IMG/VR virus record: IMGVR_UViG_3300011113_000640
Coordinates: 1 to 64,000 of that record
Length of the DNA stretch: 64,000 bases
Direction: 5' to 3' (one strand)
The notes beneath the pieces were generated by a model. The model did no database searches. It was given only the letters and a program-made list of their open reading frames with translations, and was not told where the DNA came from. Shown here in pieces: positions 1-64,000 of the stretch. Every line of letters starts with the position of its first letter. Positions within the stretch are counted from its first letter, which is position 1. A program made the position numbers and the translations under genes.

Positions 1-919
1 TTCCTAATCCACTTTTTTGAATGCTTTTCAACAAAGGCTTGTAGGTGGCGTGATACAGATATGTATTATCTGCAAGCTCTTGAATTTTCTTGGGCTTTTG
101 CTTGTGTGTTTTGCCATAGTCATACCAGCGATCCACAACATCAAATCCTGGCCGGAAAAATATGGCCATGGGCACACCTTGATCCTGTCTGATCATGCCC
201 ACACGAGTTTTGCCCTGCGGCGCATCTGTTTTTTCTTCTTGACCCACTCGTTGCAACCAAGCATCCGGACGCAGTCTGACCAACCAGGTGTATGGGTGTT
301 GGCTGGCAAAAAGATCGCCACCGCGTAGATAAGTTCGCAAAGGGTAGAACCACAGTGCCGGTCGTCCCGACGGTCTGGGCAGGGCCAAGGGATCATAGCC
401 AGGATCGTCAATGTCGGGTGTTCGACCAAAATGCTGGCGAGCACTGAATCCCAACTTGTCCTGATCTGTGAATCTCACAAAATATTCATCAGGCGAGCCC
501 GGCAAGATGGTTGCCATGTTTTCTATCTCAGTTCTGGCGTCTTGGGCTTCTGTGATCTGGGTTTCCCAAACATTTTGTCCTGGTCTATGTTTCTGCCAAA
601 ATGCCGCACCGGCATCGGTTTGTTGCCCACTGCGCCGGATGCGATAGCCTCGGCTTTTCACGTAGTCATACATGACAGCGGCAATGCCTTGACCTTGGAA
701 TCGTGGATCTACTTCCAGATCCTGTGGATTTAGTATCAGGCCTTGGCCGTCATAGCTCATGGTGAATAAGACATGACCTAGTTCTTTTCCGCCCCGACTG
801 GCTGTCACATATACAGTTTGATTATCAGCGTCATCATCGTCAACATAGTCATCGTCTTTTTGTATTTCAAAAGAGATATCTATGCCTTCAAAATCTCTAA
901 CAAACTCTTGGGCTCTCAT
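1..919 (-). CDS. Multi-domain (polyvalent) protein, truncated by window edge: GNAT acetyltransferase-like domain plus ADP-ribosyltransferase-like domain(s)
   Basis: Not in the ORF track because it runs off the window. Hand translation from ATG 919, which overlaps the TGA of the upstream gene: MRAQEF...LEVDPRFQGQGIAAVMYDY (GNAT motif A)...EYFVRFTDQDKLG...ALWFYPL...YLYHATYKPLLKSIQKSGLG (ART/Tpt1-like H-x-T start). Confidence 0.75.
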   Translation of the reverse strand, partial: MRAQEFVRDFEGIDISFEIQKDDDYVDDDDADNQTVYVTASRGGKELGHVLFTMSYDGQGLILNPQDLEVDPRFQGQGIAAVMYDYVKSRGYRIRRSGQQTDAGAAFWQKHRPGQNVWETQITEAQDARTEIENMATILPGSPDEYFVRFTDQDKLGFSARQHFGRTPDIDDPGYDPLALPRPSGRPALWFYPLRTYLRGGDLFASQHPYTWLVRLRPDAWLQRVGQEEKTDAPQGKTRVGMIRQDQGVPMAIFFRPGFDVVDRWYDYGKTHKQKPKKIQELADNTYLYHATYKPLLKSIQKSGLG

Positions 920-2043
920 AGGCTGTAGGGATCCACTATGACCAAGTGGCCGTTGTTTCTGCGGCCAAGATTTTCCACGGCTGTCAAATCCAAGGGAGCT
1001 TGTCCACCCAGCACCTGTATCATGTCTTCGGTGGCCTGTATGAGTCCAAATATTTCCGCCTCGCTCATTTCTGCGGGCACAGGATTCCGCTGAAGAAACT
1101 GTTCACCCTGTTCACGGTCCACAGCACTCATGAGCTTTTCTATGTAGTCCAGTGTGGCTTCTTCGTTGGCCACATAGTTCACACGTTCCATTTCATACAC
1201 AAAGTAAGTTTCACCGTCTACCGTGAAGTTGCCTGAGTTGTAGATTCTTGGGTAGAAAGGATTCCGTTGATTCTGTTCAAAGAACCGCACATAGCGTCGG
1301 ACTACCTGTTCACGCTCGTCTTCGCCAATACCCAGTACTTTCAATATGGTACCACGTGGACTTTCGAACGCCATTTGATCACGTCCTTCACCGGCCAGTT
1401 CATAGCCACGCTGGAAAAAGTATTGTTGTATTCTATCACTGACTGTGAGTTCGTCGGGATAGTTTACTTCCTTGATTTGTTGAGCTGGCACCCACGCTGA
1501 GATATAATCACGATTCAGCAGATTTTTAGCGGCCCAGGCTCGGTGATTGCCATCTATGATATATCTGTTGGCATCTATCACAATAGGACGTTTGTCAATG
1601 AGATTCAGGCTGACTTCGCCAGCATGGCCAGGGTCTACTGCCATGACACGACCGTAGGGATCACTTTCAGGCTCTTGTTCCACATCGTCATATTCTTCAT
1701 CGGGTATGTTGAGATTCAGCAAGGGTACTTGTTGTAATTGCCACTGAGGATGAGATAATACTGTTTTCTCTAACTTAGGAATCAAAGATTCGTGATGTGT
1801 TTGATTGATGTAGTCTAAAACTTGTTGTGCTGTGGCGGTTTTACTTTCTTTAAGACTGTCAAATCGTTTGACCCAGACAAATCTAGTAGTGTCTGGAATC
1901 CACTTGACTCCCATGTGGCTCTTTGTGTCTGGATTGGTATTGATCAAGAAATCGCCGTCTTGATGCTTCAATATCTGTACTATTTGGCCAGTCTTTTCGA
2001 TCTTGGCCATGACTCTAGTAGAGGTAAATTCTTCGGCTCTCAT
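916..2043 (-). CDS. Multi-domain protein: ParB/Srx-like domain plus protein-kinase-like domain
   Basis: Start reset to MRAEEF (ATG 2043, 6 nt after TAAATA). IIDGNHRAWAA is a ParB/Srx motif. GEGRDQMAF..ILKV..YEMERV..DL..EN..LVIVDP fits kinase-fold motifs. Confidence 0.7.
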   Translation of the reverse strand: MRAEEFTSTRVMAKIEKTGQIVQILKHQDGDFLINTNPDTKSHMGVKWIPDTTRFVWVKRFDSLKESKTATAQQVLDYINQTHHESLIPKLEKTVLSHPQWQLQQVPLLNLNIPDEEYDDVEQEPESDPYGRVMAVDPGHAGEVSLNLIDKRPIVIDANRYIIDGNHRAWAAKNLLNRDYISAWVPAQQIKEVNYPDELTVSDRIQQYFFQRGYELAGEGRDQMAFESPRGTILKVLGIGEDEREQVVRRYVRFFEQNQRNPFYPRIYNSGNFTVDGETYFVYEMERVNYVANEEATLDYIEKLMSAVDREQGEQFLQRNPVPAEMSEAEIFGLIQATEDMIQVLGGQAPLDLTAVENLGRRNNGHLVIVDPYSL

Positions 2044-2047
2044 AAAC

Positions 2048-2452
2048 TTATTTACGCGGCCTGCCGGCAGTAACTCTCTGTATGAGCTCGGCTGCATGCT
2101 CTAGGTTATTGTATTTTAATCTACAGAATGTGGCACTGACTATGCCTTTTGCGTAGGCAGTGCCCAATCCTTGTGCTATTTCGTTGAGTGCTCGAGCCGC
2201 TTTAAATCCATTTGCGTTTCTGGGAATGAATTCTGAATAGCGTTCAAATGTCATGGTCCTGCGTGTAATGTCTTGGGCATTGGCAGAACTGGCCTGGAAG
2301 TTGTCACACTGCTGACGATACTCGCCGGCCATGACTCGGATCTCAGTGATCTGCAGGTACTCGTTGGCGTCATAGGGTGCCATCAAGTAGGCATCCAACA
2401 AGGCACAACTGCTCAGCAACACACAGGTCAGGGCTAGAACAATACGTTTCAT
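2048..2452 (-). CDS. Hypothetical lipoprotein
   Basis: Signal peptide with lipobox LLSSC. Confidence 0.7.
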   Translation of the reverse strand: MKRIVLALTCVLLSSCALLDAYLMAPYDANEYLQITEIRVMAGEYRQQCDNFQASSANAQDITRRTMTFERYSEFIPRNANGFKAARALNEIAQGLGTAYAKGIVSATFCRLKYNNLEHAAELIQRVTAGRPRK

Positions 2453-2559
2453 GGTCGTTCCTTGTCAGGCCAGAATATCACGGCCGCGGCCACTGACACT
2501 GCTATCATCACCACAGTCCAGCCCAGCACTTCCAACGCATAGAACATAAAATCAAGCAT
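2449..2559 (-). CDS. 36-aa single-TM membrane peptide
   Basis: Hand translation [36 protein letters not shown]. Coupled by TGATG and ATGA overlaps to both neighbours. Confidence 0.6.
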   Translation of the reverse strand: MLDFMFYALEVLGWTVVMIAVSVAAAVIFWPDKERP

Positions 2560-3854
2560 CAGTGAAACTGTTCCTCTTCAGTGCTGCCCTTGAGTGCCTG
2601 TGTTGACGCTGTGGCTTCTATGGTGGTGGTCACACGGTCAAAATAGCTGGTTCCTACTTCTCTTTGGTGTTTGACTGCTTCAAAACCTCGCGCACCATCG
2701 GCAAATTCTTTTTGCTGTAGGTCCACAAATGCCGACATGCCATTCCTAGCATAGCCATGAGCCAGATCAAACATGCCGTGATTAAGAGCATGAAAGCCAG
2801 CGAGTGTAATGAATTGAAACTTGTAACCCATAGCTCCAAGTTCACGTTGGAAAACGCTGATTGTTGTATCATCTAAATTCTTCTTCCAGTTAAAAGATGG
2901 CGAGCAGTTGTAGGCCAACATCTTGTTAGGGAATTTGTCATGAATTGCATCGGCAAATTTCTTAGCAAAATCCAGATCTGGCGTGCCTGTCTCGCACCAG
3001 ATCAAATCTGCGTAAGGTGCATAGGCCAGGCCACGACTCACGGCCTGCTCAAAGCCGTTGCGTGTTTCATAGAAACCTTCCACTGTGCGCTCACCGGTCA
3101 GGAAAGGTCGGTCGTTTTCGTCCACGTCACTGGTGACCAATGCGGCTGCTTCGGCATCTGTGCGTGCCAATAATACTGTGGGCACACCCAGCACATCGGC
3201 AGCTAGTCGTGCAGCATTGAGTTTGTTGACAGCTTCGCGGGTGGGAATCAAGACCTTGCCGCCCATGTGACCGCACTTCTTGGCACTGGCCAACTGATCT
3301 TCAAAATGCACACCAGCTGCACCGGCTTCGATCATGGCCTTCATGAGTTCGTAGGCATTTAATACACCACCAAAGCCCGACTCGGCGTCGGCCACTATGG
3401 GCTGGAAAAAGTCCACATCTCCAGAACCTTCCATCCACTGGATCTGATCGGCACGTGCAAATGTGTTGTTGATTTTACGTACCATTTCAGGCACTGAATT
3501 CACGGCGTATAAACTTTGATCAGGATACATTTGTCCTGACGTGTTGGCATCAGCTGCCACTTGCCAACCACTTAGATAAATTCCTTTGAGTCCAGCCTTG
3601 ACCTGTTGCAATGCCTGCATGCCTGTTAGTGCGCCTAGGGTGTTAACATAATCTTCTTCCAACAAGCTCATCCATAGTTTGTTGGCACCACGTTCGGCCA
3701 AGCTGTATTCCACAGGATTGGATCCTTGCAAGTCCACTACCTGTTCGGCGGTGTAGTTGCGTTTGATGTGGTCCCAGCGTGGGTTGCTTTCCCATTCTTT
3801 TCTAATGTGTGTTGCTCGTGCTTTTTTGTTCAACGACATTTTGCTTCCTTTCAA
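2559..3854 (-). CDS. aceA: Isocitrate lyase
   Basis: Full-length 431 aa with [22 protein letters not shown], catalytic [25 protein letters not shown] and HQREVG. Confidence 0.97.
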
Positions 3855-3860
3855 CGGTTA

Positions 3861-4472
3861 TTATTTGCTGATGCTTTCGAATATCGTTTTCTGTTCACGA
3901 TACCATTCCTGCCAGGCCTTTAGTTTTTCTGCGTTTTCGTGGCAGGCTCCGTAGTTTTCGATGACTCGGTCGAGGAGACGACTGGCTTCAATGGCACTGG
4001 GGGTTCCATCAGTTGCGGTGGCACGCTGGGGAACTTGATTGAGACTGGCACTGTCGTGCAAGCTGACAGTGCTACGAGGCAAACTGCACTGAGCATCCAA
4101 CTGCCGACCCGCTGTGTCACGGACGATTTCTCTTGTGATGTATACATTTTCTTTGACCACCTTTACTTTTTCAATTATCTTGGTTTCAATCACAGTGTTG
4201 ACCTGCTGTGACTTCTCTTCTGCGATTCGGACTCGTTGTTTCATTTCTGCTATCTGTTCTCTGTAGCTGATGCCACCCGAGAAATAAGCGGCAATGACTA
4301 AAGCCAACACACCCATTAATTCTGCGGGCAAACGATACTGACCTATGAGTGGTATCCATGACACCAGCTTGCTGGCCACATACAGGATCACACCTGCCCC
4401 AAACAACAGATAGGTCAGCCAGACAAATATGCTGTCAGGTATCAGTTGCAGGAGCCATTGTATCTGCCACAT
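3861..4472 (-). CDS. Rz-like inner-membrane spanin
   Basis: N-terminal TM segments followed by a coiled coil. Lies directly after the endolysin and contains a nested lipoprotein ORF. Confidence 0.75.
   Translation of the reverse strand: MWQIQWLLQLIPDSIFVWLTYLLFGAGVILYVASKLVSWIPLIGQYRLPAELMGVLALVIAAYFSGGISYREQIAEMKQRVRIAEEKSQQVNTVIETKIIEKVKVVKENVYITREIVRDTAGRQLDAQCSLPRSTVSLHDSASLNQVPQRATATDGTPSAIEASRLLDRVIENYGACHENAEKLKAWQEWYREQKTIFESISK
3920..4096 (-). CDS. Rz1-like outer-membrane spanin lipoprotein, nested in Rz
   Basis: MLSAVCLVALSAC lipobox and Pro-rich mature part (KFPSVPPQLMEPPVPLKP), in an alternate frame inside Rz. Confidence 0.75.
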   Translation of the reverse strand: MLSAVCLVALSACTTVPVSIKFPSVPPQLMEPPVPLKPVVSSTESSKTTEPATKTQKN

Positions 4473-5098
4473 CAGTGACCGCCAAATACATGTAGGGCAT
4501 GAGCATAGTGTTTCATCCTATCCTCGAGTCCAATGGTGCCGCCGTTGATTCTTTTTGTCATGGTCAGGATGTCATTGTTGTCAGCATATTGATTCAAGTT
4601 GTTGGTCTCCCAGAACCAGCAGGCACTTTGTACTGCACCTTCAAAGGTTTCCAAGTAAGCACTGGTTTCTTCCACTGGTGTTTCTATTGAATCAGCAAAG
4701 TTTGAGTAGTTGCTCTTGCCTGTGAGCTGGATCAAGCCACGACCGCAGTAACGGAAACCATCGCCGCTCTCTTCAGGACCATTGCCCATTCTGTTGGCAT
4801 AGATCCTGTTGGCTATGGCTTCGGCCTTGTTGGGCAAACCAGCATACTGTTCAGCTAGGGCATCTGTGGGAAAATACTTGGGAAATATCTTTCTTAGACT
4901 TGCGGCACGATAATTGAGATTTTCTTTGAGGAACACAAATCCGCCTGACTCATGGGCGCATTGTGCCAAAAAAGCAGCCACACGCTGTGGAGTGTCAATG
5001 CTGTAGTCAGGCAATAATTTGTTTAGGGCACTGCACCACTGATCGATGTAGGGATTTTTAGGTATGATTTGTGCTAGTTGTTCTCTGGTGATTTCCAT
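4472..5098 (-). CDS. Glycoside hydrolase family 19 endolysin
   Basis: AAFLAQCAHESGGF, LKENLNY, YANRMGN, GRGLIQLTGKSNY, TKRINGG. Confidence 0.93.
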   Translation of the reverse strand: MEITREQLAQIIPKNPYIDQWCSALNKLLPDYSIDTPQRVAAFLAQCAHESGGFVFLKENLNYRAASLRKIFPKYFPTDALAEQYAGLPNKAEAIANRIYANRMGNGPEESGDGFRYCGRGLIQLTGKSNYSNFADSIETPVEETSAYLETFEGAVQSACWFWETNNLNQYADNNDILTMTKRINGGTIGLEDRMKHYAHALHVFGGH

Positions 5099-5205
5099 GG
5101 GTATTCCTTGATGATATCCATATTTAGTTTGCCGCAAGTTGATTTTTTATACATTTTACTCCGCAATGATGATTACAAGTATTTTATCCAGTATTGGTTG
5201 CAAAC

Positions 5206-5213
5206 TATAAATA
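5206..5213 (+). promoter_or_regulatory. T4-type late promoter TATAAATA
   Basis: Exact TATAAATA 5 nt before ATG 5219. The core TAAATA also precedes starts on the - strand at 2049-2054, 11791-11796, 14332-14337, 24826-24831, 32871-32876, 33791-33796, 41857-41862 and 44909-44914, and on the + strand at 11736-11741 and 60152-60157. Confidence 0.65.
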
Positions 5214-5218
5214 GCAAT

Positions 5219-6355
5219 ATGAACGTTCTTGTTTTAACTCCAGACCGTGTGGGCAGCAGCTTTTTACAACGATTGATAACCGTTTATATGACAGCGCACA
5301 AATATGATCGCCCAGTGATCAACATACACGAACTCACTGATCCTATGTTCATCAAATATCACAGCCCTGTATTCAATCAAGAAGTCATTGGGTGTTCCTT
5401 TAAACTAGGCAAACATAGATCATTGCCTGAAATTGTTGAACTATTAAAATCAACCGATCATTACAAAGTTTGTAGACTAACTCAGTTCTATTTGAAACAA
5501 CGCCAAGATTCAATAGCAGATCAGGTAGAGTTATATCACTATCTCAATGACAATTATTTTATTATCAGTGCTCGCAGAGATAACATGTTTGAGTACGGGC
5601 TGAGCTGGTGCATAGCCAAAGAATCTCATTTAATGAACGCTGCAAGTCATGAAGAAAAATTCAATTATTTTAAAAAATTATATCGTAATAAAATTACTGT
5701 AGATCCGCAAATGTTGTTGCATCACATTTATCAATATCAAGACTATATTAAATGGGTCGATGAATCATTTAAAGTTAATTCATATTTTCATTATGATCGA
5801 GACATGACTCGTATTGAGGATTACGTTCTAAACTTAAACATATTCAAAGATCAAGAAAAAAAGAAATCTTGGCAAGATATATTTGGTATCAATTTTACTG
5901 ACTGGAACAAATGTCATTATCTCATCAGCGATATGAGTGGCATTGGCCAACAGTTAGAAAAAAACTTTGATGTGCCAAAATTAACTTACGATAGTAATGA
6001 TACCGGTGTGCAATTACAGTGTGTTGAGCCCGATTATATACCACAGACTCTGACTCAGGAAGATCAACGCTTGTTGATTGAAAAAGGCCCGGCATACACT
6101 CAGGCCGCTGACGCTATACAAGAGCTGGTGGATCACAAAGTGCTGTATAAAGCTGTGCCAATTAAATTACAAACCATGATGGAAAAACGACTGTTGGTCA
6201 GTAACTTTGATGAGTGTCTTGAAGCTTATAATCGTGCTGTGGAAGATCCATTGTGTGGTCTGTATAATATGAGAAAAACTCTAGGCTTAGATGATATTTC
6301 TAAAATTTCAGAAGAAGAAATCAAACGCTGGCATAACTTGCCAAAATTAACCTAA
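5219..6355 (+). CDS. Sulfotransferase-like P-loop protein, paralog 1
   Basis: Start reset to MNVLVLTPDRVGSSFLQRL (5'-PSB-like loop). IISARRDNMFEYGLSW resembles the 3'-PB R...S motif. AT-rich. Confidence 0.6.
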   Translation: MNVLVLTPDRVGSSFLQRLITVYMTAHKYDRPVINIHELTDPMFIKYHSPVFNQEVIGCSFKLGKHRSLPEIVELLKSTDHYKVCRLTQFYLKQRQDSIADQVELYHYLNDNYFIISARRDNMFEYGLSWCIAKESHLMNAASHEEKFNYFKKLYRNKITVDPQMLLHHIYQYQDYIKWVDESFKVNSYFHYDRDMTRIEDYVLNLNIFKDQEKKKSWQDIFGINFTDWNKCHYLISDMSGIGQQLEKNFDVPKLTYDSNDTGVQLQCVEPDYIPQTLTQEDQRLLIEKGPAYTQAADAIQELVDHKVLYKAVPIKLQTMMEKRLLVSNFDECLEAYNRAVEDPLCGLYNMRKTLGLDDISKISEEEIKRWHNLPKLT

Positions 6356-6439
6356 CATCGTCTCCAGACATAGGCGTAACACCGGTAGATAAACAGCTTG
6401 ATTATATAACAGACATCTATTGCAAAAATAAGTAATGGC

Positions 6440-7729
6440 ATGAATGTTCTGATCCTGACTCCAGATGCGGTAGGCAGTACTCTTTTACAGCGGCTAATTA
6501 CCATTTACATGCAGTTCCATCACTATGATCGCCCCGTGATCAATCTGCACGAACTCACCAACGGCTTGGTCAAATATCATAATGAGCATTTTGGTCACGA
6601 AGTTTTGGGCAAGAAAACTGGCAAGTGGGGCTACTATCAAAGTTTGCAAGAAGTTGTTGAATTGCTGAGCAGTGTGGATCACTACAAGACCAGCAGGCTG
6701 GCACACTATCACATACGAAATCGTCAAGACAACCTGGCAGATCAGATACCATTTTATCAATACCTCAATGATAATTTTTACATTATTAGTTGTCGCCGAC
6801 ACAACATATTTGAACATGCACTGAGTTGGTGTCTCAGCAAGGTTACCAAAAAACTCAATGTGTATTCAGGCACAGAAAAAATCGACAATTTTTTTGACAT
6901 TTACCGCAACGGTATTGAACTGGACCCCAACAGCCTACTACAAACACTAAACGCCTACAAGGACTATGTGAAGTGGTGCAATGATCATTTTGATGTGGCC
7001 AATTATTTTTTCTACGAAGAACACTTGCCCAACATTGAAAAATACATTTTGAACCTACCAATTTTCGCACAACAACCTCAACAGTTGACCTGGCAGGACA
7101 ACTTTGGCATGCAATTTAACAAGTGGAACATGTGTCATTATGTCAGCAGCGATCTAGGAACCTTGGCCTTGGACAAACCAGAAACATTTGCACAGTTGGC
7201 TGATCAATCACGCACCTACAAATTAGGCGATGCAGATCACACACTAATCAAAGGATACAAGGATGTGCGTGATCCCAGCTGGCCAGAGGTCAATACTATG
7301 GAAGATTATGAAAGTTTACCTCAACATATCAAGGATGAAGTTGAACAAAAACATGGAATAAGTCTTGGCACCAACACCAGCCTGGTCAGCTACACAGCAT
7401 TACACAAACCTTTGATCGAACTATTGCCCAAGGAACATCAAGAATTCCTGCAGCAGAATCAAGAGACTTATGATCAAAGCATGAAAAATATTCATCAAAT
7501 GGTCACCAATGGAATCATAGTCAGTGATCCTCCAATCAAAAAACAAACCTTGGCAGAAAAAAAGCACATGATCAAAAACTATCAGCATCTGTTGACCGTT
7601 TACAATCAATGGATTGAACAAAATCCAGATCTAGGGCGTCCGTTAGACAATGACACCTTGGATCAGTTTGCTGATATGGAACGAGCTAGGTGGAATCCTG
7701 CTACTACAGCAATAACAGTATCTGATTGA
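6440..7729 (+). CDS. Sulfotransferase-like P-loop protein, paralog 2
   Basis: MNVLILTPDAVGSTLLQRL and IISCRRHNIFEHALSW. Clearly colinear with the upstream paralog. Confidence 0.6.
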   Translation: MNVLILTPDAVGSTLLQRLITIYMQFHHYDRPVINLHELTNGLVKYHNEHFGHEVLGKKTGKWGYYQSLQEVVELLSSVDHYKTSRLAHYHIRNRQDNLADQIPFYQYLNDNFYIISCRRHNIFEHALSWCLSKVTKKLNVYSGTEKIDNFFDIYRNGIELDPNSLLQTLNAYKDYVKWCNDHFDVANYFFYEEHLPNIEKYILNLPIFAQQPQQLTWQDNFGMQFNKWNMCHYVSSDLGTLALDKPETFAQLADQSRTYKLGDADHTLIKGYKDVRDPSWPEVNTMEDYESLPQHIKDEVEQKHGISLGTNTSLVSYTALHKPLIELLPKEHQEFLQQNQETYDQSMKNIHQMVTNGIIVSDPPIKKQTLAEKKHMIKNYQHLLTVYNQWIEQNPDLGRPLDNDTLDQFADMERARWNPATTAITVSD

Positions 7730-8561
7730 CCAGACTTTGACTAGTAAGGATGTCATAATGATGTCCATCACGGGCTAGATCTAACACTTTGATTTCTGGA
7801 ATCACTAGACCTTTCACTTTAGATTCCACAACACCTTTGAATGATTTAGGGACAAAATTTGGAATAAAAGTGTGTATGATTTTTGTATTGCAATCATTGG
7901 ACTCTAACACTTGATAGATATTGTGCAAGATGTTTTCGATGTCTTCTTCGTCAGTGCAGTTGCCTCCTCGCAACCTTCTCCATTCATCTTGCATACATGA
8001 ATCATTCCATCCGCCGTGTACAGAATCAATTTCATCTTGTATTTTTTGTGGTAATGTGTGGCGATTCTGTCTGGTGCAACTAGGCCAACTATCATCACGT
8101 ATGCTATTGTAAAAATTTTGCCAATGTTGATCCAATATCGTTTGCAGATTTTCTTCGCGACGATTCACATAACTCCACTGTATGATCATGAGCTTGGGTT
8201 GGATTTGTTTTAGGATATCTATAGATTTTCTGGATATCCAGTCGTTGCTGGCTCCATCCATGCTGACATTTACGGTTCTGGTGCCAATGGATTGTTGCAA
8301 AATATAGCTCCAGGTGTGTTCTCTAGGGCTTCCTAGACCCACAGTAAAACTGTCGCCTACACACCAAATGGCCTTGGATAGTTCTGACAGTGAGTCTGGC
8401 CAGCTTTGATCTCGATAGCCACGATTGTTGTAACGATATTCTACTTGATAGGGATAAGATCTATAGTGCTCACGATCCAGGCACTGATCTTCACAGTCAA
8501 TGCCAGTGGTAGACCAGCACTGGTCAACACGACTGGGTATTACAAAGTCAGGTAGGATCAT
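7704..8561 (-). CDS. SGNH/GDSL-like hydrolase or acyltransferase
   Basis: VGDSFTVG block I, NVSMDGASNDWI block II, and DGHH near the C-terminus. Confidence 0.65.
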   Translation of the reverse strand: MILPDFVIPSRVDQCWSTTGIDCEDQCLDREHYRSYPYQVEYRYNNRGYRDQSWPDSLSELSKAIWCVGDSFTVGLGSPREHTWSYILQQSIGTRTVNVSMDGASNDWISRKSIDILKQIQPKLMIIQWSYVNRREENLQTILDQHWQNFYNSIRDDSWPSCTRQNRHTLPQKIQDEIDSVHGGWNDSCMQDEWRRLRGGNCTDEEDIENILHNIYQVLESNDCNTKIIHTFIPNFVPKSFKGVVESKVKGLVIPEIKVLDLARDGHHYDILTSQSLVNQILLLL

Positions 8562-8608
8562 TTTTTATACGACTCAAGAAATCCACTTCATGTTCGTAGT
8601 TGTTGAGC

Positions 8609-9445
8609 CTATTCCAGGCCCATTTCGCGGCGGATTTTAGTTGCCGATATGCTGTGTGTAGCATCGTCAAAAGTTTCCTGTTCAATCTTATAACCCACAT
8701 CACGACCATAGGTGATATTAACTATGTTGGGCACTACCTGTATCTCATACTGTCCTTGAAACACAGGATCTAGATCTCTGCGAATATAGTTTTTAACTTG
8801 TTCTATGGCAAAGGGATTTGATCCTTGCCAACCCTGACAGTCGCGAATCATTATACAGACCTGTCCGGTCTTGGCTATGGCACGTTCAAACAAGGCCCTA
8901 TGGCCAGCATGCCAAGGTTGCCAACGTCCCAGCATCTGCACAGTTTCTTTCTGCCAATCAAATGTGGGTCTACGGCGCTTGTCAATGATGTGCGATCCCA
9001 CAAACTCAGCCCATTTTTCAGCATTTTGTTCTGTGATGCGGAAATCATACACTTCAGGTGGCACAAACATTTTGTTGGTGTCTTCAAAGCGACCGGCTTC
9101 GATGGTGTCCATCCATATGGTCCAGTCGGCCTTGAAGTTGTTGCGCATCTCTGGAATAGGCGCTACAAAATCGCAGATCACATAGTCCGTGCTGGTAGCC
9201 AAGGCAAACTCCAGCATCCTCAGACTTTGACGTATGCGTCCTTCTTTGCTGAAGTCCCAGTCGTTGTATTTTCTGCGCACATCATCGGCATTGAACCAGG
9301 TCACTGTGGCGTTGAGTCCACCAATGGGCATCATTTCAGGTATGTGTTGTGTGATGCCATGCTGTTCTAGATAGGTTTTTAATCTCTCTGCGAAGTAAGT
9401 CTTGCCCGAACCGGGCAAGCCCATGATCAATATTTTTTGTTTCAT
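8609..9445 (-). CDS. Adenylyl-sulfate (APS) kinase-like domain fused to HxGH nucleotidyltransferase
   Basis: GLPGSGKT, NADDVRRKYNDWDFSKEGRIRQ and ICDFVAP match CysC-like kinases. C-terminal LGRWQPWHAGH. Confidence 0.8.
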   Translation of the reverse strand: MKQKILIMGLPGSGKTYFAERLKTYLEQHGITQHIPEMMPIGGLNATVTWFNADDVRRKYNDWDFSKEGRIRQSLRMLEFALATSTDYVICDFVAPIPEMRNNFKADWTIWMDTIEAGRFEDTNKMFVPPEVYDFRITEQNAEKWAEFVGSHIIDKRRRPTFDWQKETVQMLGRWQPWHAGHRALFERAIAKTGQVCIMIRDCQGWQGSNPFAIEQVKNYIRRDLDPVFQGQYEIQVVPNIVNITYGRDVGYKIEQETFDDATHSISATKIRREMGLE

Positions 9446-10116
9446 AATAGTCCTTTTAGTTGGTAAGGTGATCGACTGCGTAACACACGCAAGAAATCTC
9501 TTGTGCGGTCTGTGGCCACTCCTGTGGCCTGTAGGGTAACTCGTGCGGTGTGTCCTGCGTTGGCTGTTGAGTGTGGCACATTGATCCAGTCAAAGGTCGT
9601 GACATCACCGGCCTGCCAGCCTTGATGAGTGTGATTGCCATAACTCCAGAAGTGGCCTGGTCGCCATTCTGTAAGCTGTATCATGTACCTATGTACCTGC
9701 GAAGGATCCTCAGGCATCCATTTTTCTAACTTGTCCAGGTGCAAGTTCCAAACCTGTCCTGGCAACTGCACATGTATGCGTGCCATGCTGTCGCTTAACC
9801 CAAATAGGTCGGCCAAGCGTTGTAAACCTACAGACAACTGCCAGTTGAGATTGGTTACTTCATAGTCTGCGCCATAGCCAAAGCGTTCCAGGTCATAGTC
9901 TTCTGCGACCAGTTCAGACTCAGGTCGTGCCTTGTTAGGGTTCCCACGAGTGCGCCAGGTGACACTTTTGCTGTTTTCTATGATTGTATCCAGCTGATCC
10001 GACCAAAATGGTCGTATATTACCACAGTAGGTCACTGTGTCAAAGAGCGGATCCATGCGTCTTGGATCAAAATGATATCTACTGCGTTTTCGTGTTTCGT
10101 CCCAACTGCTGTTCAT
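9442..10116 (-). CDS. Fe(II)/2-oxoglutarate dioxygenase-like (cupin) protein
   Basis: LHLD (HxD), PHSTANAG (distal His) and RVTLQATG (2OG-binding R). Confidence 0.65.
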   Translation of the reverse strand: MNSSWDETRKRSRYHFDPRRMDPLFDTVTYCGNIRPFWSDQLDTIIENSKSVTWRTRGNPNKARPESELVAEDYDLERFGYGADYEVTNLNWQLSVGLQRLADLFGLSDSMARIHVQLPGQVWNLHLDKLEKWMPEDPSQVHRYMIQLTEWRPGHFWSYGNHTHQGWQAGDVTTFDWINVPHSTANAGHTARVTLQATGVATDRTRDFLRVLRSRSPYQLKGLL

Positions 10117-10748
10117 AGTTTAATTCCCTGGAATACTCGCACATACACATCACTGTCTGGATAGTCTTGTTGATACTTAGCAGGCGGTGGCGCGATTCTT
10201 AGCGTGTCACATAGATGTCTGTTGTTTAGACACATGACTGTGGCTGACTTATTTAAGGCCTGGATCATGTCCCTATTTTGTTCTGTGATCCTGCGGTGCA
10301 TCCATGTTAAATCTCTATAGTATTCAGCATAGTCAGGATAGGTTATGCCAAAGTGGCCACATCTGACCCACCACCCCAAACAGGCATCCGTTGGGCGGTA
10401 AACGGTGACTACAGGGCAGTCGGGCCAGTGTGTTCTTAGGAAGTCTATGTGATGACAAAACACATGACTTTTTACAATGCGTATGCCAGTGCCCGAGAAT
10501 GGTCTATCAAATTCTGCTTCGCATTCTGATTTGGTTAGTTGGTCAAGACGATCAAAATCTTTGCCAAACTCCATGCCAGGATCATAATAAGCACCCAGGT
10601 GCATGAGTTCGCGGTGGCCCCAGGCCTCGTGATAATAGGTTCTGGCATCTGTGTAATCCGATCTATCGATATCAGAGCTATAGTACATGTTTTTGACCAC
10701 CGAGCTCCACTTGGAACCCGGGGCTCCGGCTACGAAAATATATTTCAA
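10113..10748 (-). CDS. Sulfotransferase-like P-loop protein
   Basis: IFVAGAPGSKWSSV N-terminal loop, IVKSH, and VYRP...W. Confidence 0.5.
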   Translation of the reverse strand: MKYIFVAGAPGSKWSSVVKNMYYSSDIDRSDYTDARTYYHEAWGHRELMHLGAYYDPGMEFGKDFDRLDQLTKSECEAEFDRPFSGTGIRIVKSHVFCHHIDFLRTHWPDCPVVTVYRPTDACLGWWVRCGHFGITYPDYAEYYRDLTWMHRRITEQNRDMIQALNKSATVMCLNNRHLCDTLRIAPPPAKYQQDYPDSDVYVRVFQGIKL

Positions 10749-11720
10749 TTATTTCTCTACTTTGATGTTTTTAGCTATGGGTGCAAAGGCTGTGCGTAGT
10801 TCTTCTGCATAGGCCATGACACCACGTGGGTTGAGTTCATCACGGTCTATGATTATATAGTTTTGTTCTGCCCAGTCTTGATATTCTTTGCTTAGTATTG
10901 CTTTAGAGAACTTGTCCACATACCAGTCCACAATGGTGTTTGGTGTCTGTGGTGGCAACACAACTACCCAGCCAGCATAAACTTTGAGTCCTGGAATAGT
11001 GTCACTGAGCAGGGGCACCGTAGGTAATGCTTTTAGTTTAGGTCCACCTGTGAGTCCTATAGTTTTGACTTTGCCTGATTCTATGAGAGGCCGGGCAATG
11101 GCTATGGGCATGATGCCAAATTCAGTGCCGGTTTTGCCGTCGTAGCTGGCCACTGATGTCACTGCCGGCAATGGCCCATTAAAAGCCACGTGTTGTATGA
11201 GCTTGGGATCAGCCTTGGTCTTGGCCATGATGTACTCATAGGCCATACGGTGTGCACCGCCACCCACAGCAATGTTCACAGTTTTACCATTGGTTATGTA
11301 TTTTACAAATTCTTGTGGTGTGTTTACTGCGCTTTTACTTGAGGCTACCAGGACCAGGGGACTCTTGCCCAGGGTTATCACAGGCTTGAAACTGTTGTAT
11401 TCAAACCGCTTGATGTCCTTCTGCCAGATATCGTTTGTGACAAACAGACTCATGTGGCTGGGCACCATTAAATGTAGTCCGTCGCTGGATGCGTTCATGA
11501 ATGCGTTTGATGCCACAGCAGCATCAGCACCAGGTCGTGTTTCAACAGTAAAGGCCACACCTGGGTTTTGATTGGCGACTATTTCGCTGGCTTTGCGAAA
11601 ACTGATTTCATTGCCACTGCCAGGAGCAAATCCAATGGTCGCGTTTACAGGTTTGTTAGGGGCCCATTGCGCCCAGGCCAAAGCAGGCACGACCAATAAG
11701 GTCAGTAATAATTTTTTCAT
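10749..11720 (-). CDS. tctC: Tripartite tricarboxylate transporter substrate-binding protein (TctC/Bug family)
   Basis: Signal peptide, IGFAPGSGNE, VETRPGA, VLASSKS..TPQEF, HVAFNGPLPA, LKALPTVP, GWVVVLPPQTP. Confidence 0.85.
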   Translation of the reverse strand: MKKLLLTLLVVPALAWAQWAPNKPVNATIGFAPGSGNEISFRKASEIVANQNPGVAFTVETRPGADAAVASNAFMNASSDGLHLMVPSHMSLFVTNDIWQKDIKRFEYNSFKPVITLGKSPLVLVASSKSAVNTPQEFVKYITNGKTVNIAVGGGAHRMAYEYIMAKTKADPKLIQHVAFNGPLPAVTSVASYDGKTGTEFGIMPIAIARPLIESGKVKTIGLTGGPKLKALPTVPLLSDTIPGLKVYAGWVVVLPPQTPNTIVDWYVDKFSKAILSKEYQDWAEQNYIIIDRDELNPRGVMAYAEELRTAFAPIAKNIKVEK

Positions 11721-11762
11721 AAAAGTTCCTTTGTGTAAATAGTTATAGAAAATTACAGACAC

Positions 11763-11778
11763 AGCAAAAATTTTTGCT
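11763..11778. promoter_or_regulatory. Perfect 16-bp palindrome AGCAAAAATTTTTGCT between divergent TAAATA motifs
   Basis: Seen directly, between + TAAATA 11736-11741 and - TAAATA 11791-11796. Confidence 0.5.
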
Positions 11779-11816
11779 TTCTTGTAAAATTATTTATCAC
11801 TTCTGGAAAAATCTTA

Positions 11817-12557
11817 ATGAATACTAAAATTTTTGCACTAATCAAGAAAAATTTGGACATGACTTTTGCCTTGCCCAAATACAGCTCTGTGCGCGATAGC
11901 ATTGGCGCCGATACTGTGGTAGAAGACCTGCCCTGGACTCCGGCACGCTATAGAAAGTTCAAAGATGCTGTGGAAGCCGAACTGGGCTTGCCCTGCGAAT
12001 ACCGTGGCACCCTGCGAGATATCATTGCTGATCTCAGTGAACGTTACACCAAGCGTTTTTTTGCTGAGATATGGAAGCCTAGGACTGGTGAATATGATCA
12101 CTCAGGCTGGGCCTTGGCCGAAGAAATCGCCAAACAAGATCCTCGAAATGTCTTAGATGTGGGGTGTGGATATCACCCATTCCGAGGTCGCATACCCAAT
12201 TTGACCGGCATTGATCCCTACAATAACTGCGCAGATTATGAAGTGGACATCTTGGACTATAAAGTCCGACCCGGCACACATGATCACATCATTGCCTTGG
12301 GATCAATCAATTTCAACAGCAAGGATGAGATTGAACAGCGTTTTGCTCACTGTGTAGAACTGTTGGCGCCCGGAGGCAAATTCTATCTGCGTGCCAACCC
12401 TGGACTGCCACATAAAACCGGACCTTATGTGGATATCTTTCCTTGGACCTTTGAAACGGTCAACGAGTTTGCTGAATGCTACAATCTAAAACTGCTGGAA
12501 TTCAAACGTGAACCGGCTGAGTTGGGTCGATTATTTTTTGTTTATCAAAAACTTTGA
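11817..12557 (+). CDS. Class I SAM-dependent methyltransferase with N-terminal ACP-like helical domain
   Basis: VLDVGCG, TGIDPY, IIALGSINF, LLAPGGKFYLR. Confidence 0.8.
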   Translation: MNTKIFALIKKNLDMTFALPKYSSVRDSIGADTVVEDLPWTPARYRKFKDAVEAELGLPCEYRGTLRDIIADLSERYTKRFFAEIWKPRTGEYDHSGWALAEEIAKQDPRNVLDVGCGYHPFRGRIPNLTGIDPYNNCADYEVDILDYKVRPGTHDHIIALGSINFNSKDEIEQRFAHCVELLAPGGKFYLRANPGLPHKTGPYVDIFPWTFETVNEFAECYNLKLLEFKREPAELGRLFFVYQKL

Positions 12558-13182
12558 TCATGTAGTCAGCGGCTGACTTGTGTGCTTCTTCCAATGGGTG
12601 CCAAGCTTCACTGATTGGGTAATTGTTTTTACGACTCCATGACAAAAAACCCAGACCTTCAAAAGTTGTCATATGCTTTGACACAGCATTTTGTAATTCT
12701 TTAACAGCCGAACTTGCATGCCAGCGTTGATCAAATATCAAATCATCCTCGTAGGTCATGATGAATTTTGTGCCTTTTTCCAACAAAATATCAATCACGG
12801 TTTTTACACTGATCAACGTGGTCAACTTGTCTCTGTATTCTGAGTGTAAGTTTTTGTAATATGACTCGGCGTATTTTTCAGTTGAGCTGGGTCGCAAGGT
12901 ACCCCAAGGTTGCCATATGTCCTTGGACTTGATAAAATCAAAACGATCTATCCAGGTCCAATCAATTATGTATACTGCTGAATCGTTTTTGTTGCATTCA
13001 TCGAGAACTCGTTCGGCTATTTGTAGATTTCCGCTTCCCGGTCTGGCATGGCATTCATAATCATACCCTAATCGGTTAGCCAACACAGCAGGCCAAGTCA
13101 ATTCACTGTATTTCCATATGTGTGGGTCGTCACTGAGCTCACTGCCATATATGAAACTGCAACCAAAACTTTTTATTTTCAT
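12502..13182 (-). CDS. SGNH/GDSL-like protein
   Basis: FGCSFIYG, ARPGSGNLQI, WHPLEEAH. Confidence 0.65.
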   Translation of the reverse strand: MKIKSFGCSFIYGSELSDDPHIWKYSELTWPAVLANRLGYDYECHARPGSGNLQIAERVLDECNKNDSAVYIIDWTWIDRFDFIKSKDIWQPWGTLRPSSTEKYAESYYKNLHSEYRDKLTTLISVKTVIDILLEKGTKFIMTYEDDLIFDQRWHASSAVKELQNAVSKHMTTFEGLGFLSWSRKNNYPISEAWHPLEEAHKSAADYMIKVFDKQKIIDPTQPVHV

Positions 13183-13212
13183 AGGTAATTATATACCTAC
13201 ATTTTGAATTTT

Positions 13213-13779
13213 CTAAATTATTCCTGCTGCTGACTGAATGGCTTGGAGTGTTCTATCCCGTTTGTCGTAGGTTGCGACCACAGGTAAGCCTGCCGCTAAA
13301 CGCACTTCGTTGAGATCCTTCTCGTAACGGTCGCGATAGGCTCGGGGACTCAAGGGCACTGTGCTATCAAAGGTGTCACGACTAAATGGAATCTCTTTGT
13401 CTCGGTAGTGCATGGTCCATGCCGACGAATCTTCCCATTCTGTGAGTGTGTTGAGATCATCCAGCAACTGTTCAACGTTGCCGCCGGCTGTACTTCTACG
13501 TCGTATTTCCACATATACCAAGTAGCGTCCAGGTTTGATTTCACCTGGACTGCGATCTGCATCCAGCACAAAGTCATAGCCCTTTTCAAACCAGCTCATA
13601 AGATCCTTGGCGGCCTGCGGATCTCTCACAAAAAAACTGATCACGATGATGTCATCATCGTCGCCCATTTTGCTAGAGAACTCGTCCACATGTATAGTGG
13701 GCTTCATCATGCCTTCGAGGTCTTTGAAGCCAAGACTTTCAGAAAGCTGGAGCGGCGGGTTGGAGTGTTTGTTGTGCAT
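13213..13779 (-). CDS. Hypothetical phage protein
   Basis: Long ORF in operon context. The start at MHNKH is uncertain. Confidence 0.65.
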   Translation of the reverse strand: MHNKHSNPPLQLSESLGFKDLEGMMKPTIHVDEFSSKMGDDDDIIVISFFVRDPQAAKDLMSWFEKGYDFVLDADRSPGEIKPGRYLVYVEIRRRSTAGGNVEQLLDDLNTLTEWEDSSAWTMHYRDKEIPFSRDTFDSTVPLSPRAYRDRYEKDLNEVRLAAGLPVVATYDKRDRTLQAIQSAAGII

Positions 13780-14326
13780 TTTGGGCTTGTTGTTCATTCT
13801 GATAACTTTCTTGATCAAGATCCTGCTCGTAGGCATCGTCTAGATCGGCTAAATCGATTTCCTCATCTTCCAGTTCCACTGAACCTGTGCGTATGTCTGT
13901 CATAAGAGCTTTGGGCATGGTGATCTGTACCAGCCAGATTTTCTTTTCTATGAGACGAGCTTTTTTGGTACCTGGACGATAATCCGATGGATCTTCGATT
14001 TTCATGGGCACCTTCATGGCAGTTTTTTTGTATTTGACTTCGCAGTCAAACGGCAACAGTCTACGGGCGCCACGTGGGTCGGGCATGAGCTTTTCGGGCC
14101 ACATGAATATGCAGGTCACACGATATTTGCCGATGTTGGGCCCACTTACAAGTTCGCCAATTTGCCAGTTTTTGAAAGCATATAGATCCAGCTCATCCAG
14201 CACACGCTCAAAGTCCAACAGCGTGAGCAAGCTGCCTTCGCTCATGTAGATGTCGCGGATGTTTTCTGCCACCTGCCAGTAGTCTTCACCGTCGCGGAAT
14301 ATGGCTTGATCAATGGTTTTGCTCAT
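13739..14326 (-). CDS. Hypothetical phage protein with acidic tail
   Basis: 195-aa ORF preceded by TAAATA. Confidence 0.7.
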   Translation of the reverse strand: MSKTIDQAIFRDGEDYWQVAENIRDIYMSEGSLLTLLDFERVLDELDLYAFKNWQIGELVSGPNIGKYRVTCIFMWPEKLMPDPRGARRLLPFDCEVKYKKTAMKVPMKIEDPSDYRPGTKKARLIEKKIWLVQITMPKALMTDIRTGSVELEDEEIDLADLDDAYEQDLDQESYQNEQQAQNAQQTLQPAAPAF

Positions 14327-14503
14327 GTTGTTATTTATGGAGGTTGGGTAGCTGGCCCAAGTTTGAAGATTTTACAGCGCAGTCTAATACTTAGCCCGCA
14401 CATATCAAATATCTACTACCATAAAACTTTGACAGAATATAGTCTAAATACCTGTGACAGCAATCGCTGTCGAAGTATAATTTAACCCAACGGAGAATCG
14501 CAC

Positions 14504-15241
14504 TTGAGTAGAAATCGCGCAAGCAAAGCACAAAAGCGTATGAAACAAGTCGAGAACACCATCCAGTTTAACCAAGCCACACCCAAGCAGTACCGTCCAC
14601 GCACTATTGATCTGGTTCCTAGAACCCGTAATCAAGAGCGCCTGGTTTTGGCCTTGCAGGATAGTTCTCAGCACATTGTTGTCACAGTTGGCCCCGCCGG
14701 CACAGGTAAAACTTACTTGGCCATGCAGGCTGCTGTACGAGCCCTACAAGAAGGAACCACAGAACGCATAGTAATGACACGACCTGCAGTGGGAGTAGAA
14801 GATGAACGGCACGGATTCCTGCCGGGCAATCTTGTGGCAAAAATGGAACCATGGACTCGCCCTTTACTGGACGTATTACGCGAGAGTTACCGCCCTCAAG
14901 ACATTAGTGCGATGATTGAGGATCAGGTCATAGAAATAGCCCCCTTGGCATTCATGCGGGGTCGAACGTTCAAGCGGTCGTGGATCATTGCAGATGAAAT
15001 GCAGAATGCCACACCGGCCCAGTGTAAAATGTTGATGACCCGCATAGGTGTGGACTCAAAAATCGTTATCACGGGTGACATTGAACAAGCCGATCGCAGT
15101 CACGGCGACAATGGTCTCATGGACCTGAGTCAACGACTGGGGAAAGGGGGTGTTGAAGGAATTGCTGTGTGCGAGTTACAAGCTCGCGATGTACAGCGAC
15201 ATGCCATTATTGGCAGTGTATTGAAACTTTATTCTGATTGA
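14504..15241 (+). CDS. phoH: PhoH family ATPase
   Basis: GPAGTGKT, TRPAV, GFLPG, FMRGRTF, IIADEMQN, TGDIEQAD, DVQRH. TTG start. Confidence 0.95.
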   Translation: MSRNRASKAQKRMKQVENTIQFNQATPKQYRPRTIDLVPRTRNQERLVLALQDSSQHIVVTVGPAGTGKTYLAMQAAVRALQEGTTERIVMTRPAVGVEDERHGFLPGNLVAKMEPWTRPLLDVLRESYRPQDISAMIEDQVIEIAPLAFMRGRTFKRSWIIADEMQNATPAQCKMLMTRIGVDSKIVITGDIEQADRSHGDNGLMDLSQRLGKGGVEGIAVCELQARDVQRHAIIGSVLKLYSD

Positions 15242-15981
15242 TTGGATATTGGCCCATCGAGCAGTTTTTCTACTTGCTGGGCCAAATTCCTATAGGTATC
15301 TACTCCAGGATGAGTCAAATCTCTTGCCTGTCCATACGGAAATGGTGGATGCGGCGGAATCATGGCTCGAGTCAGCACTATGGGTGTGATACCCAACTCA
15401 GAACATACACGTTCAAAGGCCATGGTATTTTTTAACAGATTTAGTTGTTGATTGCTGTCATTGGTGAACCAAGTCTTGATAAAATAATCATGGGCACAAG
15501 GATTGGCAGTGTCCCCAGCCAGGATATTGATGGTATATGATTCAGCATCATTGAGCAGTTCGATGCGGTGTCTGTCGGCCTGCAACCAAATGGCATATCG
15601 AGGCTGTAAAAATTTCAAATAATGTTGGGCAAATCTAAATGCAGTGTCATTGCTGCTGCCAGCATGACCAAGATTGGCTATGCTCAATCCGGTCAAGGTC
15701 TCCAGTTGTTGTGGCCAAGTGTCTTCAACATGCACACCTGTGCCCATGGTAAAACTGCATCCAAAACACGCTGCGTCAAAAGACCTATCAAATTCATAGG
15801 TCCTAAATCCATGACTGTTGAATCGGTATTCTATAGGCCGATCTATAAAACCAAGATCCTGCAATCTTTGTCGGGCCTCTGGATCGGCTAAATTTTTTTT
15901 GTAAAATTCTTTGTTGTCTGAAGTATCCCAGGCAGATATCCGTCCGGCCTTTTGACTGTAGTTGTGGATGAGTGGGGTCAT
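15229..15981 (-). CDS. SGNH/GDSL-like protein
   Basis: FGCSFTMG, NLGHAGSSND, RDLTHPG (DxxH). Confidence 0.65.
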   Translation of the reverse strand: MTPLIHNYSQKAGRISAWDTSDNKEFYKKNLADPEARQRLQDLGFIDRPIEYRFNSHGFRTYEFDRSFDAACFGCSFTMGTGVHVEDTWPQQLETLTGLSIANLGHAGSSNDTAFRFAQHYLKFLQPRYAIWLQADRHRIELLNDAESYTINILAGDTANPCAHDYFIKTWFTNDSNQQLNLLKNTMAFERVCSELGITPIVLTRAMIPPHPPFPYGQARDLTHPGVDTYRNLAQQVEKLLDGPISNQSE

Positions 15982-16574
15982 CCTGTAATTATTTCAAAAA
16001 TTTCTCGCCAGTTTTTTACCAGGGCAATATCAGGATGATAATGATGCATGTTGTGGCCATGTTCCAACAACAGACATTTCAACCCTGCCCGATAACCAGC
16101 TTCGGCATTTTCGGGCTTGTCCTCAATCCACCAACAACCAGTGCCTTCGTATTCTTCCAAGGCTTCATCCTTGTGGGCACCTGTGTCTAAACACACGATG
16201 CGTTCAAAGGCATCGCCGAACAGTTTATGTATGTTCATTTCTCGCAGTTTTTGGGCGTTGGGGTCCAAGCTGAGGCTGGTAATGGCATGAAAACGAAATC
16301 CGTATTCTTCGTGCAAGCGTTTGATATAATACATGGCATCACGCTGAGCTGGCAAGAAACCAATGGCCGCTGACTCGTTGAATACCTTGATCAGTTTACG
16401 GATTTGATCTTTGCTTACACCATAGCGCAGGCTCATGTCGTATTGCAATTTGCTACCAGGCACTTCTTCAAAGCCATGTTCCTGCATCCATACATTGAAT
16501 GCCCATTCCCAGTCCAGGCAAACGCCATCACAGTCTGTGAGGATCAAGCGATCTAGGTTTTTCCATTTCTTCAT
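15978..16574 (-). CDS. HAD-superfamily phosphatase (5'-nucleotidase-like)
   Basis: ILTDCDGVCLDW, K in HKDE, WIEDK. Confidence 0.85.
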   Translation of the reverse strand: MKKWKNLDRLILTDCDGVCLDWEWAFNVWMQEHGFEEVPGSKLQYDMSLRYGVSKDQIRKLIKVFNESAAIGFLPAQRDAMYYIKRLHEEYGFRFHAITSLSLDPNAQKLREMNIHKLFGDAFERIVCLDTGAHKDEALEEYEGTGCWWIEDKPENAEAGYRAGLKCLLLEHGHNMHHYHPDIALVKNWREIFEIITG

Positions 16575-16581
16575 TGTTTTA

Positions 16582-17499
16582 TTATATTATAGATTGATTT
16601 TTTGGACAATTATATTGGCAAGCTGACTGTAGATCCAAATTTTGATAAAATTCTACAACCAATTTATCAGCAAGCAACTGGCTGATAGTGGTTTTGGTTA
16701 TGTCGTAACTTTTTTTATTTTTTCCAAATTGATGCTTGTAATAAAATCTATGGTCGGCTACCCAACAACAAGGTGAATAATAGCCATCTGCGGTGATAAA
16801 ATGTTCTCTACCTGTGTTGCACTTGGGTTCGACCTGGGGTATGAGATTTTCTTTTTTCCATCTTTCCATGGAAACGAATCTTTCTCCAATTAACTCGTCA
16901 GATCTGGGCAACAGGTCCAAGGTTTGTTCGTCAAAACGATCACTGGGGTCCAGAAAAAAAGTATCTACCCCTAGTTCTTGAGACATTTTTTTGGCCTGTT
17001 CAACAGTTTCTTCATTGTAAGCAAAAGGAATGTATTTCCATACAGTTTGACAGTTGCTGGCCACACAGGTTTTAATGGCGGTTTGTATGCTGGGCCAGTC
17101 GGCATTTTTTCTATACTGCGTGAAATTATCTGGTGTGCCGTCTATGCTAAATTGCACTACGTCATCTTTATCAAGATACCCGGTCAATTGTTGCCACCAG
17201 CTTTGAGATTGATAACTGCCATTGGTAGTGATCGATATCATGGTTCCTGCTTGCTTGAGCTTGGCCACAAAATTGATCAGATCACTGTGATATATTGGGT
17301 CTCCATAGTTTCCGCAGAGAACCATGCGTTTGCCCGAAAGATCGATATCTAAAAATGACAGCAATAAGTCAATATCAAGATTGTGATTTTTCCAGTGCCC
17401 GGGCCATTGATTGATAAATCTGGTCCTGGCACATCCGGAACATTTGAGAGTGCAGATATTGGTAGGTTCTATGTGGAACCCAGTGATGGTATCAATCAT
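16582..17499 (-). CDS. Radical SAM enzyme with C-terminal SPASM/twitch-like domain
   Basis: Start reset to MIDTIT. CTLKCSGC, GNYGDP, ITTNGS, FSIDG, C..G...DG..SPCC...CQYNC. Confidence 0.9.
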   Translation of the reverse strand: MIDTITGFHIEPTNICTLKCSGCARTRFINQWPGHWKNHNLDIDLLLSFLDIDLSGKRMVLCGNYGDPIYHSDLINFVAKLKQAGTMISITTNGSYQSQSWWQQLTGYLDKDDVVQFSIDGTPDNFTQYRKNADWPSIQTAIKTCVASNCQTVWKYIPFAYNEETVEQAKKMSQELGVDTFFLDPSDRFDEQTLDLLPRSDELIGERFVSMERWKKENLIPQVEPKCNTGREHFITADGYYSPCCWVADHRFYYKHQFGKNKKSYDITKTTISQLLADKLVVEFYQNLDLQSACQYNCPKNQSII

Positions 17500-17500
17500 G

Positions 17501-17785
17501 CTAGGAAGTTTTGTTGATATCTTCTTTGGATAGTTCGTGTCCGTTTTCCTGGAACAAGCGTTCAATGGTGGTTGCATAGTGTTTGTAATAGTAGCTGACA
17601 ATGGTATCCCAATCTTTGGTGGCACTAAGTCCGGCCACGCTACACAACAACACCCGCTGTTCCTTAAAATCCAGGATAACATTGGTCATTTGCCAATCTT
17701 TGCGCCTGAGTCTTTTCGAGATAGTCATGACTTCATCAATCTTGCCCGAAGGTTTAGTGTAGTAGGTTAATAACAGATATCTCAT
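17501..17785 (-). CDS. Hypothetical protein
   Basis: 94-aa ORF packed between its neighbours. Confidence 0.65.
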   Translation of the reverse strand: MRYLLLTYYTKPSGKIDEVMTISKRLRRKDWQMTNVILDFKEQRVLLCSVAGLSATKDWDTIVSYYYKHYATTIERLFQENGHELSKEDINKTS

Positions 17786-18867
17786 ATTAAATTTATTCCT
17801 AAGTAATTGCGATGATCGATGTTGCGTCTTGAATCTAGATCTTTGATGTAGGAACTCAACAAAATTGAATCTCCTGGAGTTAGTATAAGATCAGTGATGT
17901 TATCAATTTTTGTTTTAAAAATTAAATCATTTTGATAAAATCTTGATTGACGAATATTTACAAAATTATCATGTACTGTTTGTTTTATTTCTGGTGGCAA
18001 ATTATTGACCAGTAATGCCCGAGGCTTTGTTAAAATTGACAGAGTCCATTGATGGCACAGGTGTTCTATTTCTTGTAGCCGGTGTAAATTTAAAATACTC
18101 ACAGCATCAACTACTGTGTTAAATTGTATGTTACAGTTGATACTATTTGCCCACTGGAGATTTTCTAAAAATTTTGACCATTTCATTGGCCATCTGTGAT
18201 ATTCATTTATTTTTTCTACACCATCTACGCTGACCGTTAGTGTTAATTTTTTTATTCTTTTTAAAAATTCTTTCAAATTGTCATTGGTCCGGGTTAAATT
18301 AGTGTTTATAACTAGTTCGGGCTGTTGATCCAAGGTTGAAATATATTCTATTAATTGAATGAACTGATCGATAATTAAGGGTTCTCCTCCGGCCAGGTAA
18401 ACTTTTTTCGCCAGTTTTATTTTTTCTAAATCAAGTTTTAATTTACGAGACTTGGAATTTATTCCTAATTCTTTGGCCCAAAGAGAACTTTCGGTTGGAT
18501 TACAGGTAATACATGCCAAGTTGCATTTGTTATCATATCTTATGTCGTAAAAAAATACCTGGCGTGGCGAATCCTCAGTCCACTTTTCTATGTAATCGCT
18601 TACTTCTGCATGTTTTAGCCATCGAGCTGATTCCAAAAGCCTTGGACTAATTACTTGCGATTTTTCAAGATCGTAACATGATTGACAATGGACAATTTTT
18701 TCTCCGTTTTTTATTTTTTTTCTTAGTTCATTTGAACTAACAGAATCTAAATGATCAATTGAAGTAGGACTATAACAGCAAAAACGTTGGGCGTCACCTA
18801 GCGGATAAAATTGTTCAATGAATGGCAAAACACAAAAGGCCGGATTACTCAACCATTTAGTTGACAT
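17782..18867 (-). CDS. Radical SAM enzyme with N-terminal Cys-rich (twitch-like) domain
   Basis: Start reset to MSTKWL. FCVLPF..CC..CQSC, CNLACITC, LAGGEP, NTNL, SVDG. Strongly AT-rich. Confidence 0.9.
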   Translation of the reverse strand: MSTKWLSNPAFCVLPFIEQFYPLGDAQRFCCYSPTSIDHLDSVSSNELRKKIKNGEKIVHCQSCYDLEKSQVISPRLLESARWLKHAEVSDYIEKWTEDSPRQVFFYDIRYDNKCNLACITCNPTESSLWAKELGINSKSRKLKLDLEKIKLAKKVYLAGGEPLIIDQFIQLIEYISTLDQQPELVINTNLTRTNDNLKEFLKRIKKLTLTVSVDGVEKINEYHRWPMKWSKFLENLQWANSINCNIQFNTVVDAVSILNLHRLQEIEHLCHQWTLSILTKPRALLVNNLPPEIKQTVHDNFVNIRQSRFYQNDLIFKTKIDNITDLILTPGDSILLSSYIKDLDSRRNIDHRNYLGINLI

Positions 18868-19775
18868 AGTTCTACCAAGGTTGCACTCAAGTTGATTTCC
18901 TGGTCGGCCACCAAGGGAACATTGACCAAGCCGTTGCGTATGATTATGATGGCCTGATCCTGCCGTTCTGGATCCTTGGCCCACAAGTCCAGGTTGTCAT
19001 ACATCCAGCGGAATATGTCATCGGCTTCTTCGGGAGTGCTTGATTGGCAAATCAATGTTCTGGCTTCTTTGATTTTTCCGTCTTTGAACAGTTGCACACA
19101 GTCCAGTTTCCAATCTCCTGCGGCCTTGTCGGCTGAGCTGGGTGGCACCAGATGACCTGTGGTGCTGTTCTGTTGAGTCAAGTTTAGGCATTTGCGTAGA
19201 TCTGGATAAGTGGCTCGCACGTAGCTGTCAAGAGTATCAATGTCAAATTCCACCTGTTCAGTGACCAGTACCGTGGCCACTCGAGCAGTGAATTCCACCT
19301 GATCAGTTTTGACTATGTGCAGTTGTTGACAACGACTGTGTATGGGTGGAATGATCTTGTTGGGATAGTTACAGGTCAAGATGAATCTCACATGATCACT
19401 GTAGTCTTCCATGAGATTGCGTAGTGCCGGTTGCACACTTTGTGGATTCATGTAGTCAGCTTCGTCGATCAGCACAACCTTGAACGCACCAAAAGGCATG
19501 GTCTGGCAAAATGAAATCAGTTTGTCCACCCACTCGATCTTTCTAGCTTCTTTAGATCCATTGGCCCACATCACATCATATTCGTCGATACCCAGCTCAT
19601 TGATCAGCATTTTGGCCAAGGTGGTCTTGCCTGTGCCAGGGCCACCTGAAAACAACAAGTGCGGAATACTTTTTTCTTTGATCCAACTTTCAACCAGGGT
19701 TCTTTGATTGTGATCCACAAACACATAACCGTCTGCAGTTTTGGGACGGTATTTTTCTACCCAAAGTTCTTTCAT
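18849..19775 (-). CDS. Sliding-clamp loader AAA+ subunit (RFC/T4 gp44-like)
   Basis: WVEKYRP, GPGTGKTT, IDEAD, FILTCN, PIHSRC, YPDLRK. Confidence 0.95.
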   Translation of the reverse strand: MKELWVEKYRPKTADGYVFVDHNQRTLVESWIKEKSIPHLLFSGGPGTGKTTLAKMLINELGIDEYDVMWANGSKEARKIEWVDKLISFCQTMPFGAFKVVLIDEADYMNPQSVQPALRNLMEDYSDHVRFILTCNYPNKIIPPIHSRCQQLHIVKTDQVEFTARVATVLVTEQVEFDIDTLDSYVRATYPDLRKCLNLTQQNSTTGHLVPPSSADKAAGDWKLDCVQLFKDGKIKEARTLICQSSTPEEADDIFRWMYDNLDLWAKDPERQDQAIIIIRNGLVNVPLVADQEINLSATLVELCQLNG

Positions 19776-19954
19776 GAGTTCTGTTCCGCAATGGCAATCA
19801 GTTCGGCCACGACTAGCAACACCGCGGCTGCTTGTATTTCGTAGTAGGCCAAAAATCCAAAGGCCACAATCCTGATGGCGTTTTTACTGAATGTGGCAAT
19901 TTTTCTTAATCGTGATTGTGGTAGTTGTGATTTAGTTGGTTTGGTTAATCCCAT
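19772..19954 (-). CDS. Small membrane protein
   Basis: Two hydrophobic segments and an ATGA overlap with the clamp loader. Confidence 0.6.
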   Translation of the reverse strand: MGLTKPTKSQLPQSRLRKIATFSKNAIRIVAFGFLAYYEIQAAAVLLVVAELIAIAEQNS

Positions 19955-19983
19955 GTGTTTCCTCTTTTGATTTTAGTCTTAAT

Positions 19984-20012
19984 ATTGTAACATACTCTCA
20001 GTTTCAAGTCAA
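19984..20012 (-). promoter_or_regulatory. sigma70-type promoter TTGACT-17-TACAAT
   Basis: Near-consensus hexamers with 17-bp spacing. Confidence 0.65.
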
Positions 20013-20017
20013 GACAT

Positions 20018-20377
20018 TTACTGTTGAAGTTTTTTGCAATTTGAATCTCGCGGATGATCACGGCACCAGCGTTCACGACCACGGCGGTCCTGTTCCTCTT
20101 GACGCAGGCGTTGCCGTTCCTGTTCGTAGTTGGTGCGCTGGGTATCTTTCCTGATTGTATTGTATTCTTGCTGACTTATCTGGCGTGCTGGATCTACCCC
20201 ACACACATCACAGTTTTTCAAAATATAGGCTGGTCGATTAGTACGCTCTCTGGGCTCATGTGTGATCCATACGGCCATGGCCACGATCCATACTACGCAA
20301 CTTAACACAGTCAACCATTGTTGCCATCTAGGCAGATGTTGATACCATTGATATGCTCGTTGTAGGTCTTGTATCAT
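20018..20377 (-). CDS. Membrane-anchored hypothetical protein
   Basis: TM segment, CxxC and a charged coiled coil. Confidence 0.6.
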   Translation of the reverse strand: MIQDLQRAYQWYQHLPRWQQWLTVLSCVVWIVAMAVWITHEPRERTNRPAYILKNCDVCGVDPARQISQQEYNTIRKDTQRTNYEQERQRLRQEEQDRRGRERWCRDHPRDSNCKKLQQ

Positions 20378-20425
20378 CTGCGTCGGAAAAAATTAAAAAA
20401 ATTACGGATTACTGTTTCAATTATT

Positions 20426-20509
20426 GCTGGCTCACGATGTGGACAACGTCCTTGATGCCAGTCACAATCAGGTTGGGGAATTTCTCTACAGAGCGAGCAT
20501 CGCGCCAGC
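20426..20509. ncRNA. Candidate structured RNA (multi-stem junction), intergenic
   Basis: GCTGGC/GCCAGC and CGATG/CATCG closing stems enclose GGAC/GTCC, CTTGAT/ATCAGG and CTC/GAG hairpins. No family recognised. Confidence 0.4.
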
Positions 20510-20510
20510 T

Positions 20511-20732
20511 TTACCGCTTTAATATTTCTACCACTCGTTCTTGTTCCCATGCCTCTTCTCCTACAAAAGTTGGCAATCTTTTATATTCATCTTCTAGCCA
20601 ACATTTTAACATATACAGATCTTTTTTGCAACTGCTACTGGTCCAACCGTCATTGTATGGACTGTGTATTTCAACCAAACTGCTTCGTATGACTGAATAG
20701 GTATCATCTAAATTAGGTTTACGGAATCCCAT
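20511..20732 (-). CDS. Hypothetical protein
   Basis: 73-aa ORF. Confidence 0.6.
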   Translation of the reverse strand: MGFRKPNLDDTYSVIRSSLVEIHSPYNDGWTSSSCKKDLYMLKCWLEDEYKRLPTFVGEEAWEQERVVEILKR

Positions 20733-20751
20733 CAGTGTATTTTCACTTAAA

Positions 20752-21291
20752 TTAAAATTTTAAATTCCAGACATTATTATCAATTACATAATCTAGTGCA
20801 TCAACTACTTGTTCAATTGGTTGTCCTTGATGATCGCTCATTTTTGATTGAAACTTTGAAGGTTCTAGCACACAGTAGGTTCCACAAAATTTACCTTGCA
20901 CCACTCCATATAAGAAACTACTGATTGCATGTTTGGATTCGTTATAAGTCAATCTGGACAAACTTATGTCTGGCCAGCTGGTCCAGTTTGCCGCATTACT
21001 AGATACTACGATTGTTTTTCCTTGGTATTTTTTTTCAATCAGTTGACCAACAAGGTATGCTGGTGCCACGTAATTTACCATCCACATGTTCCATAAATCA
21101 TTATCATAAACACCAGCTGTGATGATAACAACGTCTTTTTGCGACAATAAATTGGCTAGTTGATCGCATTGTTTTTTTTGAGTTAAATCAAATTGTTCAT
21201 GAGTAAACAATTCAATATCATAATTGTTCAAGTTTTTTCTTTGCCATGCCTGTGCCAACTCACCACCGCCTATCAATGCCACTGTTTTCAT
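20752..21291 (-). CDS. Short-chain dehydrogenase/Rossmann-fold NAD(P)-binding protein
   Basis: VALIGGGE, IITAG, VNYVAP, VVSSNAA and YNESK (YxxxK). AT-rich. Confidence 0.75.
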   Translation of the reverse strand: MKTVALIGGGELAQAWQRKNLNNYDIELFTHEQFDLTQKKQCDQLANLLSQKDVVIITAGVYDNDLWNMWMVNYVAPAYLVGQLIEKKYQGKTIVVSSNAANWTSWPDISLSRLTYNESKHAISSFLYGVVQGKFCGTYCVLEPSKFQSKMSDHQGQPIEQVVDALDYVIDNNVWNLKF

Positions 21292-21341
21292 ATGTGTTTC
21301 TCTATGTTATTGTAGGTTTCAAATTTGTTGTGCATCAAAGT

Positions 21342-21491
21342 TTAACTGGGCACTATGTGTGGAATGTAAGGAACGTTTCTAGGGCCGTGACGTTGTTCCA
21401 GCAACATTCTGGCTTCGACCAAATCTCGGGCCCACACACGATCTTTCCGTTCACCTTCGGGTGTGCGCACAGTGGTTTCATACATGGGCAT
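21342..21491 (-). CDS. 49-aa hypothetical protein
   Basis: Hand translation MPMYETTVRTPEGERKDRVWARDLVEARMLLEQRHGPRNVPYIPHIVPS. Confidence 0.6.
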   Translation of the reverse strand: MPMYETTVRTPEGERKDRVWARDLVEARMLLEQRHGPRNVPYIPHIVPS

Positions 21492-21493
21492 GA

Positions 21494-21892
21494 TTAATCT
21501 CTGCTTTGTTTGGGCACATGCACCGCGGTACTCATGGTATCGTCTTTGGGACGTTCCTCACCGTCGGCAATCAGCAGAATGTCATCGGGATCAATTTTTC
21601 GTATGGTTCGTTTGGTCTTTCCAGATCCATCGTCTATGTCTACGCCTCTAGTCCAACGACCGTGTGCTACCAAGATCCACTGTCCTACTTGCACATCCTT
21701 TTGATCCCGGCCCACTGCATACACACGACCCCATCTAGGACGTATGCCCAGGGTAGTACCATTGTCATTGGGCAGGATCAAGCCGCTTTGTGTGATACGG
21801 GTATCAAATTCCATGTCTGAAACTATGACATTGTCGTGCAGGGCTTTGATTTGGTCTTGAGTAATTTGATGTGGTGCAAATGCTGGTTTCAT
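21494..21892 (-). CDS. groES: GroES/Cpn10-like co-chaperonin
   Basis: LHDNVIV..TQSGLILP..WGRVYAVG..VQVGQWILV..DDILLI. Confidence 0.85.
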   Translation of the reverse strand: MKPAFAPHQITQDQIKALHDNVIVSDMEFDTRITQSGLILPNDNGTTLGIRPRWGRVYAVGRDQKDVQVGQWILVAHGRWTRGVDIDDGSGKTKRTIRKIDPDDILLIADGEERPKDDTMSTAVHVPKQSRD

Positions 21893-21900
21893 GGGTCCTC

Positions 21901-22521
21901 TTAGATTTTTCTAAGACCGCTGTCTTGTGCTTTTTGTCTGCGTGTGCGGTCTAATTCTTGTTTGATTTCTCGGCTACGAGCTATAGCCCCTGCTAGGCCA
22001 CCGCCAGATGTGGCAGGAGCAACGTTGCCGGTTGCAGGGCTCTTGACTGGTCTTGCAGGATTTTTTAAATCCACTTCAGGAGCACGAGCCTGTGCTGGCG
22101 TAGGTTGAGGGCTCAAAGGAGGCGTAGATGCCGGGGGTGTAGGTGCCTGGCGTTGTTGAACTGGAGGAGTTTCTACTTGTGGCACGGGAGATGGGGTTGC
22201 TTCAATCACCGGCTCGGGTTGCACATCGTCCACATGCCCGCGACTTTGTATTTGTGTCTCTGGTGTGACCTGAGTTTTGTTTGCACGGTTTTTTCTGCTA
22301 CTGGTTTGCGGTGGAGCAGAACTCACATTGGTACTAGTAGAATCATTGTGCCTTTGAATACGTTCTGTTCTTGTTTCAATGACCTGATTTAAACTGTCAA
22401 TCTTGTCTCCACGAGCATTTACTTTCATGTTACCCACGGCTCGAACATGTTCGTTCTGCAACATAATGGTTCCTAGATCAACCATTTTTCCCTGGGCACT
22501 ACGGTATACTTTGCTGGTCAT
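21901..22521 (-). CDS. Hypothetical protein with Pro-rich linker
   Basis: 206-aa ORF. Confidence 0.7.
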   Translation of the reverse strand: MTSKVYRSAQGKMVDLGTIMLQNEHVRAVGNMKVNARGDKIDSLNQVIETRTERIQRHNDSTSTNVSSAPPQTSSRKNRANKTQVTPETQIQSRGHVDDVQPEPVIEATPSPVPQVETPPVQQRQAPTPPASTPPLSPQPTPAQARAPEVDLKNPARPVKSPATGNVAPATSGGGLAGAIARSREIKQELDRTRRQKAQDSGLRKI

Positions 22522-22547
22522 AATAGATTCCTTGTCTTATTCTTTAT

Positions 22548-23060
22548 TTAACGCAGGAATTCCGTGATATCTAAATTATAGTATAAACTGTCAATCCTAT
22601 GCACACCCAGCTTGTACAGCACAAAACTGGACACGCTGCTACCACGTCCAACGCCCCAGATGATGTTGTTGTCACGCATGACGTCAACTAGATACTTTAG
22701 ATATCGCAATAAATCAAACAAGTCACGTTCTTGATACAGCAGTAGTTCTGCGCCACAGCGTTGCAGTTCGGCTTCGGATTTGCACAGGTTTAAAACATGT
22801 TGCGCTATATCCAGTTGCTGGTATTCATTGGGCATGTACCATTGCTGTTGATTTGCGGCATGCCATTCTGGCACACTTAAAGTGTGGAATCTTTGTTGTT
22901 GAAATCCTGGCACAGGAGTTGCAGTGTTGGGCCAGCGGGTGAGATCCACTGACTGGTCAACGATCATGCCATCAAACACAGAAAAATCTCGGCCTTTCAT
23001 GACTAGATCAACCACGTCGTTTTGGTCAAAGATCAATTCACCAAATTTATTCTGTTTCAT
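22548..23060 (-). CDS. DNA polymerase III alpha (DnaE) fragment containing the GRGS region
   Basis: R..ELLLY...Y..YLVD..WGVGRGSSVSSFVLYKLGVHRID. Ends before the catalytic DxD. Confidence 0.85.
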   Translation of the reverse strand: MKQNKFGELIFDQNDVVDLVMKGRDFSVFDGMIVDQSVDLTRWPNTATPVPGFQQQRFHTLSVPEWHAANQQQWYMPNEYQQLDIAQHVLNLCKSEAELQRCGAELLLYQERDLFDLLRYLKYLVDVMRDNNIIWGVGRGSSVSSFVLYKLGVHRIDSLYYNLDITEFLR

Positions 23061-23655
23061 TGGGTTGTTTGAAATTGGCAAATACAACTACGTTTCCTAC
23101 ATCGGTTTCACTGGGAGTGTCAGTCCAGGCCATGTCAAGATCACGCCAGGCTGTGTTCTGTGCCAGGCTCACAATCTTGTCAGACTCTTCGGACACAATA
23201 TCACTGTGTACCAGGTCGGACGTGGACCACCAAGCAGGCTGTTCAAATCCCATGCTGTCTTCGAAATCACTGTGCAGGTAGGTTATGTTTTCTCCTAGAG
23301 CACTGGCCAGTTCAGTTTCCACTATGTTCATGCGCCCTTCTGTGATGGCATTGAGTTTAAAGTATAGCATGATACCTATGATTTGATCAACTGGTTCGCT
23401 GGGCATTGTGGTCACATTGACACCTGCTGTGGCCAATTTTCTGCAAACTTCTAAATGCTGATGATTCACAAACACAGTGCTGTCTAACTGCGTGTAGATA
23501 AAATATTTGATGCGCTCAAATGCTGTGTTTTGGTCCTCGGCATTTTTGGTTGTGGTGGTCATCCACAGCCTGACACTGTAGTTGTTCATGCGCAACTGGT
23601 CATTGTAATAGATGCCAGCGGTGAAATGCATGTCGTGTTTGAGTCTCACGTTCAT
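23047..23655 (-). CDS. Hypothetical protein, possible degenerate QueD/T-fold
   Basis: FTAG..NNYSVRL..FERIK..LDSTVF parallels the QueD layout but lacks the Zn-binding His residues. Confidence 0.55.
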   Translation of the reverse strand: MNVRLKHDMHFTAGIYYNDQLRMNNYSVRLWMTTTTKNAEDQNTAFERIKYFIYTQLDSTVFVNHQHLEVCRKLATAGVNVTTMPSEPVDQIIGIMLYFKLNAITEGRMNIVETELASALGENITYLHSDFEDSMGFEQPAWWSTSDLVHSDIVSEESDKIVSLAQNTAWRDLDMAWTDTPSETDVGNVVVFANFKQPNETE

Positions 23656-23873
23656 GAAATGTCTATCACATCATTGAAATTGTTGTCAGGATTGGTGCGT
23701 ATTTTTTCTTGGTATTTGACCTGATGGCTTTCTATGGCCATCCTGATTTGATCACACAGATAAGCGTTGCCCATTCGCATGGCTATAGTTAGTTTTTTGT
23801 TCAATTCGGTGATACGATTCAGCAGTTCTTCAGCACTAAGCTCGTCTAGTTTACCGATCAAAGGATGTTCCAT
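23652..23873 (-). CDS. Small helical protein
   Basis: 73-aa ORF downstream of a sigma70 promoter. Confidence 0.65.
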   Translation of the reverse strand: MEHPLIGKLDELSAEELLNRITELNKKLTIAMRMGNAYLCDQIRMAIESHQVKYQEKIRTNPDNNFNDVIDIS

Positions 23874-23879
23874 ACTTAG

Positions 23880-23908
23880 ATTGTACGGAAAAATTTGGGT
23901 TATGTCAA
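23880..23908 (-). promoter_or_regulatory. sigma70-type promoter TTGACA-17-TACAAT
   Basis: Near-consensus. Confidence 0.7.
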
Positions 23909-23917
23909 GCAGTTAGG

Positions 23918-24802
23918 TCAGGCAAACACACAACCGTTGTTGCCAATACAGAACCATTTGCTGTTGATATACTGTAGCGTACAAGCATCTCCAATGGTAT
24001 CAAAGGTTATAGTTCCTGTGCCTGAAGTCTTCCAACCTGCATTGGTCACAGTGATCACCATGTCTCCACCGTCGGCAAACATGGCAAATGTTTTTATCTG
24101 GCCGTTTGCTCCGGCGGCCAAGGTTGCTGTGCTGGGTGCCACAGTGCTGAAATAACTGGTGGCCAATGCCAAATTAGCTGCTGCTGAGGCGGCTAAATTT
24201 TCACTGGAATTATTGAATGGTTGGATTTGTTTGTTGATTTCGTTGACAGTAATGGTGCTTCCACCGTTGCTGGTCACAAATGTAAAACTGTAAACGCCAG
24301 TGGCGGCAAAAGTTATTGTCCTGGTAGACGTGTTGTAACCCTGGATGCCTTGACCGTTGACTGTGACCGCAGCAGGTAACACCAGTGTGTGTATGATGTT
24401 GGCCACTGTGACCTGCACTGTGACCGAGGCAGCAGCGCCAGCGGCTGGAAAATTTGTAAATGCCAGGGTTACCGCACCATTGGTAGTCAAGGTCTGGTAG
24501 CTACCCAACGAATAATTTACAACGGTTGTACCGCTGACTGTGCCCAGACTGACCACGGATTCGCTCATGCCTTGCAACTGAGCATTGCTCAAAATACTAC
24601 CACCCATGTCGTTGTTGAGTGTGGTTCCTGTAAGCGCTGCTTTTAATACAGCTTTGTTTTGCAAATCTGTGATTTCGTTGGCAGCAAACTCAAAATTGGT
24701 TTGTGTGTTGGTAAAATTGTCGCGAAAGCCCTGACTGTTGTTGTCTTGCCCGGCTACCGGGTAATTGCCATCGATGTTATTGGGGTTTATATTACTTGTC
24801 AT
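23918..24802 (-). CDS. Virion structural protein (tail or baseplate associated)
   Basis: T/N/G/A-rich beta-type composition, N-terminal YPVAGQDNNSQGFRDNF, late TAAATA motif. Confidence 0.7.
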   Translation of the reverse strand: MTSNINPNNIDGNYPVAGQDNNSQGFRDNFTNTQTNFEFAANEITDLQNKAVLKAALTGTTLNNDMGGSILSNAQLQGMSESVVSLGTVSGTTVVNYSLGSYQTLTTNGAVTLAFTNFPAAGAAASVTVQVTVANIIHTLVLPAAVTVNGQGIQGYNTSTRTITFAATGVYSFTFVTSNGGSTITVNEINKQIQPFNNSSENLAASAAANLALATSYFSTVAPSTATLAAGANGQIKTFAMFADGGDMVITVTNAGWKTSGTGTITFDTIGDACTLQYINSKWFCIGNNGCVFA

Positions 24803-24845
24803 AAATTTTCCTGTTTTACCTTAGATATTTATCACAGCAAATGGG

Positions 24846-25292
24846 CTATGACCAATAAGTTATTGTTATAGAGCCTGAGCCGCCTGCACTGTTAGGACTT
24901 CCACCATTGGACCCAGAAGAAATCACCGCACCCGACGGTGCCAAACAGTTGCCGTTTTCTCCTGAATATGCACCATCGTCACCGCCATAGGTTAATCCTC
25001 CTGCACCACCAAGTTGGCCACCTCCACCACCTCCGCCACCAGCACCGTCACCACCGCCTTTGCCTTCACCGTAACCGCCATAGGTTGTGCCTGCGTTTCC
25101 GGGCGTGTTTTGATTGGGGCGTCCGGGCGAATACTGCCCACCACCTCCTCCACCTCCGCCGCCAGCGGCCACTGCTACCACGGTTCCATTGACAAAAATC
25201 ACACTAGCGCTGCCACCTCCACCTCCGCCACCGCTGTAACCGGATCCGCCAAAACTGCCTCCTAGTCCGCCTCGATAATCTATGCCTGGCAT
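24846..25292 (-). CDS. Glycine-rich protein, C-terminal half of a Gly-rich adhesin domain
   Basis: SGGGGGGGSASVIF..AVAAGGGGGGGGG..GGSGSITITYW. Own RBS (AGGA). Confidence 0.7.
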   Translation of the reverse strand: MPGIDYRGGLGGSFGGSGYSGGGGGGGSASVIFVNGTVVAVAAGGGGGGGGGQYSPGRPNQNTPGNAGTTYGGYGEGKGGGDGAGGGGGGGGQLGGAGGLTYGGDDGAYSGENGNCLAPSGAVISSGSNGGSPNSAGGSGSITITYWS

Positions 25293-25304
25293 ATTTGTTC
25301 CTGA

Positions 25305-25505
25305 TTAGTTTCTGATTTTCCAAGCAGAGTATGCTTGTATAATTTCATGCTCAGCAAAATTGGTTGTTCCACTGCGAATGTATTCTAGCAACGGCAAATT
25401 AGGTATAACTTTTGTTAAAATATCAGCATTGTCTCTTAGTAGTCTAAACAGGCGATCCTGATCTTGTTTACTTAAATTCATTACATTTTGATCTAGTGTG
25501 TTCAC
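25305..25505 (-). CDS. 66-aa hypothetical protein, part of insert
   Basis: ATGA overlap with the upstream gene. Confidence 0.6.
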   Translation of the reverse strand: MNTLDQNVMNLSKQDQDRLFRLLRDNADILTKVIPNLPLLEYIRSGTTNFAEHEIIQAYSAWKIRN

Positions 25506-26437
25506 AATTTATTACCTTCAATTATTTTTCCCAAGTTGGCTATTAATTTAAACAGCACAAAAACCGGAACCAACATTAGTCCTTTGCCAAACCCAGCTGG
25601 CTTGTTGCTCGGACCGATAACACGTTGCCATACTCCTACTGCTTTGCAAATAGGAACACCTGCGGCTGTGATCATGCGTCCAGTTAAATTATCTTTATCT
25701 TTTTTGCCCATCTTGTAGGCCATGTGTTCTGCCCACGGTGTAGCAATATCTTTTGCCCAGGCAACCGACCAACTCTGTGCTGATACACTGAATTCCGCAT
25801 CTGACATCCAAGGCATCATCTTAGGACCTGCACCGCTCATCCAGTCAACCACAATTTCTGCCCAGGCACGATATCCATTGTATATGTCTGGACGTGTCTT
25901 GAGCAATTCTGCTCCAAATGCTTGATCTGCTTCGTAGATTTCTTTGTCCATTAGGCCAAGTTCGTATAGCTTGGTGCAAATAATCTTGCCGCCACCACCG
26001 CCACCACCGCCACTGCCACCTGCGCCTCCACCGGCGCCCACATATAAATTAATTAGGTCTCCTGGGTTGGCTGCAAAAGTTCCACCAGTTACCGTCAAAC
26101 CCGGATAGCCAGAAATACCAGGATAACTGTCCGGTCCGCCACCGCCACCACCTCCGCCAGTCATGCTGGTTATTGTAACATTACCAATCACTGTCAAAGG
26201 CAACACAATGATATTGTCACCGGTGTTGGTCACTGTCAAAGTGGTCTGGATTCCTTTTCTTGCTCCATAAAAATCGCTGATAGAAATTTGTCCGGATGCC
26301 GGCACATTAGGGGCGTAATCAGTGTCCAGCACATAAGCACCACCTTTGTAATACATACTCAGGCTAAGTGGACTAGATCCACCAAATTCTGTCTGTATAT
26401 CAGTGAGCGAAAGTGGTCCAGAGCTGGGCAAGGCCAT
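25502..26437 (-). CDS. Tail-tip adhesin-like protein: attachment-type N-terminus, Gly-rich region, then a helical KIICT domain
   Basis: MALPSSGPLSLTDIQTEFGG..SLSMYY..ISISDFYG; GGGGGGGG-KIICTKLYELG. Confidence 0.7.
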   Translation of the reverse strand: MALPSSGPLSLTDIQTEFGGSSPLSLSMYYKGGAYVLDTDYAPNVPASGQISISDFYGARKGIQTTLTVTNTGDNIIVLPLTVIGNVTITSMTGGGGGGGGPDSYPGISGYPGLTVTGGTFAANPGDLINLYVGAGGGAGGSGGGGGGGGKIICTKLYELGLMDKEIYEADQAFGAELLKTRPDIYNGYRAWAEIVVDWMSGAGPKMMPWMSDAEFSVSAQSWSVAWAKDIATPWAEHMAYKMGKKDKDNLTGRMITAAGVPICKAVGVWQRVIGPSNKPAGFGKGLMLVPVFVLFKLIANLGKIIEGNKL

Positions 26438-27609
26438 TATAAAGTTCCAAAACCAGTGACGTTTCCGATAGTGGTAAAATTACCAGATGAATCTAGTTTG
26501 GCTATGTTTACACCGCTTCTTTGGAAATACAGAGCACCACTTATTTCTCTAAATGTCCATGTTGGTAGATTCAGAAGAGCGCCAGACACGTTTCCTGCTG
26601 TGCTCATTGATGCGCTGGCATTCAACGATGTCACGGCAATTGTTCCGCCAGTTATGGCCACATTATTGGCATATTGATTTATTTGATTGTTCACAAACGC
26701 AGTGGTAGCCACTTGATTGTTTGCAGTTCCTGTTACTGGATTGGGTGCGGTTACCAATCCTGACAGTGCAGTGGTTCCTGTTACTGCAAGGTTTCCACCA
26801 ATGGAGGTGTTTCCACCAATGGAGGTGTTTCCACCAATGGTAGCATTTCTTGTTACGGATATATTGCCAGTGGAAATAATATTACCTTGTGCAGTTATCA
26901 CTCCTAGCACTGTGAGTACATTAGAACCTTTGTTGTAGGTCAACCCGCCAACTGCATCAACGTTACCACTGGTATTGAATAAAACCTGCGTGTTAGAACC
27001 AGGAGCTCCTACGATGTTGCCTACAATGCTGCCTTGGAATGCACCAATGAAAAATGCATCGGTAATGATATTTCCCACAGCTGAAACCGCGGTCTGTGCC
27101 AACACACTGCCTGTGGTGCTGATATCAGCTGCTGCATTTATACTACCAATTGCGGTTATATTTGCACCCGAAATATTGCCACTTGCTGACATTATGCCAG
27201 CGGTGATAAGATTGCCAGCTGTCAAAGAACCTGTGGCAGAAATTGCACCGGTACTGGTTATTGCGCCAGAGGCTGTTACCGCCGCCACTGTTAAATTTCC
27301 TCCCACATTGGCATTCAATGCCACAGTCAAGGATGCTCCGGCAGTGACATTTCCAACTGCTGAAACGAACCCAGTGCTGAAAATGTTTCCAGTGGTCAAA
27401 CTTTCTGTGCTGACAATGTTTTCAGTGAAAATACTTCCGGACACAGATAAATTACTCAAGATTCCTACCGCAGTGATATTGGCCTGCACAGGATTGATCA
27501 CGGTGCCAGCGGTATTTGCGAAACCTGGAGTTACTGCAAAATTAGCATCCAGCTGGCTCAGTGGAATTGGGCTGGATTCGGTGCCAAAAGTGTATGGAAC
27601 TTGGGTCAT
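26437..27609 (-). CDS. Tail fibre-like protein with G-N-I/V repeats
   Basis: Repetitive GN[IV]xT/S motifs. Confidence 0.75.
   Translation of the reverse strand: MTQVPYTFGTESSPIPLSQLDANFAVTPGFANTAGTVINPVQANITAVGILSNLSVSGSIFTENIVSTESLTTGNIFSTGFVSAVGNVTAGASLTVALNANVGGNLTVAAVTASGAITSTGAISATGSLTAGNLITAGIMSASGNISGANITAIGSINAAADISTTGSVLAQTAVSAVGNIITDAFFIGAFQGSIVGNIVGAPGSNTQVLFNTSGNVDAVGGLTYNKGSNVLTVLGVITAQGNIISTGNISVTRNATIGGNTSIGGNTSIGGNLAVTGTTALSGLVTAPNPVTGTANNQVATTAFVNNQINQYANNVAITGGTIAVTSLNASASMSTAGNVSGALLNLPTWTFREISGALYFQRSGVNIAKLDSSGNFTTIGNVTGFGTL
26791..26840. repeat. 18-bp tandem repeat (about 2.8 copies) encoding IGGNTS
   Basis: GTTTCCACCAATGGAGGT twice plus 14 bp. Confidence 0.9.
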
Positions 27610-27619
27610 AATTATTGAT

Positions 27620-30370
27620 CTATTCTAAAATGTTACGTCTAGGAAACACAAGATATTTATCGAAATCCGTGGTGCTTGAACTTGAATACATATCAACTGG
27701 TGCTGTAAACAACAGACTGTTGCCATCAAATGTGGTTCCTTGACCTACATTGTTGCCATAGCCACGTGTGGCATAAGACCAGTCGGCCAAGGTCTGCAGA
27801 TTATCTTCCCAGGTGGTAATGACATTGGCATTGTTTTCCCAGGTGGCCAGACTTTGTCCTCGATCGTTCCAGTAAGTGGTATTGGTGGGCAGAATACCTG
27901 GAGTTGTAGGTAAAATACACTCATATAATTTGCTGATTCTATAAGCTGGTTCTAGACCCTGGAATACCACAGTTTGATAGATTACAGTATCACCAACTTG
28001 ATAGAAGGATCCTGTGGGCGCAGGCATGGCCCCAGTCACAGCAGTCCAGGTAATAAGGTCAGTTGAAATATAAGAATCTTGTGTGGCTAAAAATTGTTTC
28101 ACTTTCCAAGTGTTTCCAAAATCAACACTGTACATGATCCACTTAGAATCAACATCTCCAGCATACCTATAGGGACCAATTCGCTTGTAGGTTTGATTTG
28201 CTGCCAGGGTGCCTGCACCTGTGAGTGTGGTTTGATAAGGATCAAATGCTGGCACACCAAATATGTCGAACGTGGTAAGACTGGGCGGATAGGGGATCTG
28301 AGCGATGTTGTAATAACCCCAGTTCTGGCCCTCACGATTCCAGTTCTTGGTCAAGAAACCATCCAGTTCATATCTATCAACTTCATAGTCAATTTCATTG
28401 AGATTGCCTGCAAATAAGGTCTGTATGTTGTAAACGATTCTGTCAGCCTGTCCGGGTTTGGTATAGGCAATGACCCAGGCTGGCACATACCCTAGCACAG
28501 TGCCATCCGGTTGGCGGCTTAGTTGCCATCTAGGCAAGACGTTGCTGACCTGTCCCACAGTGTCTACAACCTGGTCTCGCATGTTTTGCAGGCTGTTGGG
28601 GTAGACCACGCTGATTTCGGTACTATCATCGGTGTAGACAGGAAATGGTAAGACCACTTGTTTGCCTACACTGACATCTTGGTTGTTGACCAAGTCGTCG
28701 ATTATTTTGCAGTAGACAACTTCATAGATCACTTCCCCATTGTCGTCTAATGCTCGAGCAGTTTCAATAGGGCCCAGCACTAGATTCTTCCAATAATGGT
28801 TGATATTCAAGCTGGCAACATAATCATCAATGGTGGCAGCTGTGAGTCCATAGGCATGATTGTAGACCACACGAGTAGCTACACCAAAGTTGGGATCATC
28901 GCCACGATAAATCAAGGCCGGAGTAAAGATATCAGGATTTTGCAACAGTGAATCCAAAGTGTTTCTATCATTGTTGGGCGGCATGGCCTGAATGTACAAA
29001 TTATCATAGGGCTGGTCGTAACGCCGTACCACTCGTATGGTAAATGTTTTGTTGGCGCTGACCAAGCCATTGAGGCTGTAGGCATTGACTGTGAACGTGC
29101 AAGTCATGTCAAATGTAGTGGGTTGATCCACGGTGTTTAATCCCACATCAAAGGTTGTGGTTCCACCATCTACGGCAAAAGTGTCAAAGCTCACACGACC
29201 AGCTATGTTGCCACTGGGCAACAGTTCTAGTCCCTGAGGCAGGCGGCTGTCACTGCCTGACAGCAGTTGATATTGCAGTGGAACATCAGCCACGTTACGA
29301 GCCGCTATATTAAATGTACTGGTGGCACCATTGTCAATCAGGCCAAGATCCGTAGGCGATAACCATACTACGTCGGTGTTGATGGTTCCCAGCACAGTGA
29401 GACTGTAGCTGTAAGGGTCACTGGCGTTGGAAGGATCGTTGATTTCTCTAACCACAAGCCGGAAGTCATAGGTTGTGTTACTTTGATTCAACAACGGTAC
29501 ATAACCATACAACCATCCTGAAATAGGATCTAGATTTAGCCCAGGTGGCAAGGCATCCAAGGCCACAAATTCAAATGGGTTGCCACTGTAGTTGGCACCA
29601 ACAAATTGAAATGCAAAAAAGTTATCACTGCGTGTGCTTCCTATGTTGCCCGGAGGCGTGATTATTACCGGAGGCGTGATGGTATTGGTATCTGCTGTGA
29701 TGTAGGTGTTGTCAGCTGTTATATAAGTAGTGTCTGCTGTGAGCAAAGATCGCGCATACACAAGGATGCTGAATGTTCTCACGTCACTACTGGTACCATT
29801 GCTGACTCTGAGAGTGAATGAATAGTCGGTTTGTGGCTGTGTGGCATTGGAATCTGGCGTGATATATCCTGATATAATGCCTGAATCAGAAACACTGAGA
29901 CCCGGAGGCAGTGTGCCGGCAATCAAGGTCACAACATCCACCCCAAAGACATTGGTATCATTGTATCGTACTTGCAGATCGACAACATCAACCCCATCGA
30001 TGTAATTGCCTATGTTGCCCGCGGGTGTGATCCAGGTTACGGTATTTTGATTGGTTATGGTAAGGCTAAAGGTTCTATCTGCCAAGCCTGTGATTGTGGT
30101 TCCATTTTCAGTATAGGCACGTACCACAAATGTGCTGGTGGTAGTTCTGGTAACGTCCAGTGCCGCGCCCTGAACAGTGGTGTCAGCATTGGGATTGCCA
30201 CTCAGCACACCGGTTTCATTGACCCAGATACCCGGAGGCAATCTACCAGCTATGACCTTGTAAAAAACTGTTTGTGGTGCAGTGGCTTCTAATATGATGT
30301 TACCATAAAACACACCTTCGGGTATGGTGCCCAAGGTGCCTGCTGCGGTTACCCATGTTGGTGTGGACAT
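27620..30370 (-). CDS. Large virion protein with Ig-like (He_PIG-type) repeats
   Basis: Repeated G.LPPGL....G.ISG motifs. Confidence 0.8.
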   Translation of the reverse strand: MSTPTWVTAAGTLGTIPEGVFYGNIILEATAPQTVFYKVIAGRLPPGIWVNETGVLSGNPNADTTVQGAALDVTRTTTSTFVVRAYTENGTTITGLADRTFSLTITNQNTVTWITPAGNIGNYIDGVDVVDLQVRYNDTNVFGVDVVTLIAGTLPPGLSVSDSGIISGYITPDSNATQPQTDYSFTLRVSNGTSSDVRTFSILVYARSLLTADTTYITADNTYITADTNTITPPVIITPPGNIGSTRSDNFFAFQFVGANYSGNPFEFVALDALPPGLNLDPISGWLYGYVPLLNQSNTTYDFRLVVREINDPSNASDPYSYSLTVLGTINTDVVWLSPTDLGLIDNGATSTFNIAARNVADVPLQYQLLSGSDSRLPQGLELLPSGNIAGRVSFDTFAVDGGTTTFDVGLNTVDQPTTFDMTCTFTVNAYSLNGLVSANKTFTIRVVRRYDQPYDNLYIQAMPPNNDRNTLDSLLQNPDIFTPALIYRGDDPNFGVATRVVYNHAYGLTAATIDDYVASLNINHYWKNLVLGPIETARALDDNGEVIYEVVYCKIIDDLVNNQDVSVGKQVVLPFPVYTDDSTEISVVYPNSLQNMRDQVVDTVGQVSNVLPRWQLSRQPDGTVLGYVPAWVIAYTKPGQADRIVYNIQTLFAGNLNEIDYEVDRYELDGFLTKNWNREGQNWGYYNIAQIPYPPSLTTFDIFGVPAFDPYQTTLTGAGTLAANQTYKRIGPYRYAGDVDSKWIMYSVDFGNTWKVKQFLATQDSYISTDLITWTAVTGAMPAPTGSFYQVGDTVIYQTVVFQGLEPAYRISKLYECILPTTPGILPTNTTYWNDRGQSLATWENNANVITTWEDNLQTLADWSYATRGYGNNVGQGTTFDGNSLLFTAPVDMYSSSSTTDFDKYLVFPRRNILE

Positions 30371-30371
30371 T

Positions 30372-32849
30372 TCACAGTATTACCGCGGTTATGATTTTGA
30401 CACCATCATCAAGATTGGTTTCAATGCTCTTGGCAAACACTGCCTGACCATAAGAACGATCTCGACCTATGCTGACAGCAACACCCGGGGTGTTGCCGGA
30501 AACCAAGCTGTCGCCTTTGATCACAGGTCCAGAGACTTTGACATCTACTCGGCCTCGCAAAGCTATAGGCAAACCATCACTGGCGGCGTTCATTAAATGT
30601 GCAGGATTGCGGCTGACCACTCCGGCCACACGTTCGTCGGCAAATTCTGTACATATGGTTACTTCGGTGTCACCACCAAAAATAACCACTGTGCCAGGAT
30701 CATATTGTGTGTCAGCCACATAATTTTCTGCCAGGTCGGCATATTGAGCACTGGTTGCCTTGGCAAATATGGTGTTAAAATAACCAGTGGAGCTGCCGAT
30801 GTTGCCCACAGCATTGGCATTGGCATTGACAATACTGCCTGCAGTAATGGTGCCTGTGCTGACCGAAAGATTTCCCCCGGTTATGTTGCCACTCACACTC
30901 AAGCTGGTCAAGGTTCCGACGGCTGTAATTGATGTTTGGCTGGCTGTGGCTACGGCACCCACTAGACTGGCACCAGTCACATTTCCCGAGACACTCAGTG
31001 AAGAAGCACTTATATTGGTGGCAATGACATTGCTGCCGTTGATATTTCCAGTGACACTGAGTGATGAGAGTGTGCCCACATCGGTGATTTCTGGTTGGCT
31101 GGCCGTGGCGAGTTGACCTAGCAAACTGGATCCGGTCACGTTGCCACTGACACTTACACTGATACCGGTGATAAATCCGCCAACTACCGAAGCGGCTGTT
31201 ACGTTGCCCAGGGTTGATATGCTGTTTGTGCCCAAGTTGCTCAATAAAGTGATCACATTTGAATCACTATAAATGCCGATACCAGTGAGTTGGCTACCGT
31301 TACCAAGAACATAGTTACCGGTGATGTTGCCTGTGGCACTGATCGCACCGGCAGATAAGATATTGCCACCGGTGACGTTACCTGCGACGCTGATTGATAA
31401 TCCTGTAAACAATGAGGCACTGATGTTGCCTCCAGTGGCCACATCTGTGACCACAGTCAAATTTCCGCCGCGAATGTTTCCTGCCGCTGTTATATTACCA
31501 GTGGCACTGACCACACCGGCTGTGCGCAGATTGCCACCCTGCACAGAACCGCTGACGCTGAGTGAGGTTAGTGTGCCTACTGCGGTGATGTTGGGTTGTG
31601 AAGCTGTGGCTATAGTTCCAAAATAATTGGCCGCTGTGACATTACCGGCTGTGGAAATATTGTTATTGATCACGGTGTTGGCCGTGACCAGGTTGTTGGA
31701 CGTGACATTGCCGGTGGCACTGACCGCTCCAGCAGAAACTAGGCCAGTTGTGATTATGTTGCCTCCGGTCACGTTGCCACTTGCGCTGAGTGAAGTCAAT
31801 GTTCCCACACTGGTCACATTGGGTTGTGCAGCTGTGATCAAAGTGCCAGCTATGAAATTGGCAGTGACCACGTTGGCTACCACGTTGGCTGTGGCGCTGT
31901 AACTGCCCAGCACAGTGAGTATATTAGGACCTGAGCTGTCAAATATTAGACCAGCTGTGGCTGCCACATTTCCTGAACCATCGTTGAACACCACGGCTCC
32001 GCCTGGTCCAGGTATGTTGGTAATGTTGGCCACTATGTTGCCAATGATATCACCAATGATGTAACCAGCGGTAATTATGTTGCCAGAGGCACTGACCACG
32101 CCAGTTGTGGTGACGTTGCCACCAGTGACGTTGCCCGACACCGATACTGATGTCAAAGTTCCTACACTGGTTATGTTGGGTTGTGCGGCCGTGGTTACTG
32201 TGCCTGCTGTGCCAGACGAAGTAGCATAGGTAGCATTGGCCACGGTTCCAGTGACATTGGCCGCTGTGATCGTGGTCAGCAAACTGCCATTGCCAATGAC
32301 ATAGGCGGCACTGACATTGCCTGTGGTTGATATAGAATTGTTGCCAAAACTGCCGAGCAGTGTGACCACGTTGGCATCAGTGTAGGTAGCAGGTAGTCCT
32401 GTGAGCTGGCTACCGTTGCCCAGAACGTATGATCCAATAATATTGCCTGTGGCACTGACCACTCCTAGAACACCCACTCCGTTGCCGGTAAACACTGCTA
32501 TGTTGCCGATTCCGCCCACACCGACCGTGATATCACTGTTGGGTGCTGCTATGTCAACGTTGCTGGTGCCATTGATTATTTTGGCCACAGAAACATTGCC
32601 TACCTGGGTGACCTGTGCCCAGATGGTGCTGGAACCATCGTAGTCGGCAAAACAGTAATAGAAATAACTAGAATCTACAGCATACATGCCGGCCACATCG
32701 CCTGTTTGTCCGACCAAGGACACAGGAACTGCGGTCTGGAATCTGGCGAAAAGTTGGCTAAAATTGCTATTGGTGTAGTTGAATGCTGTGGCTAAAGGGG
32801 TGCCAAGCCCGGAATTCTGCGGTGTAGTAACAATAAACAGTTGGCTCAT
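30372..32849 (-). CDS. Tail fibre protein with C-terminal intramolecular chaperone/autocleavage domain
   Basis: Repeated ATASQPNITxVGTLTSL. C-terminal YADLAENY..GVVS.NPA.LMN..IALRGRV.VKV..GDSLV. Confidence 0.8.
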   Translation of the reverse strand: MSQLFIVTTPQNSGLGTPLATAFNYTNSNFSQLFARFQTAVPVSLVGQTGDVAGMYAVDSSYFYYCFADYDGSSTIWAQVTQVGNVSVAKIINGTSNVDIAAPNSDITVGVGGIGNIAVFTGNGVGVLGVVSATGNIIGSYVLGNGSQLTGLPATYTDANVVTLLGSFGNNSISTTGNVSAAYVIGNGSLLTTITAANVTGTVANATYATSSGTAGTVTTAAQPNITSVGTLTSVSVSGNVTGGNVTTTGVVSASGNIITAGYIIGDIIGNIVANITNIPGPGGAVVFNDGSGNVAATAGLIFDSSGPNILTVLGSYSATANVVANVVTANFIAGTLITAAQPNVTSVGTLTSLSASGNVTGGNIITTGLVSAGAVSATGNVTSNNLVTANTVINNNISTAGNVTAANYFGTIATASQPNITAVGTLTSLSVSGSVQGGNLRTAGVVSATGNITAAGNIRGGNLTVVTDVATGGNISASLFTGLSISVAGNVTGGNILSAGAISATGNITGNYVLGNGSQLTGIGIYSDSNVITLLSNLGTNSISTLGNVTAASVVGGFITGISVSVSGNVTGSSLLGQLATASQPEITDVGTLSSLSVTGNINGSNVIATNISASSLSVSGNVTGASLVGAVATASQTSITAVGTLTSLSVSGNITGGNLSVSTGTITAGSIVNANANAVGNIGSSTGYFNTIFAKATSAQYADLAENYVADTQYDPGTVVIFGGDTEVTICTEFADERVAGVVSRNPAHLMNAASDGLPIALRGRVDVKVSGPVIKGDSLVSGNTPGVAVSIGRDRSYGQAVFAKSIETNLDDGVKIITAVIL

Positions 32850-32907
32850 AGATCTGCGTCCTCTGGCTTGTATTTACCAGAAGGCAGAGTTTGGTCGATT
32901 AGGTTGT

Positions 32908-33234
32908 TTAGTAGGGGCTAAAACTACTGCCGCACCCGCAGGTGGTCTGGGCCTGAGGGTTGTTGATGGTAAAACTGGCACCCATGACATCGTCCTTGTA
33001 GTCAATTTCGGCACCTTGCAAGTAGCCACCACTCATTGAATCAACTAGGACTTTTACACCAGAAATCTCCAGGTCCCAATCGTCTTCGTTTTGTGTTTCG
33101 TCCAAGGTAAATCCGTAGCTCATTCCGCTACATCCGCCACCCTGTACAAACACTCTGAGTTTGAGGTTGGCATTGTTTTCTTCAGCCAAGATATCTTTGA
33201 TTTTGGTTACTGCGGATTCGGTCACCGTGATCAT
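32908..33234 (-). CDS. erpA: A-type Fe-S cluster carrier (ErpA/IscA family)
   Basis: [35 protein letters not shown]. Confidence 0.95.
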
Positions 33235-33785
33235 AAGCGTTCGTTGCAGACATCCCAGTCAATGATCTTCCAGATGTTGTCCAGGTATTTTTCTTTGTCC
33301 CATTGGTAATCTGTGGCCCAAACATGTTCCCACCAGTCCACCAGCACACAAATATCTGTACGAACTTGATGGTTGGGTATGGTTTTGATGGTGCCTGCGG
33401 TGCTCAAATACACCCAGCCGCTGCCTTGTATTTTCATGGCTGTTTCTTTAAAAGCCTGTTTGAAATCTTCGTAGGTTTTGAAGTTTGCTTCTATGAGCTC
33501 TAGTACAGCACCTCTAGGGCGGTTGGCACCTTTGACAGGTCTGAGTTGTGGAAAGAACTTGTTGTGCAAGAAACTGCCAGCACGGTTAAAGTCAGCGTTG
33601 CCTTCACCGGCATTGTATCTTTTTGCATAGCCCTTGGCCAAGTGTTCGTAGTGATAGTTGATGCTGTCTTTACTTAGAACCGGATCAAGATCGCCTTCGC
33701 CATAGGGCAGAGGAGTGGTTTCCAGCTTGGCTGGACGAGTCGATGCTTCTAGCAGATCTAGATCTTGTCTTATTGTATGATGCAT
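33231..33785 (-). CDS. Fe/Mn superoxide dismutase with N-terminal extension
   Basis: LPY..LDP..HY, FLHNKFF, GSGWVYL, DWWEH. The metal ligands appear intact. Confidence 0.9.
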
Positions 33786-33793
33786 GTGGATAT

Positions 33794-34486
33794 TTATGCG
33801 TTTAGTGCCTGTGCGTATCTGTCTTGCCACAAATCACAAGCAGCAGCGTGTGCTTCTTCCAGTGGATGTAACCCAGGCTCTGTTACTGTGAATCCGTGTT
33901 TGTAACTCCAATCTAAAAAAGTCAATCCTTCAAAGGTCTGCAACGGATCTCGAGTCAGATCTTGTAAGGTTTTAATATAGTCTGGTGCATGCCAGGTTGT
34001 GTCCCACATCTCAGAGTCCATGTAGGTTTGTATACTAGGAACATCGATATTTTTTAAAAATTGTTGCGCGGAGTATATGGTTTGTAAGGTTCTGAATTTA
34101 TCCCACAAGGTGCTGTGTCCTGGATACTTGTTATAGAACTCTAGTACTTTTTTTGCTTCTTCAAGTCCTACCAATGGTGCTAATTTAGGTGGTACACAAC
34201 TTAATCCTAGAGTTGTCCAAGTTTCCTTTCCGGGTACATAAAAATCCCAACGGGCTCCCCAAGTCCAGTTGATCACGGCCAACACATTATCATTGGAATT
34301 ATTGGAAAAATAAGTCAGAATCTGACGACTGATATTTTCATTTCCGCATCCAGGCACAGCCAAGGTTTGGTATTCGACTCCTAGTTTTGTTGCCGCCAGA
34401 CCAATCCAGGACCGACTACCGTTGTCGTTATTTTGCAGTTCTGAACCGAACACGAAACTGTCACCAAAACTTACAATCTTTTTCAT
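33794..34486 (-). CDS. SGNH/GDSL-like protein
   Basis: FGDSFVFG, AVPGCGNENI, LHPLEEAH. Confidence 0.65.
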   Translation of the reverse strand: MKKIVSFGDSFVFGSELQNNDNGSRSWIGLAATKLGVEYQTLAVPGCGNENISRQILTYFSNNSNDNVLAVINWTWGARWDFYVPGKETWTTLGLSCVPPKLAPLVGLEEAKKVLEFYNKYPGHSTLWDKFRTLQTIYSAQQFLKNIDVPSIQTYMDSEMWDTTWHAPDYIKTLQDLTRDPLQTFEGLTFLDWSYKHGFTVTEPGLHPLEEAHAAACDLWQDRYAQALNA

Positions 34487-34489
34487 GGG

Positions 34490-34708
34490 TTATCTCCGTC
34501 GAATAATACGGCCTCGAGTGAGATCATACGGGCTGAATTCTAGCTCAACCACATCACCGCCCAAGACCTTGATGTTGTTCATACGCATACGACCATTGAG
34601 GCTGGCCAAGACGGGCTTGTCAAAGTTTTCGATTCGTACTCGATACATGGTGTTGGGTAGCACTTCTTCTATAACACCTTCCATTTTGATGACGTCTTCT
34701 TTGGCCAA
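34490..34708 (-). CDS. infA: Translation initiation factor IF-1
   Basis: MAKEDVIKMEGVIEEVLPN..GRMRMNNIKVLGGDVVELEFSPYDLTRGRII.R. Confidence 0.97.
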   Translation of the reverse strand: MAKEDVIKMEGVIEEVLPNTMYRVRIENFDKPVLASLNGRMRMNNIKVLGGDVVELEFSPYDLTRGRIIRRR

Positions 34709-34717
34709 AGTTGCTGA

Positions 34718-35116
34718 TTATCTCCTCATCTTACTTATGTCCACAGCTTCCTCGTCGCTGAATATTGGCACGGCATTTGACTTGTGCATGGTGCCTATGC
34801 CCTTGACCTTGGTGCCAGTGTATTCGGTATCTTGATGTTTGACACAGGGCACCCATCCAGTGTCACGGCTCTCAATTCTAGGAGTTTCACGTCCGGGTGG
34901 TACTCGCATAGTGGCTTGTAAAGTGCCTGCGGGTTTTAGGGGAGGTGCAGAAGTTCGGCTGAATCGGGGAGCCATTCGCTTGAAGTTTCCAAGACGTTGT
35001 TCCCATTCTTCCTGCAATAATTCGGCCCGTCGTTTGGCTTCGGCGCTGGCCCAGCGTCGCGGACCTTTTTTCTTACCAGTGGTTGTGAGCCATGGACCTT
35101 CCAAATGAAATGCCAT
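34718..35116 (-). CDS. Hypothetical T4-like phage protein
   Basis: C-terminal KGIGTMHKSNAVP, recalled from other T4-like phages (unverified). Confidence 0.7.
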   Translation of the reverse strand: MAFHLEGPWLTTTGKKKGPRRWASAEAKRRAELLQEEWEQRLGNFKRMAPRFSRTSAPPLKPAGTLQATMRVPPGRETPRIESRDTGWVPCVKHQDTEYTGTKVKGIGTMHKSNAVPIFSDEEAVDISKMRR

Positions 35117-35148
35117 TATATGCCTCCAGATCTTTTATTCATACTACT

Positions 35149-35177
35149 ATTATAACAGATCTGGAGTTTCGGGTCAA
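35149..35177 (-). promoter_or_regulatory. sigma70-type promoter TTGACC-17-TATAAT
   Basis: Near-consensus. Confidence 0.75.
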
Positions 35178-35181
35178 CCGT

Positions 35182-35496
35182 TTACTTGAACAGGATCATG
35201 GCCATGATCACGGCCTGCAACATAAAGCCCATGCCAATTGTGACAATGTTCAGCATGTCTTTGAGTACCACGGCCCGGGCAAACAACAACACCAAGCCAG
35301 TCCACATGAACAGCACTATGTCTAGATTGGGCACAGTGTCAGACAGTCCTGTGAGCAAGGCCAACAGCGTGGGTATGGTGGCACAGTGTATGACTACTAC
35401 TGCCAACCAACCCAGGGTTTCAGCACTTACTTTGGGCCAGTGTTGATCTAACCAGGTTCTTAAAGAATTGAGTAAAACGTCTAATTTGATTATCAT
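35182..35496 (-). CDS. Three-TM membrane protein
   Basis: Hydrophobic helices. Confidence 0.7.
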   Translation of the reverse strand: MIIKLDVLLNSLRTWLDQHWPKVSAETLGWLAVVVIHCATIPTLLALLTGLSDTVPNLDIVLFMWTGLVLLFARAVVLKDMLNIVTIGMGFMLQAVIMAMILFK

Positions 35497-36053
35497 ATTT
35501 TGTCCGCATAAAAGATGTGTCTCCCAAATTTAGCTACCTGTGGTTTGCCCCACTGGGGTTTGACATAGTCTGCGTGAAAATACAAGGCGTTCTTCACGCT
35601 GGGCAAACGGAATCCTTCTAAGAGGACTTTTTTGGCCACTTCTTCTGACTCTTTCCAGTGCGCCGGATAGATGGGTCGTACCTTGCTGGATCCATCACAG
35701 AACCACGAGAACTGACAAATTACCTTGTCGTAGACCACGTTCTTTTGATAAACCACTCCGCAGATGTCTGAAGCAAACCGGCCGGATTCCACACGGTTGA
35801 TGGTGACCTGTGCCACGGCTACCTTGCCTTCAAAAGGTTCAGTAGCACTTTCCCAGTAGATGTTTCTTGTGAGACAATCCAATTGTTTGGCACGATCTGC
35901 AGCACTGATAAAACCTTGACGTGCTACTTCGTTGGATGCTCTAAGGGCATCAAGTTTGGAATCGGTAACTGAAATCACTGCCAGGGCCACGGCCACAAAA
36001 CTAGCGAATTTTACTGCGGTACTACCCAAGTTAAACTTTGAAGATGTCTTCAA
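35493..36053 (-). CDS. Cell wall hydrolase, SleB/Hydrolase_2 family
   Basis: CLTRNIYWES..GKVAVAQVTINRV..CQFSW..ALYFHADYVKPQW..FGRHIFY. TTG start after AAAGGAG. Confidence 0.92.
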   Translation of the reverse strand: MKTSSKFNLGSTAVKFASFVAVALAVISVTDSKLDALRASNEVARQGFISAADRAKQLDCLTRNIYWESATEPFEGKVAVAQVTINRVESGRFASDICGVVYQKNVVYDKVICQFSWFCDGSSKVRPIYPAHWKESEEVAKKVLLEGFRLPSVKNALYFHADYVKPQWGKPQVAKFGRHIFYADKI

Positions 36054-36070
36054 TGTCTTCTCCTTTCGGT

Positions 36071-36375
36071 CTTAGTGAACCGTTCACCGGAGTGCCCAGG
36101 ACGGGCGCATAGACAAAGTCGCAGGACAGATGTAGACCTCGGGCCTCAGTGCCATACTCTCAGATCTGATCTTTGTTTCCGACCAAATCATACCATTTGT
36201 CAATGAAGAGGATTTCCGAAGTCCTCTTGTAAAAAGACCAGCTTTTCGGCACTGGTCGATCCGTTGTGGAGTAGAAGCGATTTGTAATCCTCCGCTGAGC
36301 GTGTTAGTGCCAGCCTGGGTGTGTTTTCTACTCTCTAAAATACTTAGTTCCTGACTCAAATCAGGGCCAAATAAC
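36071..36375 (-). ncRNA. Candidate structured leader or sRNA upstream of the sleB-like gene
   Basis: Stems GAGTAGAA/TTCTACTC, GACCAG/CTGGTC followed by a U5 tract, AAGAGGA/TCCTCTT, long-range CCCAGG/CCTGGG, and GTGAAC/GTTCAC. Confidence 0.4.
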
Positions 36376-36412
36376 CACAAATTTTCATACATTTTTACCA
36401 TAATATACAGCT

Positions 36413-36441
36413 ATTATAGCATGTGAATCGGTTGCTGTCAA
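36413..36441 (-). promoter_or_regulatory. sigma70-type promoter TTGACA-17-TATAAT
   Basis: Perfect consensus. Confidence 0.8.
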
Positions 36442-36896
36442 TCTATGTCAGGTGCAGGCATGGCCTTTAAGCGATCAAAGGTGGCCTGCTTGTCCAGGAT
36501 GTGTTGTTCCAGCTTTCTATACTGCTCACCCAGCTCACGCAGTTCCTTCCACTCCACTTCTAATTCTGGATTGGTCTGCATGATGTTGAGTCGGTTGGCT
36601 ATTTCCTGCATGGTTTTCCACAGGCTGACTCCGTTGATTTCGATGTCAGCGTCCTTACCATCCAGCGTGAGCTTGGAGCTGTCGATGTTAGGACTATAGG
36701 TAGCCCAGGGCGAAGATGTGGTACCAGTTGTGGTATAAACCGCATTGGGCAAGTTTATACCTGAGCTTATTGTGTAAGGACTGGTAATGCTCACGTTGCT
36801 GTATACACCGCTGAAATCTACTGAGTAGGTATCCACATCTTTGTCCAGGTTCCATTCGGCTAGAATTTCTTCTAGCCGTTGTTCATGGTCACCCAT
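36438..36896 (-). CDS. Hypothetical phage protein
   Basis: 152-aa ORF with a C-terminal coiled coil. Confidence 0.7.
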   Translation of the reverse strand: MGDHEQRLEEILAEWNLDKDVDTYSVDFSGVYSNVSITSPYTISSGINLPNAVYTTTGTTSSPWATYSPNIDSSKLTLDGKDADIEINGVSLWKTMQEIANRLNIMQTNPELEVEWKELRELGEQYRKLEQHILDKQATFDRLKAMPAPDID

Positions 36897-36897
36897 G

Positions 36898-37083
36898 TTA
36901 CTTGGCCGCTAAGGCTTCTTTTTCTGCTGTGATTTCTTTGCGCCGTTCTTTGATGGCCTTGGACATTTCTTGCAGAGCTTTTCTAGCTCTCGCAGCAGAT
37001 GCTTTAACGCCTTTGCCTGAGAACTTGTCATTTTCGGCGATGTATGTTTCGAATGCTGTTTTGATTGCTTCATGATTGCTCAT
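36898..37083 (-). CDS. Histone H1-like (Hc1-type) small basic protein
   Basis: KGVKASAARARKALQEMSKAIKERRKEI. Confidence 0.7.
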   Translation of the reverse strand: MSNHEAIKTAFETYIAENDKFSGKGVKASAARARKALQEMSKAIKERRKEITAEKEALAAK

Positions 37084-37121
37084 TTTGATTCCTTAGGTTA
37101 GTGTGCTGACTGCACCAGTTA

Positions 37122-37149
37122 ATTATACTACAGACATCGTGATTGTCAA
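37122..37149 (-). promoter_or_regulatory. sigma70-type promoter TTGACA-16-TATAAT
   Basis: Consensus hexamers. Confidence 0.7.
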
Positions 37150-37158
37150 GAATTTTGG

Positions 37159-37740
37159 CTATTTGAATCGTATGTGCAAGGTTCTTTTTTTGTTAGAAGT
37201 TTCTAACACTTTGATCACTTCGTATTCGGAACTGAGTTGATCTGCTTGCTGGTGTGCCGTTAAATTGCCGCGAAAATCCATGATTATTACTGCATCTTCA
37301 GAGGCATGATCTTGAATAAATTTCTTGTAGGTGGTCACTGGATAGTGGAATCCACAACTGAGCCAGCTGTAAATCACATCAAATTTCACATCCGCAGGTA
37401 CGTCTAAAGTGGCACCATCCACGTGAGTGTAAGTCATACCCTGTGAATCCCACGCTTGGCGGAGTCGTTTGATGGGTAGATACCATTGAAAGCTGTCTAC
37501 TGTGCCCCATTTGCCTATTCTTTTACCAGGACTGTTGCTCAGGTCACTTTCTAGTAGATATAATTCACATGCATATTTTTTTTGAAACAGTTCGCTGGTC
37601 TTGGCAAATCCGCAACCAATGTCCAGGATACGCCGTGGTGGTCGTGCTATATAGGCATCCATGCGTTCAAAAAGCTGACGCTTGCCTTCGATATATTGTG
37701 GTTTGCACCATACATCTTGATAATTCAAACTGTTGTCCAT
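37159..37740 (-). CDS. Class I SAM-dependent methyltransferase
   Basis: ILDIGCG, FDVIYSWLSCGFHYP. Confidence 0.85.
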   Translation of the reverse strand: MDNSLNYQDVWCKPQYIEGKRQLFERMDAYIARPPRRILDIGCGFAKTSELFQKKYACELYLLESDLSNSPGKRIGKWGTVDSFQWYLPIKRLRQAWDSQGMTYTHVDGATLDVPADVKFDVIYSWLSCGFHYPVTTYKKFIQDHASEDAVIIMDFRGNLTAHQQADQLSSEYEVIKVLETSNKKRTLHIRFK

Positions 37741-37748
37741 GTTGTTTC

Positions 37749-37991
37749 CTAAATGTTAATGTGCCGTTTTGACCACGGATCCCAGATTACCAAGTTGTCC
37801 CAACCATGGGTCCAAGTTACCAAAAAAAGGCTCAAAGTATTGTGATCGAATATGTGCATGCGGTTGTCCTCCACTCGCGCGGCTATGCTCTTAGAAGAAG
37901 TCGTCCAGCGTGTGAGCAGATTTCGGGCATCTGCATCACGCAGGATTACTGTGAACAAGGGTTCACCAGAACGATAAACAGATGTGGTCAT
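37749..37991 (-). CDS. Hypothetical protein
   Basis: 80-aa ORF. Confidence 0.6.
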   Translation of the reverse strand: MTTSVYRSGEPLFTVILRDADARNLLTRWTTSSKSIAARVEDNRMHIFDHNTLSLFLVTWTHGWDNLVIWDPWSKRHINI

Positions 37992-38228
37992 CTAATGTAG
38001 AGGTTGATCAACAGGTCTTGGTGTGTTGACCTGGTCTACATATTTAACAAAATCTTCATCTAAGATCACTCGCTCAAGATCATGTGCGGCTGCTTTGTCA
38101 TCGGGCACGCCCAGCACACGCATGATGCCACCCACATGCACTTCGGTGATGCCACAGTCGTAGAGTACTGCCATGAGATTGAGTATGGCCATGCGTATGG
38201 CCTGATCTACGTCAAGATTTTCCAGCAT
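37992..38228 (-). CDS. Hypothetical protein
   Basis: Start reset to MLENLD to avoid overlapping the upstream lipoprotein. Confidence 0.55.
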   Translation of the reverse strand: MLENLDVDQAIRMAILNLMAVLYDCGITEVHVGGIMRVLGVPDDKAAAHDLERVILDEDFVKYVDQVNTPRPVDQPLH

Positions 38229-38241
38229 AAAAATACTTATG

Positions 38242-38535
38242 CTATCGGTATCTGCTTTCGATTTCTTGTACGCTAGAAGGTTGGACGCCGGTGGTGGTAA
38301 TTTGTAACTTGATCGTACCATCGGCTTGACAGATTTCTTCTTGCTGTAGTGCGCGACCCAGTCTACAGTCTTGCTGGGCCACGGCACTGACAGCATGATC
38401 TGTGGCTGTTCGTCCTGTGGTTTCTGTGATGGCCACACTGGTTATACCAATGCCCGTGACCACCAAAGGAGCCGCCGCACACCCAGACAGCAGTGCGGCA
38501 GTGATTAGTATGGTTGGAAAAATAGATCTTGACAT
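38242..38535 (-). CDS. Hypothetical lipoprotein
   Basis: Lipobox LLSGC. Confidence 0.7.
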   Translation of the reverse strand: MSRSIFPTILITAALLSGCAAAPLVVTGIGITSVAITETTGRTATDHAVSAVAQQDCRLGRALQQEEICQADGTIKLQITTTGVQPSSVQEIESRYR

Positions 38536-38568
38536 TGTCTAGCACACTAAGATAATGTGCTAGACAAT
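38534..38568. repeat. 13-bp inverted repeat with 9-nt loop overlapping a start codon
   Basis: ATTGTCTAGCACA-CTAAGATAA-TGTGCTAGACAAT. Confidence 0.8.
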
Positions 38569-38593
38569 ATCAGGGGCACAGGGCCCCCGAAGA

Positions 38594-38923
38594 TTAGGCT
38601 GTTACTTTGTCTGCGCTTTTTGCAGAAGCACTTGCCTTGGTTGCTTTGACCCGTACTTCGCCTTTCTTGGCGATCTTGGTCTTTTCTGCCAGCTTGTTGG
38701 CTACTGCATAGCCAGCGTCACCGGTCTGACCCAAGCTCTGTAAATGCTGGAGAGCTTCTAACTTGGTCATTGCCTTGGGCAATTCGATCAAGTTGATGTC
38801 AGTACAACCTGCCTTGTTGAGGATCTTGATACGTGCTACCAAGTCGTTGGCGAAACGAGCCTTGACTGTGCCATCGGCATTGGTTGCTGTACCTGCTACT
38901 GTGAATAATTTTTCTGCTGCCAT
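38594..38923 (-). CDS. Basic protein with K/A-rich tail (possible DNA-binding)
   Basis: KTKIAKKGEVRVKATKASASAKSADK. Confidence 0.7.
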   Translation of the reverse strand: MAAEKLFTVAGTATNADGTVKARFANDLVARIKILNKAGCTDINLIELPKAMTKLEALQHLQSLGQTGDAGYAVANKLAEKTKIAKKGEVRVKATKASASAKSADKVTA

Positions 38924-38985
38924 TTTGTGTTGCCTTTCTAAGTTGCCTTACTAAGTTGATAAATTTACTACTCGCTACAATAACC

Positions 38986-39014
38986 ATTATACTTGATATT
39001 GGCGTCAATGTCAA
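38986..39014 (-). promoter_or_regulatory. sigma70-type promoter TTGACA-17-TATAAT
   Basis: Perfect consensus. Confidence 0.8.
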
Positions 39015-39043
39015 CCATAATAGCTATATTTGGTGGACCAAAA

Positions 39044-39205
39044 TTACTGCTTTTGATCCGGAATCGCAATTGGCCATGGATCCTTTTCCAAAACACCAGT
39101 GACCACACCATTGGTAACGTCTACAGCTTTGGCCAAAAGATTCTTGGTCACAGTGGGATACAAAACTGCTAAGGTAACTAGGATGCCCAAAATGAATCCT
39201 TTCAT
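39044..39205 (-). CDS. Small membrane protein
   Basis: Start reset to MKGFILG; one TM segment. Confidence 0.6.
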   Translation of the reverse strand: MKGFILGILVTLAVLYPTVTKNLLAKAVDVTNGVVTGVLEKDPWPIAIPDQKQ

Positions 39206-39378
39206 TTTTTGTCTCCGCTCATTTTGTCCTTGGTCCATTCGGCTGCGCTTGTCACGTCCTTGCCCAAACCAGCCACAGTGCCGCAACCAGACAGCATGAT
39301 CAACATTACTACAATCAAGGTCGCTATGCCCAAGGTGGGACCATTCAATGCCATCCAGGCCATTAATCTATCTTTCAT
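39202..39378 (-). CDS. Entericidin EcnA/B-like lipoprotein (58 aa)
   Basis: Not in the ORF track. Hand translation ...MLIMLSGCGTVAGLGKDVTSAAEWTKDKMSGDKK fits the lipobox-C-x-T-x-x-G-x-G-x-D pattern. Confidence 0.7.
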   Translation of the reverse strand: MKDRLMAWMALNGPTLGIATLIVVMLIMLSGCGTVAGLGKDVTSAAEWTKDKMSGDKK

Positions 39379-40037
39379 ACTGCCTCCTGCTTTTGAATTT
39401 TGACACGACTCAGTTGCGTGGCACGGTCAGCGTGTCTTTTGACACGGCCACAAATTCGAATATTGGCACCGGGCTCGATGCGTTCGCGATAGGCAAAGAA
39501 CGCCTGACGATTAGTATCGGTGATCACGGTCACATAGTGGGTGTTGTATTGGCTGCTGTAGTTGCTACGCACCACTTCGCCGGTGATTTCTACACGTTCA
39601 TCTACTCGGCCCACAGGATCCGAATCACAGTAAGCCAATCTACCATCCACGGTTTCACGTGTCAAATTCTGGGCATGACTCTTGGGCATGGCTGTGATCA
39701 CACTCAGTTGGTAATCGGTAGTAATTGTGTCTAGACCGGCCATTTCAGCTGTGAGCAGATCCCATTCAGTGGCACGATTCCGCAAGGCGCTCATGGTGGC
39801 CTGTTTCAAAAGATCTTGGCGACATTTGCGTCCTTGTTCTAGATCGTCGGCGGTAACAGAGTCAGGCTCGGCCAAGTAAAGTCGTACCAGTTCACGATTG
39901 GTAGGGCGTACGATCTTGCCTTCCGCAGTGACTTGTGGTTGCTTGAAGTAGCCACCGTTGACCCGGTATGCGGCCGAGGCCGCGGCCCAGACCCGATCTG
40001 CTGTGAGATCCAGAGTGGGTCGTTGACGTTTAGCCAT
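39375..40037 (-). CDS. Hypothetical protein with C-terminal OB-fold-like domain
   Basis: VEITGEVV..ICGRVKRH..TQLSRVK. Confidence 0.65.
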   Translation of the reverse strand: MAKRQRPTLDLTADRVWAAASAAYRVNGGYFKQPQVTAEGKIVRPTNRELVRLYLAEPDSVTADDLEQGRKCRQDLLKQATMSALRNRATEWDLLTAEMAGLDTITTDYQLSVITAMPKSHAQNLTRETVDGRLAYCDSDPVGRVDERVEITGEVVRSNYSSQYNTHYVTVITDTNRQAFFAYRERIEPGANIRICGRVKRHADRATQLSRVKIQKQEAV

Positions 40038-40191
40038 TGCGAGTCTCGGTCATGAATGTGTCCAAGGCCTGACCTTGTTCTGGAGTCAGCAGACGCATGT
40101 TGCGGACCATGTGCTCCACTGAACTCAAATCGTCCAGGTCTTGGTCCACGGCATACAGTCTCATGATTTCTACAGCTTGATCCAATGTCAT
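40030..40191 (-). CDS. 53-aa hypothetical protein
   Basis: Hand translation MTLDQAVEIMRLYAVDQ..., with RBS AGGA. Confidence 0.55.
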   Translation of the reverse strand: MTLDQAVEIMRLYAVDQDLDDLSSVEHMVRNMRLLTPEQGQALDTFMTETRNG

Positions 40192-40306
40192 TTTAGTCCT
40201 TGTTCAAAAAGTACTGGTTTTTCTTTAGAGTCTATAACCAGTAAAAATAGACTGCAAGTTTCTGGGGTATCAAGGCTCCCCAAGGACCGCACGGCCCCAT
40301 TACAGC

Positions 40307-40654
40307 CTAATCCAACCTCGAGCCAGCATAGGCACGAAAACCATATTTCTCAAAAACCTTAGCAGCCGCTTCGGCACCGGCTTCAAGGGTGTCGATATTT
40401 TGCACACCCATTTCCGACGGATTCCAGATTTGGTATGAACCGGTGTAGGATTTACGAATTCCTGCGGCCTTGAATGCTTTACCAAGACGGGTATTGCCTT
40501 TGACACCGTAGATGTCAACCCAGGCAAACCCACAACTGAATTGATCTTTGCCACCCAGCTTCTCCTGGAAGAATTTTTCAGCGGCTTCGCGGGCGGCCTG
40601 TTTGGCTTCGTTCACGATGGTGTTTACTTGAATAATGTTATTGATTTCTGTCAT
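40307..40654 (-). CDS. Early hypothetical protein
   Basis: AAGGAG RBS and its own promoter. Confidence 0.75.
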   Translation of the reverse strand: MTEINNIIQVNTIVNEAKQAAREAAEKFFQEKLGGKDQFSCGFAWVDIYGVKGNTRLGKAFKAAGIRKSYTGSYQIWNPSEMGVQNIDTLEAGAEAAAKVFEKYGFRAYAGSRLD

Positions 40655-40686
40655 CTCTTGCTCCTTTTTATTAACTATACAACTAT

Positions 40687-40715
40687 TATAGCAAATCGGT
40701 AAATTCTGGTCAACC
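40687..40715 (-). promoter_or_regulatory. sigma70 promoter TTGACC-17-TATAAT, copy 1 of a 29-bp direct repeat
   Basis: TATAGCAAATCGGTAAATTCTGGTCAACC, identical to 41043-41071. Confidence 0.85.
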
Positions 40716-40721
40716 GGGCAG

Positions 40722-40737
40722 GTTAGTGCCCACTAAC
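40722..40737. promoter_or_regulatory. Palindrome GTTAGTG-CC-CACTAAC upstream of the -35 box
   Basis: Same half-sites and same offset from the -35 box as 51280-51295. Confidence 0.6.
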
Positions 40738-41010
40738 TTACATGCTCCAGTAACTTTCACTGGCCGGACTGCAAAAATGTGGAGTATCATACCGCTCAGT
40801 GAACTCTCGACCACCCATTAGATTTTGCTTGGTTACAAAGGTCTCGTGAACTTCTGCAATAAAGCCTCGAAACTTCAAAACTTCAACCACGCTGTTGATA
40901 TAGTCTTGGGTCACAGGCTCAAAATCACGTTTTTCTACCAGTCTACGACCAGCTTTGATCCTGCGATCGGCTTTGTAAACTTCTACGGTGTATGCTGTAA
41001 GTTTGCTCAT
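40738..41010 (-). CDS. Early hypothetical protein
   Basis: AAGGAG RBS and its own promoter. Confidence 0.75.
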   Translation of the reverse strand: MSKLTAYTVEVYKADRRIKAGRRLVEKRDFEPVTQDYINSVVEVLKFRGFIAEVHETFVTKQNLMGGREFTERYDTPHFCSPASESYWSM

Positions 41011-41042
41011 CTTTTGCTCCTTATTGTTTACTATAATACTAG

Positions 41043-41071
41043 TATAGCAAATCGGTAAATTCTGGTCAACC
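41043..41071 (-). promoter_or_regulatory. sigma70 promoter TTGACC-17-TATACT, copy 2 of the 29-bp direct repeat
   Basis: Identical to 40687-40715. Confidence 0.85.
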
Positions 41072-41086
41072 TTTTGGTAAACCCGT

Positions 41087-41114
41087 AAAAAAGCCCTATT
41101 TTACTAGGGCTTTT
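41087..41114. terminator. Rho-independent terminator (bidirectional shape)
   Basis: AAAAAAGCCCTA-TTTTAC-TAGGGCTTTT. Confidence 0.8.
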
Positions 41115-41125
41115 GAGTGTTGTTT

Positions 41126-41851
41126 TTAGACAACAGAACCAGCCCAGGGCGTGGTCGACAACCATTTCTTATAGATACTGTCAGCTGTGGTCTGATGCTG
41201 TGCCAAATGATACGGTAAACCTGCCAGCATGGAGATTTTGTCCTGTACGGTTTCATACAGCGATCTTGATTCAGCCCATTTGGCATCATCTTCTGCCACC
41301 CAGCTCTGCATTTTGGTTTCCGTGATTTCAATGTGGAACTGCATGGCCAGATGTGGACCCATGGCCCAGGCCTGATTGGGGCATACTGGGCTGGTAGCCA
41401 CTCGCACTGCACCTGCAGGTATGCCAAACGATTCATAGTGCCAATGCGCCACGGTGTTGGTGGGGGTGTCTCCAAACCACTCTCGAGCCACGTCTAGATT
41501 TTCATATTGGATGGGTTGCCATCCTATCTCTGGTTGAGCACTAGGACCTATAGTTGCACCCAGGGCACGGCTCATAAGTTGTCCACCTAGACAATGTCCA
41601 ACCACCGGACGATCCAAGCGCATGGCCTGCAGGATAAGGATTTCTGCTTGACGATTACTGAGCAAAGGATCATTGGCACTCATGCCACCGCCCATGACAG
41701 CCAGGGCCGAGTAAGGTTCTATACTAGCAGGAAACTCTTCATCGGCGCCAGCATTGAATATGACATAGTCAACACGATGCCGCTCCAACCATGTGGTTAG
41801 ATAAGCGGCATTTTCGGGTAGTTGATGTTGTAAGATTGCTACTGGTCGCAT
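41126..41851 (-). CDS. Class I glutamine amidotransferase (GMP-synthase-like GATase1)
   Basis: MGGGMSAND, GHCLGGQLM, HWHYE, QFHIE (Cys-His-Glu triad). Confidence 0.9.
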   Translation of the reverse strand: MRPVAILQHQLPENAAYLTTWLERHRVDYVIFNAGADEEFPASIEPYSALAVMGGGMSANDPLLSNRQAEILILQAMRLDRPVVGHCLGGQLMSRALGATIGPSAQPEIGWQPIQYENLDVAREWFGDTPTNTVAHWHYESFGIPAGAVRVATSPVCPNQAWAMGPHLAMQFHIEITETKMQSWVAEDDAKWAESRSLYETVQDKISMLAGLPYHLAQHQTTADSIYKKWLSTTPWAGSVV

Positions 41852-41878
41852 CTGGGTATTTAACCCAGATTGGCACCA

Positions 41879-42886
41879 TTATTTTTTGATCAAAGCCCAC
41901 TGCTCGCTACGGATGCGATCTGTGACTGCCTTGGGCAGGGGAACATAGTCTAGATCAAGAGCACTTTTACCACCCTTGTCCCAAGCATAAGCAAAGAACT
42001 TGAGTACTTCTTGTGTGGCTTTGACGTCTTTGGGTTCACGATATACCAACACAAACGTGGCACCAGTGATGGGCCAAGCATCAGCACCCTTTTGATTCAC
42101 CAGGCTGATACCCATGCCCGGTGTTTTAAACCAGTCAGCGTCCTTGGCAGCTGCGGCAAAAGTCGTGTCATCGGGTTGCACGTATCGTCCATCACGATTC
42201 TGCATCTTCACGTGAGGAATGTTGTTTTTCTTGGCATAGGCATATTCCACATAGCCAATCGAACCTTTCACACGGTTGACCACAGCGGACACACCTTCAT
42301 TGCCCTTGCCACCCACGGCTGTGGCTGGAATCCATTTTACAGCGGCACCTTTGCCCATGCGTTCAGCCCAGGACTTGGATACTTCGTTCAAATAGTCTGT
42401 GAAGATAAATGTTGTGCCGGATCCATCAGCACGATGCACCACAGTGATTGGCAAGTCGGGCAAGGTCTTGCCAGGATTCAAGGCCGCAATCCGAGCATCG
42501 TTCCACTTGGATATAGTTCCAAGATAGATGTCTGCCAAGACTGCGCCTGTGATCTGTAGTTCACCAGGTTTGAAACCATCAAGGTTTATGATAGGAACCA
42601 CACCGCCCAACACAGTGGGGAACTGGATCAAGCCGGCCTGGGCTAGATCTGCTACATTCATGGGTGCATCAGTGGCACCAAAGTGAACTGTGCCAGCACG
42701 GATCTGCTTGATACCGCCCGAGCTACCAATGCTCTGATAGTTGAGCTTGACACCGGTGATTTTTTGATAATCCACTGACCATTGCGAGTAGATGGGAAAT
42801 GGGAATGTGGCACCTGCTCCTGTGATTTCCACAGCAGACACCGAAGTCGCTAATACAGTCAATACAGCGGCTAAAAACTTTTTCAT
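41879..42886 (-). CDS. pstS: Phosphate ABC transporter substrate-binding protein
   Basis: GAGATFPFP, YQSIGSSGG, FGATDAP, HRADGSGTT, GGKGNEGV, IGYVEYAYA, WPITGATF. Confidence 0.97.
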   Translation of the reverse strand: MKKFLAAVLTVLATSVSAVEITGAGATFPFPIYSQWSVDYQKITGVKLNYQSIGSSGGIKQIRAGTVHFGATDAPMNVADLAQAGLIQFPTVLGGVVPIINLDGFKPGELQITGAVLADIYLGTISKWNDARIAALNPGKTLPDLPITVVHRADGSGTTFIFTDYLNEVSKSWAERMGKGAAVKWIPATAVGGKGNEGVSAVVNRVKGSIGYVEYAYAKKNNIPHVKMQNRDGRYVQPDDTTFAAAAKDADWFKTPGMGISLVNQKGADAWPITGATFVLVYREPKDVKATQEVLKFFAYAWDKGGKSALDLDYVPLPKAVTDRIRSEQWALIKK

Positions 42887-42930
42887 TGGATCTCCTTGAT
42901 AGTTGTTGTGCGAAGGCACACGTTTACTTA

Positions 42931-42959
42931 ATTACAATTTTGTTACAGTTTTATGACAT
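42931..42959 (-). promoter_or_regulatory. Pho box (PhoB site), three 11-bp-spaced repeats
   Basis: Minus strand ATGTCAT-AAAA-CTGTAAC-AAAA-TTGTAAT versus the E. coli consensus CTGTCAT-A(A/T)A(T/A)-CTGTCA(C/T), directly upstream of pstS. Confidence 0.85.
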
Positions 42960-42987
42960 GTCCGGTTACGGCTCCGGCGACACCTGA

Positions 42988-43995
42988 TCATTGTGCCCGA
43001 TTCACTTCTACTAAATTGTCACGGAATATGCGCCAACATGCGTCCCAGGTCCAACGCAGGCTGGCCTGTTCTACCTGGTCACGATCCAAGGTCAAGCAAC
43101 GTTCCACGGCATGTGCCAGGTTCCAGTCTAGATATCCCGTCACACCCGACTCCACTATGTCTATGGGCCCGGGCACAGGATATGCTGCCACCGGAGTGCC
43201 GCAGGCCAGGGCTTCGATGTTGACCACACCAAAGGTATCAGCTCGGCTGGCGAACACAAACACATCGGCCTGTGCATAGTAGCCGGCCAACTCCAGACCA
43301 CGCTGTGCGCCCACAAATTCCACTGTGGGATATCTGCGTTCCAATTCGGCTCGATAAGGACCATCTCCCACTATGATTTTGCGACACCAAGGCATGTCCA
43401 GCCGACAAAAATCTTCCAGACCTTTTTCACGACTCACACGACCTACGCTGAGCAGTACAGGTCGTACGTTTGAGCCAGATCGTAAACTACTGCTAAAGTA
43501 GGTGCGGTCCACACCGCGAGTCCAGACTTGAAGATTCTCAAAGCCACGAGCTGTTAACTCTTGCTCGATGCTGGCGGTTGTGACCAACACACGTTGACTA
43601 TTTTTGTGGAACCACTGCAGATACCACCAAGTCCACGACTCTGGAACATGATACATGCGTTTCAAAAACTTGGCAAAGTCTGTGTGGTAACTTGTATTGT
43701 AAGGAACACAGTTACGTTCGCACCACCAGCGGGCAAAGAAACCTACCGGACCTTCTGTAGCGATGTGTATAAAGTCTGGACGTAGCGTCTTAATTTTTTT
43801 GCTGATACCGTGCGGCCAGCACAGACGAACTTCAGGATAACCAGGGCAAGCAAAATTAGGGAACTGAGAGGGATCAACATAAACAACACGATAGCCGTCA
43901 CGGTCAGCATGATCTTCCAAGTTCCGGAAAGTTGTGACCACACCGTTGATTTGACCGGGCACATTGTCAGTTATGATCAGGATCGTTTTTGACAT
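42988..43995 (-). CDS. GT4 glycosyltransferase, Agt-like glycolipid (MGDG/GADG) synthase
   Basis: QINGVVTT, YPEVRL, HIATEGPVG, TSYHTDF, WTRGVD, VGRVSREKG, VGDGP, DTFGVVNIEALACGTPVAA. Confidence 0.85.
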   Translation of the reverse strand: MSKTILIITDNVPGQINGVVTTFRNLEDHADRDGYRVVYVDPSQFPNFACPGYPEVRLCWPHGISKKIKTLRPDFIHIATEGPVGFFARWWCERNCVPYNTSYHTDFAKFLKRMYHVPESWTWWYLQWFHKNSQRVLVTTASIEQELTARGFENLQVWTRGVDRTYFSSSLRSGSNVRPVLLSVGRVSREKGLEDFCRLDMPWCRKIIVGDGPYRAELERRYPTVEFVGAQRGLELAGYYAQADVFVFASRADTFGVVNIEALACGTPVAAYPVPGPIDIVESGVTGYLDWNLAHAVERCLTLDRDQVEQASLRWTWDACWRIFRDNLVEVNRAQ

Positions 43996-44150
43996 GACGT
44001 GACTACCTTGAAACTGTCAAACTTGAGCCAATAGGCCACCGTGGCCTGTGCTCGCACGCATTCTGCTTCGGTGGCAAACTCAATGCTTGCTCTTCCGGGC
44101 ACGTCTTGAGGATTGTTCACGTGAACTGCTATCAACATCAGCAACCACAT
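43977..44150 (-). CDS. 57-aa hypothetical protein between plcP and agt
   Basis: Hand translation MWLLMLIAVHVNNPQDVPGRASIEFATEAECVRAQATVAYWLKFDSFKVVTSCQKRS. Overlaps both neighbours. Confidence 0.5.
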   Translation of the reverse strand: MWLLMLIAVHVNNPQDVPGRASIEFATEAECVRAQATVAYWLKFDSFKVVTSCQKRS

Positions 44151-44904
44151 CATCTGTCTCCTTGGTCCATGTAACTATTTCCCACTGTCCTGAATGATGT
44201 TCAACTAGGGCTGTCATTGACTCAACCCAGTCTCCATCGTTCATGTAGACTACACCATCTATTTCTTTGATTTCTGCGTGGTGGATGTGTCCGCATATAA
44301 CACCATCGAATCCACGCTTCTTGCAGTACGCGGCAAGATTACGTTCGAACTGAAACAAAAAGTCACTAGCTTTCTTGACTTTGTATTTGAGATATTTGCT
44401 TAGACTCCAGTAGCCCAAGCGTAGTCGACGACGCACAGCATTAAATTGTGAATTTAGATTCAATACAAAATCATACAGTTTATCACCTAAAAATGCCAGC
44501 CATGGTGCCAATCTGGTGATGCCGTCAAACAAGTCACCGTGTGTGACTAGATAGTGTCGACCGTCTACGCCAATGTGTTCTGCTTGATTTACAACTTCGA
44601 TTAGGCCAAATCCAATGCCCAATGGTATAAGTGGTCTTAGAAATTCATCATGATTGCCAGCCACATAGATTACTCTGGTACCACGTTTGGCATGCCCCAT
44701 TACTCTACGGATCACATTGGTATGGCTCTGTTTCCAACGCCATCGGTTCTGTTGTATTTTCCAGGCGTCAATGATATCACCTACAAGATAAAGTGTTTCG
44801 CAGGTGTGGTGTTTGAGAAAGTTGTTGAGTTGTTCAGCCTTGCAGTCCTTGGTACCAAGGTGTACATCTGAAATGAATATTGATCTGTAAGTGCGGCCCG
44901 TCAT
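44080..44904 (-). CDS. plcP: Calcineurin-like metallophosphoesterase, PlcP-type phospholipase C (often mis-annotated as UDP-2,3-diacylglucosamine hydrolase)
   Basis: YRSIFISDVHLG, LVGDIID, GNHDE, HGDLFD, WLAFLGD..Y, GYWSLS.YLK.KVK.A..F..FE, DGVICGHIH, YMNDGDWVES.TALVE. Confidence 0.85.
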   Translation of the reverse strand: MTGRTYRSIFISDVHLGTKDCKAEQLNNFLKHHTCETLYLVGDIIDAWKIQQNRWRWKQSHTNVIRRVMGHAKRGTRVIYVAGNHDEFLRPLIPLGIGFGLIEVVNQAEHIGVDGRHYLVTHGDLFDGITRLAPWLAFLGDKLYDFVLNLNSQFNAVRRRLRLGYWSLSKYLKYKVKKASDFLFQFERNLAAYCKKRGFDGVICGHIHHAEIKEIDGVVYMNDGDWVESMTALVEHHSGQWEIVTWTKETDDVVADVDSSSREQSSRRARKSKH

Positions 44905-44925
44905 GCATTATTTACAGGCCCGTGT

Positions 44926-44943
44926 GTTACAGTTGTGTTACGA
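44926..44943 (-). promoter_or_regulatory. Pho-box-like tandem repeat upstream of plcP
   Basis: Minus strand TCGTAAC-ACAA-CTGTAAC with an 11-bp period, followed by TAAATA and ATG 44904. Confidence 0.6.
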
Positions 44944-45243
44944 CAGTCGCATCACTGCCATGAGTGCTTCGTTGGCATCCCAGAACACCCAATACCAGCG
45001 TTGATGTGTGTCGTTGTCTAGAAACACGGGTTCGGCTCTGTAGCGTAGGGCTCGGATGTCCGCATCCATGGCTTCCCATGTTGACCAGGCAAAACCACGC
45101 AAGCCCACACGTCGGTTGCGGTCCACGGGATCAACTACCAGCACTGACGCTGGTGGATTGTCGTAGTAACGATCTACCTGTTTTTGTTTTTCGTAATAGG
45201 GAATATGGCGTTCAAGCCATGTGGGCCAGTCTACAACTTGCAT
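44938..45243 (-). CDS. Hypothetical protein
   Basis: 101-aa ORF. Confidence 0.6.
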   Translation of the reverse strand: MQVVDWPTWLERHIPYYEKQKQVDRYYDNPPASVLVVDPVDRNRRVGLRGFAWSTWEAMDADIRALRYRAEPVFLDNDTHQRWYWVFWDANEALMAVMRLS

Positions 45244-45444
45244 TCACTTGCGACCCCAGGCAATATGTGCCCAAAGACGATCATACAGGTAGTAGGATGT
45301 CATCCAAACACAGTTGATGATGATGGTGGGAATAAGAGCCTCTGTCATGCTTTGACCTGTGACCAACAACATCACATAGGTGCTGAGGATCACCCAGCAC
45401 CTGTAGATCAAAGTTTTGACAAGAGTCCTTGTTCGTGTTTCCAA
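45244..45444 (-). CDS. Small membrane protein, DUF2061-like
   Basis: ETRTRTLVKTLIYR..YYLYDRLWAHIAWG. Confidence 0.7.
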   Translation of the reverse strand: METRTRTLVKTLIYRCWVILSTYVMLLVTGQSMTEALIPTIIINCVWMTSYYLYDRLWAHIAWGRK

Positions 45445-45446
45445 GA

Positions 45447-45884
45447 TTACTGATCGGCCTTGTGAGCTGCCAAAGTCTTGGTGAACTTGTTGGCGTGTGA
45501 GCGTTCTGCCTTGGCCAGGGTCTCAAACCAGTCAGCGATTTCGTCAAAGCCTTCGTCACGTGCTTCCTTGGCCATGCCAGGATACATGTCACTGTATTCA
45601 TGGGTCTCGCCATGGATAGCAGCTTCAAGAGCTTCTGCAACGGTCTTGGCGCTCATGCCTGTACCTGGCTCGCCAGCACCACCAGTGATCAAATACTCCA
45701 TGTGACCATGGGCATGACCTGTTTCACCTTCAGCAGTTGAGCGGAATACACTTGCTACATCTGGTGCACCTGCTACGTCGGCCATGTTTGCGAAATACAA
45801 ATAACGACGATTTGCCTGGCTCTCGCCCGAAAATGCCGCTTTCAAGTTTTCTTCTGTGCGTGTTCCTTTTACGCTTTTTGCCAT
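45447..45884 (-). CDS. Rubrerythrin (short form without rubredoxin domain)
   Basis: [39 protein letters not shown] di-iron motifs. Confidence 0.93.
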
Positions 45885-46050
45885 TTGTTTTCTCCTTTGA
45901 AATTAGTGATACTACTGATTAATAGTATAACATTATTTAAACTATAAGTCGAGTGGATTTAATTAAATTTTTCTATTCTGTCCTGAATATATTTTTATAG
46001 GTATATTTGAATCGGTAAGTATTCGAGCAAGGCAACTCAGTAAGGCAACC

Positions 46051-47724
46051 ATGAACAGCAGATACGACGAACTAGAAATCCTAATCTCAAAATTTACACG
46101 ACCACTCCCCGATCTTCCAGCATACGCCCAGCGTCTTGAAGAAGAATTAGAAATCATAGCCAATCTTAACTTCGCAAAACATTTTTTGCGTGTGAGAGAA
46201 ATCCTGGATCTCACCCGCGACATACCACACATCACCCGAGGATCAGCCGGAAGCAGTCTGCTATGCTGGCTCATGGGCATTTCAGATGTGGATCCCATAG
46301 CTGAACGCATACCCTTGTCAAGGTTCATGAATCCCAAGCGAGATGACCTTCCCGACATTGATCTAGACTTTCCACACTGGCAACAGGAAACTGTGATGAA
46401 CAGAATATTCCGGCGGTGGCCTGGGCAGAGTGCCAGAGTATCAAACTATGTGATGTATAAAGAAAAATCAGCCCGGCGTGAAGCTGCCAAACGCATGGGG
46501 GCCAAAGGCAAATTAAAACGTAATTTTAAATTTGAAGAAGTAGTTCCGGACTATGTGGAAGATGCTGAACGACTCACACAAAAACTCCTGGGCAAGAAAC
46601 GTTGCATATCCAAACACTGTGGTGGCATCTTGATCTTTGACCGTGCAGTGCCTAAAAGTTTAATCAATGGCACCAACCAAATACTCTTGGACAAGTATGA
46701 GATAGAAGATCTCGAACATTTTAAAATAGACATCCTAGCCAATCGCGGACTCAGCCAGCTGTGGGAAATAGAGGAGCGAGACCTGCTGGACTATCCTGAA
46801 TACGATGAGGCTACAGCAGAACTTTTGTGTCGCGGCGATGTGTTGGGTGTAACACAAGCAGAAAGCCCAGCCATGAAAAGACTAGTAAAAGCCATCAAGC
46901 CTAAAAGTCGTAGTGACTGTGTGCTGGCCACGGCACTCATACGTCCTGTGGCTACCATGGGTCGCAGACGTGCTAGTGCTTTCCAAGACTGGTCAACGGA
47001 TCAGCTACAGGATACCATAGTGTTTGAGGATGATGCCATAGAGCTGATCTCGGAAATCCTGGGTTGTGATCAATACACCGCGGACATGTGGCGCAGAGCC
47101 TTTGCCAAGAAAGATGAAGAAAAGATCTTTGAGTTTATGGTGCTTGTGGGTGACCATCCCAAGAAAGAAGAAATATTCCTAGCTCTGCGTGAACTCAGTC
47201 ACTTTGGCCTGTGTAGGGCACATGCCATAAATCTTGGTAGACTGATCTGGGCCTTGGCCTACCAAAAAGCACACAATCCTGAAGCGTTCTGGCGTGCGGC
47301 CCTGAAACACTGCCAAGGATCGTATGCTCGCTGGGTCTACTGGCAAGAAGCCAAGCTGGCCGGTGCTGTGCCTGCTATCATCGAGGGCGGCGAAGTGGCC
47401 GAACTGAGAACCAATGGTCGTTGGAGCAGTCGAAGGTTTATTCCGGCCTGCCAAGAACGTCGTGGCCCGGGCACGGTGGAGTTCTGTGGACTCGTGGCCA
47501 ACTATAGGGTGTTTAAGGCCGACAAAAAGAAATACATAACATTTGTTACACTGGGCACCGGCAATGGTCGATATTTGGATGTGATTGTGCCGCATGCGAT
47601 TTCGTTCCATGATCAACCAATCTTGTGGGGTCAGGGCAAATTGGGGTATAAAAATAATTCGGAATATGTTACAGTGTATAAACACAAGCGTCTAGACTTA
47701 AAGGACATAGAACACTATCAATGA
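46051..47724 (+). CDS. Compact DnaE-like (Pol III alpha family) DNA polymerase lacking the PHP domain
   Basis: TRGSAGSS, RFMNPKRDDLPDIDLDF, KHCGG, FKIDIL, QAESP, ALIRP, CRAHA; OB-like C-terminus. Confidence 0.85.
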   Translation: MNSRYDELEILISKFTRPLPDLPAYAQRLEEELEIIANLNFAKHFLRVREILDLTRDIPHITRGSAGSSLLCWLMGISDVDPIAERIPLSRFMNPKRDDLPDIDLDFPHWQQETVMNRIFRRWPGQSARVSNYVMYKEKSARREAAKRMGAKGKLKRNFKFEEVVPDYVEDAERLTQKLLGKKRCISKHCGGILIFDRAVPKSLINGTNQILLDKYEIEDLEHFKIDILANRGLSQLWEIEERDLLDYPEYDEATAELLCRGDVLGVTQAESPAMKRLVKAIKPKSRSDCVLATALIRPVATMGRRRASAFQDWSTDQLQDTIVFEDDAIELISEILGCDQYTADMWRRAFAKKDEEKIFEFMVLVGDHPKKEEIFLALRELSHFGLCRAHAINLGRLIWALAYQKAHNPEAFWRAALKHCQGSYARWVYWQEAKLAGAVPAIIEGGEVAELRTNGRWSSRRFIPACQERRGPGTVEFCGLVANYRVFKADKKKYITFVTLGTGNGRYLDVIVPHAISFHDQPILWGQGKLGYKNNSEYVTVYKHKRLDLKDIEHYQ

Positions 47725-48029
47725 AACCCACAGGAAGATTACACATTTATCCACCCACCGGTCCCAGAGGCACCGGTTACATAGTAGCAGACAAGACGGC
47801 CTTACGGGGTTTGGCACAAGCGGCGCAGACAGCAAGTGCAGGTAATTTTGGATTTGAAACTATAAAATTATACAGTGCCGACGGTCATGAATATGAGCTG
47901 GTGGTTACATCAGCTGTGGGCGAAGAAGAATGGCAGACCATGGAAAGCCATTATGCCAAGGATGTGGTGCCTACCGTTGTCACCATCCAAGACTATCAGG
48001 ATCTAAAGCAAGAGCTCAAGGTTTCTTGA
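47721..48029 (+). CDS. Hypothetical protein coupled to the dnaE-like gene
   Basis: ATGA overlap. Confidence 0.65.
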   Translation: MKPTGRLHIYPPTGPRGTGYIVADKTALRGLAQAAQTASAGNFGFETIKLYSADGHEYELVVTSAVGEEEWQTMESHYAKDVVPTVVTIQDYQDLKQELKVS

Positions 48030-49077
48030 CGCCGATGTATTCGTGCGAATAGCACACACGATCAGCATCTCTACGGGCGATTTCAGCATTACCACCATAG
48101 CCAGGCATGGCTCTAATGCTGCCATCCTTGAGTAGATAACTGCTTTTTCGACTTTTCCGATTGGTTGATGTTGCACGCCATAGCGGACTCTTTTCTCTAT
48201 GTTCACCAAAGCTGGGATGAGCAGTTTTTGAAAAATATCTGTAGCCGCGATCCACATACATCTGTGCTATGGCATCACTGAAAGCTGTGCCTATGCCCAG
48301 GCCCTGGAACTCGGGCAACACCACGGTCCTGTGTCCACGCCAATAACTATGTATGTCACGGTTGGTACTGTGTATGGCCGCATGGAATGCCACGGGTTTG
48401 TCACCAATCAAGCCCACATAGCAGTGGACGCTACGGCTCATTCTAGTGTCTAGATAGTGATACTTAGAAAAACTTCGCCACATTTCTGGACCTGTGCCGC
48501 GGATGGTGAGGGTAATCGGTGGTCGTCGCCCCAGTCGATGAAGTAGCCTCCGATTATCTAATACCTGTAGGTCGGTATCGTACACCCAGTCTGGATCCAA
48601 CCAGTCTATTATGTCTCTGTGGCAACTAGCAATATACAACACGCCAGGATTCTTATTGAACCATTGTCGCACACTGTAGGCCAAGCTCTTGGCTGTGTCG
48701 CGATCCACCACACTTGTAAATTCATCTATGCAAGTAATGCCTTGATCCAAGGCCATGGCCATTTCAAATCTGTGATATTCACCATTGCTGAGTGTGCCCG
48801 GAGTGCGGAACCAAGCAGGTATGCTTCGCAAGCCCGAGGCTAGGAGCAATTCTTCACCACGTTCTGGTGTAGAGAAGTTTTCAATCACAGTAGAGCACGG
48901 ACTTGTGGTCACAGCCTGATTGTGATCCAGGTTGCGTAGGATCGTGCTCTTGCCTGATCCTGACGTGCCCACGATCAGCACTAGGCCTTCTTCGGGCAGG
49001 TCAGGTATGGTCACAGGCGTTTCCACATAGTCCTTGATGTCGTATCGGGTGCGTATGGTTTCTAAGTAGTTGCTCAT
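48016..49077 (-). CDS. ABC-type ATPase fused to GNAT acetyltransferase
   Basis: GTSGSGKS, LSNGE, IDEF, ASCH; C-terminal RTVVLPEFQGLGIG. Confidence 0.85.
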   Translation of the reverse strand: MSNYLETIRTRYDIKDYVETPVTIPDLPEEGLVLIVGTSGSGKSTILRNLDHNQAVTTSPCSTVIENFSTPERGEELLLASGLRSIPAWFRTPGTLSNGEYHRFEMAMALDQGITCIDEFTSVVDRDTAKSLAYSVRQWFNKNPGVLYIASCHRDIIDWLDPDWVYDTDLQVLDNRRLLHRLGRRPPITLTIRGTGPEMWRSFSKYHYLDTRMSRSVHCYVGLIGDKPVAFHAAIHSTNRDIHSYWRGHRTVVLPEFQGLGIGTAFSDAIAQMYVDRGYRYFSKTAHPSFGEHREKSPLWRATSTNRKSRKSSYLLKDGSIRAMPGYGGNAEIARRDADRVCYSHEYIGVKKP

Positions 49078-49637
49078 AATACAAGATGTTCAAAGTAATT
49101 GTAATGCTTTTCTAGAGTCCATGTCAATGGATCAACAGCCGTTCCGTCATGTGTTTGATATGTTGCTTGAAACACATTGGTATAGCGCAGAAACGGCAAC
49201 CACATGTTGGGAGTTTTGGCTGCCCAACCAGCATCTTTGAGTGCCATGTGTTTGGCACGGCTCAATCTCACTGTGGGCGCATTGAGAGCTTGATCAACTG
49301 TGATACAATCGGCCAGCAATAAGTCACGAATCCTAGCCGCCGGAATCAAGTGTTCAAAATCGCACTCGTCGTCGGCCCCAATTTCGTGATAGTGTGCTTT
49401 CATGCCATCACGCTGCTGGATACAGTATTCGTGATATCTGCGCAGGCTGTCATCGATGTCGTTGCGAATTTCGCGCAGGAGTTGTTGATCATTTTCCACG
49501 GCATGATATTCGTTGACAAATTGACCTAGCTTGCCACGACAACGATTGGCCACGGTTCGATAAGTTTCGGGACTGCGTTGGGTCTTGCCGTAGACCGGAG
49601 CTACAAATTTTTCAAGCGATTCTTTTAACTGGTTCAT
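49074..49637 (-). CDS. Hypothetical protein with EHxxP (possible HNH/DUF1524-like) motif
   Basis: CDFEHLIPA...NAPTVRLS...H. Confidence 0.55.
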   Translation of the reverse strand: MNQLKESLEKFVAPVYGKTQRSPETYRTVANRCRGKLGQFVNEYHAVENDQQLLREIRNDIDDSLRRYHEYCIQQRDGMKAHYHEIGADDECDFEHLIPAARIRDLLLADCITVDQALNAPTVRLSRAKHMALKDAGWAAKTPNMWLPFLRYTNVFQATYQTHDGTAVDPLTWTLEKHYNYFEHLVL

Positions 49638-50097
49638 GGTATTCTTCCTCGTCGTTGTCGGATTCTAGAAAATTAAACATTCGATGAAACGCTTCAGTCT
49701 TTTGAATCTGATTGTTTAGTGATTTTTTAATTCTTTGACCATTTATCTTGTGCTTTTGATTGTTGTAATCTCCAGATCTGCGTCCTTTGTGTTTGTGACA
49801 CATTGGGCATAATTCATCTAAGTTATCAGGATTGTTGTTTTCTCGGTCACCGTCTTTGTGATCAACTTCGGTCATTCCTACAGCCCAAGGAGATTTTTCA
49901 TAGTCAATGCAACATGGAAATCCCAAATGACCATCATGGTTGCTACATTTACCTTGTTTCCAAGGTGTTACTCCAGGTGCATGTGCATGCTTGCCGTAAC
50001 TGGCCCCTTGACAATGTCCGCAATGAACTCTCCAACGTTTTCCATCATGTGCTTGCGGCTTTCCACAACCAGGATTAATACATATTCCTCTGGACAC
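49612..50097 (-). CDS. HNH endonuclease
   Basis: EVDHKDGDRENNNPDNLDELCPMCH and CxxC pairs. Confidence 0.85.
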   Translation of the reverse strand: MSRGICINPGCGKPQAHDGKRWRVHCGHCQGASYGKHAHAPGVTPWKQGKCSNHDGHLGFPCCIDYEKSPWAVGMTEVDHKDGDRENNNPDNLDELCPMCHKHKGRRSGDYNNQKHKINGQRIKKSLNNQIQKTEAFHRMFNFLESDNDEEEYHEPVKRIA

Positions 50098-50098
50098 A

Positions 50099-51157
50099 TT
50101 ATTCTCCTTGTGGAAACAGACCAGGAGCTACATTGCCATCAACAATACCAACCTTGGCACCTTCACCATGATACGGAAGATTCAATTGGCCACCGTTGCG
50201 TAGGTGCATCTCACGCAGGAAGTTGCTCATGGCAGTAGGAGCTACCCACCCTGCACCTGGATGACTGTGTTCCCATTGAATTTTTGCTTTGGCATGAATT
50301 AAGTGACTGCTTTTAAAAGTAGTCTTCGCAGATTCCAATAAAGTTTTCATCCAACCATCAGGCAATTTGCCACGAGAATTTGTGTTGTTTAATCGTTGCA
50401 ATTCACACAGGCCAATAAACACACCTTGATCAATTTCTTCTTGTAAGGGAAACACTGTTTTTATAGCATCCAGTATGGCATACAAAATCTTGCCGGATTC
50501 GTCAATTTCAATACCTTTGTATGCGTACTTGAAATGACTAAAGAAGTAATCATGATCGCCGCGTAAATTATCGCTGGACCGGGAACCTTTGTCTTGCAGG
50601 TCGATTTGTAAATTATCAAATTGATCTTGCAAGGTGCGAGCACACACATTACGACTTTCTCGACTGCCATTTTTGTAACGAACCAAAGCGTTACGATGCA
50701 AATCTCCTGGACCCAAACGCTTTACACCAGTGTCATTGAGCATTTCAAATGCCAGGCTAGCAAAGTTGGGATCATCGGTATGAACCACTGCTCCGGGAAT
50801 TTCTGTATAGCCTAAAATGGTGGCCGAAATGGTTCTGTGCTGACCATCGTAGGTATCGTTACGATCGCGATCTTTCAAACGACAAGCCGACACAGGACTA
50901 CAAATTCTAGGATCCCAGTTCTTCATGATACTGATAATGTGTTTGTGCAAGACATCTCGTTGGACTTCATAGTCAATCCAAAGATCGTCGATAGGAACCA
51001 TTTTTGATTCGGGAAAGTTGTATCCCAGAGTGTGTTTGGCTTGAGCTTGTACACGGAAAGAATCAAGTTCTCGTTGCGTGATGTTGTAGTGGGCCTTGAT
51101 TTGCTTTTCAACTTCCGCGGCCACGTCGGTGAGTTTTCTTGTGAGGCGTTGTGCCAT
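50099..51157 (-). CDS. ParB/Srx-fold DGQHR-motif protein
   Basis: YEVQR, YDGQHRT, FEMLND. Confidence 0.7.
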   Translation of the reverse strand: MAQRLTRKLTDVAAEVEKQIKAHYNITQRELDSFRVQAQAKHTLGYNFPESKMVPIDDLWIDYEVQRDVLHKHIISIMKNWDPRICSPVSACRLKDRDRNDTYDGQHRTISATILGYTEIPGAVVHTDDPNFASLAFEMLNDTGVKRLGPGDLHRNALVRYKNGSRESRNVCARTLQDQFDNLQIDLQDKGSRSSDNLRGDHDYFFSHFKYAYKGIEIDESGKILYAILDAIKTVFPLQEEIDQGVFIGLCELQRLNNTNSRGKLPDGWMKTLLESAKTTFKSSHLIHAKAKIQWEHSHPGAGWVAPTAMSNFLREMHLRNGGQLNLPYHGEGAKVGIVDGNVAPGLFPQGE

Positions 51158-51242
51158 TTTACATCCTTTCATAGCAGTCCTAGGACTGTCGGTTAATAAA
51201 CAGCCGCCAATTTCCTAATTTTAAATTGGCTAGCTAATAGTA

Positions 51243-51271
51243 ATTATACTATAAATACCAGACTTTGTCAA
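51243..51271 (-). promoter_or_regulatory. sigma70-type promoter TTGACA-17-TATAAT
   Basis: Perfect consensus. Confidence 0.8.
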
Positions 51272-51277
51272 TCACTT

Positions 51278-51297
51278 ATGTTAGTGCGCACTAACAT
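51278..51297. promoter_or_regulatory. Perfect 20-bp palindrome ATGTTAGTGCGCACTAACAT upstream of the -35 box
   Basis: Seen directly; same offset as 40722-40737. Confidence 0.65.
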
Positions 51298-51528
51298 AAT
51301 GCTCTGCGTCCCCCGGTGGTTACTATAGTAGAAATCCGTGCTGTAATCCAATGACAGCACATCTTGGTTGCCCGATAGGGCTCAGCAAGACTGCAATCTC
51401 TACCTCACCATCCACTCCACGACAGGGACCGTTCACGCATTGCCAGCGGCCTTTGGGTCGGAAGACTACCACCCGTGGTAGCTACTCCACTTCAATCGTC
51501 CGGGTCAGACTAGTTCCTGCTACAGAAC
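51298..51528 (-). ncRNA. Candidate ~230-nt multi-stem structured RNA
   Basis: Nested stems GTCCCT/GGGGAC, GTAGAGAT/ATTTCTAC, TCTTG/CAAGA, CCC/GGG, GTGCTGT/ACAGCAC and CTACCA/TGGTAG. G-U pairs favour the minus strand. Confidence 0.5.
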
Positions 51529-51537
51529 ACGTTACTG

Positions 51538-51855
51538 TCAAACTATGACCGAGTCAGTGACTCGATCACTGTAAATCTTTGTGCCATGAGCTCTGACGAA
51601 ATCCACCATGGCCTGTGGTGTGGTTTCAAACATTCCACGCACCTGTGTGAGTCCATGATCGCCTGAGTCAAAAGTGTAGATCTCATAGTGCCTTTGGCTG
51701 TTGAACTGTGCTCGTAGCTTCAGCATGTCAACACTGAATCCTGGCGTGTATTTCTTGCCATTGAGTTCGGCCCACATGCACTTTTTTTCTTCCTCAGTGA
51801 TGTCGATCACGCACTCTAGACCTTCGCTACACCACATGGCTAGTATCCGGCTCAA
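51538..51855 (-). CDS. Hypothetical protein
   Basis: ORF in a tightly packed run. Confidence 0.65.
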   Translation of the reverse strand: MSRILAMWCSEGLECVIDITEEEKKCMWAELNGKKYTPGFSVDMLKLRAQFNSQRHYEIYTFDSGDHGLTQVRGMFETTPQAMVDFVRAHGTKIYSDRVTDSVIV

Positions 51856-52046
51856 TGTACGGTATCTCCACCATCCACCCCCCAGAATACACTGTCACCA
51901 CGATCCCAGCGTTCCTGCATGGTCTTTTCCATCACAGCTTGTTGAACTAAGACCAGGACTTCATCCACTTCGCTTTTGGTCAGCATGCTTTCAGGCAGTT
52001 TGCCCTCCAGCACAGCCATCACAATCATTTCACGTTCTGGAGTCAT
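51852..52046 (-). CDS. Hypothetical protein
   Basis: ORF in a tightly packed run. Confidence 0.6.
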   Translation of the reverse strand: MTPEREMIVMAVLEGKLPESMLTKSEVDEVLVLVQQAVMEKTMQERWDRGDSVFWGVDGGDTVH

Positions 52047-52218
52047 TTTCCGTCCTTGAGAATCTAAATGTAAAAGCTTCGGCCAAGCAACGATAGTAAG
52101 TGTTACTTCCTACACGCCAGTATTCCACCCAGGTTTCAGCACCATTGGTGGTCACAGCGTCAATCTCAAACTCTTGTCCTTGATGGTCTCGCCAACGACT
52201 ACCTACTGACAGTTGCAT
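52030..52218 (-). CDS. Hypothetical protein
   Basis: ORF in a tightly packed run. Confidence 0.6.
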   Translation of the reverse strand: MQLSVGSRWRDHQGQEFEIDAVTTNGAETWVEYWRVGSNTYYRCLAEAFTFRFSRTENDSRT

Positions 52219-52610
52219 TTCATCAACCTTTCATTTCGTATCCGGTTCCATGATTCGTCCAGGTCGGCTCTGAATATCTTGTCAAACAATTTGTCGCTGA
52301 TGTCCCATCCGCCGATTTCCGAGGTGCCATCCCACCAATAGTAGTCCACTGTCCAGCGTGGCAAGCGTGTCATGGTGGCATCACCATCGTGCAAGGCCGG
52401 CATGCCACGCCACTGCAACATCAACCTATCCACCACTTCGGTCCAGTACCAACGTGCCCAGTCTGTCTTGGCCGAAGCCAGGGCCGCACGGGCCGCATCC
52501 AGTCTAGTGCCCAGGGCTTCCATTTCCATGCCCAGGAATCGCCAGTTGCGTAGATCTGTGCGATTGGGTTGGAACTCTATGGGTTGGGTCGTAGTAAAAA
52601 TATTGTTCAT
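52203..52610 (-). CDS. Hypothetical protein
   Basis: First gene after a sigma70 promoter. Confidence 0.65.
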   Translation of the reverse strand: MNNIFTTTQPIEFQPNRTDLRNWRFLGMEMEALGTRLDAARAALASAKTDWARWYWTEVVDRLMLQWRGMPALHDGDATMTRLPRWTVDYYWWDGTSEIGGWDISDKLFDKIFRADLDESWNRIRNERLMKCNCQ

Positions 52611-52615
52611 AATGT

Positions 52616-52644
52616 ATTATACCATAAAAGTCGTTAATGGTCAA
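52616..52644 (-). promoter_or_regulatory. sigma70-type promoter TTGACC-17-TATAAT
   Basis: Near-consensus. Confidence 0.75.
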
Positions 52645-53394
52645 TCACGCCTTTTGTAATCCAGACACATTGACCCGATTGGCCTGTTCTCGGGGCATGC
52701 ACAGCATGTTTTGGTAATCTACAATGTAATAATCATAATCTGAAACCGAGCACAGAGCTTGTTTGATTGGTTCCGCTCCGGTAATAAAATATTCCACCCA
52801 GATCCAAGGTCGGTGTTTCTTGATAGTGGCAATAGCACCGGTTAGTGCCGGAACTTCATAACCTTCTACGTCTAGCTTGAAAAAATCTAGTCTAGGTAGA
52901 TCCATGGCATCGATACTGGTAACATCAACCACACGATCATTCATCCACCCATGTTCGTTAACAGTGGTTTCATCACTCAGTGACACAGTACCAAAATCTT
53001 GCGCCATGCTGTAGTCCACTGCGGGTAGTTGTGCAATGCCAGGTTCTGTACCAAGTCCACAGTTGTGTAGATAAACATGCCGATATCCGTTGATGGCTAA
53101 ACTGCCACCAAGTGCTTGAAATAGTTGACGTTGTGGTTCAAATGAGATAATTCTTGTACCACGACCTTGTGTCCTATGGGCAACCGGCACAGTAAAAAAT
53201 CCAATGTTGGCACCGCCATCAACAACAACAGCGTCATTGGGCAAGGTATCAACAATAGCAAAAATATTGTTTAATTCCGGTTCGATATGAGTACGACCCG
53301 TTTTGACCAAGGCCTCGGCCTGGAACAAACAAGTTCTGGCTACGATAAATTTTCCATAAACACTGTCTAGGACCACAAAATTGTCTATGTTCAT
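52645..53394 (-). CDS. FkbM family methyltransferase
   Basis: VVDGGANIG, SFEPQ, FFKLDVEGYE, WVE. Confidence 0.9.
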   Translation of the reverse strand: MNIDNFVVLDSVYGKFIVARTCLFQAEALVKTGRTHIEPELNNIFAIVDTLPNDAVVVDGGANIGFFTVPVAHRTQGRGTRIISFEPQRQLFQALGGSLAINGYRHVYLHNCGLGTEPGIAQLPAVDYSMAQDFGTVSLSDETTVNEHGWMNDRVVDVTSIDAMDLPRLDFFKLDVEGYEVPALTGAIATIKKHRPWIWVEYFITGAEPIKQALCSVSDYDYYIVDYQNMLCMPREQANRVNVSGLQKA

Positions 53395-53395
53395 A

Positions 53396-53662
53396 CTAAG
53401 ACCATTTCATCAGGAACGCCAAGTAATCACGCTCGTCGTCAAAATAAAATATGTAACGTCCGGGTTTGATATCATTACTCATCTCCAAGAGTTGCCAGCG
53501 CCATTCACCACGCAATTCGACCTTGCACCAGTTCAGTACATGCTCAATTACTCCAAAGGGTTTGACGATCTCGTGAGCATGGTCAAAACTATCTTTGTCA
53601 CGCATCCAGTCCATGGGTGGTAACTGTTTACAAGATACTGCTTTGCGTCTAAGCTGGGTCAT
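53396..53662 (-). CDS. Hypothetical protein
   Basis: C-terminal YIFYFDDERDYLAFLMKW, similar to the C-termini of 54050-54271 and 44938-45243. Confidence 0.65.
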   Translation of the reverse strand: MTQLRRKAVSCKQLPPMDWMRDKDSFDHAHEIVKPFGVIEHVLNWCKVELRGEWRWQLLEMSNDIKPGRYIFYFDDERDYLAFLMKWS

Positions 53663-54053
53663 AGATCAAGCGATTCAAACGCTGTCGAGGTATGTTCCAA
53701 AAGTCATAACTTTCCACTATGTCACGCACATAACCCGAACCCGGTGTGCCGGTCTTGGGGTCATTCATTTCGTAGAAGAAAAACTGCACACCATCCTGTA
53801 TCCAGGTGCGCTTGGTGTAATAATATGGAAATCCTTCAAATCTATCCAGGGCCTGTTCACACTCGGCGGTGAGACTCCACAACACTCCAGCACACTCACT
53901 ACCTGGACGAGGTTCGATGGTGGCATGGCAATAGAATTTCAGTTCCCAGTCACGCAATATAAATGCTCCTTGGGCCTGTGCCTGCGGACAACGCCAGTGC
54001 ATCTGTCCCGGGTGCATGTTGGCACCATAAGCAAAATACAAATTTTCCATCAT
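53649..54053 (-). CDS. Gamma-glutamylcyclotransferase-like protein
   Basis: YFAYGANM, GVLW, LDRFEG..YY, P...Y. Confidence 0.85.
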   Translation of the reverse strand: MMENLYFAYGANMHPGQMHWRCPQAQAQGAFILRDWELKFYCHATIEPRPGSECAGVLWSLTAECEQALDRFEGFPYYYTKRTWIQDGVQFFFYEMNDPKTGTPGSGYVRDIVESYDFWNIPRQRLNRLIYDPA

Positions 54054-54271
54054 ACTAGAGCCTCAGCAAACTTTAATCTAAATAATACTGCATCTTGATC
54101 GCTACGAAAACTCCAGGTCATTGACTTTTCACTGATGTCAGTGATGTATCTATCGCCAGGCAAGCCAAACAGTTCTACCGCTGATGCACACAGGTTGTCC
54201 CAGTAGAACATGGGATTCTTTCTGTCTGTCCAAGGCACAGTGCAATGATGTGTGTATTCAGGTTCGCGCAA
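54050..54271 (-). CDS. Hypothetical protein
   Basis: Trp-rich; WSFRSDQDAVLFRLKF. Confidence 0.65.
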   Translation of the reverse strand: MREPEYTHHCTVPWTDRKNPMFYWDNLCASAVELFGLPGDRYITDISEKSMTWSFRSDQDAVLFRLKFAEALV

Positions 54272-54512
54272 GATAGGTCTTCCTGATGTAGTTGTCTGAC
54301 CACTCTAGGCTATTGGTGCCATAGTAGAGATGGTTGTCGGTGATGCCAAAATGATTGCAAAAACTTTGACCGTATCTGATGCCATGCAAGGCTTCCCAGA
54401 TGTAGTCATGTCGCCACTGTTCGTAATCTTCATGGGCGATAATAGCTCGGTTGATTCGACTCGACTGATCTGCAAATGCCACTAACTGTTCAAACACTTG
54501 AGTTCCTGTCAT
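54258..54512 (-). CDS. Hypothetical protein
   Basis: ORF in a tightly packed run. Confidence 0.6.
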   Translation of the reverse strand: MTGTQVFEQLVAFADQSSRINRAIIAHEDYEQWRHDYIWEALHGIRYGQSFCNHFGITDNHLYYGTNSLEWSDNYIRKTYLART

Positions 54513-54739
54513 TATATGACCTTGGTTAACCCATAAACATACACCAACAACAGGCTAGCATTGACTACAATCAAGCTCCACTCACGCCACATTATGCTGG
54601 TGATCAACCAGGCCAGGCTACCTAAGTTCAGCAGGTATATGCTGGTAGGGTGTAGACCTTCTACTATGGCCAGGGCCGCCAGCAACATGATACCAGTGCT
54701 GAGCCATTTCATGTATTCCACTGCGTTCAGTTTATTCAT
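54512..54739 (-). CDS. Three-TM membrane protein
   Basis: Hydrophobic helices, downstream of a promoter. Confidence 0.7.
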   Translation of the reverse strand: MNKLNAVEYMKWLSTGIMLLAALAIVEGLHPTSIYLLNLGSLAWLITSIMWREWSLIVVNASLLLVYVYGLTKVI

Positions 54740-54744
54740 ATGTT

Positions 54745-54774
54745 ATTATACTACATGATTGCCATTTGTGTCAA
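54745..54774 (-). promoter_or_regulatory. sigma70-type promoter TTGACA-18-TATAAT
   Basis: Consensus hexamers. Confidence 0.65.
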
Positions 54775-55237
54775 CTTCTACCCAGGTATAATCTCCCAAC
54801 CATTTTACCCGGCAAATATATTCCCAATCCAGGGGCTGGCCCGTGGTCCAGTCCTCAGGTCCGGTTTGGATCAAGATGGTACCACCGTGTAACCGATCAT
54901 GTGCCAACCAATAGCACTGTCCGTGATAGATCTGGAAACCGTACTTGGCCGCATGCACCCAATCCGTTATTTCTAACCTGCGTTTTACTGATTCGGCCTG
55001 CTGTTGCAACACAGCCACCAAGGCCATGATTCGGTCATATTCCTGTTGACCGTGCATCCGGGCCACATTGACCATGATGTCTTTTTGCTTTTCCACAGGA
55101 ATAAGATCAAAAGCAGGACCACCAACTTCGGTGGGATATGGTGTGACATTGCGATTGATGAATGCTACTAGGTCGCCGCCGACCTCCAGATCTGCACTGG
55201 TACGACCATCTGCGACGTTGCTTTTCTTTTTAGTCAC
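54746..55237 (-). CDS. DUF2452-like phage protein
   Basis: Start reset to the GTG overlapping the thyX stop. PYPTEVGGPAF..HGQQEYDRI..CYWL. Confidence 0.6.
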   Translation of the reverse strand: MTKKKSNVADGRTSADLEVGGDLVAFINRNVTPYPTEVGGPAFDLIPVEKQKDIMVNVARMHGQQEYDRIMALVAVLQQQAESVKRRLEITDWVHAAKYGFQIYHGQCYWLAHDRLHGGTILIQTGPEDWTTGQPLDWEYICRVKWLGDYTWVEVDTNGNHVV

Positions 55238-55898
55238 CAATGAACTCTGTGACCAATGGAAATACTTTGGCAATGACCTCGGCACAGGCTCTGGCCACTT
55301 GTTGGTGTTCAAGTTGTGTGCCATTTGCTGAACGTAATTCAATAAAGTGTATCCAGCTGCGCAGGGTGCCATTCATGTATAATCGGCTTTCGGTAAGTCC
55401 TTCGGGCAAAACAGCCCGAGCTTGTTCTTTGGCTATGCCTCGGGCAATAGCCCAATTGTAGGCACTTTTTGCATAGGCAATGACCTGGTGTTGATGTTGT
55501 TCCCAATCTCTTTGCAATCGTTGGTCATCGGTGGATATGCTATTCTGTCTATTTTTTGTGTCTTGGAGTCGGGCTTCTCTGGTGACAAAATTGAGATCTT
55601 TGGTTGGGTCAGCGTAGCGTTGACTGAACTCTTGGAAGCTGAAACTCCTGTGTCTAAGGATCTGTCGGGCGATATCTCTTGTTGTGGTGATTTCAATGCA
55701 GGCCGAGACCATTTCAAGTGGGCTCCAGTGTTGATGTTTGACCAAGTATCTGATCAGCTTTTCTGATGTGTCTGTGTTGAGTTGGTTGTCAGGATTGCTG
55801 ACACGAGCACAATAAGCAATAAGTTCCTGGGCATCTGTGATACCCATGTTTTCAAATTTCTCTGTGGGTTGACTGTAACTTAGTAATTGAACTTTCAT
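55230..55898 (-). CDS. thyX: Flavin-dependent thymidylate synthase
   Basis: ARVSNP, HWSPLEM, ARQILRHRSFSFQEFSQRY, ARAVLPEG, NGTLRSW.HFIELR, QLEH. Confidence 0.97.
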   Translation of the reverse strand: MKVQLLSYSQPTEKFENMGITDAQELIAYCARVSNPDNQLNTDTSEKLIRYLVKHQHWSPLEMVSACIEITTTRDIARQILRHRSFSFQEFSQRYADPTKDLNFVTREARLQDTKNRQNSISTDDQRLQRDWEQHQHQVIAYAKSAYNWAIARGIAKEQARAVLPEGLTESRLYMNGTLRSWIHFIELRSANGTQLEHQQVARACAEVIAKVFPLVTEFIGD

Positions 55899-55901
55899 AT
55901 T

Positions 55902-56582
55902 TTAATCCCAGAGTGCTTCGTAGTATTTGCCAAACAAGCGGAAACCATTGGCCTTGCGGTCCAACCACACCCGGTGCCCTGCTTCGTCGTATTTGACTTT
56001 ACTAGCACCTTCACTCATGTCTTTGAACCACTCATCGTGATTGGTCTTGCCTTTGAGATGTTCATAGGCGCTGTGATCAAAGAACTGGCCTTCAGCATCG
56101 TCTGCGACCTTTTGCTCAAAGGCCCAGATCATTTCGGTCAGGACCCAGTCCCAACGCATGTGCCAAAGGCTGTCAGTGTCCCATTCGTGCTCTTTGGGCT
56201 GGGCCATGTGGCTGCGTAGATATTCGGGCACATCCGCATCGTCTACATGTGGAGCACCATGTTTGGTAGCATTGAGTTGCTTCAGCATGGGCAGAATGAT
56301 GTCAGCCAAGGTATGATCCATACTCCAGGTATCATAGCGATCAATCCGGATGTAGTTGATCTGTGGATGCACAAGATCCAGCACCCACTTGATGGCTTGG
56401 CATGCAGGTTTTATATAATCTGTGGCACGCTCTACCCAGGCCGGATGGTCCACATAGTCTTTATCCTCAATCACGCCCTTGTTGCGGCCACATTTTGACC
56501 ATGCAGTCCAAAAGAACATATACTCCAACACTGTGTAAGGTGAAATCCAATGATCTCTGTAGTTGCTTTTGTAAATTTTCAT
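55902..56582 (-). CDS. Hypothetical phage protein
   Basis: 226-aa Trp-rich ORF. Confidence 0.75.
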   Translation of the reverse strand: MKIYKSNYRDHWISPYTVLEYMFFWTAWSKCGRNKGVIEDKDYVDHPAWVERATDYIKPACQAIKWVLDLVHPQINYIRIDRYDTWSMDHTLADIILPMLKQLNATKHGAPHVDDADVPEYLRSHMAQPKEHEWDTDSLWHMRWDWVLTEMIWAFEQKVADDAEGQFFDHSAYEHLKGKTNHDEWFKDMSEGASKVKYDEAGHRVWLDRKANGFRLFGKYYEALWD

Positions 56583-56962
56583 TTCAATCTCTTTTCTTCA
56601 ATGCCTTGTGCATACCACTCTAAAAATTTGTCACCTTCTAACATTTTTAAATCTATCATGAGTCCGCACTTGAACTCAGCTTCCCATTCAATCCAGGCGT
56701 TGTTTTTGTAGCCACCGAAGTCTGTATCTTCGCGATAAAATCTTATCTTGCCCGAAAATTCCACGCACTCACGCCAACGCTTGTTGTTTTGTTCTATATA
56801 TACACCAAATATGTGGTTGGGGTCTTTTACCAATTCGGCGTCATATTCTTCCACCATCAAACGACCCAATTGATCTATACAGTACTCGTCACACATCTGA
56901 TTGGGAGTATCCTTGCTTTGATACCGATTGCCTTCCCACTCCACCCAATCAAACATGCCCAT
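56579..56962 (-). CDS. Hypothetical protein
   Basis: Starts MGMFD..YQSKDTP. Confidence 0.7.
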   Translation of the reverse strand: MGMFDWVEWEGNRYQSKDTPNQMCDEYCIDQLGRLMVEEYDAELVKDPNHIFGVYIEQNNKRWRECVEFSGKIRFYREDTDFGGYKNNAWIEWEAEFKCGLMIDLKMLEGDKFLEWYAQGIEEKRLK

Positions 56963-57190
56963 CTATTTGATTCCCAAAGTAGCTGGACTGTGATCCAAGG
57001 TCAGTTCACCATTGTGATCATAAAAATGTGCATCAGCGTCTATGATCTTGACTCGCATGTCACAGTGACGTATGTCATAGTCCGTGAAATTGTGGTCTTG
57101 ATCATAGACTCTAAACATGTAGTTTTTGGTAGCTTGGCAGTAGATTAGATCTCCTACCACCCCATTTGCAGTTTTACTTGTCATCACCAA
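56963..57190 (-). CDS. Hypothetical protein
   Basis: ORF in a tightly packed run. Confidence 0.6.
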   Translation of the reverse strand: MVMTSKTANGVVGDLIYCQATKNYMFRVYDQDHNFTDYDIRHCDMRVKIIDADAHFYDHNGELTLDHSPATLGIK

Positions 57191-57366
57191 CTCCCATCAT
57201 CCTTCCATAGTCTTACGGTCAAGAATAGCCAACCCATGCTCACTGTGCGCTCCCTGGGTCCAGCCCACTCGTCTTGAAAACGATTGGCCCAGGGAACCCA
57301 ACGCCAGTGGGCAGGATTCACCGTTATTATAACACAGGCTCCGCTGTACCGCAACCATTTAAACAT
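57184..57366 (-). CDS. Hypothetical protein
   Basis: ORF in a tightly packed run. Confidence 0.55.
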   Translation of the reverse strand: MFKWLRYSGACVIITVNPAHWRWVPWANRFQDEWAGPRERTVSMGWLFLTVRLWKDDGSW

Positions 57367-57730
57367 CTCTTACCCCACTTTCTATCCATTGTGCCAAGGG
57401 CTCATATTCCAATCGACCCCAATCAGTTTCGCCGCCAAGCACATCAATCTGCGTGCCTTGCTTTTCGGCATTGTTGATCAAGTTGCTCAAGACCGTGCCG
57501 CCATAGCCGTTGGTTCCATAACTGTCTCGATGGCAACGATACACCGATCCAGACGACCCATCAAATTCCCAATAAGGGTCTGCAAAGTGAGCACGAACAA
57601 TGCCCGAGTTCAACTTCCAGCTGTCCGACCCAGCATAGCCTGCCGACCAAGAGGCAAATACCTTGTATACGACCTCGCCTGGTGCGTGTATGCGTATGAC
57701 AGTCCAACGGTCTGGTGTGTAATCACTCAT
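57359..57730 (-). CDS. Hypothetical protein
   Basis: YTPDRW..GSDSWKLNSGI..GSSGSVYRC. Confidence 0.7.
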   Translation of the reverse strand: MSDYTPDRWTVIRIHAPGEVVYKVFASWSAGYAGSDSWKLNSGIVRAHFADPYWEFDGSSGSVYRCHRDSYGTNGYGGTVLSNLINNAEKQGTQIDVLGGETDWGRLEYEPLAQWIESGVRDV

Positions 57731-58545
57731 TAAACCTCCAGGTATTTTAGTTCAAACAATTCAGCACGACGCTCGTGACCCACATAGCCTCGAGGATTGC
57801 AGACCACTCTAGTGGTGCCAATTAGATAATCTGATACATTGTGCATGTGACCATGACAAATCAATCTGATCTGCGGCCTATCCAACACAAACTCACTGAG
57901 ATCTGTGTAAAAGTTTCCGTTCATCAAGAGATCGCCTTTGTAGCATTCTGCTACACTGGCACTGCTGGGCGCATGATGCACTGCTACCACAAACTTTTTG
58001 TCGCCTTGTCCTTCAGTAACCAAACGGATGTAATCCAACATGGCCCGATGATCAGCCAGAGTGTCTTCAGGTTGCAAGCGACTGGCATATCCACCACCTG
58101 AAATGCCACGACCACTGTTTTTGCACACACGGTAGTCGTTCATTCTTTGGCCAGCGTTCCACATGCATAGGCTGTCTTCCCGGTTGAAATCGGTCCATAA
58201 GGTGCCACCCACAAAGGTCACATCCTCTATGGTCACTGTGTCTTTTTCCAACAAGTGGACATTGTCACTGCCAAGATCCGCCAGCATGGCCTCCAGGCGC
58301 TCACGGCTACGGGCATAGTCACCCTGGTAGTGCTCGTGATTGCCCATGATGTAGATCACTCGCGGAAAACGATCGCTGACCTGCTGGAAAAATGTGCGGC
58401 AAGTCCTGCCCATGTTAGTTTCATTGTTGACATCCACGGCCTGGCAGATATCGCCAGCAAGAATCAGCACATCAGCTGATTGGGTATTTTCAAGTTCAAT
58501 GGCACCAAACTCAAGGTGGATGTCAGACGCTAATGCTACCCTCAT
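57730..58545 (-). CDS. Calcineurin-like metallophosphoesterase
   Basis: SDIHLE, LAGDI, GNHEHY, GGTLWTD, HHAP, HGHMH, NPRGY. Confidence 0.9.
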   Translation of the reverse strand: MRVALASDIHLEFGAIELENTQSADVLILAGDICQAVDVNNETNMGRTCRTFFQQVSDRFPRVIYIMGNHEHYQGDYARSRERLEAMLADLGSDNVHLLEKDTVTIEDVTFVGGTLWTDFNREDSLCMWNAGQRMNDYRVCKNSGRGISGGGYASRLQPEDTLADHRAMLDYIRLVTEGQGDKKFVVAVHHAPSSASVAECYKGDLLMNGNFYTDLSEFVLDRPQIRLICHGHMHNVSDYLIGTTRVVCNPRGYVGHERRAELFELKYLEV

Positions 58546-58915
58546 TCTTTTCCTGTTCTTTTATGGTTTTCAGTTCGTTTCTCAATCGCTCAATCAGGGC
58601 CGGATCACCATCGGCCAAGAAAGCAATCTTTTCTGGATACATGTCGTTGAACCGTTTTCTTATTTCCATTAGGGTAGAGCCCTGGCACAAGAACTGGCGA
58701 TCGGTTTCACGGTAAAAATACAGTTGTCCGCCTTCTTCTTCCACCACTATGCCCACCATGTCAGCTTCAACTTCGCGAATGGTTTCACGCACTATGCCAC
58801 GCACATCGTCTTCAAATCTGCGAACAGTGCGCCAGATCCAAAATACCACCAGTCCAATGCCCAGGCCCAGGCCGATCAGGATGTTTGCTACTATATTTGT
58901 AATATCATATTCCAT
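58523..58915 (-). CDS. Membrane-anchored hypothetical protein
   Basis: Start reset to MEYDIT; N-terminal TM segment. Confidence 0.65.
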   Translation of the reverse strand: MEYDITNIVANILIGLGLGIGLVVFWIWRTVRRFEDDVRGIVRETIREVEADMVGIVVEEEGGQLYFYRETDRQFLCQGSTLMEIRKRFNDMYPEKIAFLADGDPALIERLRNELKTIKEQEKNEGSISV

Positions 58916-59136
58916 TATTTGGTTCCTTTTATATGTGCTACACCATCTACAACAGTCATAAATCCTTCGCAACAAACATTCCATTTTTGAATGTCATTTT
59001 CTACAGTTGCTTCTCCATGCATGGGCGTTTCGATCCTAAAATTACGAACCAAATGCTCTTGGCCATTTTCAAACACACGCCAAACCAAATTGCTTTCTCC
59101 GTGTCGTGTGTTGTATCTAATATGATACTTGTTCAC
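58915..59136 (-). CDS. Hypothetical protein
   Basis: Start reset to the GTG overlapping the upstream stop. Confidence 0.6.
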   Translation of the reverse strand: MNKYHIRYNTRHGESNLVWRVFENGQEHLVRNFRIETPMHGEATVENDIQKWNVCCEGFMTVVDGVAHIKGTK

Positions 59137-59654
59137 TATTTCAGTCCTTTGTCTTCTACACCTTGCGTGTACCACTCTGTGAGTGGTTCTGGTTCTTCAT
59201 CTTCCACATAGCCAAACACTTCTTCGGCCAACTCCAAGTACCCTGCACGATCCGAACTCATATCTCGGTGATCGTCGTCCAAGTATTCACCATCATAACT
59301 TACACGTCCTGCAAAGGCCATGCCAGGTTCCCAGTATTCCAGGGTGAACTGCACACGCCCATCCTCTTGGGCCCAACGACTGAATGCTTCTACCGGAGGA
59401 CCCCAGGCCGTGCTAAAACTGAACTGTATTTGATCTTCGTCGGCTTGATGTTCAAAATATACATCGGCGATGTCCCATTTGGTTCCCCAGTTGTTCACAT
59501 TCCACATGTACCAATCAGAATCACCTTCGAATTTGGGTTGTGGAACCATCCAGGCCAACAACGGACTGTCTTCCTGATTCAAGACGTCTGTGATTTCACG
59601 GATAACCGGAGCCGGACCTGAAATAGTTGCACGATTCGAACACCAATTGGGCAT
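59136..59654 (-). CDS. DUF1281-like phage protein
   Basis: MPNWCSN..WYMWNVNNWGTKWD..FSTAWGPP..YWEPGM.F.G. Confidence 0.75.
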   Translation of the reverse strand: MPNWCSNRATISGPAPVIREITDVLNQEDSPLLAWMVPQPKFEGDSDWYMWNVNNWGTKWDIADVYFEHQADEDQIQFSFSTAWGPPVEAFSRWAQEDGRVQFTLEYWEPGMAFAGRVSYDGEYLDDDHRDMSSDRAGYLELAEEVFGYVEDEEPEPLTEWYTQGVEDKGLK

Positions 59655-59683
59655 GATATACCTCTATTTAACTGTAAAACTAT

Positions 59684-59712
59684 ATTATACAGAGAGTTGC
59701 ATTTATGGTCAA
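59684..59712 (-). promoter_or_regulatory. sigma70-type promoter TTGACC-17-TATAAT
   Basis: Near-consensus. Confidence 0.75.
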
Positions 59713-59718
59713 GTCAAG

Positions 59719-59744
59719 AAAAAGCCCCGCTTTGCACGGGGCTT
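59719..59744 (-). terminator. Rho-independent terminator
   Basis: AAGCCCCG/CGGGGCTT stem followed by a U tract on the minus strand. Confidence 0.75.
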
Positions 59745-59785
59745 GGGTGCTCAGTGTCCGGTCTGAATCGGACAGCGGATGGGTA

Positions 59786-60049
59786 TTAGATACCTAAAGC
59801 AAGAGCACGATAGCCTGCGGCTACCAATTTACGACTTGGTTTACCGATTACGTATTCGGTAACATTTACACCATTGCCGGCTTTGCGTGAGTTTGTATAC
59901 ACAGCAAAACCATGGCTGCGAATACGGCTAACTTCAGCTGACAAATTCTTAACACCCATCTTTGATGCTTGGCTGGCTGTTAAGGCTTTACCACTTTGCA
60001 GTGCTTGAAATACACGAAACGTTTTTGTTTCTGGATTGATAAACTTCAT
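59786..60049 (-). CDS. Small winged-helix-like DNA-binding protein
   Basis: ALQSGKALT..NLSAEVSRIRSHG..VY. Confidence 0.65.
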   Translation of the reverse strand: MKFINPETKTFRVFQALQSGKALTASQASKMGVKNLSAEVSRIRSHGFAVYTNSRKAGNGVNVTEYVIGKPSRKLVAAGYRALALGI

Positions 60050-60097
60050 TTGTGTTACCTTTCTAAATAGTTCACTGCTTTTACACAGCGTAGGACT

Positions 60098-60126
60098 AGT
60101 ATAGCACGGAGTTGCACAATGCGCAA
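60098..60126 (-). promoter_or_regulatory. sigma70-type promoter TTGCGC-17-TATACT
   Basis: Near-consensus and divergent from the late TAAATA at 60152. Confidence 0.6.
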
Positions 60127-60181
60127 CAAATTTAGGTTACGCACTTAGCCATAAATACTGGAAAAGGCTATCTACGACCGC

Positions 60182-63100
60182 ATGACCACTTACACAACCA
60201 CCGCTATTGCCACAAGTTCCGCAGACAACACTGTCACAGTTGCCAGCATTGCCAACATGTTTCCGGGCCTGCCCATCGCCTTTTCGGGTACGACTTTTGG
60301 TGGTATCACAGTAGGTAGCACCTATTACATAGGAACCATAACCTACGGTTATCCTACCAGCAAAATAACTTTGAGTAGTTTACCAGGCGGTGCTACATTT
60401 GTGCTGACCACGGCGTCGGGCTCAATGACAGCTACCTGGACTTCGGGCGGCCAGCTCATTATTGATACCGATCCCCCGGGTGAAAGCCTAAATTCGGCCT
60501 TTACCAAGATCAATGTAAACTTTGATCAAATCTGGGCCGCTGGTCCGGTCAACTCAAACGTCAAAATTGCGGACAACACCATTTCGACCTTGGACTCCAA
60601 TGGTGACTTGATCCTGAATCCCAACGGTATTGGCAACGTGGTGGCCAATGCTCATGTCATACCCGACCAAACCCTGATACGCAATCTGGGTGCGCCCACA
60701 CGCTATTGGAATGAACTGTATGTGGGCTATGCCGAAGTGGCCAACATAGACATTGGTCAGATAACCATACCAGTGGGCAATCTTCATATCCTGGGCGGGC
60801 TCAACGGTCAATATCTGGAAACCGACGGCAATGGCAATATATCCTGGCAGTATGTGACAGCACAGGCCGGCGGCAACAACACTCAAATACAATACAACAA
60901 TGACGGTATTTTGGATGGTTCGGCTTCATTCACATTCAATGCCAATAGCAATACTATAAGCCTGAAAAACATCACCACTTCCGGCGTGGCCAATCTCAAC
61001 AGCGTGGGCAACGTATTCATATCAGGCGGTACCGCAGGATATGTGTTGCAGACCGATGGCGAAGGCAATCTCAGCTGGACAGCACCCACTGGCAATGTGA
61101 CCAGCATCCTTGATCAACAACTGTATGGCGATGGCAACACCGTGACCTTCGCATTGGTCACGCCCAGTGTGACCAATGCTGTGATTGTCAGCATCAATGG
61201 TGTGCTACAGATACCCAATGCGGCCTATACCGTGACGTCTGGTAACATTACCTTCAACGAAGCTCCCCTAAGCACAGATCTAGTAGACATAAGATTCCTG
61301 GTGTTTGGAAGCAGCTCCAACAACACACCAGGTGGTGCCAATGGATTCATACAGTTCAACTCTGGAGGTGGATTTGGTGGTTCAGGCAATCTGCGCTATG
61401 ATGCTGCCACCGGCAACTTGTTCAGTTCCAATGTCAGTGTGTCAGGCAATGTCACTGCAAGTTATTATTTTGGTGATGGCAGTGGGTTGACAGGCATTAC
61501 CGCCAATGCTGACACCGGCACCATAACCTTTGCCAACAATGTGATCGGTACTAGCAATGCCAATGCGGCCATCAACATCATAGCACCACAATCAACTTCG
61601 GTCAGTCAGGCCACAGGTGGCAATGCGGCTGTGAGCCAATTGTTGTGGGCTACCAACATATCAGCCTTGAGTCCAGCACAAATACCCAATGGTGTGGTAG
61701 GTGGTAATACCTGGGGCACACAAATCAGTCTAGGTAACACTGGAGCGGTGATTGCATCAAACAGTGCAGTGGGTTTACGAACCTGGACGTTTCAAACCAA
61801 TGGAATTCTTAGTTCCACAGGTGGCGTCAACGCAGGCAACATAAACGCCACAGGCACAGTCAGTGCCACCGGCACCATAACAGCCAATGTCAATGTCAGT
61901 GCTGTGGGCAATGTCGCGGGCACATATATCTTGGGCAACGGCGCATTGTTGACTGGTCTGCCTGCGTCTTATGGCAACAGTGATGTGGCCAACTATCTCA
62001 ATGGCAGCATAGGCAATGTCATACCTGTGGCTTCAAACGCATATAGTCTAGGAAACGCCACCAATCAGTGGTTGGACTTATGGGTTTCAAATGCAACCAT
62101 CTACATGAATTCAGTGCCCATCACCGTGGGTGCTGGCAATGTGTTATCTGTTGCTGGCAACGCAGTTGCAACCGCTAACTCGCTGGGTAATATTGGATTT
62201 GTTGGTGATACAATCTATGACCTCAACGGAATCAGCATACAAAATTCAGATTTAACACACGGTGCCACAGCGATTATAACTATCCCAGTCAATGGTGATG
62301 CCAATGCTATCCTATTAAACAACACCTACGGCAACGTTATATTACAAGCAGGTGCCAATTCAGATCCAACTGCCGCCTGGACCTTCAGGAACAATGGCAA
62401 CCTATCACTGCCTGGTGGTGGCCTACTGGGAAATACCTACGGTGACAATCCCAACGCTGTGGGATTACAAGCTGGCCCGGGTGGCTATGCTGGCCTTAAT
62501 AGTCACGACCAAGGTCAATTTGTCCAGGCCGATGGCAATGGTGTTTACATAGGCACCGACTATACTGGAAACAGTTATATTTGGACATTCAATGCCAGTG
62601 GAAACCTTGTCTTGCCTGGCAATACATCCAGTATCAATTACGCCAACGGAGCTCCTTATGGCGGCACAGGCACCACCACGACCCCGGGTGGCAACACCAC
62701 TGAACTACAGTTCAACAATGCCAATGTCTTTGCTGGCAGTGGCAATCTCACATTCAATTCTGCCAATGCACTCCTGTCTGTGGGCGGACCTGTCAGTGCT
62801 GTGGGCAACGTCACTGGCAACTACTTTATAGGCAATGGTAGGCAACTCACAGGCATCACAGTCACGGCCAACACCGGCAACATTACATTCAACAATTCAA
62901 CCATAGTTGGACCCAGCTTTGGTGTGGCACCCAGTGCCAACAGCAGTGTGTATATCCAACCCACAGTGGATTCAGCCACTGCATATCAATTCAGCGGTTC
63001 TGCCATGTCTGCTCCTGGCAACGTCACAGTCAATGGCAATCTAACTGTTGGTGGTACATTGGTAAACAGAGTCTATTTTCTTGAAGCCTATGCAAATGTA

Positions 63101-63472
63101 ACTTACACCTTACCAGGTAGCTTTACTGAAGATCCTTGTAGATATAGTGTTGTAAGCAGTAATGTCAATGTATCAAGCAGTTGGTTCAATACTTCAACTT
63201 ATACATTTACACCACAAAAGGCCGGTTATTGGGAAATCACCGCCGCTTATGATGTTTATAGAAATGCTGAGGCAAGTATGGTAATTAAGAAAAATACCAG
63301 CATTGTAGCTTCGGCAGGATCTTTTAATGCAGTGGCTCAACAGATAACAAAAATTGTCTACCTAAATGGTTCAACTGATTATATAAACATTTACAATTAT
63401 GGTGGAGCAGCACTTTCAAGAAGTCAATACGCAGAAAGGTCTTGGTTCCAGGCAAGATGGGTAGGCGAATAA
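60182..63472 (+). CDS. Long tail fibre/baseplate-associated virion protein
   Basis: 1096 aa, G/N/T-rich, repeated GG.N..IQ[YF]N..G and L.TDG.GN.SW motifs; late promoter. Confidence 0.8.
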   Translation: MTTYTTTAIATSSADNTVTVASIANMFPGLPIAFSGTTFGGITVGSTYYIGTITYGYPTSKITLSSLPGGATFVLTTASGSMTATWTSGGQLIIDTDPPGESLNSAFTKINVNFDQIWAAGPVNSNVKIADNTISTLDSNGDLILNPNGIGNVVANAHVIPDQTLIRNLGAPTRYWNELYVGYAEVANIDIGQITIPVGNLHILGGLNGQYLETDGNGNISWQYVTAQAGGNNTQIQYNNDGILDGSASFTFNANSNTISLKNITTSGVANLNSVGNVFISGGTAGYVLQTDGEGNLSWTAPTGNVTSILDQQLYGDGNTVTFALVTPSVTNAVIVSINGVLQIPNAAYTVTSGNITFNEAPLSTDLVDIRFLVFGSSSNNTPGGANGFIQFNSGGGFGGSGNLRYDAATGNLFSSNVSVSGNVTASYYFGDGSGLTGITANADTGTITFANNVIGTSNANAAINIIAPQSTSVSQATGGNAAVSQLLWATNISALSPAQIPNGVVGGNTWGTQISLGNTGAVIASNSAVGLRTWTFQTNGILSSTGGVNAGNINATGTVSATGTITANVNVSAVGNVAGTYILGNGALLTGLPASYGNSDVANYLNGSIGNVIPVASNAYSLGNATNQWLDLWVSNATIYMNSVPITVGAGNVLSVAGNAVATANSLGNIGFVGDTIYDLNGISIQNSDLTHGATAIITIPVNGDANAILLNNTYGNVILQAGANSDPTAAWTFRNNGNLSLPGGGLLGNTYGDNPNAVGLQAGPGGYAGLNSHDQGQFVQADGNGVYIGTDYTGNSYIWTFNASGNLVLPGNTSSINYANGAPYGGTGTTTTPGGNTTELQFNNANVFAGSGNLTFNSANALLSVGGPVSAVGNVTGNYFIGNGRQLTGITVTANTGNITFNNSTIVGPSFGVAPSANSSVYIQPTVDSATAYQFSGSAMSAPGNVTVNGNLTVGGTLVNRVYFLEAYANVTYTLPGSFTEDPCRYSVVSSNVNVSSSWFNTSTYTFTPQKAGYWEITAAYDVYRNAEASMVIKKNTSIVASAGSFNAVAQQITKIVYLNGSTDYINIYNYGGAALSRSQYAERSWFQARWVGE

Positions 63473-63498
63473 GTATTAGATAATCAAGGATTGCTGTC

Positions 63499-64000
63499 AT
63501 GCCAAACATAGGAAACGTTACGCCGGATGGTCAATACATCATTGACACAACCCCTCCTGGGCAGAGCTTAAACAGTGCTTTTGTAGATGTCAACTTGAAT
63601 TTTGACCAAGTCTGGGCCACTGGACTGGTCAACAGCAACATCCAGATAGCCAACAACACTATCTATACCACCAATACCAATGGTAACTTGATCTTGAATC
63701 CCAATGGCATAGGTGCTGTAGTTGCCAATGCGCATGTTGTACCAGATTCCACCCGTGTGCGCAATCTAGGAAGTCCCAGTCTTTATTGGGATAGCCTGTA
63801 TGTTTGGTATGGCAACATACAAAGTGCCTCAATAGCCACGGCTAACATTGGCAATGCCACAATTGATAATATCAATATTGAAAACATTGGCAACCTGACG
63901 ATTCCTGTGGGCAACCTACATATCTTAGGTGGCACCAATGGCTATGTGTTGCAGACTGATGGCACTGGAAACTTGACTTGGACTGCACAGACCGGCAGCG
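63499..64000 (+). CDS. Paralogous tail fibre-type protein, truncated by window edge
   Basis: Hand translation MPNIGNVTPDGQYIIDTTPPGQSLNSAF..NFDQVW..LILNPNGIG..TIPVGNLHILGG..LQTDG.GNL.W matches aa ~90-225 of the upstream gene. Confidence 0.8.
   Translation, partial: MPNIGNVTPDGQYIIDTTPPGQSLNSAFVDVNLNFDQVWATGLVNSNIQIANNTIYTTNTNGNLILNPNGIGAVVANAHVVPDSTRVRNLGSPSLYWDSLYVWYGNIQSASIATANIGNATIDNINIENIGNLTIPVGNLHILGGTNGYVLQTDGTGNLTWTAQTGS

What the first reader, a model, noticed from the sequence alone, without database searches (positions are those of the whole stretch)
48016..51297. Four-gene operon (DGQHR/ParB, HNH, EHxxP protein, ABC-ATPase-GNAT) resembling a conflict system
Seen: a perfect promoter with the palindromic site drives four abutting or overlapping genes. 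Established: GmrSD type IV restriction enzymes combine a ParB/Srx-fold DUF262 domain (DGQQR) with an HNH-type DUF1524 domain (EHIxP), DGQHR proteins include DndB, and ABC-GNAT fusions are proposed nucleic-acid or tRNA acetylases. Inference: this is a split GmrSD-like or modification-sensing module with an acetyltransferase, used against co-infecting phages or host defences.
Basis: partly seen in the sequence, partly recalled or inferred. Interest (0 to 1): 0.6.

Follow-up and report, generated by a model that had tools for sequence, protein, structure and literature searches.

The report
Mosaic early operon of a jumbo phage
The four genes are a real, strongly promoted operon of an uncultured freshwater jumbo phage, but it is a mosaic (a conserved ParB-like gene plus an unknown partner, a mobile HNH homing endonuclease, and an optional ABC-ATPase/acetyltransferase of a family predicted to acylate DNA bases), not a split GmrSD restriction enzyme.

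Summary
A 12/12 sigma-70 promoter with a perfect 24-bp palindrome just upstream drives four abutting or overlapping minus-strand genes at 48016-51172.

- **g1** has a ParB/Srx fold (AF2 pLDDT 86; best hits KorB, ParB, Noc, sulfiredoxin). It matches no Pfam ParB, GmrSD_N or DGQHR model.
- **g2** is an HNH endonuclease in a hypervariable slot. In 45 related loci the g1-g3 gap is empty (9), holds g2-type HNH (11), holds an EndoVII/HNH-like gene (11), or holds one of four other families. Sister phages differ, and metagenome contigs skip g2. It is a free-standing homing endonuclease.
- **g3** (invariant E-H-x-x-P, R-Y, H) belongs to an uncharacterised phage family of about 107 clusters. Its fold is unresolved, and GmrSD_C does not match it.
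- **g4** is an intact ABC-ATPase+GNAT (phrog_11143, 1.4e-79), a family predicted in 2013 to acylate DNA bases. In unrelated phages it lies directly after a ParB gene and before a formyltransferase. In this clade it is accessory: 6 of 31 informative loci, and absent from one complete genome.

Best reading: a ParB-linked DNA-modification or counter-defence cassette invaded by a homing endonuclease. The GmrSD reading is not supported but not excluded. Interest is moderate.

The parts
51276..51299 (.). Perfect 24-bp palindrome (core GTTAGTG-NN-CACTAAC). The core ends 8 bp upstream of the -35 hexamer. It is a candidate operator for an unidentified dimeric regulator.
   Evidence: There are 5 perfect core sites in the 320-kb genome and 0 for the reversed control. 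Four of the five lie 8 or 18 bp upstream of a sigma-70-like -35 box. The site is kept upstream of g1 in 12 of 39 relatives.
51243..51271 (-). Sigma-70-type promoter, TTGACA-17-TATAAT, 12/12 matches.
   Evidence: A near-consensus promoter is kept at this place in 37 of 39 relatives.
51158..51236 (-). Leader of about 80 nt (inferred start about 7 nt after the -10 box) with two hairpins. It does not fold better than shuffled sequence.
   Evidence: z = -1.33. Metagenome contigs replace or skip 81-83 nt here (table 5).
50099..51157 (-). g1: ParB/Srx-fold (ParB-CTPase-fold) protein of 352 aa with invariant Q-R, D-G-Q-H-R and E..N-D boxes, plus a helical C-terminal half. It is part of the conserved core of this phage clade.
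49612..50097 (-). g2: free-standing HNH homing endonuclease with a Cys-rich N-terminus, sitting in a hypervariable slot between g1 and g3.
   Evidence: HNH_3 1.7e-6, over the cut-off. HNH and homing-endonuclease PHROG and PADLOC models match. It is present in 11 of 45 related loci, and the slot is empty in 9 or holds other families, including an EndoVII/HNH-like one. Sister taxa differ. Contigs in two studies skip 478-509 nt across it.
49074..49637 (-). g3: 187-aa protein of an uncharacterised phage family. It has a helical hairpin and a small alpha/beta C-terminal part. Y83, H96, R151, Y152 and H178 are invariant and E95 and P99 nearly so. It is a candidate His-Me-type metal nuclease, but the fold is unresolved.
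   Evidence: Deep search finds 107 clusters. Alignment A3. AF2 pLDDT 74. No significant fold match in PDB, VIA-wide, Atlas or BFVD. No Pfam family in any of 61 members. It sits next to g1 in 40 of 45 loci.
48016..49077 (-). g4: ABC-ATPase (residues about 25-175) fused to a GNAT acyltransferase (about 195-310). It is an accessory gene of the clade, from the family predicted to acylate a DNA base.
   Evidence: phrog_11143 1.4e-79 over the full length. ABC_tran and Acetyltransf_1. All family-invariant motifs are kept. The profile matches ABC nucleotide-binding domains down to 1.9e-20. It is found in 91 phage records. The prediction is cited in PMC7824862.

Best explanation
This is an early, host-RNA-polymerase-driven operon of an uncultured freshwater jumbo phage (320 kb). 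It is built from parts with different histories.

Shown:
- g1 is a ParB/Srx-fold protein. Together with g3, an uncharacterised 185-aa protein with an invariant E-H..P / R-Y / H signature, it forms the conserved core of the locus.
- g2 is a free-standing HNH homing endonuclease that has invaded the g1-g3 junction. In relatives that junction is empty or holds other endonuclease-like genes.
- g4 is an intact ABC-ATPase+GNAT enzyme. It is always found at this locus when present, but is absent from many close relatives.

Inferred:
- g4 uses ATP and an acyl donor to put an acyl group on a base of the phage's DNA. This follows the 2013 comparative-genomics prediction for its family.
- It is assisted by the ParB-fold protein, which loads onto or opens DNA in an NTP-dependent way. 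Phage ParB homologues have now been shown to activate thymine dioxygenases in this manner.
- The product would protect phage DNA from host nucleases.
- g3 is most likely a metal-dependent nuclease or another DNA-acting partner of g1. Its role does not depend on g4.
For: **Operon and promoter:**

**g1 fold:**

**g2 mobility:** slot contents in 45 loci were empty 9, g2-type 11, c5 (phrog_3322 endonuclease 7e-24, EndoVII/HNH) 11, c11 7, c38 2, c58 2, c66 2, other 1. Strongly supported sister pairs differ, for example L028 empty against L041 g2, and L042 against L048/49. Contigs from two studies join g1 to g3 and skip 478-509 nt. Another homing endonuclease (NUMOD3) sits between g3 and g4 in L023.

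**g4 family and integrity:**

**g4 is accessory:** present in 6 of 45 loci and absent in 25 loci that have at least 2.6 kb downstream. It is absent from the complete 346.9-kb relative G001 and present in G003 and G004, at the same locus.

**Recurrent context of ABC/GNAT in unrelated phages:** a ParB_N protein lies directly upstream in Leptospira LE3, Gordonia Jace, Arthrobacter EastWest, Pasteurella Pmp13, Pseudoalteromonas SL25 and Gordonia AnClar, the last with an HNH gene in between. Formyl_trans_N lies directly downstream in phiE255, a Porphyromonas phage, AnClar and Komp_PAO1_1. Aspartate decarboxylase lies downstream in Jace.

**Literature:** ABC ATPase+GNAT predicted to make an uncharacterised acyl modification of a DNA base (PMC7824862, citing Iyer et al. 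2013). Phage ParB homologues activate DNA thymine dioxygenases on dsDNA (PMC13229309). Fusions of the ParB-CTPase fold to acetyltransferase, HNH and DUF6551 domains bind NTPs (PMC12704722).
Against: - No experiment exists for any of the four proteins or for the ABC/GNAT family, so the substrate (DNA, RNA or protein) is inferred from context only.
- g1 is only 14-20% identical to the short ParB_N proteins that accompany ABC/GNAT elsewhere, and it carries D-G-Q-H-R where they have A-G-N/H-H-R. It is therefore not their orthologue.
- g1 and g3 persist in most relatives without g4, so their main role cannot be to serve g4.
- No acyl-donor gene (formyltransferase, PanD) lies in this operon.
- The complex prediction for g1+g3 gave no answer.
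- The g3 fold is unresolved.
Confidence: 0.55

Rival explanations
1. g1 (DUF262-like, DGQHR) and g3 (DUF1524-like, E-H-x-x-P His-Me finger) are the two halves of a split GmrSD-type, modification-sensing nuclease. It would be used against co-infecting phages or host DNA, with g4 as an accessory acetyltransferase.
For: g1 has the ParB/Srx fold that DUF262 also has, with an invariant D-G-Q-H-R. g3 has an invariant H96 and nearly invariant E95 and P99, followed by N-x-P-T..L-S-K..D, a pattern that recalls the DUF1524 signature (the comparison with DUF1524 is from memory). g1 and g3 are adjacent in 40 of 45 loci and directly abut in 9. A few HNH proteins appear among the non-significant BFVD rows. 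The nearest Pfam-named Atlas cluster for g3 is GH-E, an HNH/EndoVII family, at score 0.75, which is a lead only.
Confidence: 0.2
2. There is no functional system. g1 is a KorB/ParB-like NTP-dependent DNA-binding regulator, or a genome-organising protein. The other three genes are unrelated early genes that merely share its promoter.
For: The best fold hit is the plasmid repressor KorB, and the alignments run through the helical region after the N-domain (8qa9_B, model residues 49-263). The operon's promoter carries a palindrome with TTAG...CTAA arms directly upstream of -35, and 4 of the 5 genomic copies sit at fixed distances from promoters. The locus is mosaic.
Against: Relative G002 has a 90%-identical g1 and no copy of the palindrome in 317 kb. 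The complete genome G001 has g1 (70% identical) and no copy either. So g1 is unlikely to be the binder of that site. When present, g4 is always at this locus and in this orientation. ParB-ABC/GNAT adjacency recurs in unrelated phages. Both facts argue for a functional link.
Confidence: 0.15
3. g4 acts on RNA or protein rather than DNA. It could acetylate a tRNA base with the help of ATP, as TmcA does, or acetylate a host protein such as RNA polymerase or a defence protein, as part of host takeover.
For: GNAT enzymes mostly acylate proteins and small molecules. Phage GNATs such as Rac modify host RNA polymerase (PMC7824862). The operon is an early, host-promoter-driven unit. Formyltransferase neighbours resemble Fmt, which acts on aminoacyl-tRNA (the resemblance is inference).
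Against: The neighbours in other phages are DNA-directed: ParB, HNH, terminase and replication genes. Mom, the one characterised DNA-acylating phage enzyme, is also a GNAT and itself uses charged tRNA to modify DNA (PMC13219725 and PMC7261163, listed). A tRNA link therefore does not exclude DNA as the target.
Confidence: 0.15

Closest known systems
ABC-ATPase+GNAT phage family (phrog_11143), predicted DNA-base acyl-modification system of Iyer, Zhang, Burroughs & Aravind 2013 (as cited in PMC7824862); examples are Tenacibaculum phage pT24 and Burkholderia phage phiE255 gp29
   Same: g4 matches the family model over its full length (1.4e-79) and keeps every invariant residue: Walker A, signature, Walker B, H-loop and GNAT Q-G-x-G-x-G. 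A ParB-fold gene lies in the same operon.
   Different: The ParB-fold gene here is twice as long and belongs to another branch (D-G-Q-H-R, no Pfam match). It is separated from g4 by two genes. There is no formyltransferase or PanD neighbour. g4 is dispensable within the clade. I could not read the 2013 paper itself because it is not held.
ParB-dependent phage thymine dioxygenases (5mYOX176/ParB176; PMC13229309)
   Same: A phage ParB-fold protein is encoded next to a post-replicative DNA-modifying enzyme. This gives experimental precedent for ParB acting as the activator of such an enzyme on dsDNA.
   Different: The enzyme class is different (2OG/Fe dioxygenase against ABC+GNAT). Those ParBs lack a region in the place of the DNA-binding domain, whereas the g1 model has a helical region that aligns there. 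No activity has been shown here.
GmrSD / BrxU type IV restriction enzymes (DUF262 + DUF1524)
   Same: A ParB/Srx-fold domain with a D-G-Q-x-R motif, plus a protein with an E-H-x-x-P motif, encoded side by side.
Free-standing homing endonucleases of T4-like phages (Seg/Mob type, intronless homing)
   Same: g2 is a small HNH gene wedged between two conserved genes and overlapping the start of the downstream one. It is present or absent among sister genomes, and other endonuclease genes occupy the same or the next junction.
   Different: It is not homologous to the named T4 Seg/Mob proteins. Its nearest phage matches are 30-34% identical HNH genes of Salmonella and Escherichia phages. Cleavage specificity has not been tested.
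KorB (RK2) and DndB, ParB-fold transcriptional repressors
   Same: KorB is the best structural match of g1. There is a palindromic operator directly upstream of the -35 box of g1's own operon.
   Different: Relatives with a 90%-identical g1 lack the palindrome altogether. No sequence-level match was found.

Membership tests
GmrSD type IV restriction enzyme | N-terminal DUF262 / GmrSD_N domain (PF03235) | tested here: not met
GmrSD type IV restriction enzyme | C-terminal DUF1524 / GmrSD_C His-Me nuclease domain (PF07510) | tested here: not met
   No hit for g3 or for any of 61 family members. PF07510 finds nothing in the genome at E<=10, with controls ringing in 6. The E-H-x-x-P motif is present, but no beta-beta-alpha-metal match was found by fold search.
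GmrSD type IV restriction enzyme | Cleavage that depends on modified (e.g. glucosyl-hmC) DNA | not testable with these tools
   Needs enzymology.
DndB / DGQHR-domain proteins | Match to the DGQHR-domain or DndB models | tested here: not met
   The NCBIfam scan of g1 at E<=1 returned no family. Pfam returned none. Only the pentapeptide D-G-Q-H-R is shared.
ParB/Srx (ParB-CTPase) fold superfamily | N-terminal alpha/beta domain of ParB/sulfiredoxin type with the G-x-x-R nucleotide-binding box | tested here: met
ParB/Srx (ParB-CTPase) fold superfamily | NTP binding or hydrolysis | not testable with these tools
   Inferred from conserved boxes only.
Free-standing HNH homing endonuclease | HNH catalytic motif | tested here: met
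   HNH_3 scores 28 bits against a cut-off of 24.8. HNH and homing-endonuclease models of PHROGs and PADLOC also match.
Free-standing HNH homing endonuclease | Sporadic presence between conserved genes in close relatives | tested here: met
   Present in 11 of 45 loci. The slot is empty in 9 and holds six other families in the rest. Sister genomes differ. Contigs in two studies skip it.
Free-standing HNH homing endonuclease | Cleaves the endonuclease-less allele and is copied into it | not testable with these tools
   Needs a cleavage or co-infection assay.
ABC-ATPase+GNAT predicted DNA acyl-modification family (phrog_11143) | Full-length match, with intact ABC motifs and GNAT acyl-CoA motif | tested here: met
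ABC-ATPase+GNAT predicted DNA acyl-modification family (phrog_11143) | Linked ParB-fold gene | tested here: met
   g1 is in the same operon. A ParB_N gene lies directly upstream in 6 of 15 other phage groups examined. g1 belongs to a different ParB branch.
ABC-ATPase+GNAT predicted DNA acyl-modification family (phrog_11143) | Acylation of a DNA base | not testable with these tools
   This is a prediction in the literature only. I found no experimental paper.
Known anti-phage defence systems (PADLOC-DB) | Match of the proteins to system models beyond generic motifs | tested here: not met
   g1 and g3 have no hits. g2 hits only generic HNH models. The g4 hits (mad3, mad8, PtuA) cover only the P-loop region, residues 20-66.

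The most novel reading that the evidence does not exclude
g1 and g3 form a new two-protein nuclease: a ParB-fold NTP-dependent DNA clamp that delivers a highly derived His-Me finger. This would be a functional analogue of GmrSD that arose separately. In phages that also carry g4, it would spare DNA bearing a so far undescribed acyl mark written by the ABC+GNAT enzyme. The result would be a phage-borne write-and-discriminate system that destroys host or rival-phage DNA.
Probability: 0.1. Interest if true: 0.8.

Novelty: new variant of a known kind. Interest (0 to 1): 0.4.

Why it matters
The ABC-ATPase+GNAT family occurs in at least 91 sequenced phages from many host phyla. It was predicted more than a decade ago to write an unknown acyl mark on DNA, yet I found no experiment on it.

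This locus, and above all the simpler ParB-ABC/GNAT(-formyltransferase) pairs in cultured phages that turned up during the survey, give a clean set of constructs to test that prediction. The assay that recently proved ParB-dependent thymine oxidation could be reused.

The g1-g3 pair is abundant in freshwater jumbo phages: about 1000 sequence clusters, and runs from 14 studies of lake and drinking water. g3 is a family without any annotation.

The finding also shows how a homing endonuclease can make a mosaic locus look like a designed four-gene system.

Tried and rejected
- **tblastn against 50,697 phage records.** g1 gave no match (E 1e-5) and g3 gave no match (E 1). blastn of the locus also gave no match.
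- **Fold of g3.** Foldseek PDB, VIA-wide PDB, ESM Atlas and BFVD gave only its own family, helical-hairpin look-alikes, or non-significant rows. A profile search of PDB sequences with A3 returned only designed helical repeats.
- **Complex prediction for g1+g3.** No answer (score 0.01). This is not evidence either way.
- **The search for related loci with alignments A3 and A4.** I used the single protein instead.
- **hmmsearch with the g1 and g3 profiles** against all ORFs around ABC/GNAT genes of 11 cultured phages found no g3-like or g1-like neighbour. hhalign of g1 against the gene upstream of a distant g3 gave nothing.
- **g2 against the AnClar HNH gene** (same length, same position): not similar.
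- **Hypothesis that g1 binds the promoter palindrome.** Disfavoured, because G002 (g1 90% identical) and G001 have no copy of the site.
- **PADLOC.** No system.
- **Iyer et al. 2013** could not be read; it is not held under DOI or PMC id.
- **RNA evidence.** No RNA run holds the stretch, so co-transcription rests on gene spacing and the single promoter. Depth differences between genes come from contigs and are not used as evidence.


Full report
**What is there.** The window is the first 64 kb of a 320.5-kb virus record, estimated 93% complete. Relatives reach 337-357 kb with terminal repeats. The stretch occurs in lake-water, drinking-water and viral metagenomes of 14 studies. This is therefore an uncultured freshwater jumbo phage.

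On the minus strand lie four genes:
- g1, 50099-51172. The likely true start is 51157, giving 352 aa.
- g2, 49612-50097, 161 aa.
- g3, 49074-49637, 187 aa.
- g4, 48016-49077, 353 aa.

The g2 start is 1 nt after the g1 stop. g2 overlaps g3 by 26 nt. g3 and g4 share ATGA. Upstream is a 12/12 sigma-70 promoter at 51271..51243. It is one of five perfect ones in the window, against 0.02 expected. Directly before its -35 box is a perfect 24-bp palindrome.

**g2.** It is an HNH endonuclease (HNH_3 over the cut-off). I fetched 45 related loci and laid out their genes.

| Content of the g1-g3 gap | Loci |
|---|---|
| empty | 9 |
| g2-type HNH | 11 |
| c5, an EndoVII/HNH-like family (phrog_3322, 7e-24) | 11 |
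| c11 | 7 |
| c38 | 2 |
| c58 | 2 |
| c66 | 2 |
| other (distant locus L064) | 1 |

On a g3 tree, strongly supported sister genomes differ in this slot. Contigs from two independent studies join the end of g1 to the start of g3 and skip 478-509 nt, which is the length of g2. One relative carries a NUMOD3 homing endonuclease at the next junction, between g3 and g4. g2 is therefore a free-standing homing endonuclease and not a component of a system.

**g3.** Family scans find nothing. The exhaustive search finds 107 clusters of mostly 180-195 aa proteins, down to 24% identity. Across 61 of them, Y83, H96, R151, Y152 and H178 are invariant, and R66, E95, P99, P121 and L133 nearly so. The model (pLDDT 74) shows a long helical hairpin and a small alpha/beta part in which E-H ends a strand.

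No library gives a significant match. The E-H-x-x-P...N-x-P-T..L-S-K..D pattern is compatible with a derived His-Me nuclease of the DUF1524 kind. That comparison rests on my memory of the motif. The direct tests (PF07510 on g3, on all family members and on the genome) failed.

g3 sits beside g1 in 40 of 45 loci. It also stands without it in five loci, and in two distant phages next to unrelated genes.

**g4.** It matches phrog_11143 over its full length at 1.4e-79. It has an ABC nucleotide-binding domain (profile matches to solved ABC domains down to 1.9e-20) and a GNAT domain. It keeps all residues that are invariant across homologues from eleven phages. Homologues occur in 91 phage records of many host groups.

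[quoted passage not shown] 2013). I found no experimental work on it.

I examined 15 other phage groups. A roughly 180-aa ParB_N protein lies directly upstream, often overlapping the start, in LE3, Jace, EastWest, Pmp13 and SL25, and with an HNH gene between in AnClar. A formyltransferase lies directly downstream in phiE255, a Porphyromonas phage, AnClar and Komp_PAO1_1, and aspartate decarboxylase in Jace. ParB-ABC/GNAT(-acyl-donor enzyme) is thus a recurrent module, typically near replication or packaging genes.

In the window's own clade, however, g4 is accessory. It is present in 6 of 45 loci and absent in 25 loci that extend far enough. It is absent from one complete genome and present in two. 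When present it always lies downstream of g3 in the same orientation. This pattern fits an ancestral g1-g3-g4 operon with repeated loss of g4. Gain by recombination among relatives is not excluded.

**How it most likely works.**

Shown:
- a single strong host-type promoter with an operator-like palindrome
- tight coupling of the genes
- a ParB-fold protein
- a mobile HNH gene
- an intact ATPase-acyltransferase

Inferred:
- g4 acylates a base in phage DNA, using ATP to reach the base.
- The ParB-fold protein helps it act on duplex DNA. ParB homologues have been shown to do this for phage thymine dioxygenases (PMC13229309).
- The mark protects the phage genome.
- g1 and g3 have a further, g4-independent role on DNA. 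For g3, nuclease activity is the best guess.

I give the whole statement 0.55. The descriptive parts are near certain, and the DNA-acylation mechanism is about 0.4.

**Rivals.**
- The split-GmrSD reading keeps about 0.2. The motifs and the adjacency are real, but all family tests failed, and the structural match to BrxU is weak.
- The view that g1 is merely a KorB-like regulator of an unrelated gene set gets 0.15. The KorB match and the operator are suggestive, but genomes with 90%- and 70%-identical g1 lack the palindrome entirely.
- An RNA or protein target for g4 gets 0.15.

**Novelty and interest.** g4 with a ParB-fold partner is a member of a computationally known kind. The long D-G-Q-H-R ParB branch, the unannotated g3 family and their pairing are new variants. 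g2 is ordinary. The most novel reading not excluded is a ParB-delivered derived nuclease that discriminates an acyl mark written by g4 (probability about 0.1).

**Limits.**
- No transcript data exist for this phage.
- The 2013 paper could not be read.
- The census of ABC/GNAT neighbourhoods covers 15 phage groups, not all 91 records.

Noticed in passing
window 40722-40737 and 51280-51295; G000:C1 70562-70577, 101005-101020, 101278-101293: The core palindrome GTTAGTG-NN-CACTAAC occurs five times perfectly in the 320-kb genome, against none for the reversed control. Four copies lie 8 or 18 bp upstream of a TTGAC(A/C)-17-TATA(A/C)T promoter, so they are one helical turn apart. Three of those promoters share a near-identical leader ending in AAAGGAGC, like a repeated promoter cassette. 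Relatives G003, G004 and G005 have 3-6 sites, and G001 and G002 have none. The binding protein is unknown.
   Followed up: partly
window 36413-36441, 37122-37149, 38986-39014, 51243-51271, 54745-54774 (all minus strand): There are five perfect TTGACA-N16-18-TATAAT promoters in 64 kb, against 0.02 expected. The phage evidently uses the host sigma-70 holoenzyme for this gene block.
   Followed up: no
window 46051-47724 (+) and 47721-48029 (+): A short DnaE-like polymerase (557 aa; DNA_pol3_alpha and finger domains only, no PHP domain in this ORF) and a 102-aa gene lie convergent to g4. The 102-aa gene overlaps the end of g4 by 14 nt. The closest phage match is a 484-kb uncultured phage (LR756508.1, 36% identical). 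In relative L013 the Metallophos and GT4 genes follow g4 directly, so this plus-strand block may be an insertion. ABC/GNAT genes also neighbour DNA polymerase genes in Enterococcus phage 9184 and Thomasclavelia phage TR-TP1.
   Followed up: partly
related loci L020-L022, L025, L028, L041, L046, L050, L060-L063 (gene after g3): A 374-412-aa family ('c3') follows g3, directly or one gene later, in 12 of the 13 relatives that carry it. All 13 lack g4. It has no Pfam match. It matches phrog_12517 at 1.5e-14 and only weakly a DNA-methyltransferase PHROG (3.7e-4). It could be an alternative enzyme at the place of g4.
   Followed up: partly
L004 (Gordonia phage AnClar) 2312-2962: The gene annotated 'tRNA-methyltransferase' matches Formyl_trans_N (5e-10), like the gene after ABC/GNAT in phiE255, Komp_PAO1_1 and Porphyromonas phages. 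The annotation looks wrong.
   Followed up: partly
L009 (Tenacibaculum phage pT24) 4965-6137; L011 (Enterococcus phage 9184) 3998-5439; L070 (Thomasclavelia phage TR-TP1) 2300-3696: In these phages the ABC and GNAT halves are annotated as two separate genes. In phage 9184 the GNAT half is labelled 'DNA polymerase'. This is either a natural split or a frameshift in the records.
   Followed up: no
window 41879-42919 (-), 42988-43995 (-), 44080-44904 (-), 52645-53394 (-), 57730-58545 (-): The neighbours include a PstS-like phosphate-binding protein (phrog_5385, 1.4e-64), a glycosyltransferase, two metallophosphoesterases and an FkbM-type methyltransferase (5.5e-18).
   Followed up: no
window 51196-51280: Contigs in two metagenome studies skip or replace 81-83 nt that cover the promoter and the start of the leader of the operon. 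The regulatory region is therefore polymorphic in nature.
   Followed up: no
window 51157 vs 51172: The longest ORF of g1 starts at 51172 (M-K-G-C-K-M...). The second ATG at 51157 has an AAAGGA box 7 nt upstream, and most homologues start there.
   Followed up: yes
L044, L052, L060, L061: In these relatives g1 is missing, and an endonuclease gene (g2-type or c5) directly precedes g3. The homing-endonuclease slot survives loss of g1, or the endonuclease insertion went along with its deletion.
   Followed up: no

What the first reader, a model, noticed from the sequence alone, without database searches (positions are those of the whole stretch)
51298..51528. ~230-nt intergenic region folding into a nested multi-branch RNA
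Seen: no convincing ORF is present, but at least seven stems nest consistently. AATGC/GCATT encloses GTCCCT/GGGGAC, then GGTG/CACC, then GTAGAGAT/ATTTCTAC, which holds two hairpins; CTACCA/TGGTAG and GTTCT/GGAAC lie 5'. G-U pairs work only on the minus strand, and the region is GC-richer than the flanking promoter DNA. No tRNA, tmRNA or RNase P hallmarks are present. Inference: it is a novel phage ncRNA or ribozyme.
Basis: partly seen in the sequence, partly recalled or inferred. Interest (0 to 1): 0.6.

Follow-up and report, generated by a model that had tools for sequence, protein, structure and literature searches.

The report
New structured RNA of phage tRNA islands
The intergenic stretch encodes a real, conserved, pseudoknotted ~235-nt non-coding RNA that many uncultured freshwater phages carry, usually wedged between their tRNA genes; it matches no Rfam family and its function is unknown.

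Summary
The window is the first 64 kb of a 320-kb jumbo-phage record. Window 51533-51298 (-) belongs to a family with about 90 homologues in IMG/VR contigs.

- **Fold:** P1-P7 and a pseudoknot are held by many compensatory changes. The 5' domain is 89% paired against 74% in shuffles. P7 plus its junction is 99.5% paired against 84%. P6 occurs in more than 25 complementary versions.
- **Strand:** G-U pairs fix the gene strand as the RNA strand.
- **Known families:** Rfam 15, ARAGORN, GenBank phages and 185,579 prokaryote genomes give no convincing match.
- **Context:** 36 of 58 non-redundant members lie in or beside phage tRNA arrays, always on the tRNA strand. The next tRNA starts 3-12 nt after the RNA. 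The window copy stands alone, just upstream of a perfect sigma-70 promoter.
- **Expression:** RNA-library contigs from four studies cover only 51328-51517 and none of the flanks.
- **The 65-aa + strand ORF** is not conserved.
- **Best reading:** a stable trans-acting ncRNA, cut out by tRNA-processing enzymes when it lies in an array.
- **Closest analogues by context:** GOLLD, ROOL and T4 species 1/2 RNAs.

The parts
51298..51533 (-). Whole RNA gene as inferred: 5' tail AACGU, P1-P7, 3' tail CAGAGCAUU; about 236 nt
   Evidence: nhmmer and CM matches to homologues span this range. RNA-library contigs lie at 51328-51517 only.
51513..51528 (-). P1 hairpin (GUUCU / GGAAC), followed by the invariant CUAGU at 51513-51509
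   Evidence: 4 of 5 pairs show changes on both sides. The CM alignment shows many different P1 sequences. CUAGU is invariant in 59 sequences.
51498..51510 (-). P2 hairpin (GUCU / GGAC) with loop GACCC
   Evidence: 100% paired. The third pair is C-G 24, G-C 24, A-U 9.
51471..51505 (-). Pseudoknot: ACCC of the P2 loop (51505-51502) with GGGU (51474-51471) just after P3
   Evidence: 100% paired in 57 sequences. C-G changes to U-A in 13 and to U-G in 1.
51475..51490 (-). P3 hairpin (GUGG / CCAC)
   Evidence: All 4 pairs show changes on both sides; see also the CM alignment.
51449..51466 (-). P4 hairpin (GUCUU / AAGGC) with invariant ACC in the loop. Relatives insert one to three extra hairpins just 5' of it, several closed by GNRA-type loops.
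   Evidence: The three inner pairs are 95% paired and all show changes on both sides. The insertions are visible.
51436..51448 (-). P5 hairpin (CGC / GCG) with loop UGGCAAU
   Evidence: 100% paired. The inner pair is C-G 28, U-A 25, G-C 2.
51423..51431 (-). P6, 5' strand (CGGUCCCUG)
   Evidence: More than 25 different mutually complementary P6 versions across the family; mutual-information pairs.
51307..51315 (-). P6, 3' strand plus the two junction nucleotides CG (CGGGGGACG)
   Evidence: Junction pairs C51421-G51314 and G51418-C51315 covary: C-G/U-A/A-U and G-C/C-G.
51412..51422 (-). Conserved junction UCGUGGA followed by the P7 5' strand GUGG
   Evidence: AG and GG are invariant. P7 plus junction is 99.5% paired against 84% in shuffles.
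51316..51319 (-). P7 3' strand CCAC
   Evidence: pair 35-167 is C-G 34, U-A 22, A-U 2.
51320..51411 (-). Variable distal domain (a long stem holding two hairpins). Minimal relatives replace it with a short loop.
   Evidence: Alignments. The window-specific stems are predicted by folding and kept through G-U changes in L003 and L180.
51298..51306 (-). 3' tail CAGAGCAUU with invariant AGCA. In arrays the next tRNA starts 3-12 nt after AGCA.
51276..51299 (.). 24-nt perfect palindrome (10-bp stem, 4-nt loop) between the RNA and the promoter, with no U tract
   Evidence: Self-match. Read from sequence. A related palindrome is present in L003, L180 and L005.
51243..51271 (-). Consensus sigma-70 promoter TTGACA-17-TATAAT for the 357-aa gene (50099-51172, minus strand). 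It separates the RNA from that gene.
   Evidence: 12 of 12 matches.

Best explanation
Window 51533-51298 (minus strand) is a single-copy gene for a stable, highly structured non-coding RNA. It belongs to a family found so far only in uncultured phage contigs; runs holding this stretch are largely freshwater or lake samples.

**Fold (shown).** A 5' domain holds four hairpins (P1, P2, P3, P4) and P5. The P2 loop pairs with the strand after P3 as a pseudoknot. A 3' domain is one long irregular hairpin (P6, a conserved junction, P7, then a variable tip).

**How it is made (inferred from anatomy).** The RNA is transcribed on the gene strand as part of a longer transcript and then cut out. In most phages it lies flush between tRNAs. 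There, RNase P cleavage of the next tRNA's 5' end would set its 3' end, and 3' trimming of the preceding tRNA would set its 5' side. In this phage it has moved out of the tRNA array, which lies at 270-279 kb. Here it trails a 105-aa ORF and ends at a 10-bp hairpin just before the next promoter.

**What it does (inferred, weakest step).** It accumulates and acts in trans during infection, most likely on tRNA or translation biology or as an RNA scaffold. This is the same open category as GOLLD, ROOL and the T4 species 1 and 2 RNAs. It does not regulate the neighbouring gene.
For: **Family**
- nhmmer finds the whole element in relatives.
About 90 are confirmed by profile or CM (37-110 bits).

**Structure**
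- 5' domain: 89.1% of cells paired against 74.0% in shuffles (0 of 500 shuffles reach it) and 29-46% when partners are slid. 209 cells change on both sides.
- Pseudoknot: 100% paired, with 13 C-G to U-A changes.
- P7 and junction: 99.5% against 83.6% on an unfitted MAFFT alignment.
- P6: more than 25 compensatory versions.

**Strand**
- Abundant G-U pairs on the gene strand.
- tRNAs occur in 37 loci and all are on the RNA's strand.

**Processing context**
- 36 of 58 members are in or next to tRNA arrays.
- The upstream tRNA ends 20-24 nt before CUAGU, and the downstream tRNA starts 3-12 nt after AGCA.

**Expression**
- Contigs from four RNA libraries in four studies lie only on 51328-51517, with zero depth on 51000-51305 and 51544-52000.
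- One 166-nt contig differs at only 2 letters.

**Independent gene**
- Single copy in its own genome.
- Three of four near-complete jumbo relatives that lack it at this locus carry one copy elsewhere. Two of these directly follow a tRNA.
- No neighbouring protein family is shared by more than 20 of 86 loci.

**Not cis-regulatory here**
- A 12/12 consensus promoter lies between the RNA and the downstream gene.
Against: - No function was tested, and 'acts in trans on tRNA or translation' rests on genomic context only.
- The RNA-library evidence comes from assembled contigs. It shows neither strand nor ends nor level, and part of the depth comes from relatives (90-95% identity).
- Single-sequence folding energy is ordinary (z about -1).
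- One complete 374-kb relative has no match to the 5'-domain model.
- About a third of the members, including this one, have no tRNA nearby, so release by tRNA-processing enzymes cannot be the general route.
- The family may already be among the 8,495 unnamed IMG/VR candidates of Fremin et al. 2023 (PMC10690425).
Confidence: 0.75

Rival explanations
1. It is a ribozyme: either self-cleaving at its 5' edge to free the preceding tRNA's CCA end (as HDV-like theta ribozymes do in gut phages), or a trans-acting tRNA-processing RNA that binds tRNA 3' ends.
For: - It sits flush against tRNAs.
- It has a roughly 165-nt conserved core with a pseudoknot, invariant junction and loop nucleotides, and extra hairpins inserted near P4 in relatives, several with GNRA-type loops. 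This build resembles that of large ribozymes.
- The invariant UGGU and loop UGGC are complementary to tRNA ACCA/GCCA ends. RNase P and T-boxes use the same principle (established knowledge).
- Theta ribozymes next to phage tRNAs are precedent (PMC10879173, found).
Against: - No HDV-type, hatchet, twister, glmS or RNase P model matches, even at E up to 10.
- The 5' tail is not conserved in members away from tRNAs.
- A third of the members have no tRNA to process.
- GGGU of the UGGU strand is already used in the pseudoknot.
- Catalysis was not tested.
Confidence: 0.12
2. It is a highly divergent member of a known RNA family (RNase P RNA, tmRNA, group I intron, GOLLD/ROOL fragment, Y RNA, 6S RNA).
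For: - The genomic setting is the one typical of GOLLD and ROOL (PMC12286853).
- The phage does encode a tmRNA and tRNAs elsewhere.
Against: - ARAGORN finds nothing here.
- Rfam 15 gives no hit at gathering score or at E up to 10 on the window copy, and none at E up to 5 on the RNA in ten other members.
- The flanking genes vary, so no host gene is split as an intron would require.
- The 5'-domain model does not match T4 rnaC or rnaD.
Confidence: 0.05
3. It is a cis-regulatory leader or riboswitch, or a 3' UTR element, controlling a neighbouring protein gene.
For: - It lies between two same-strand genes.
- A divergent subfamily (L122, L124/L214, L222) lies directly upstream of protein genes with ribosome-binding sites.
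Against: - A consensus promoter separates it from the downstream gene.
- Neighbours differ from locus to locus.
- Most copies are flanked by tRNAs, not ORFs.
- 74 of the 80 loci that hold the 357-aa gene lack the RNA next to it.
Confidence: 0.04
4. The conserved element is the 65-aa ORF on the + strand (51351-51548), or a DNA-level site such as an origin or recombination site, and not an RNA.
For: - The antisense strand is unusually poor in stop codons: 45 of 59 members have a frame open over at least 70% of the element.
- A palindrome lies next to the element.
Against: - The frame breaks by indels in the 91%-identical L003 and in L180.
- Distances between invariant anchors are spread over all three residues mod 3: 23/19/17 and 26/18/15.
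- Only 13 of 59 members keep an anchor-relative frame open.
- The ORF has no Pfam or PHROG hit.
- Substitutions are compensatory, with strand-specific G-U pairs.
- RNA-library contigs cover the element and not its flanks.
Confidence: 0.02

Closest known systems
GOLLD and ROOL RNAs (large ornate phage and prophage RNAs)
   Same: All are encoded by phages, often in or beside tRNA islands, are highly structured with pseudoknots, abundant, have no known protein partner and no known function (PMC12286853; context here).
   Different: There is no sequence or structure match to their Rfam models. This RNA is much smaller: about 165-nt core and 190-310 nt overall, against about 580 and 800+ nt. It was found only in phage contigs, not in prokaryote genomes or prophages. 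Oligomer or cage formation is untested.
Phage T4 species 1 and species 2 RNAs (rnaC, rnaD)
   Same: These small stable RNAs of unknown function are encoded immediately downstream of a tRNA in the T4 tRNA cluster, on the same strand and with 1-6 nt spacers. They are therefore made from tRNA transcripts.
   Different: They are not homologous: the 5'-domain model scores 0.5 bits on them. They are 139 and 119 nt, and rnaC ends in a T-arm-like hairpin (read). This RNA has no tRNA-like arm.
HDV-like theta ribozymes next to phage tRNAs (PMC10879173)
   Same: These are structured RNAs abutting tRNA genes in phage genomes and are thought to take part in tRNA 3' end release.
   Different: No HDV-type Rfam model matches. 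This RNA is three to four times larger, and many copies have no tRNA neighbour. Self-cleavage was not tested.
RNase P RNA L15 loop and the T-box bulge (UGGN pairing with tRNA NCCA)
   Same: Both have invariant UGG-containing single-stranded elements in an RNA linked to tRNA genes. This is a resemblance recalled from established knowledge and is only a lead.
   Different: There is no homology to either family. Part of the GGGUGGU strand is shown to pair within the molecule. tRNA binding is untested.

Membership tests
tRNA / tmRNA | Cloverleaf or tRNA-like domain with a tag reading frame, detectable by ARAGORN | tested here: not met
   No tRNA or tmRNA anywhere in the 64-kb window. The phage's own tmRNA and 7 tRNAs lie at 270-279 kb.
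RNase P RNA | Match to the bacterial, archaeal or type-T RNase P covariance models (P4 core) | tested here: not met
   No Rfam hit at gathering score or at E up to 10. No hit on the RNA in ten other members.
Group I intron | Match to the intron core model, and interruption of a host gene whose exons flank it | tested here: not met
   No Intron_gpI hit. The flanks are unrelated ORFs or complete tRNAs that differ between loci.
GOLLD / ROOL | Match to the family covariance model | tested here: not met
   No hit in the window or in ten other members.
GOLLD / ROOL | Phage-encoded, near tRNA islands | tested here: met
   36 of 58 members lie in or next to tRNA arrays.
T4 rnaC / rnaD | Sequence and structure homology | tested here: not met
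   cmsearch with R1, filters off, on the T4 tRNA region: 0.5 bits, E 7.4 over rnaD.
HDV-like (theta) self-cleaving ribozyme | Nested double-pseudoknot HDV fold | tested here: not met
   No HDV-type Rfam family matches at E up to 10. The published theta-specific models were not available.
HDV-like (theta) self-cleaving ribozyme | Self-cleavage at its 5' edge | not testable with these tools
   Needs an in vitro cleavage assay.
Riboswitch / cis-regulatory leader | Constant position in the 5' UTR of one gene family, with no promoter in between | tested here: not met
   A 12/12 promoter lies between the RNA and the downstream gene. Neighbours vary.
Structured ncRNA gene (generic) | Covarying helices, strand-specific G-U pairs, and presence in RNA libraries without the flanks | tested here: met

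The most novel reading that the evidence does not exclude
The family is a new class of large functional RNA that acts on tRNAs. It could be a ribozyme, or an RNA that captures tRNA 3'-NCCA ends through its invariant UGGU/UGGC elements. Lytic freshwater phages would use it to process, protect or redirect their own or the host's tRNA pool during infection.
Probability: 0.2. Interest if true: 0.9.

Novelty: new variant of a known kind. Interest (0 to 1): 0.65.

Why it matters
Structured RNAs that are large, widespread and functionally unexplained are rare. The phage-borne ones known so far (GOLLD, ROOL) turned out to build unexpected RNA-only assemblies.

This family adds a compact third example from the same genomic niche, phage tRNA islands. 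Its core is about 165 nt. It has a well-determined secondary structure, a pseudoknot, many invariant unpaired nucleotides and clear presence in lake metatranscriptomes.

It is small enough for direct biochemical and structural work. Its position flush between tRNAs gives a concrete hypothesis for how it is made and what it may act on. It also bears on the 50-year-old question of what the T4 species 1 and 2 RNAs, which share this setting, are for.

Tried and rejected
- **Rfam:** gathering score on the whole window; E up to 10 on 51100-51700; E up to 5 on ten other members. Only chance-level hits (HCV SLVII, ST7-OT3) on the window and none on the RNA elsewhere.
- **ARAGORN:** nothing here.
- **Single-sequence MFE:** not significant on either strand.
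- **BLAST against 50,697 GenBank phages:** the window copy, two other members and the 357-aa neighbour protein all gave no match.
- **Pattern scans of 185,579 prokaryote genomes:** 0 hits with the long pattern and 2 with the shorter one. One scores 12 bits with the CM and the other nothing, so both are taken as chance.
- **Homology to T4 rnaC/rnaD:** rejected.
- **A conserved neighbouring protein partner:** none found.
- **+ strand ORF:** rejected.
- **5' tail and 3' tail:** I looked for pairing of GAAC(G/C)(U/C) or of AGCA with other conserved segments and found nothing consistent (and inspection).
- **GGU with loop ACC:** both are invariant, so a second pseudoknot can be neither supported nor excluded.
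- **Group I intron resemblance:** recalled AACCUAA and UGGCAA motifs of the Azoarcus intron were treated as a lead only and dropped after the Rfam results.
- **Literature:** six searches found no description of this RNA. The Fremin et al. 2023 supplements were not held.

Full report
**Setting.** The window is the first 64 kb of a 320,541-bp IMG/VR virus record, estimated 93% complete. Around the finding all long ORFs run on the minus strand. The candidate lies between a 105-aa ORF (51538-51855, minus strand; no family hit) and a 357-aa gene (50099-51172, minus strand; only a weak ParB-like hit at E 0.006). A TTGACA-17-TATAAT promoter, 12 of 12 matches, lies at 51271-51243 on the minus strand, between the candidate and the 357-aa gene. 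A 24-nt perfect palindrome (51276-51299) lies between the candidate and that promoter.

**Homologues.**
- I fetched relatives through the conserved 357-aa protein: 80 loci at 65-97% identity.
- nhmmer then found the whole element upstream of that gene in six of them. Most of the others have a short intergenic region there instead.
- A seven-sequence alignment already showed compensatory changes in six helices.
- About 25 of these are chance matches inside coding sequence. About 90 are confirmed by an HMM profile and by a covariance model.
- The family is absent from 50,697 GenBank phage records by blastn with three different members.
- It is also absent from one-genome-per-species representatives of 185,579 prokaryotes. 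There were 0 hits with the long pattern and 2 with the short one, and neither is convincing with the model.
- Ten further members were scanned against Rfam at E up to 5. All their tRNAs were found, but nothing on the RNA itself.

**Structure, 5' domain.** From 5' to 3' the family shows the following.
- A short tail, often GAAC(G/C)(U/C).
- Hairpin P1, followed by the invariant CUAGU.
- Hairpin P2, whose loop carries A(C/U)CC.
- A purine-rich linker, then hairpin P3.
- The strand GG(G/A)UGGU.
- Hairpin P4 with invariant ACC in its loop. Some lineages carry one to three extra hairpins just 5' of it, several closed by GNRA-type loops.
- Hairpin P5, with a 3-bp stem and the loop UGGCAAU.

**Structure, 3' domain.**
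- P6 (7-9 bp).
- A conserved junction, (G)UCG(G/U)G(A/G)AG opposite CG.
- P7 (G-N-G-G with C-C-N-C).
- A variable distal domain, which six minimal members reduce to a short loop.
- A tail containing the invariant AGCA.

**Covariation.**
- On an unfitted MAFFT alignment of 57 5' domains, 89.1% of cells pair, against 74.0% in shuffles (0 of 500 shuffles reach the observed value). When partners are slid, 29-46% pair. 209 cells change on both sides.
- The P2-loop pseudoknot is 100% paired. Its second pair is C-G in 43 sequences, U-A in 13 and U-G in 1.
- P7 and two junction pairs are 99.5% paired against 83.6% in shuffles. Pair types include C-G/U-A/A-U and G-C/C-G.
- P6 occurs in more than 25 different, mutually complementary sequences.
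- G-U pairs are frequent (U-G in 41 of 57 sequences at one P2 pair), so the folded strand is the gene strand.
- A full-length model could not be calibrated in the time allowed. The 5'-domain model R1 scores 37-110 bits on 87 loci, and 93.8 bits on the window at 51536-51434.

- P1, P6 and the distal stem with two hairpins are right.
- AATGC/GCATT, CTACCA/TGGTAG and GGTG/CACC are window-specific alternatives that the family does not keep. The conserved pairings there are P5, P3 plus the pseudoknot, and a P7 one register away.
- With the family helices enforced, the window RNA folds at -60 kcal/mol, against an unconstrained -82. This is another sign that single-sequence folding misleads here.

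**Genomic context.**
- Of 58 non-redundant members other than the window, 27 have a tRNA immediately up- or downstream. Nine more lie within an array, and 22 have no tRNA in the fetched locus.
- All tRNAs in the 37 loci that have any are on the RNA's strand.
- The upstream tRNA, with encoded CCA, ends 20-24 nt before the C of CUAGU, which is 2-7 nt before P1.
- The downstream tRNA begins 3-12 nt after AGCA.
- The window phage keeps its 7 tRNAs and a permuted tmRNA at 270-279 kb and has one copy of the RNA, at 51 kb.
- Three of four near-complete jumbo relatives that lack the RNA beside the 357-aa gene have one copy elsewhere. Two of those copies directly follow a tRNA. One 374-kb relative has none.
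- No protein family is shared by more than 20 of 86 RNA-bearing loci.
- The RNA therefore behaves as an independent gene that moves about the genome, with a strong preference for tRNA operons.

**Expression.**
- The stretch 51100-51900 is held by DNA runs from many studies, most labelled freshwater, lake or aquatic, and in small shares by six RNA-seq runs.
- I laid four RNA runs from four studies on 51000-52000. Every contig falls between 51328 and 51517. There is no depth on the promoter and 357-aa gene side (51000-51305) or on the 105-aa ORF (51544-52000).
- One 166-nt contig differs at only two letters. Others, at 90-95% identity, carry flanks typical of other family members.
- These are assembled contigs, so strand, ends and level are not shown. 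Silent flanks in the same libraries argue against DNA carry-over.

**Coding alternative.**
- The + strand 65-aa ORF has no family hit.
- Its frame is broken by indels in the 91%-identical L003 and in L180.
- Distances between invariant anchors fall evenly into the three residue classes mod 3: 23/19/17 and 26/18/15.
- Only 13 of 59 members keep an anchor-relative antisense frame open.
- The antisense strand is nonetheless stop-poor in many members. I attribute this to composition and relatedness, but did not test it further.

**What it most likely is and does.**
- *Shown:* a conserved, covarying, pseudoknotted RNA gene on the minus strand, present in RNA libraries, unmatched in Rfam 15 and restricted to phage contigs.
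- *Inferred from anatomy:* it is made as part of longer transcripts. In arrays it is released by the enzymes that mature the flanking tRNAs. In the window phage it is probably co-transcribed with the 105-aa ORF, for which a weak promoter-like site lies at 52074-52045. It ends near the hairpin at 51299-51276.
- *Inferred, with low certainty:* it acts in trans on tRNA or translation biology, or as an RNA scaffold.
- The extra GNRA-capped hairpins of relatives, the invariant junction nucleotides and the UGGU/UGGC elements would also fit a ribozyme or a binder of tRNA 3' ends. I rate that at about 0.1-0.2.

**Comparison with known systems.**
- By context the closest are GOLLD and ROOL (phage RNAs near tRNA islands; PMC12286853) and the T4 species 1 and 2 RNAs. 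The latter lie 1-6 nt apart directly after tRNA-Arg in T4.
- None is homologous.
- Theta ribozymes (PMC10879173) share the tRNA adjacency but not the size or fold family.
- Six literature searches found no description of this RNA.
- It may be one of the unnamed candidates in the IMG/VR survey PMC10690425. I could not check this because no supplementary files are held.

**Verdict.** This is a real and interesting feature: a new family of structured phage ncRNA of unknown function, in a known genomic niche.

Noticed in passing
window 51243-51271 (-): A perfect sigma-70 consensus promoter (TTGACA, 17 nt, TATAAT) drives the 357-aa gene. TTGACA also follows the RNA closely in relatives L004, L030, L078, L159 and L221.
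   Followed up: partly
window 51276-51299: A 24-nt perfect palindrome lies 4 nt upstream of the -35 box and has no U tract. A related palindrome is present in L003, L180 and L005. It could stabilise the RNA's 3' end or be a protein-binding operator.
   Followed up: no
L122:6806-6910, L124:3664-3768, L214:7019-7123, L222:4988-5093: A divergent subfamily scoring 37-61 bits with R1. P1-P3 are kept, but GGGUC replaces GGGUGG and P4/P5 differ. These copies lie directly upstream of protein genes with ribosome-binding sites, so they might act in cis.
   Followed up: no
many relatives, e.g. L151:4232-4359, L185:6404-6519 (not the window copy): The variable distal domain often carries GUGAUG(A/G) on one strand and CUGAUG on the other. 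This resembles box C / box D and could form a kink-turn.
   Followed up: no
own genome G000:C1:270341-279075 (outside the window): Seven tRNAs and a permuted tmRNA (tag ANAANDEVFALAA) lie far from the RNA. Relative L230 also has a permuted tmRNA beside its copy of the RNA.
   Followed up: partly
window 2559-3854 (-): The phage encodes an isocitrate lyase (Pfam ICL, E 6e-106), an unusual auxiliary metabolic gene for a phage.
   Followed up: no
window 46051-47724 (+) and 49612-50097 (-): A 557-aa ORF holds only the NTPase and finger domains of DNA polymerase III alpha, so the gene may be split. An HNH endonuclease gene lies directly downstream of the 357-aa gene.
   Followed up: no
family alignment A2 (antisense strand): The strand opposite the RNA is unusually poor in stop codons: 45 of 59 members have a frame open over at least 70% of the element. 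No frame is conserved, however. This is probably a composition effect.
   Followed up: partly
G002 (374,314-bp relative reached through L014): This relative is complete by CheckV but has no match to the 5'-domain model. The RNA is therefore dispensable or strongly diverged in some close relatives.
   Followed up: no
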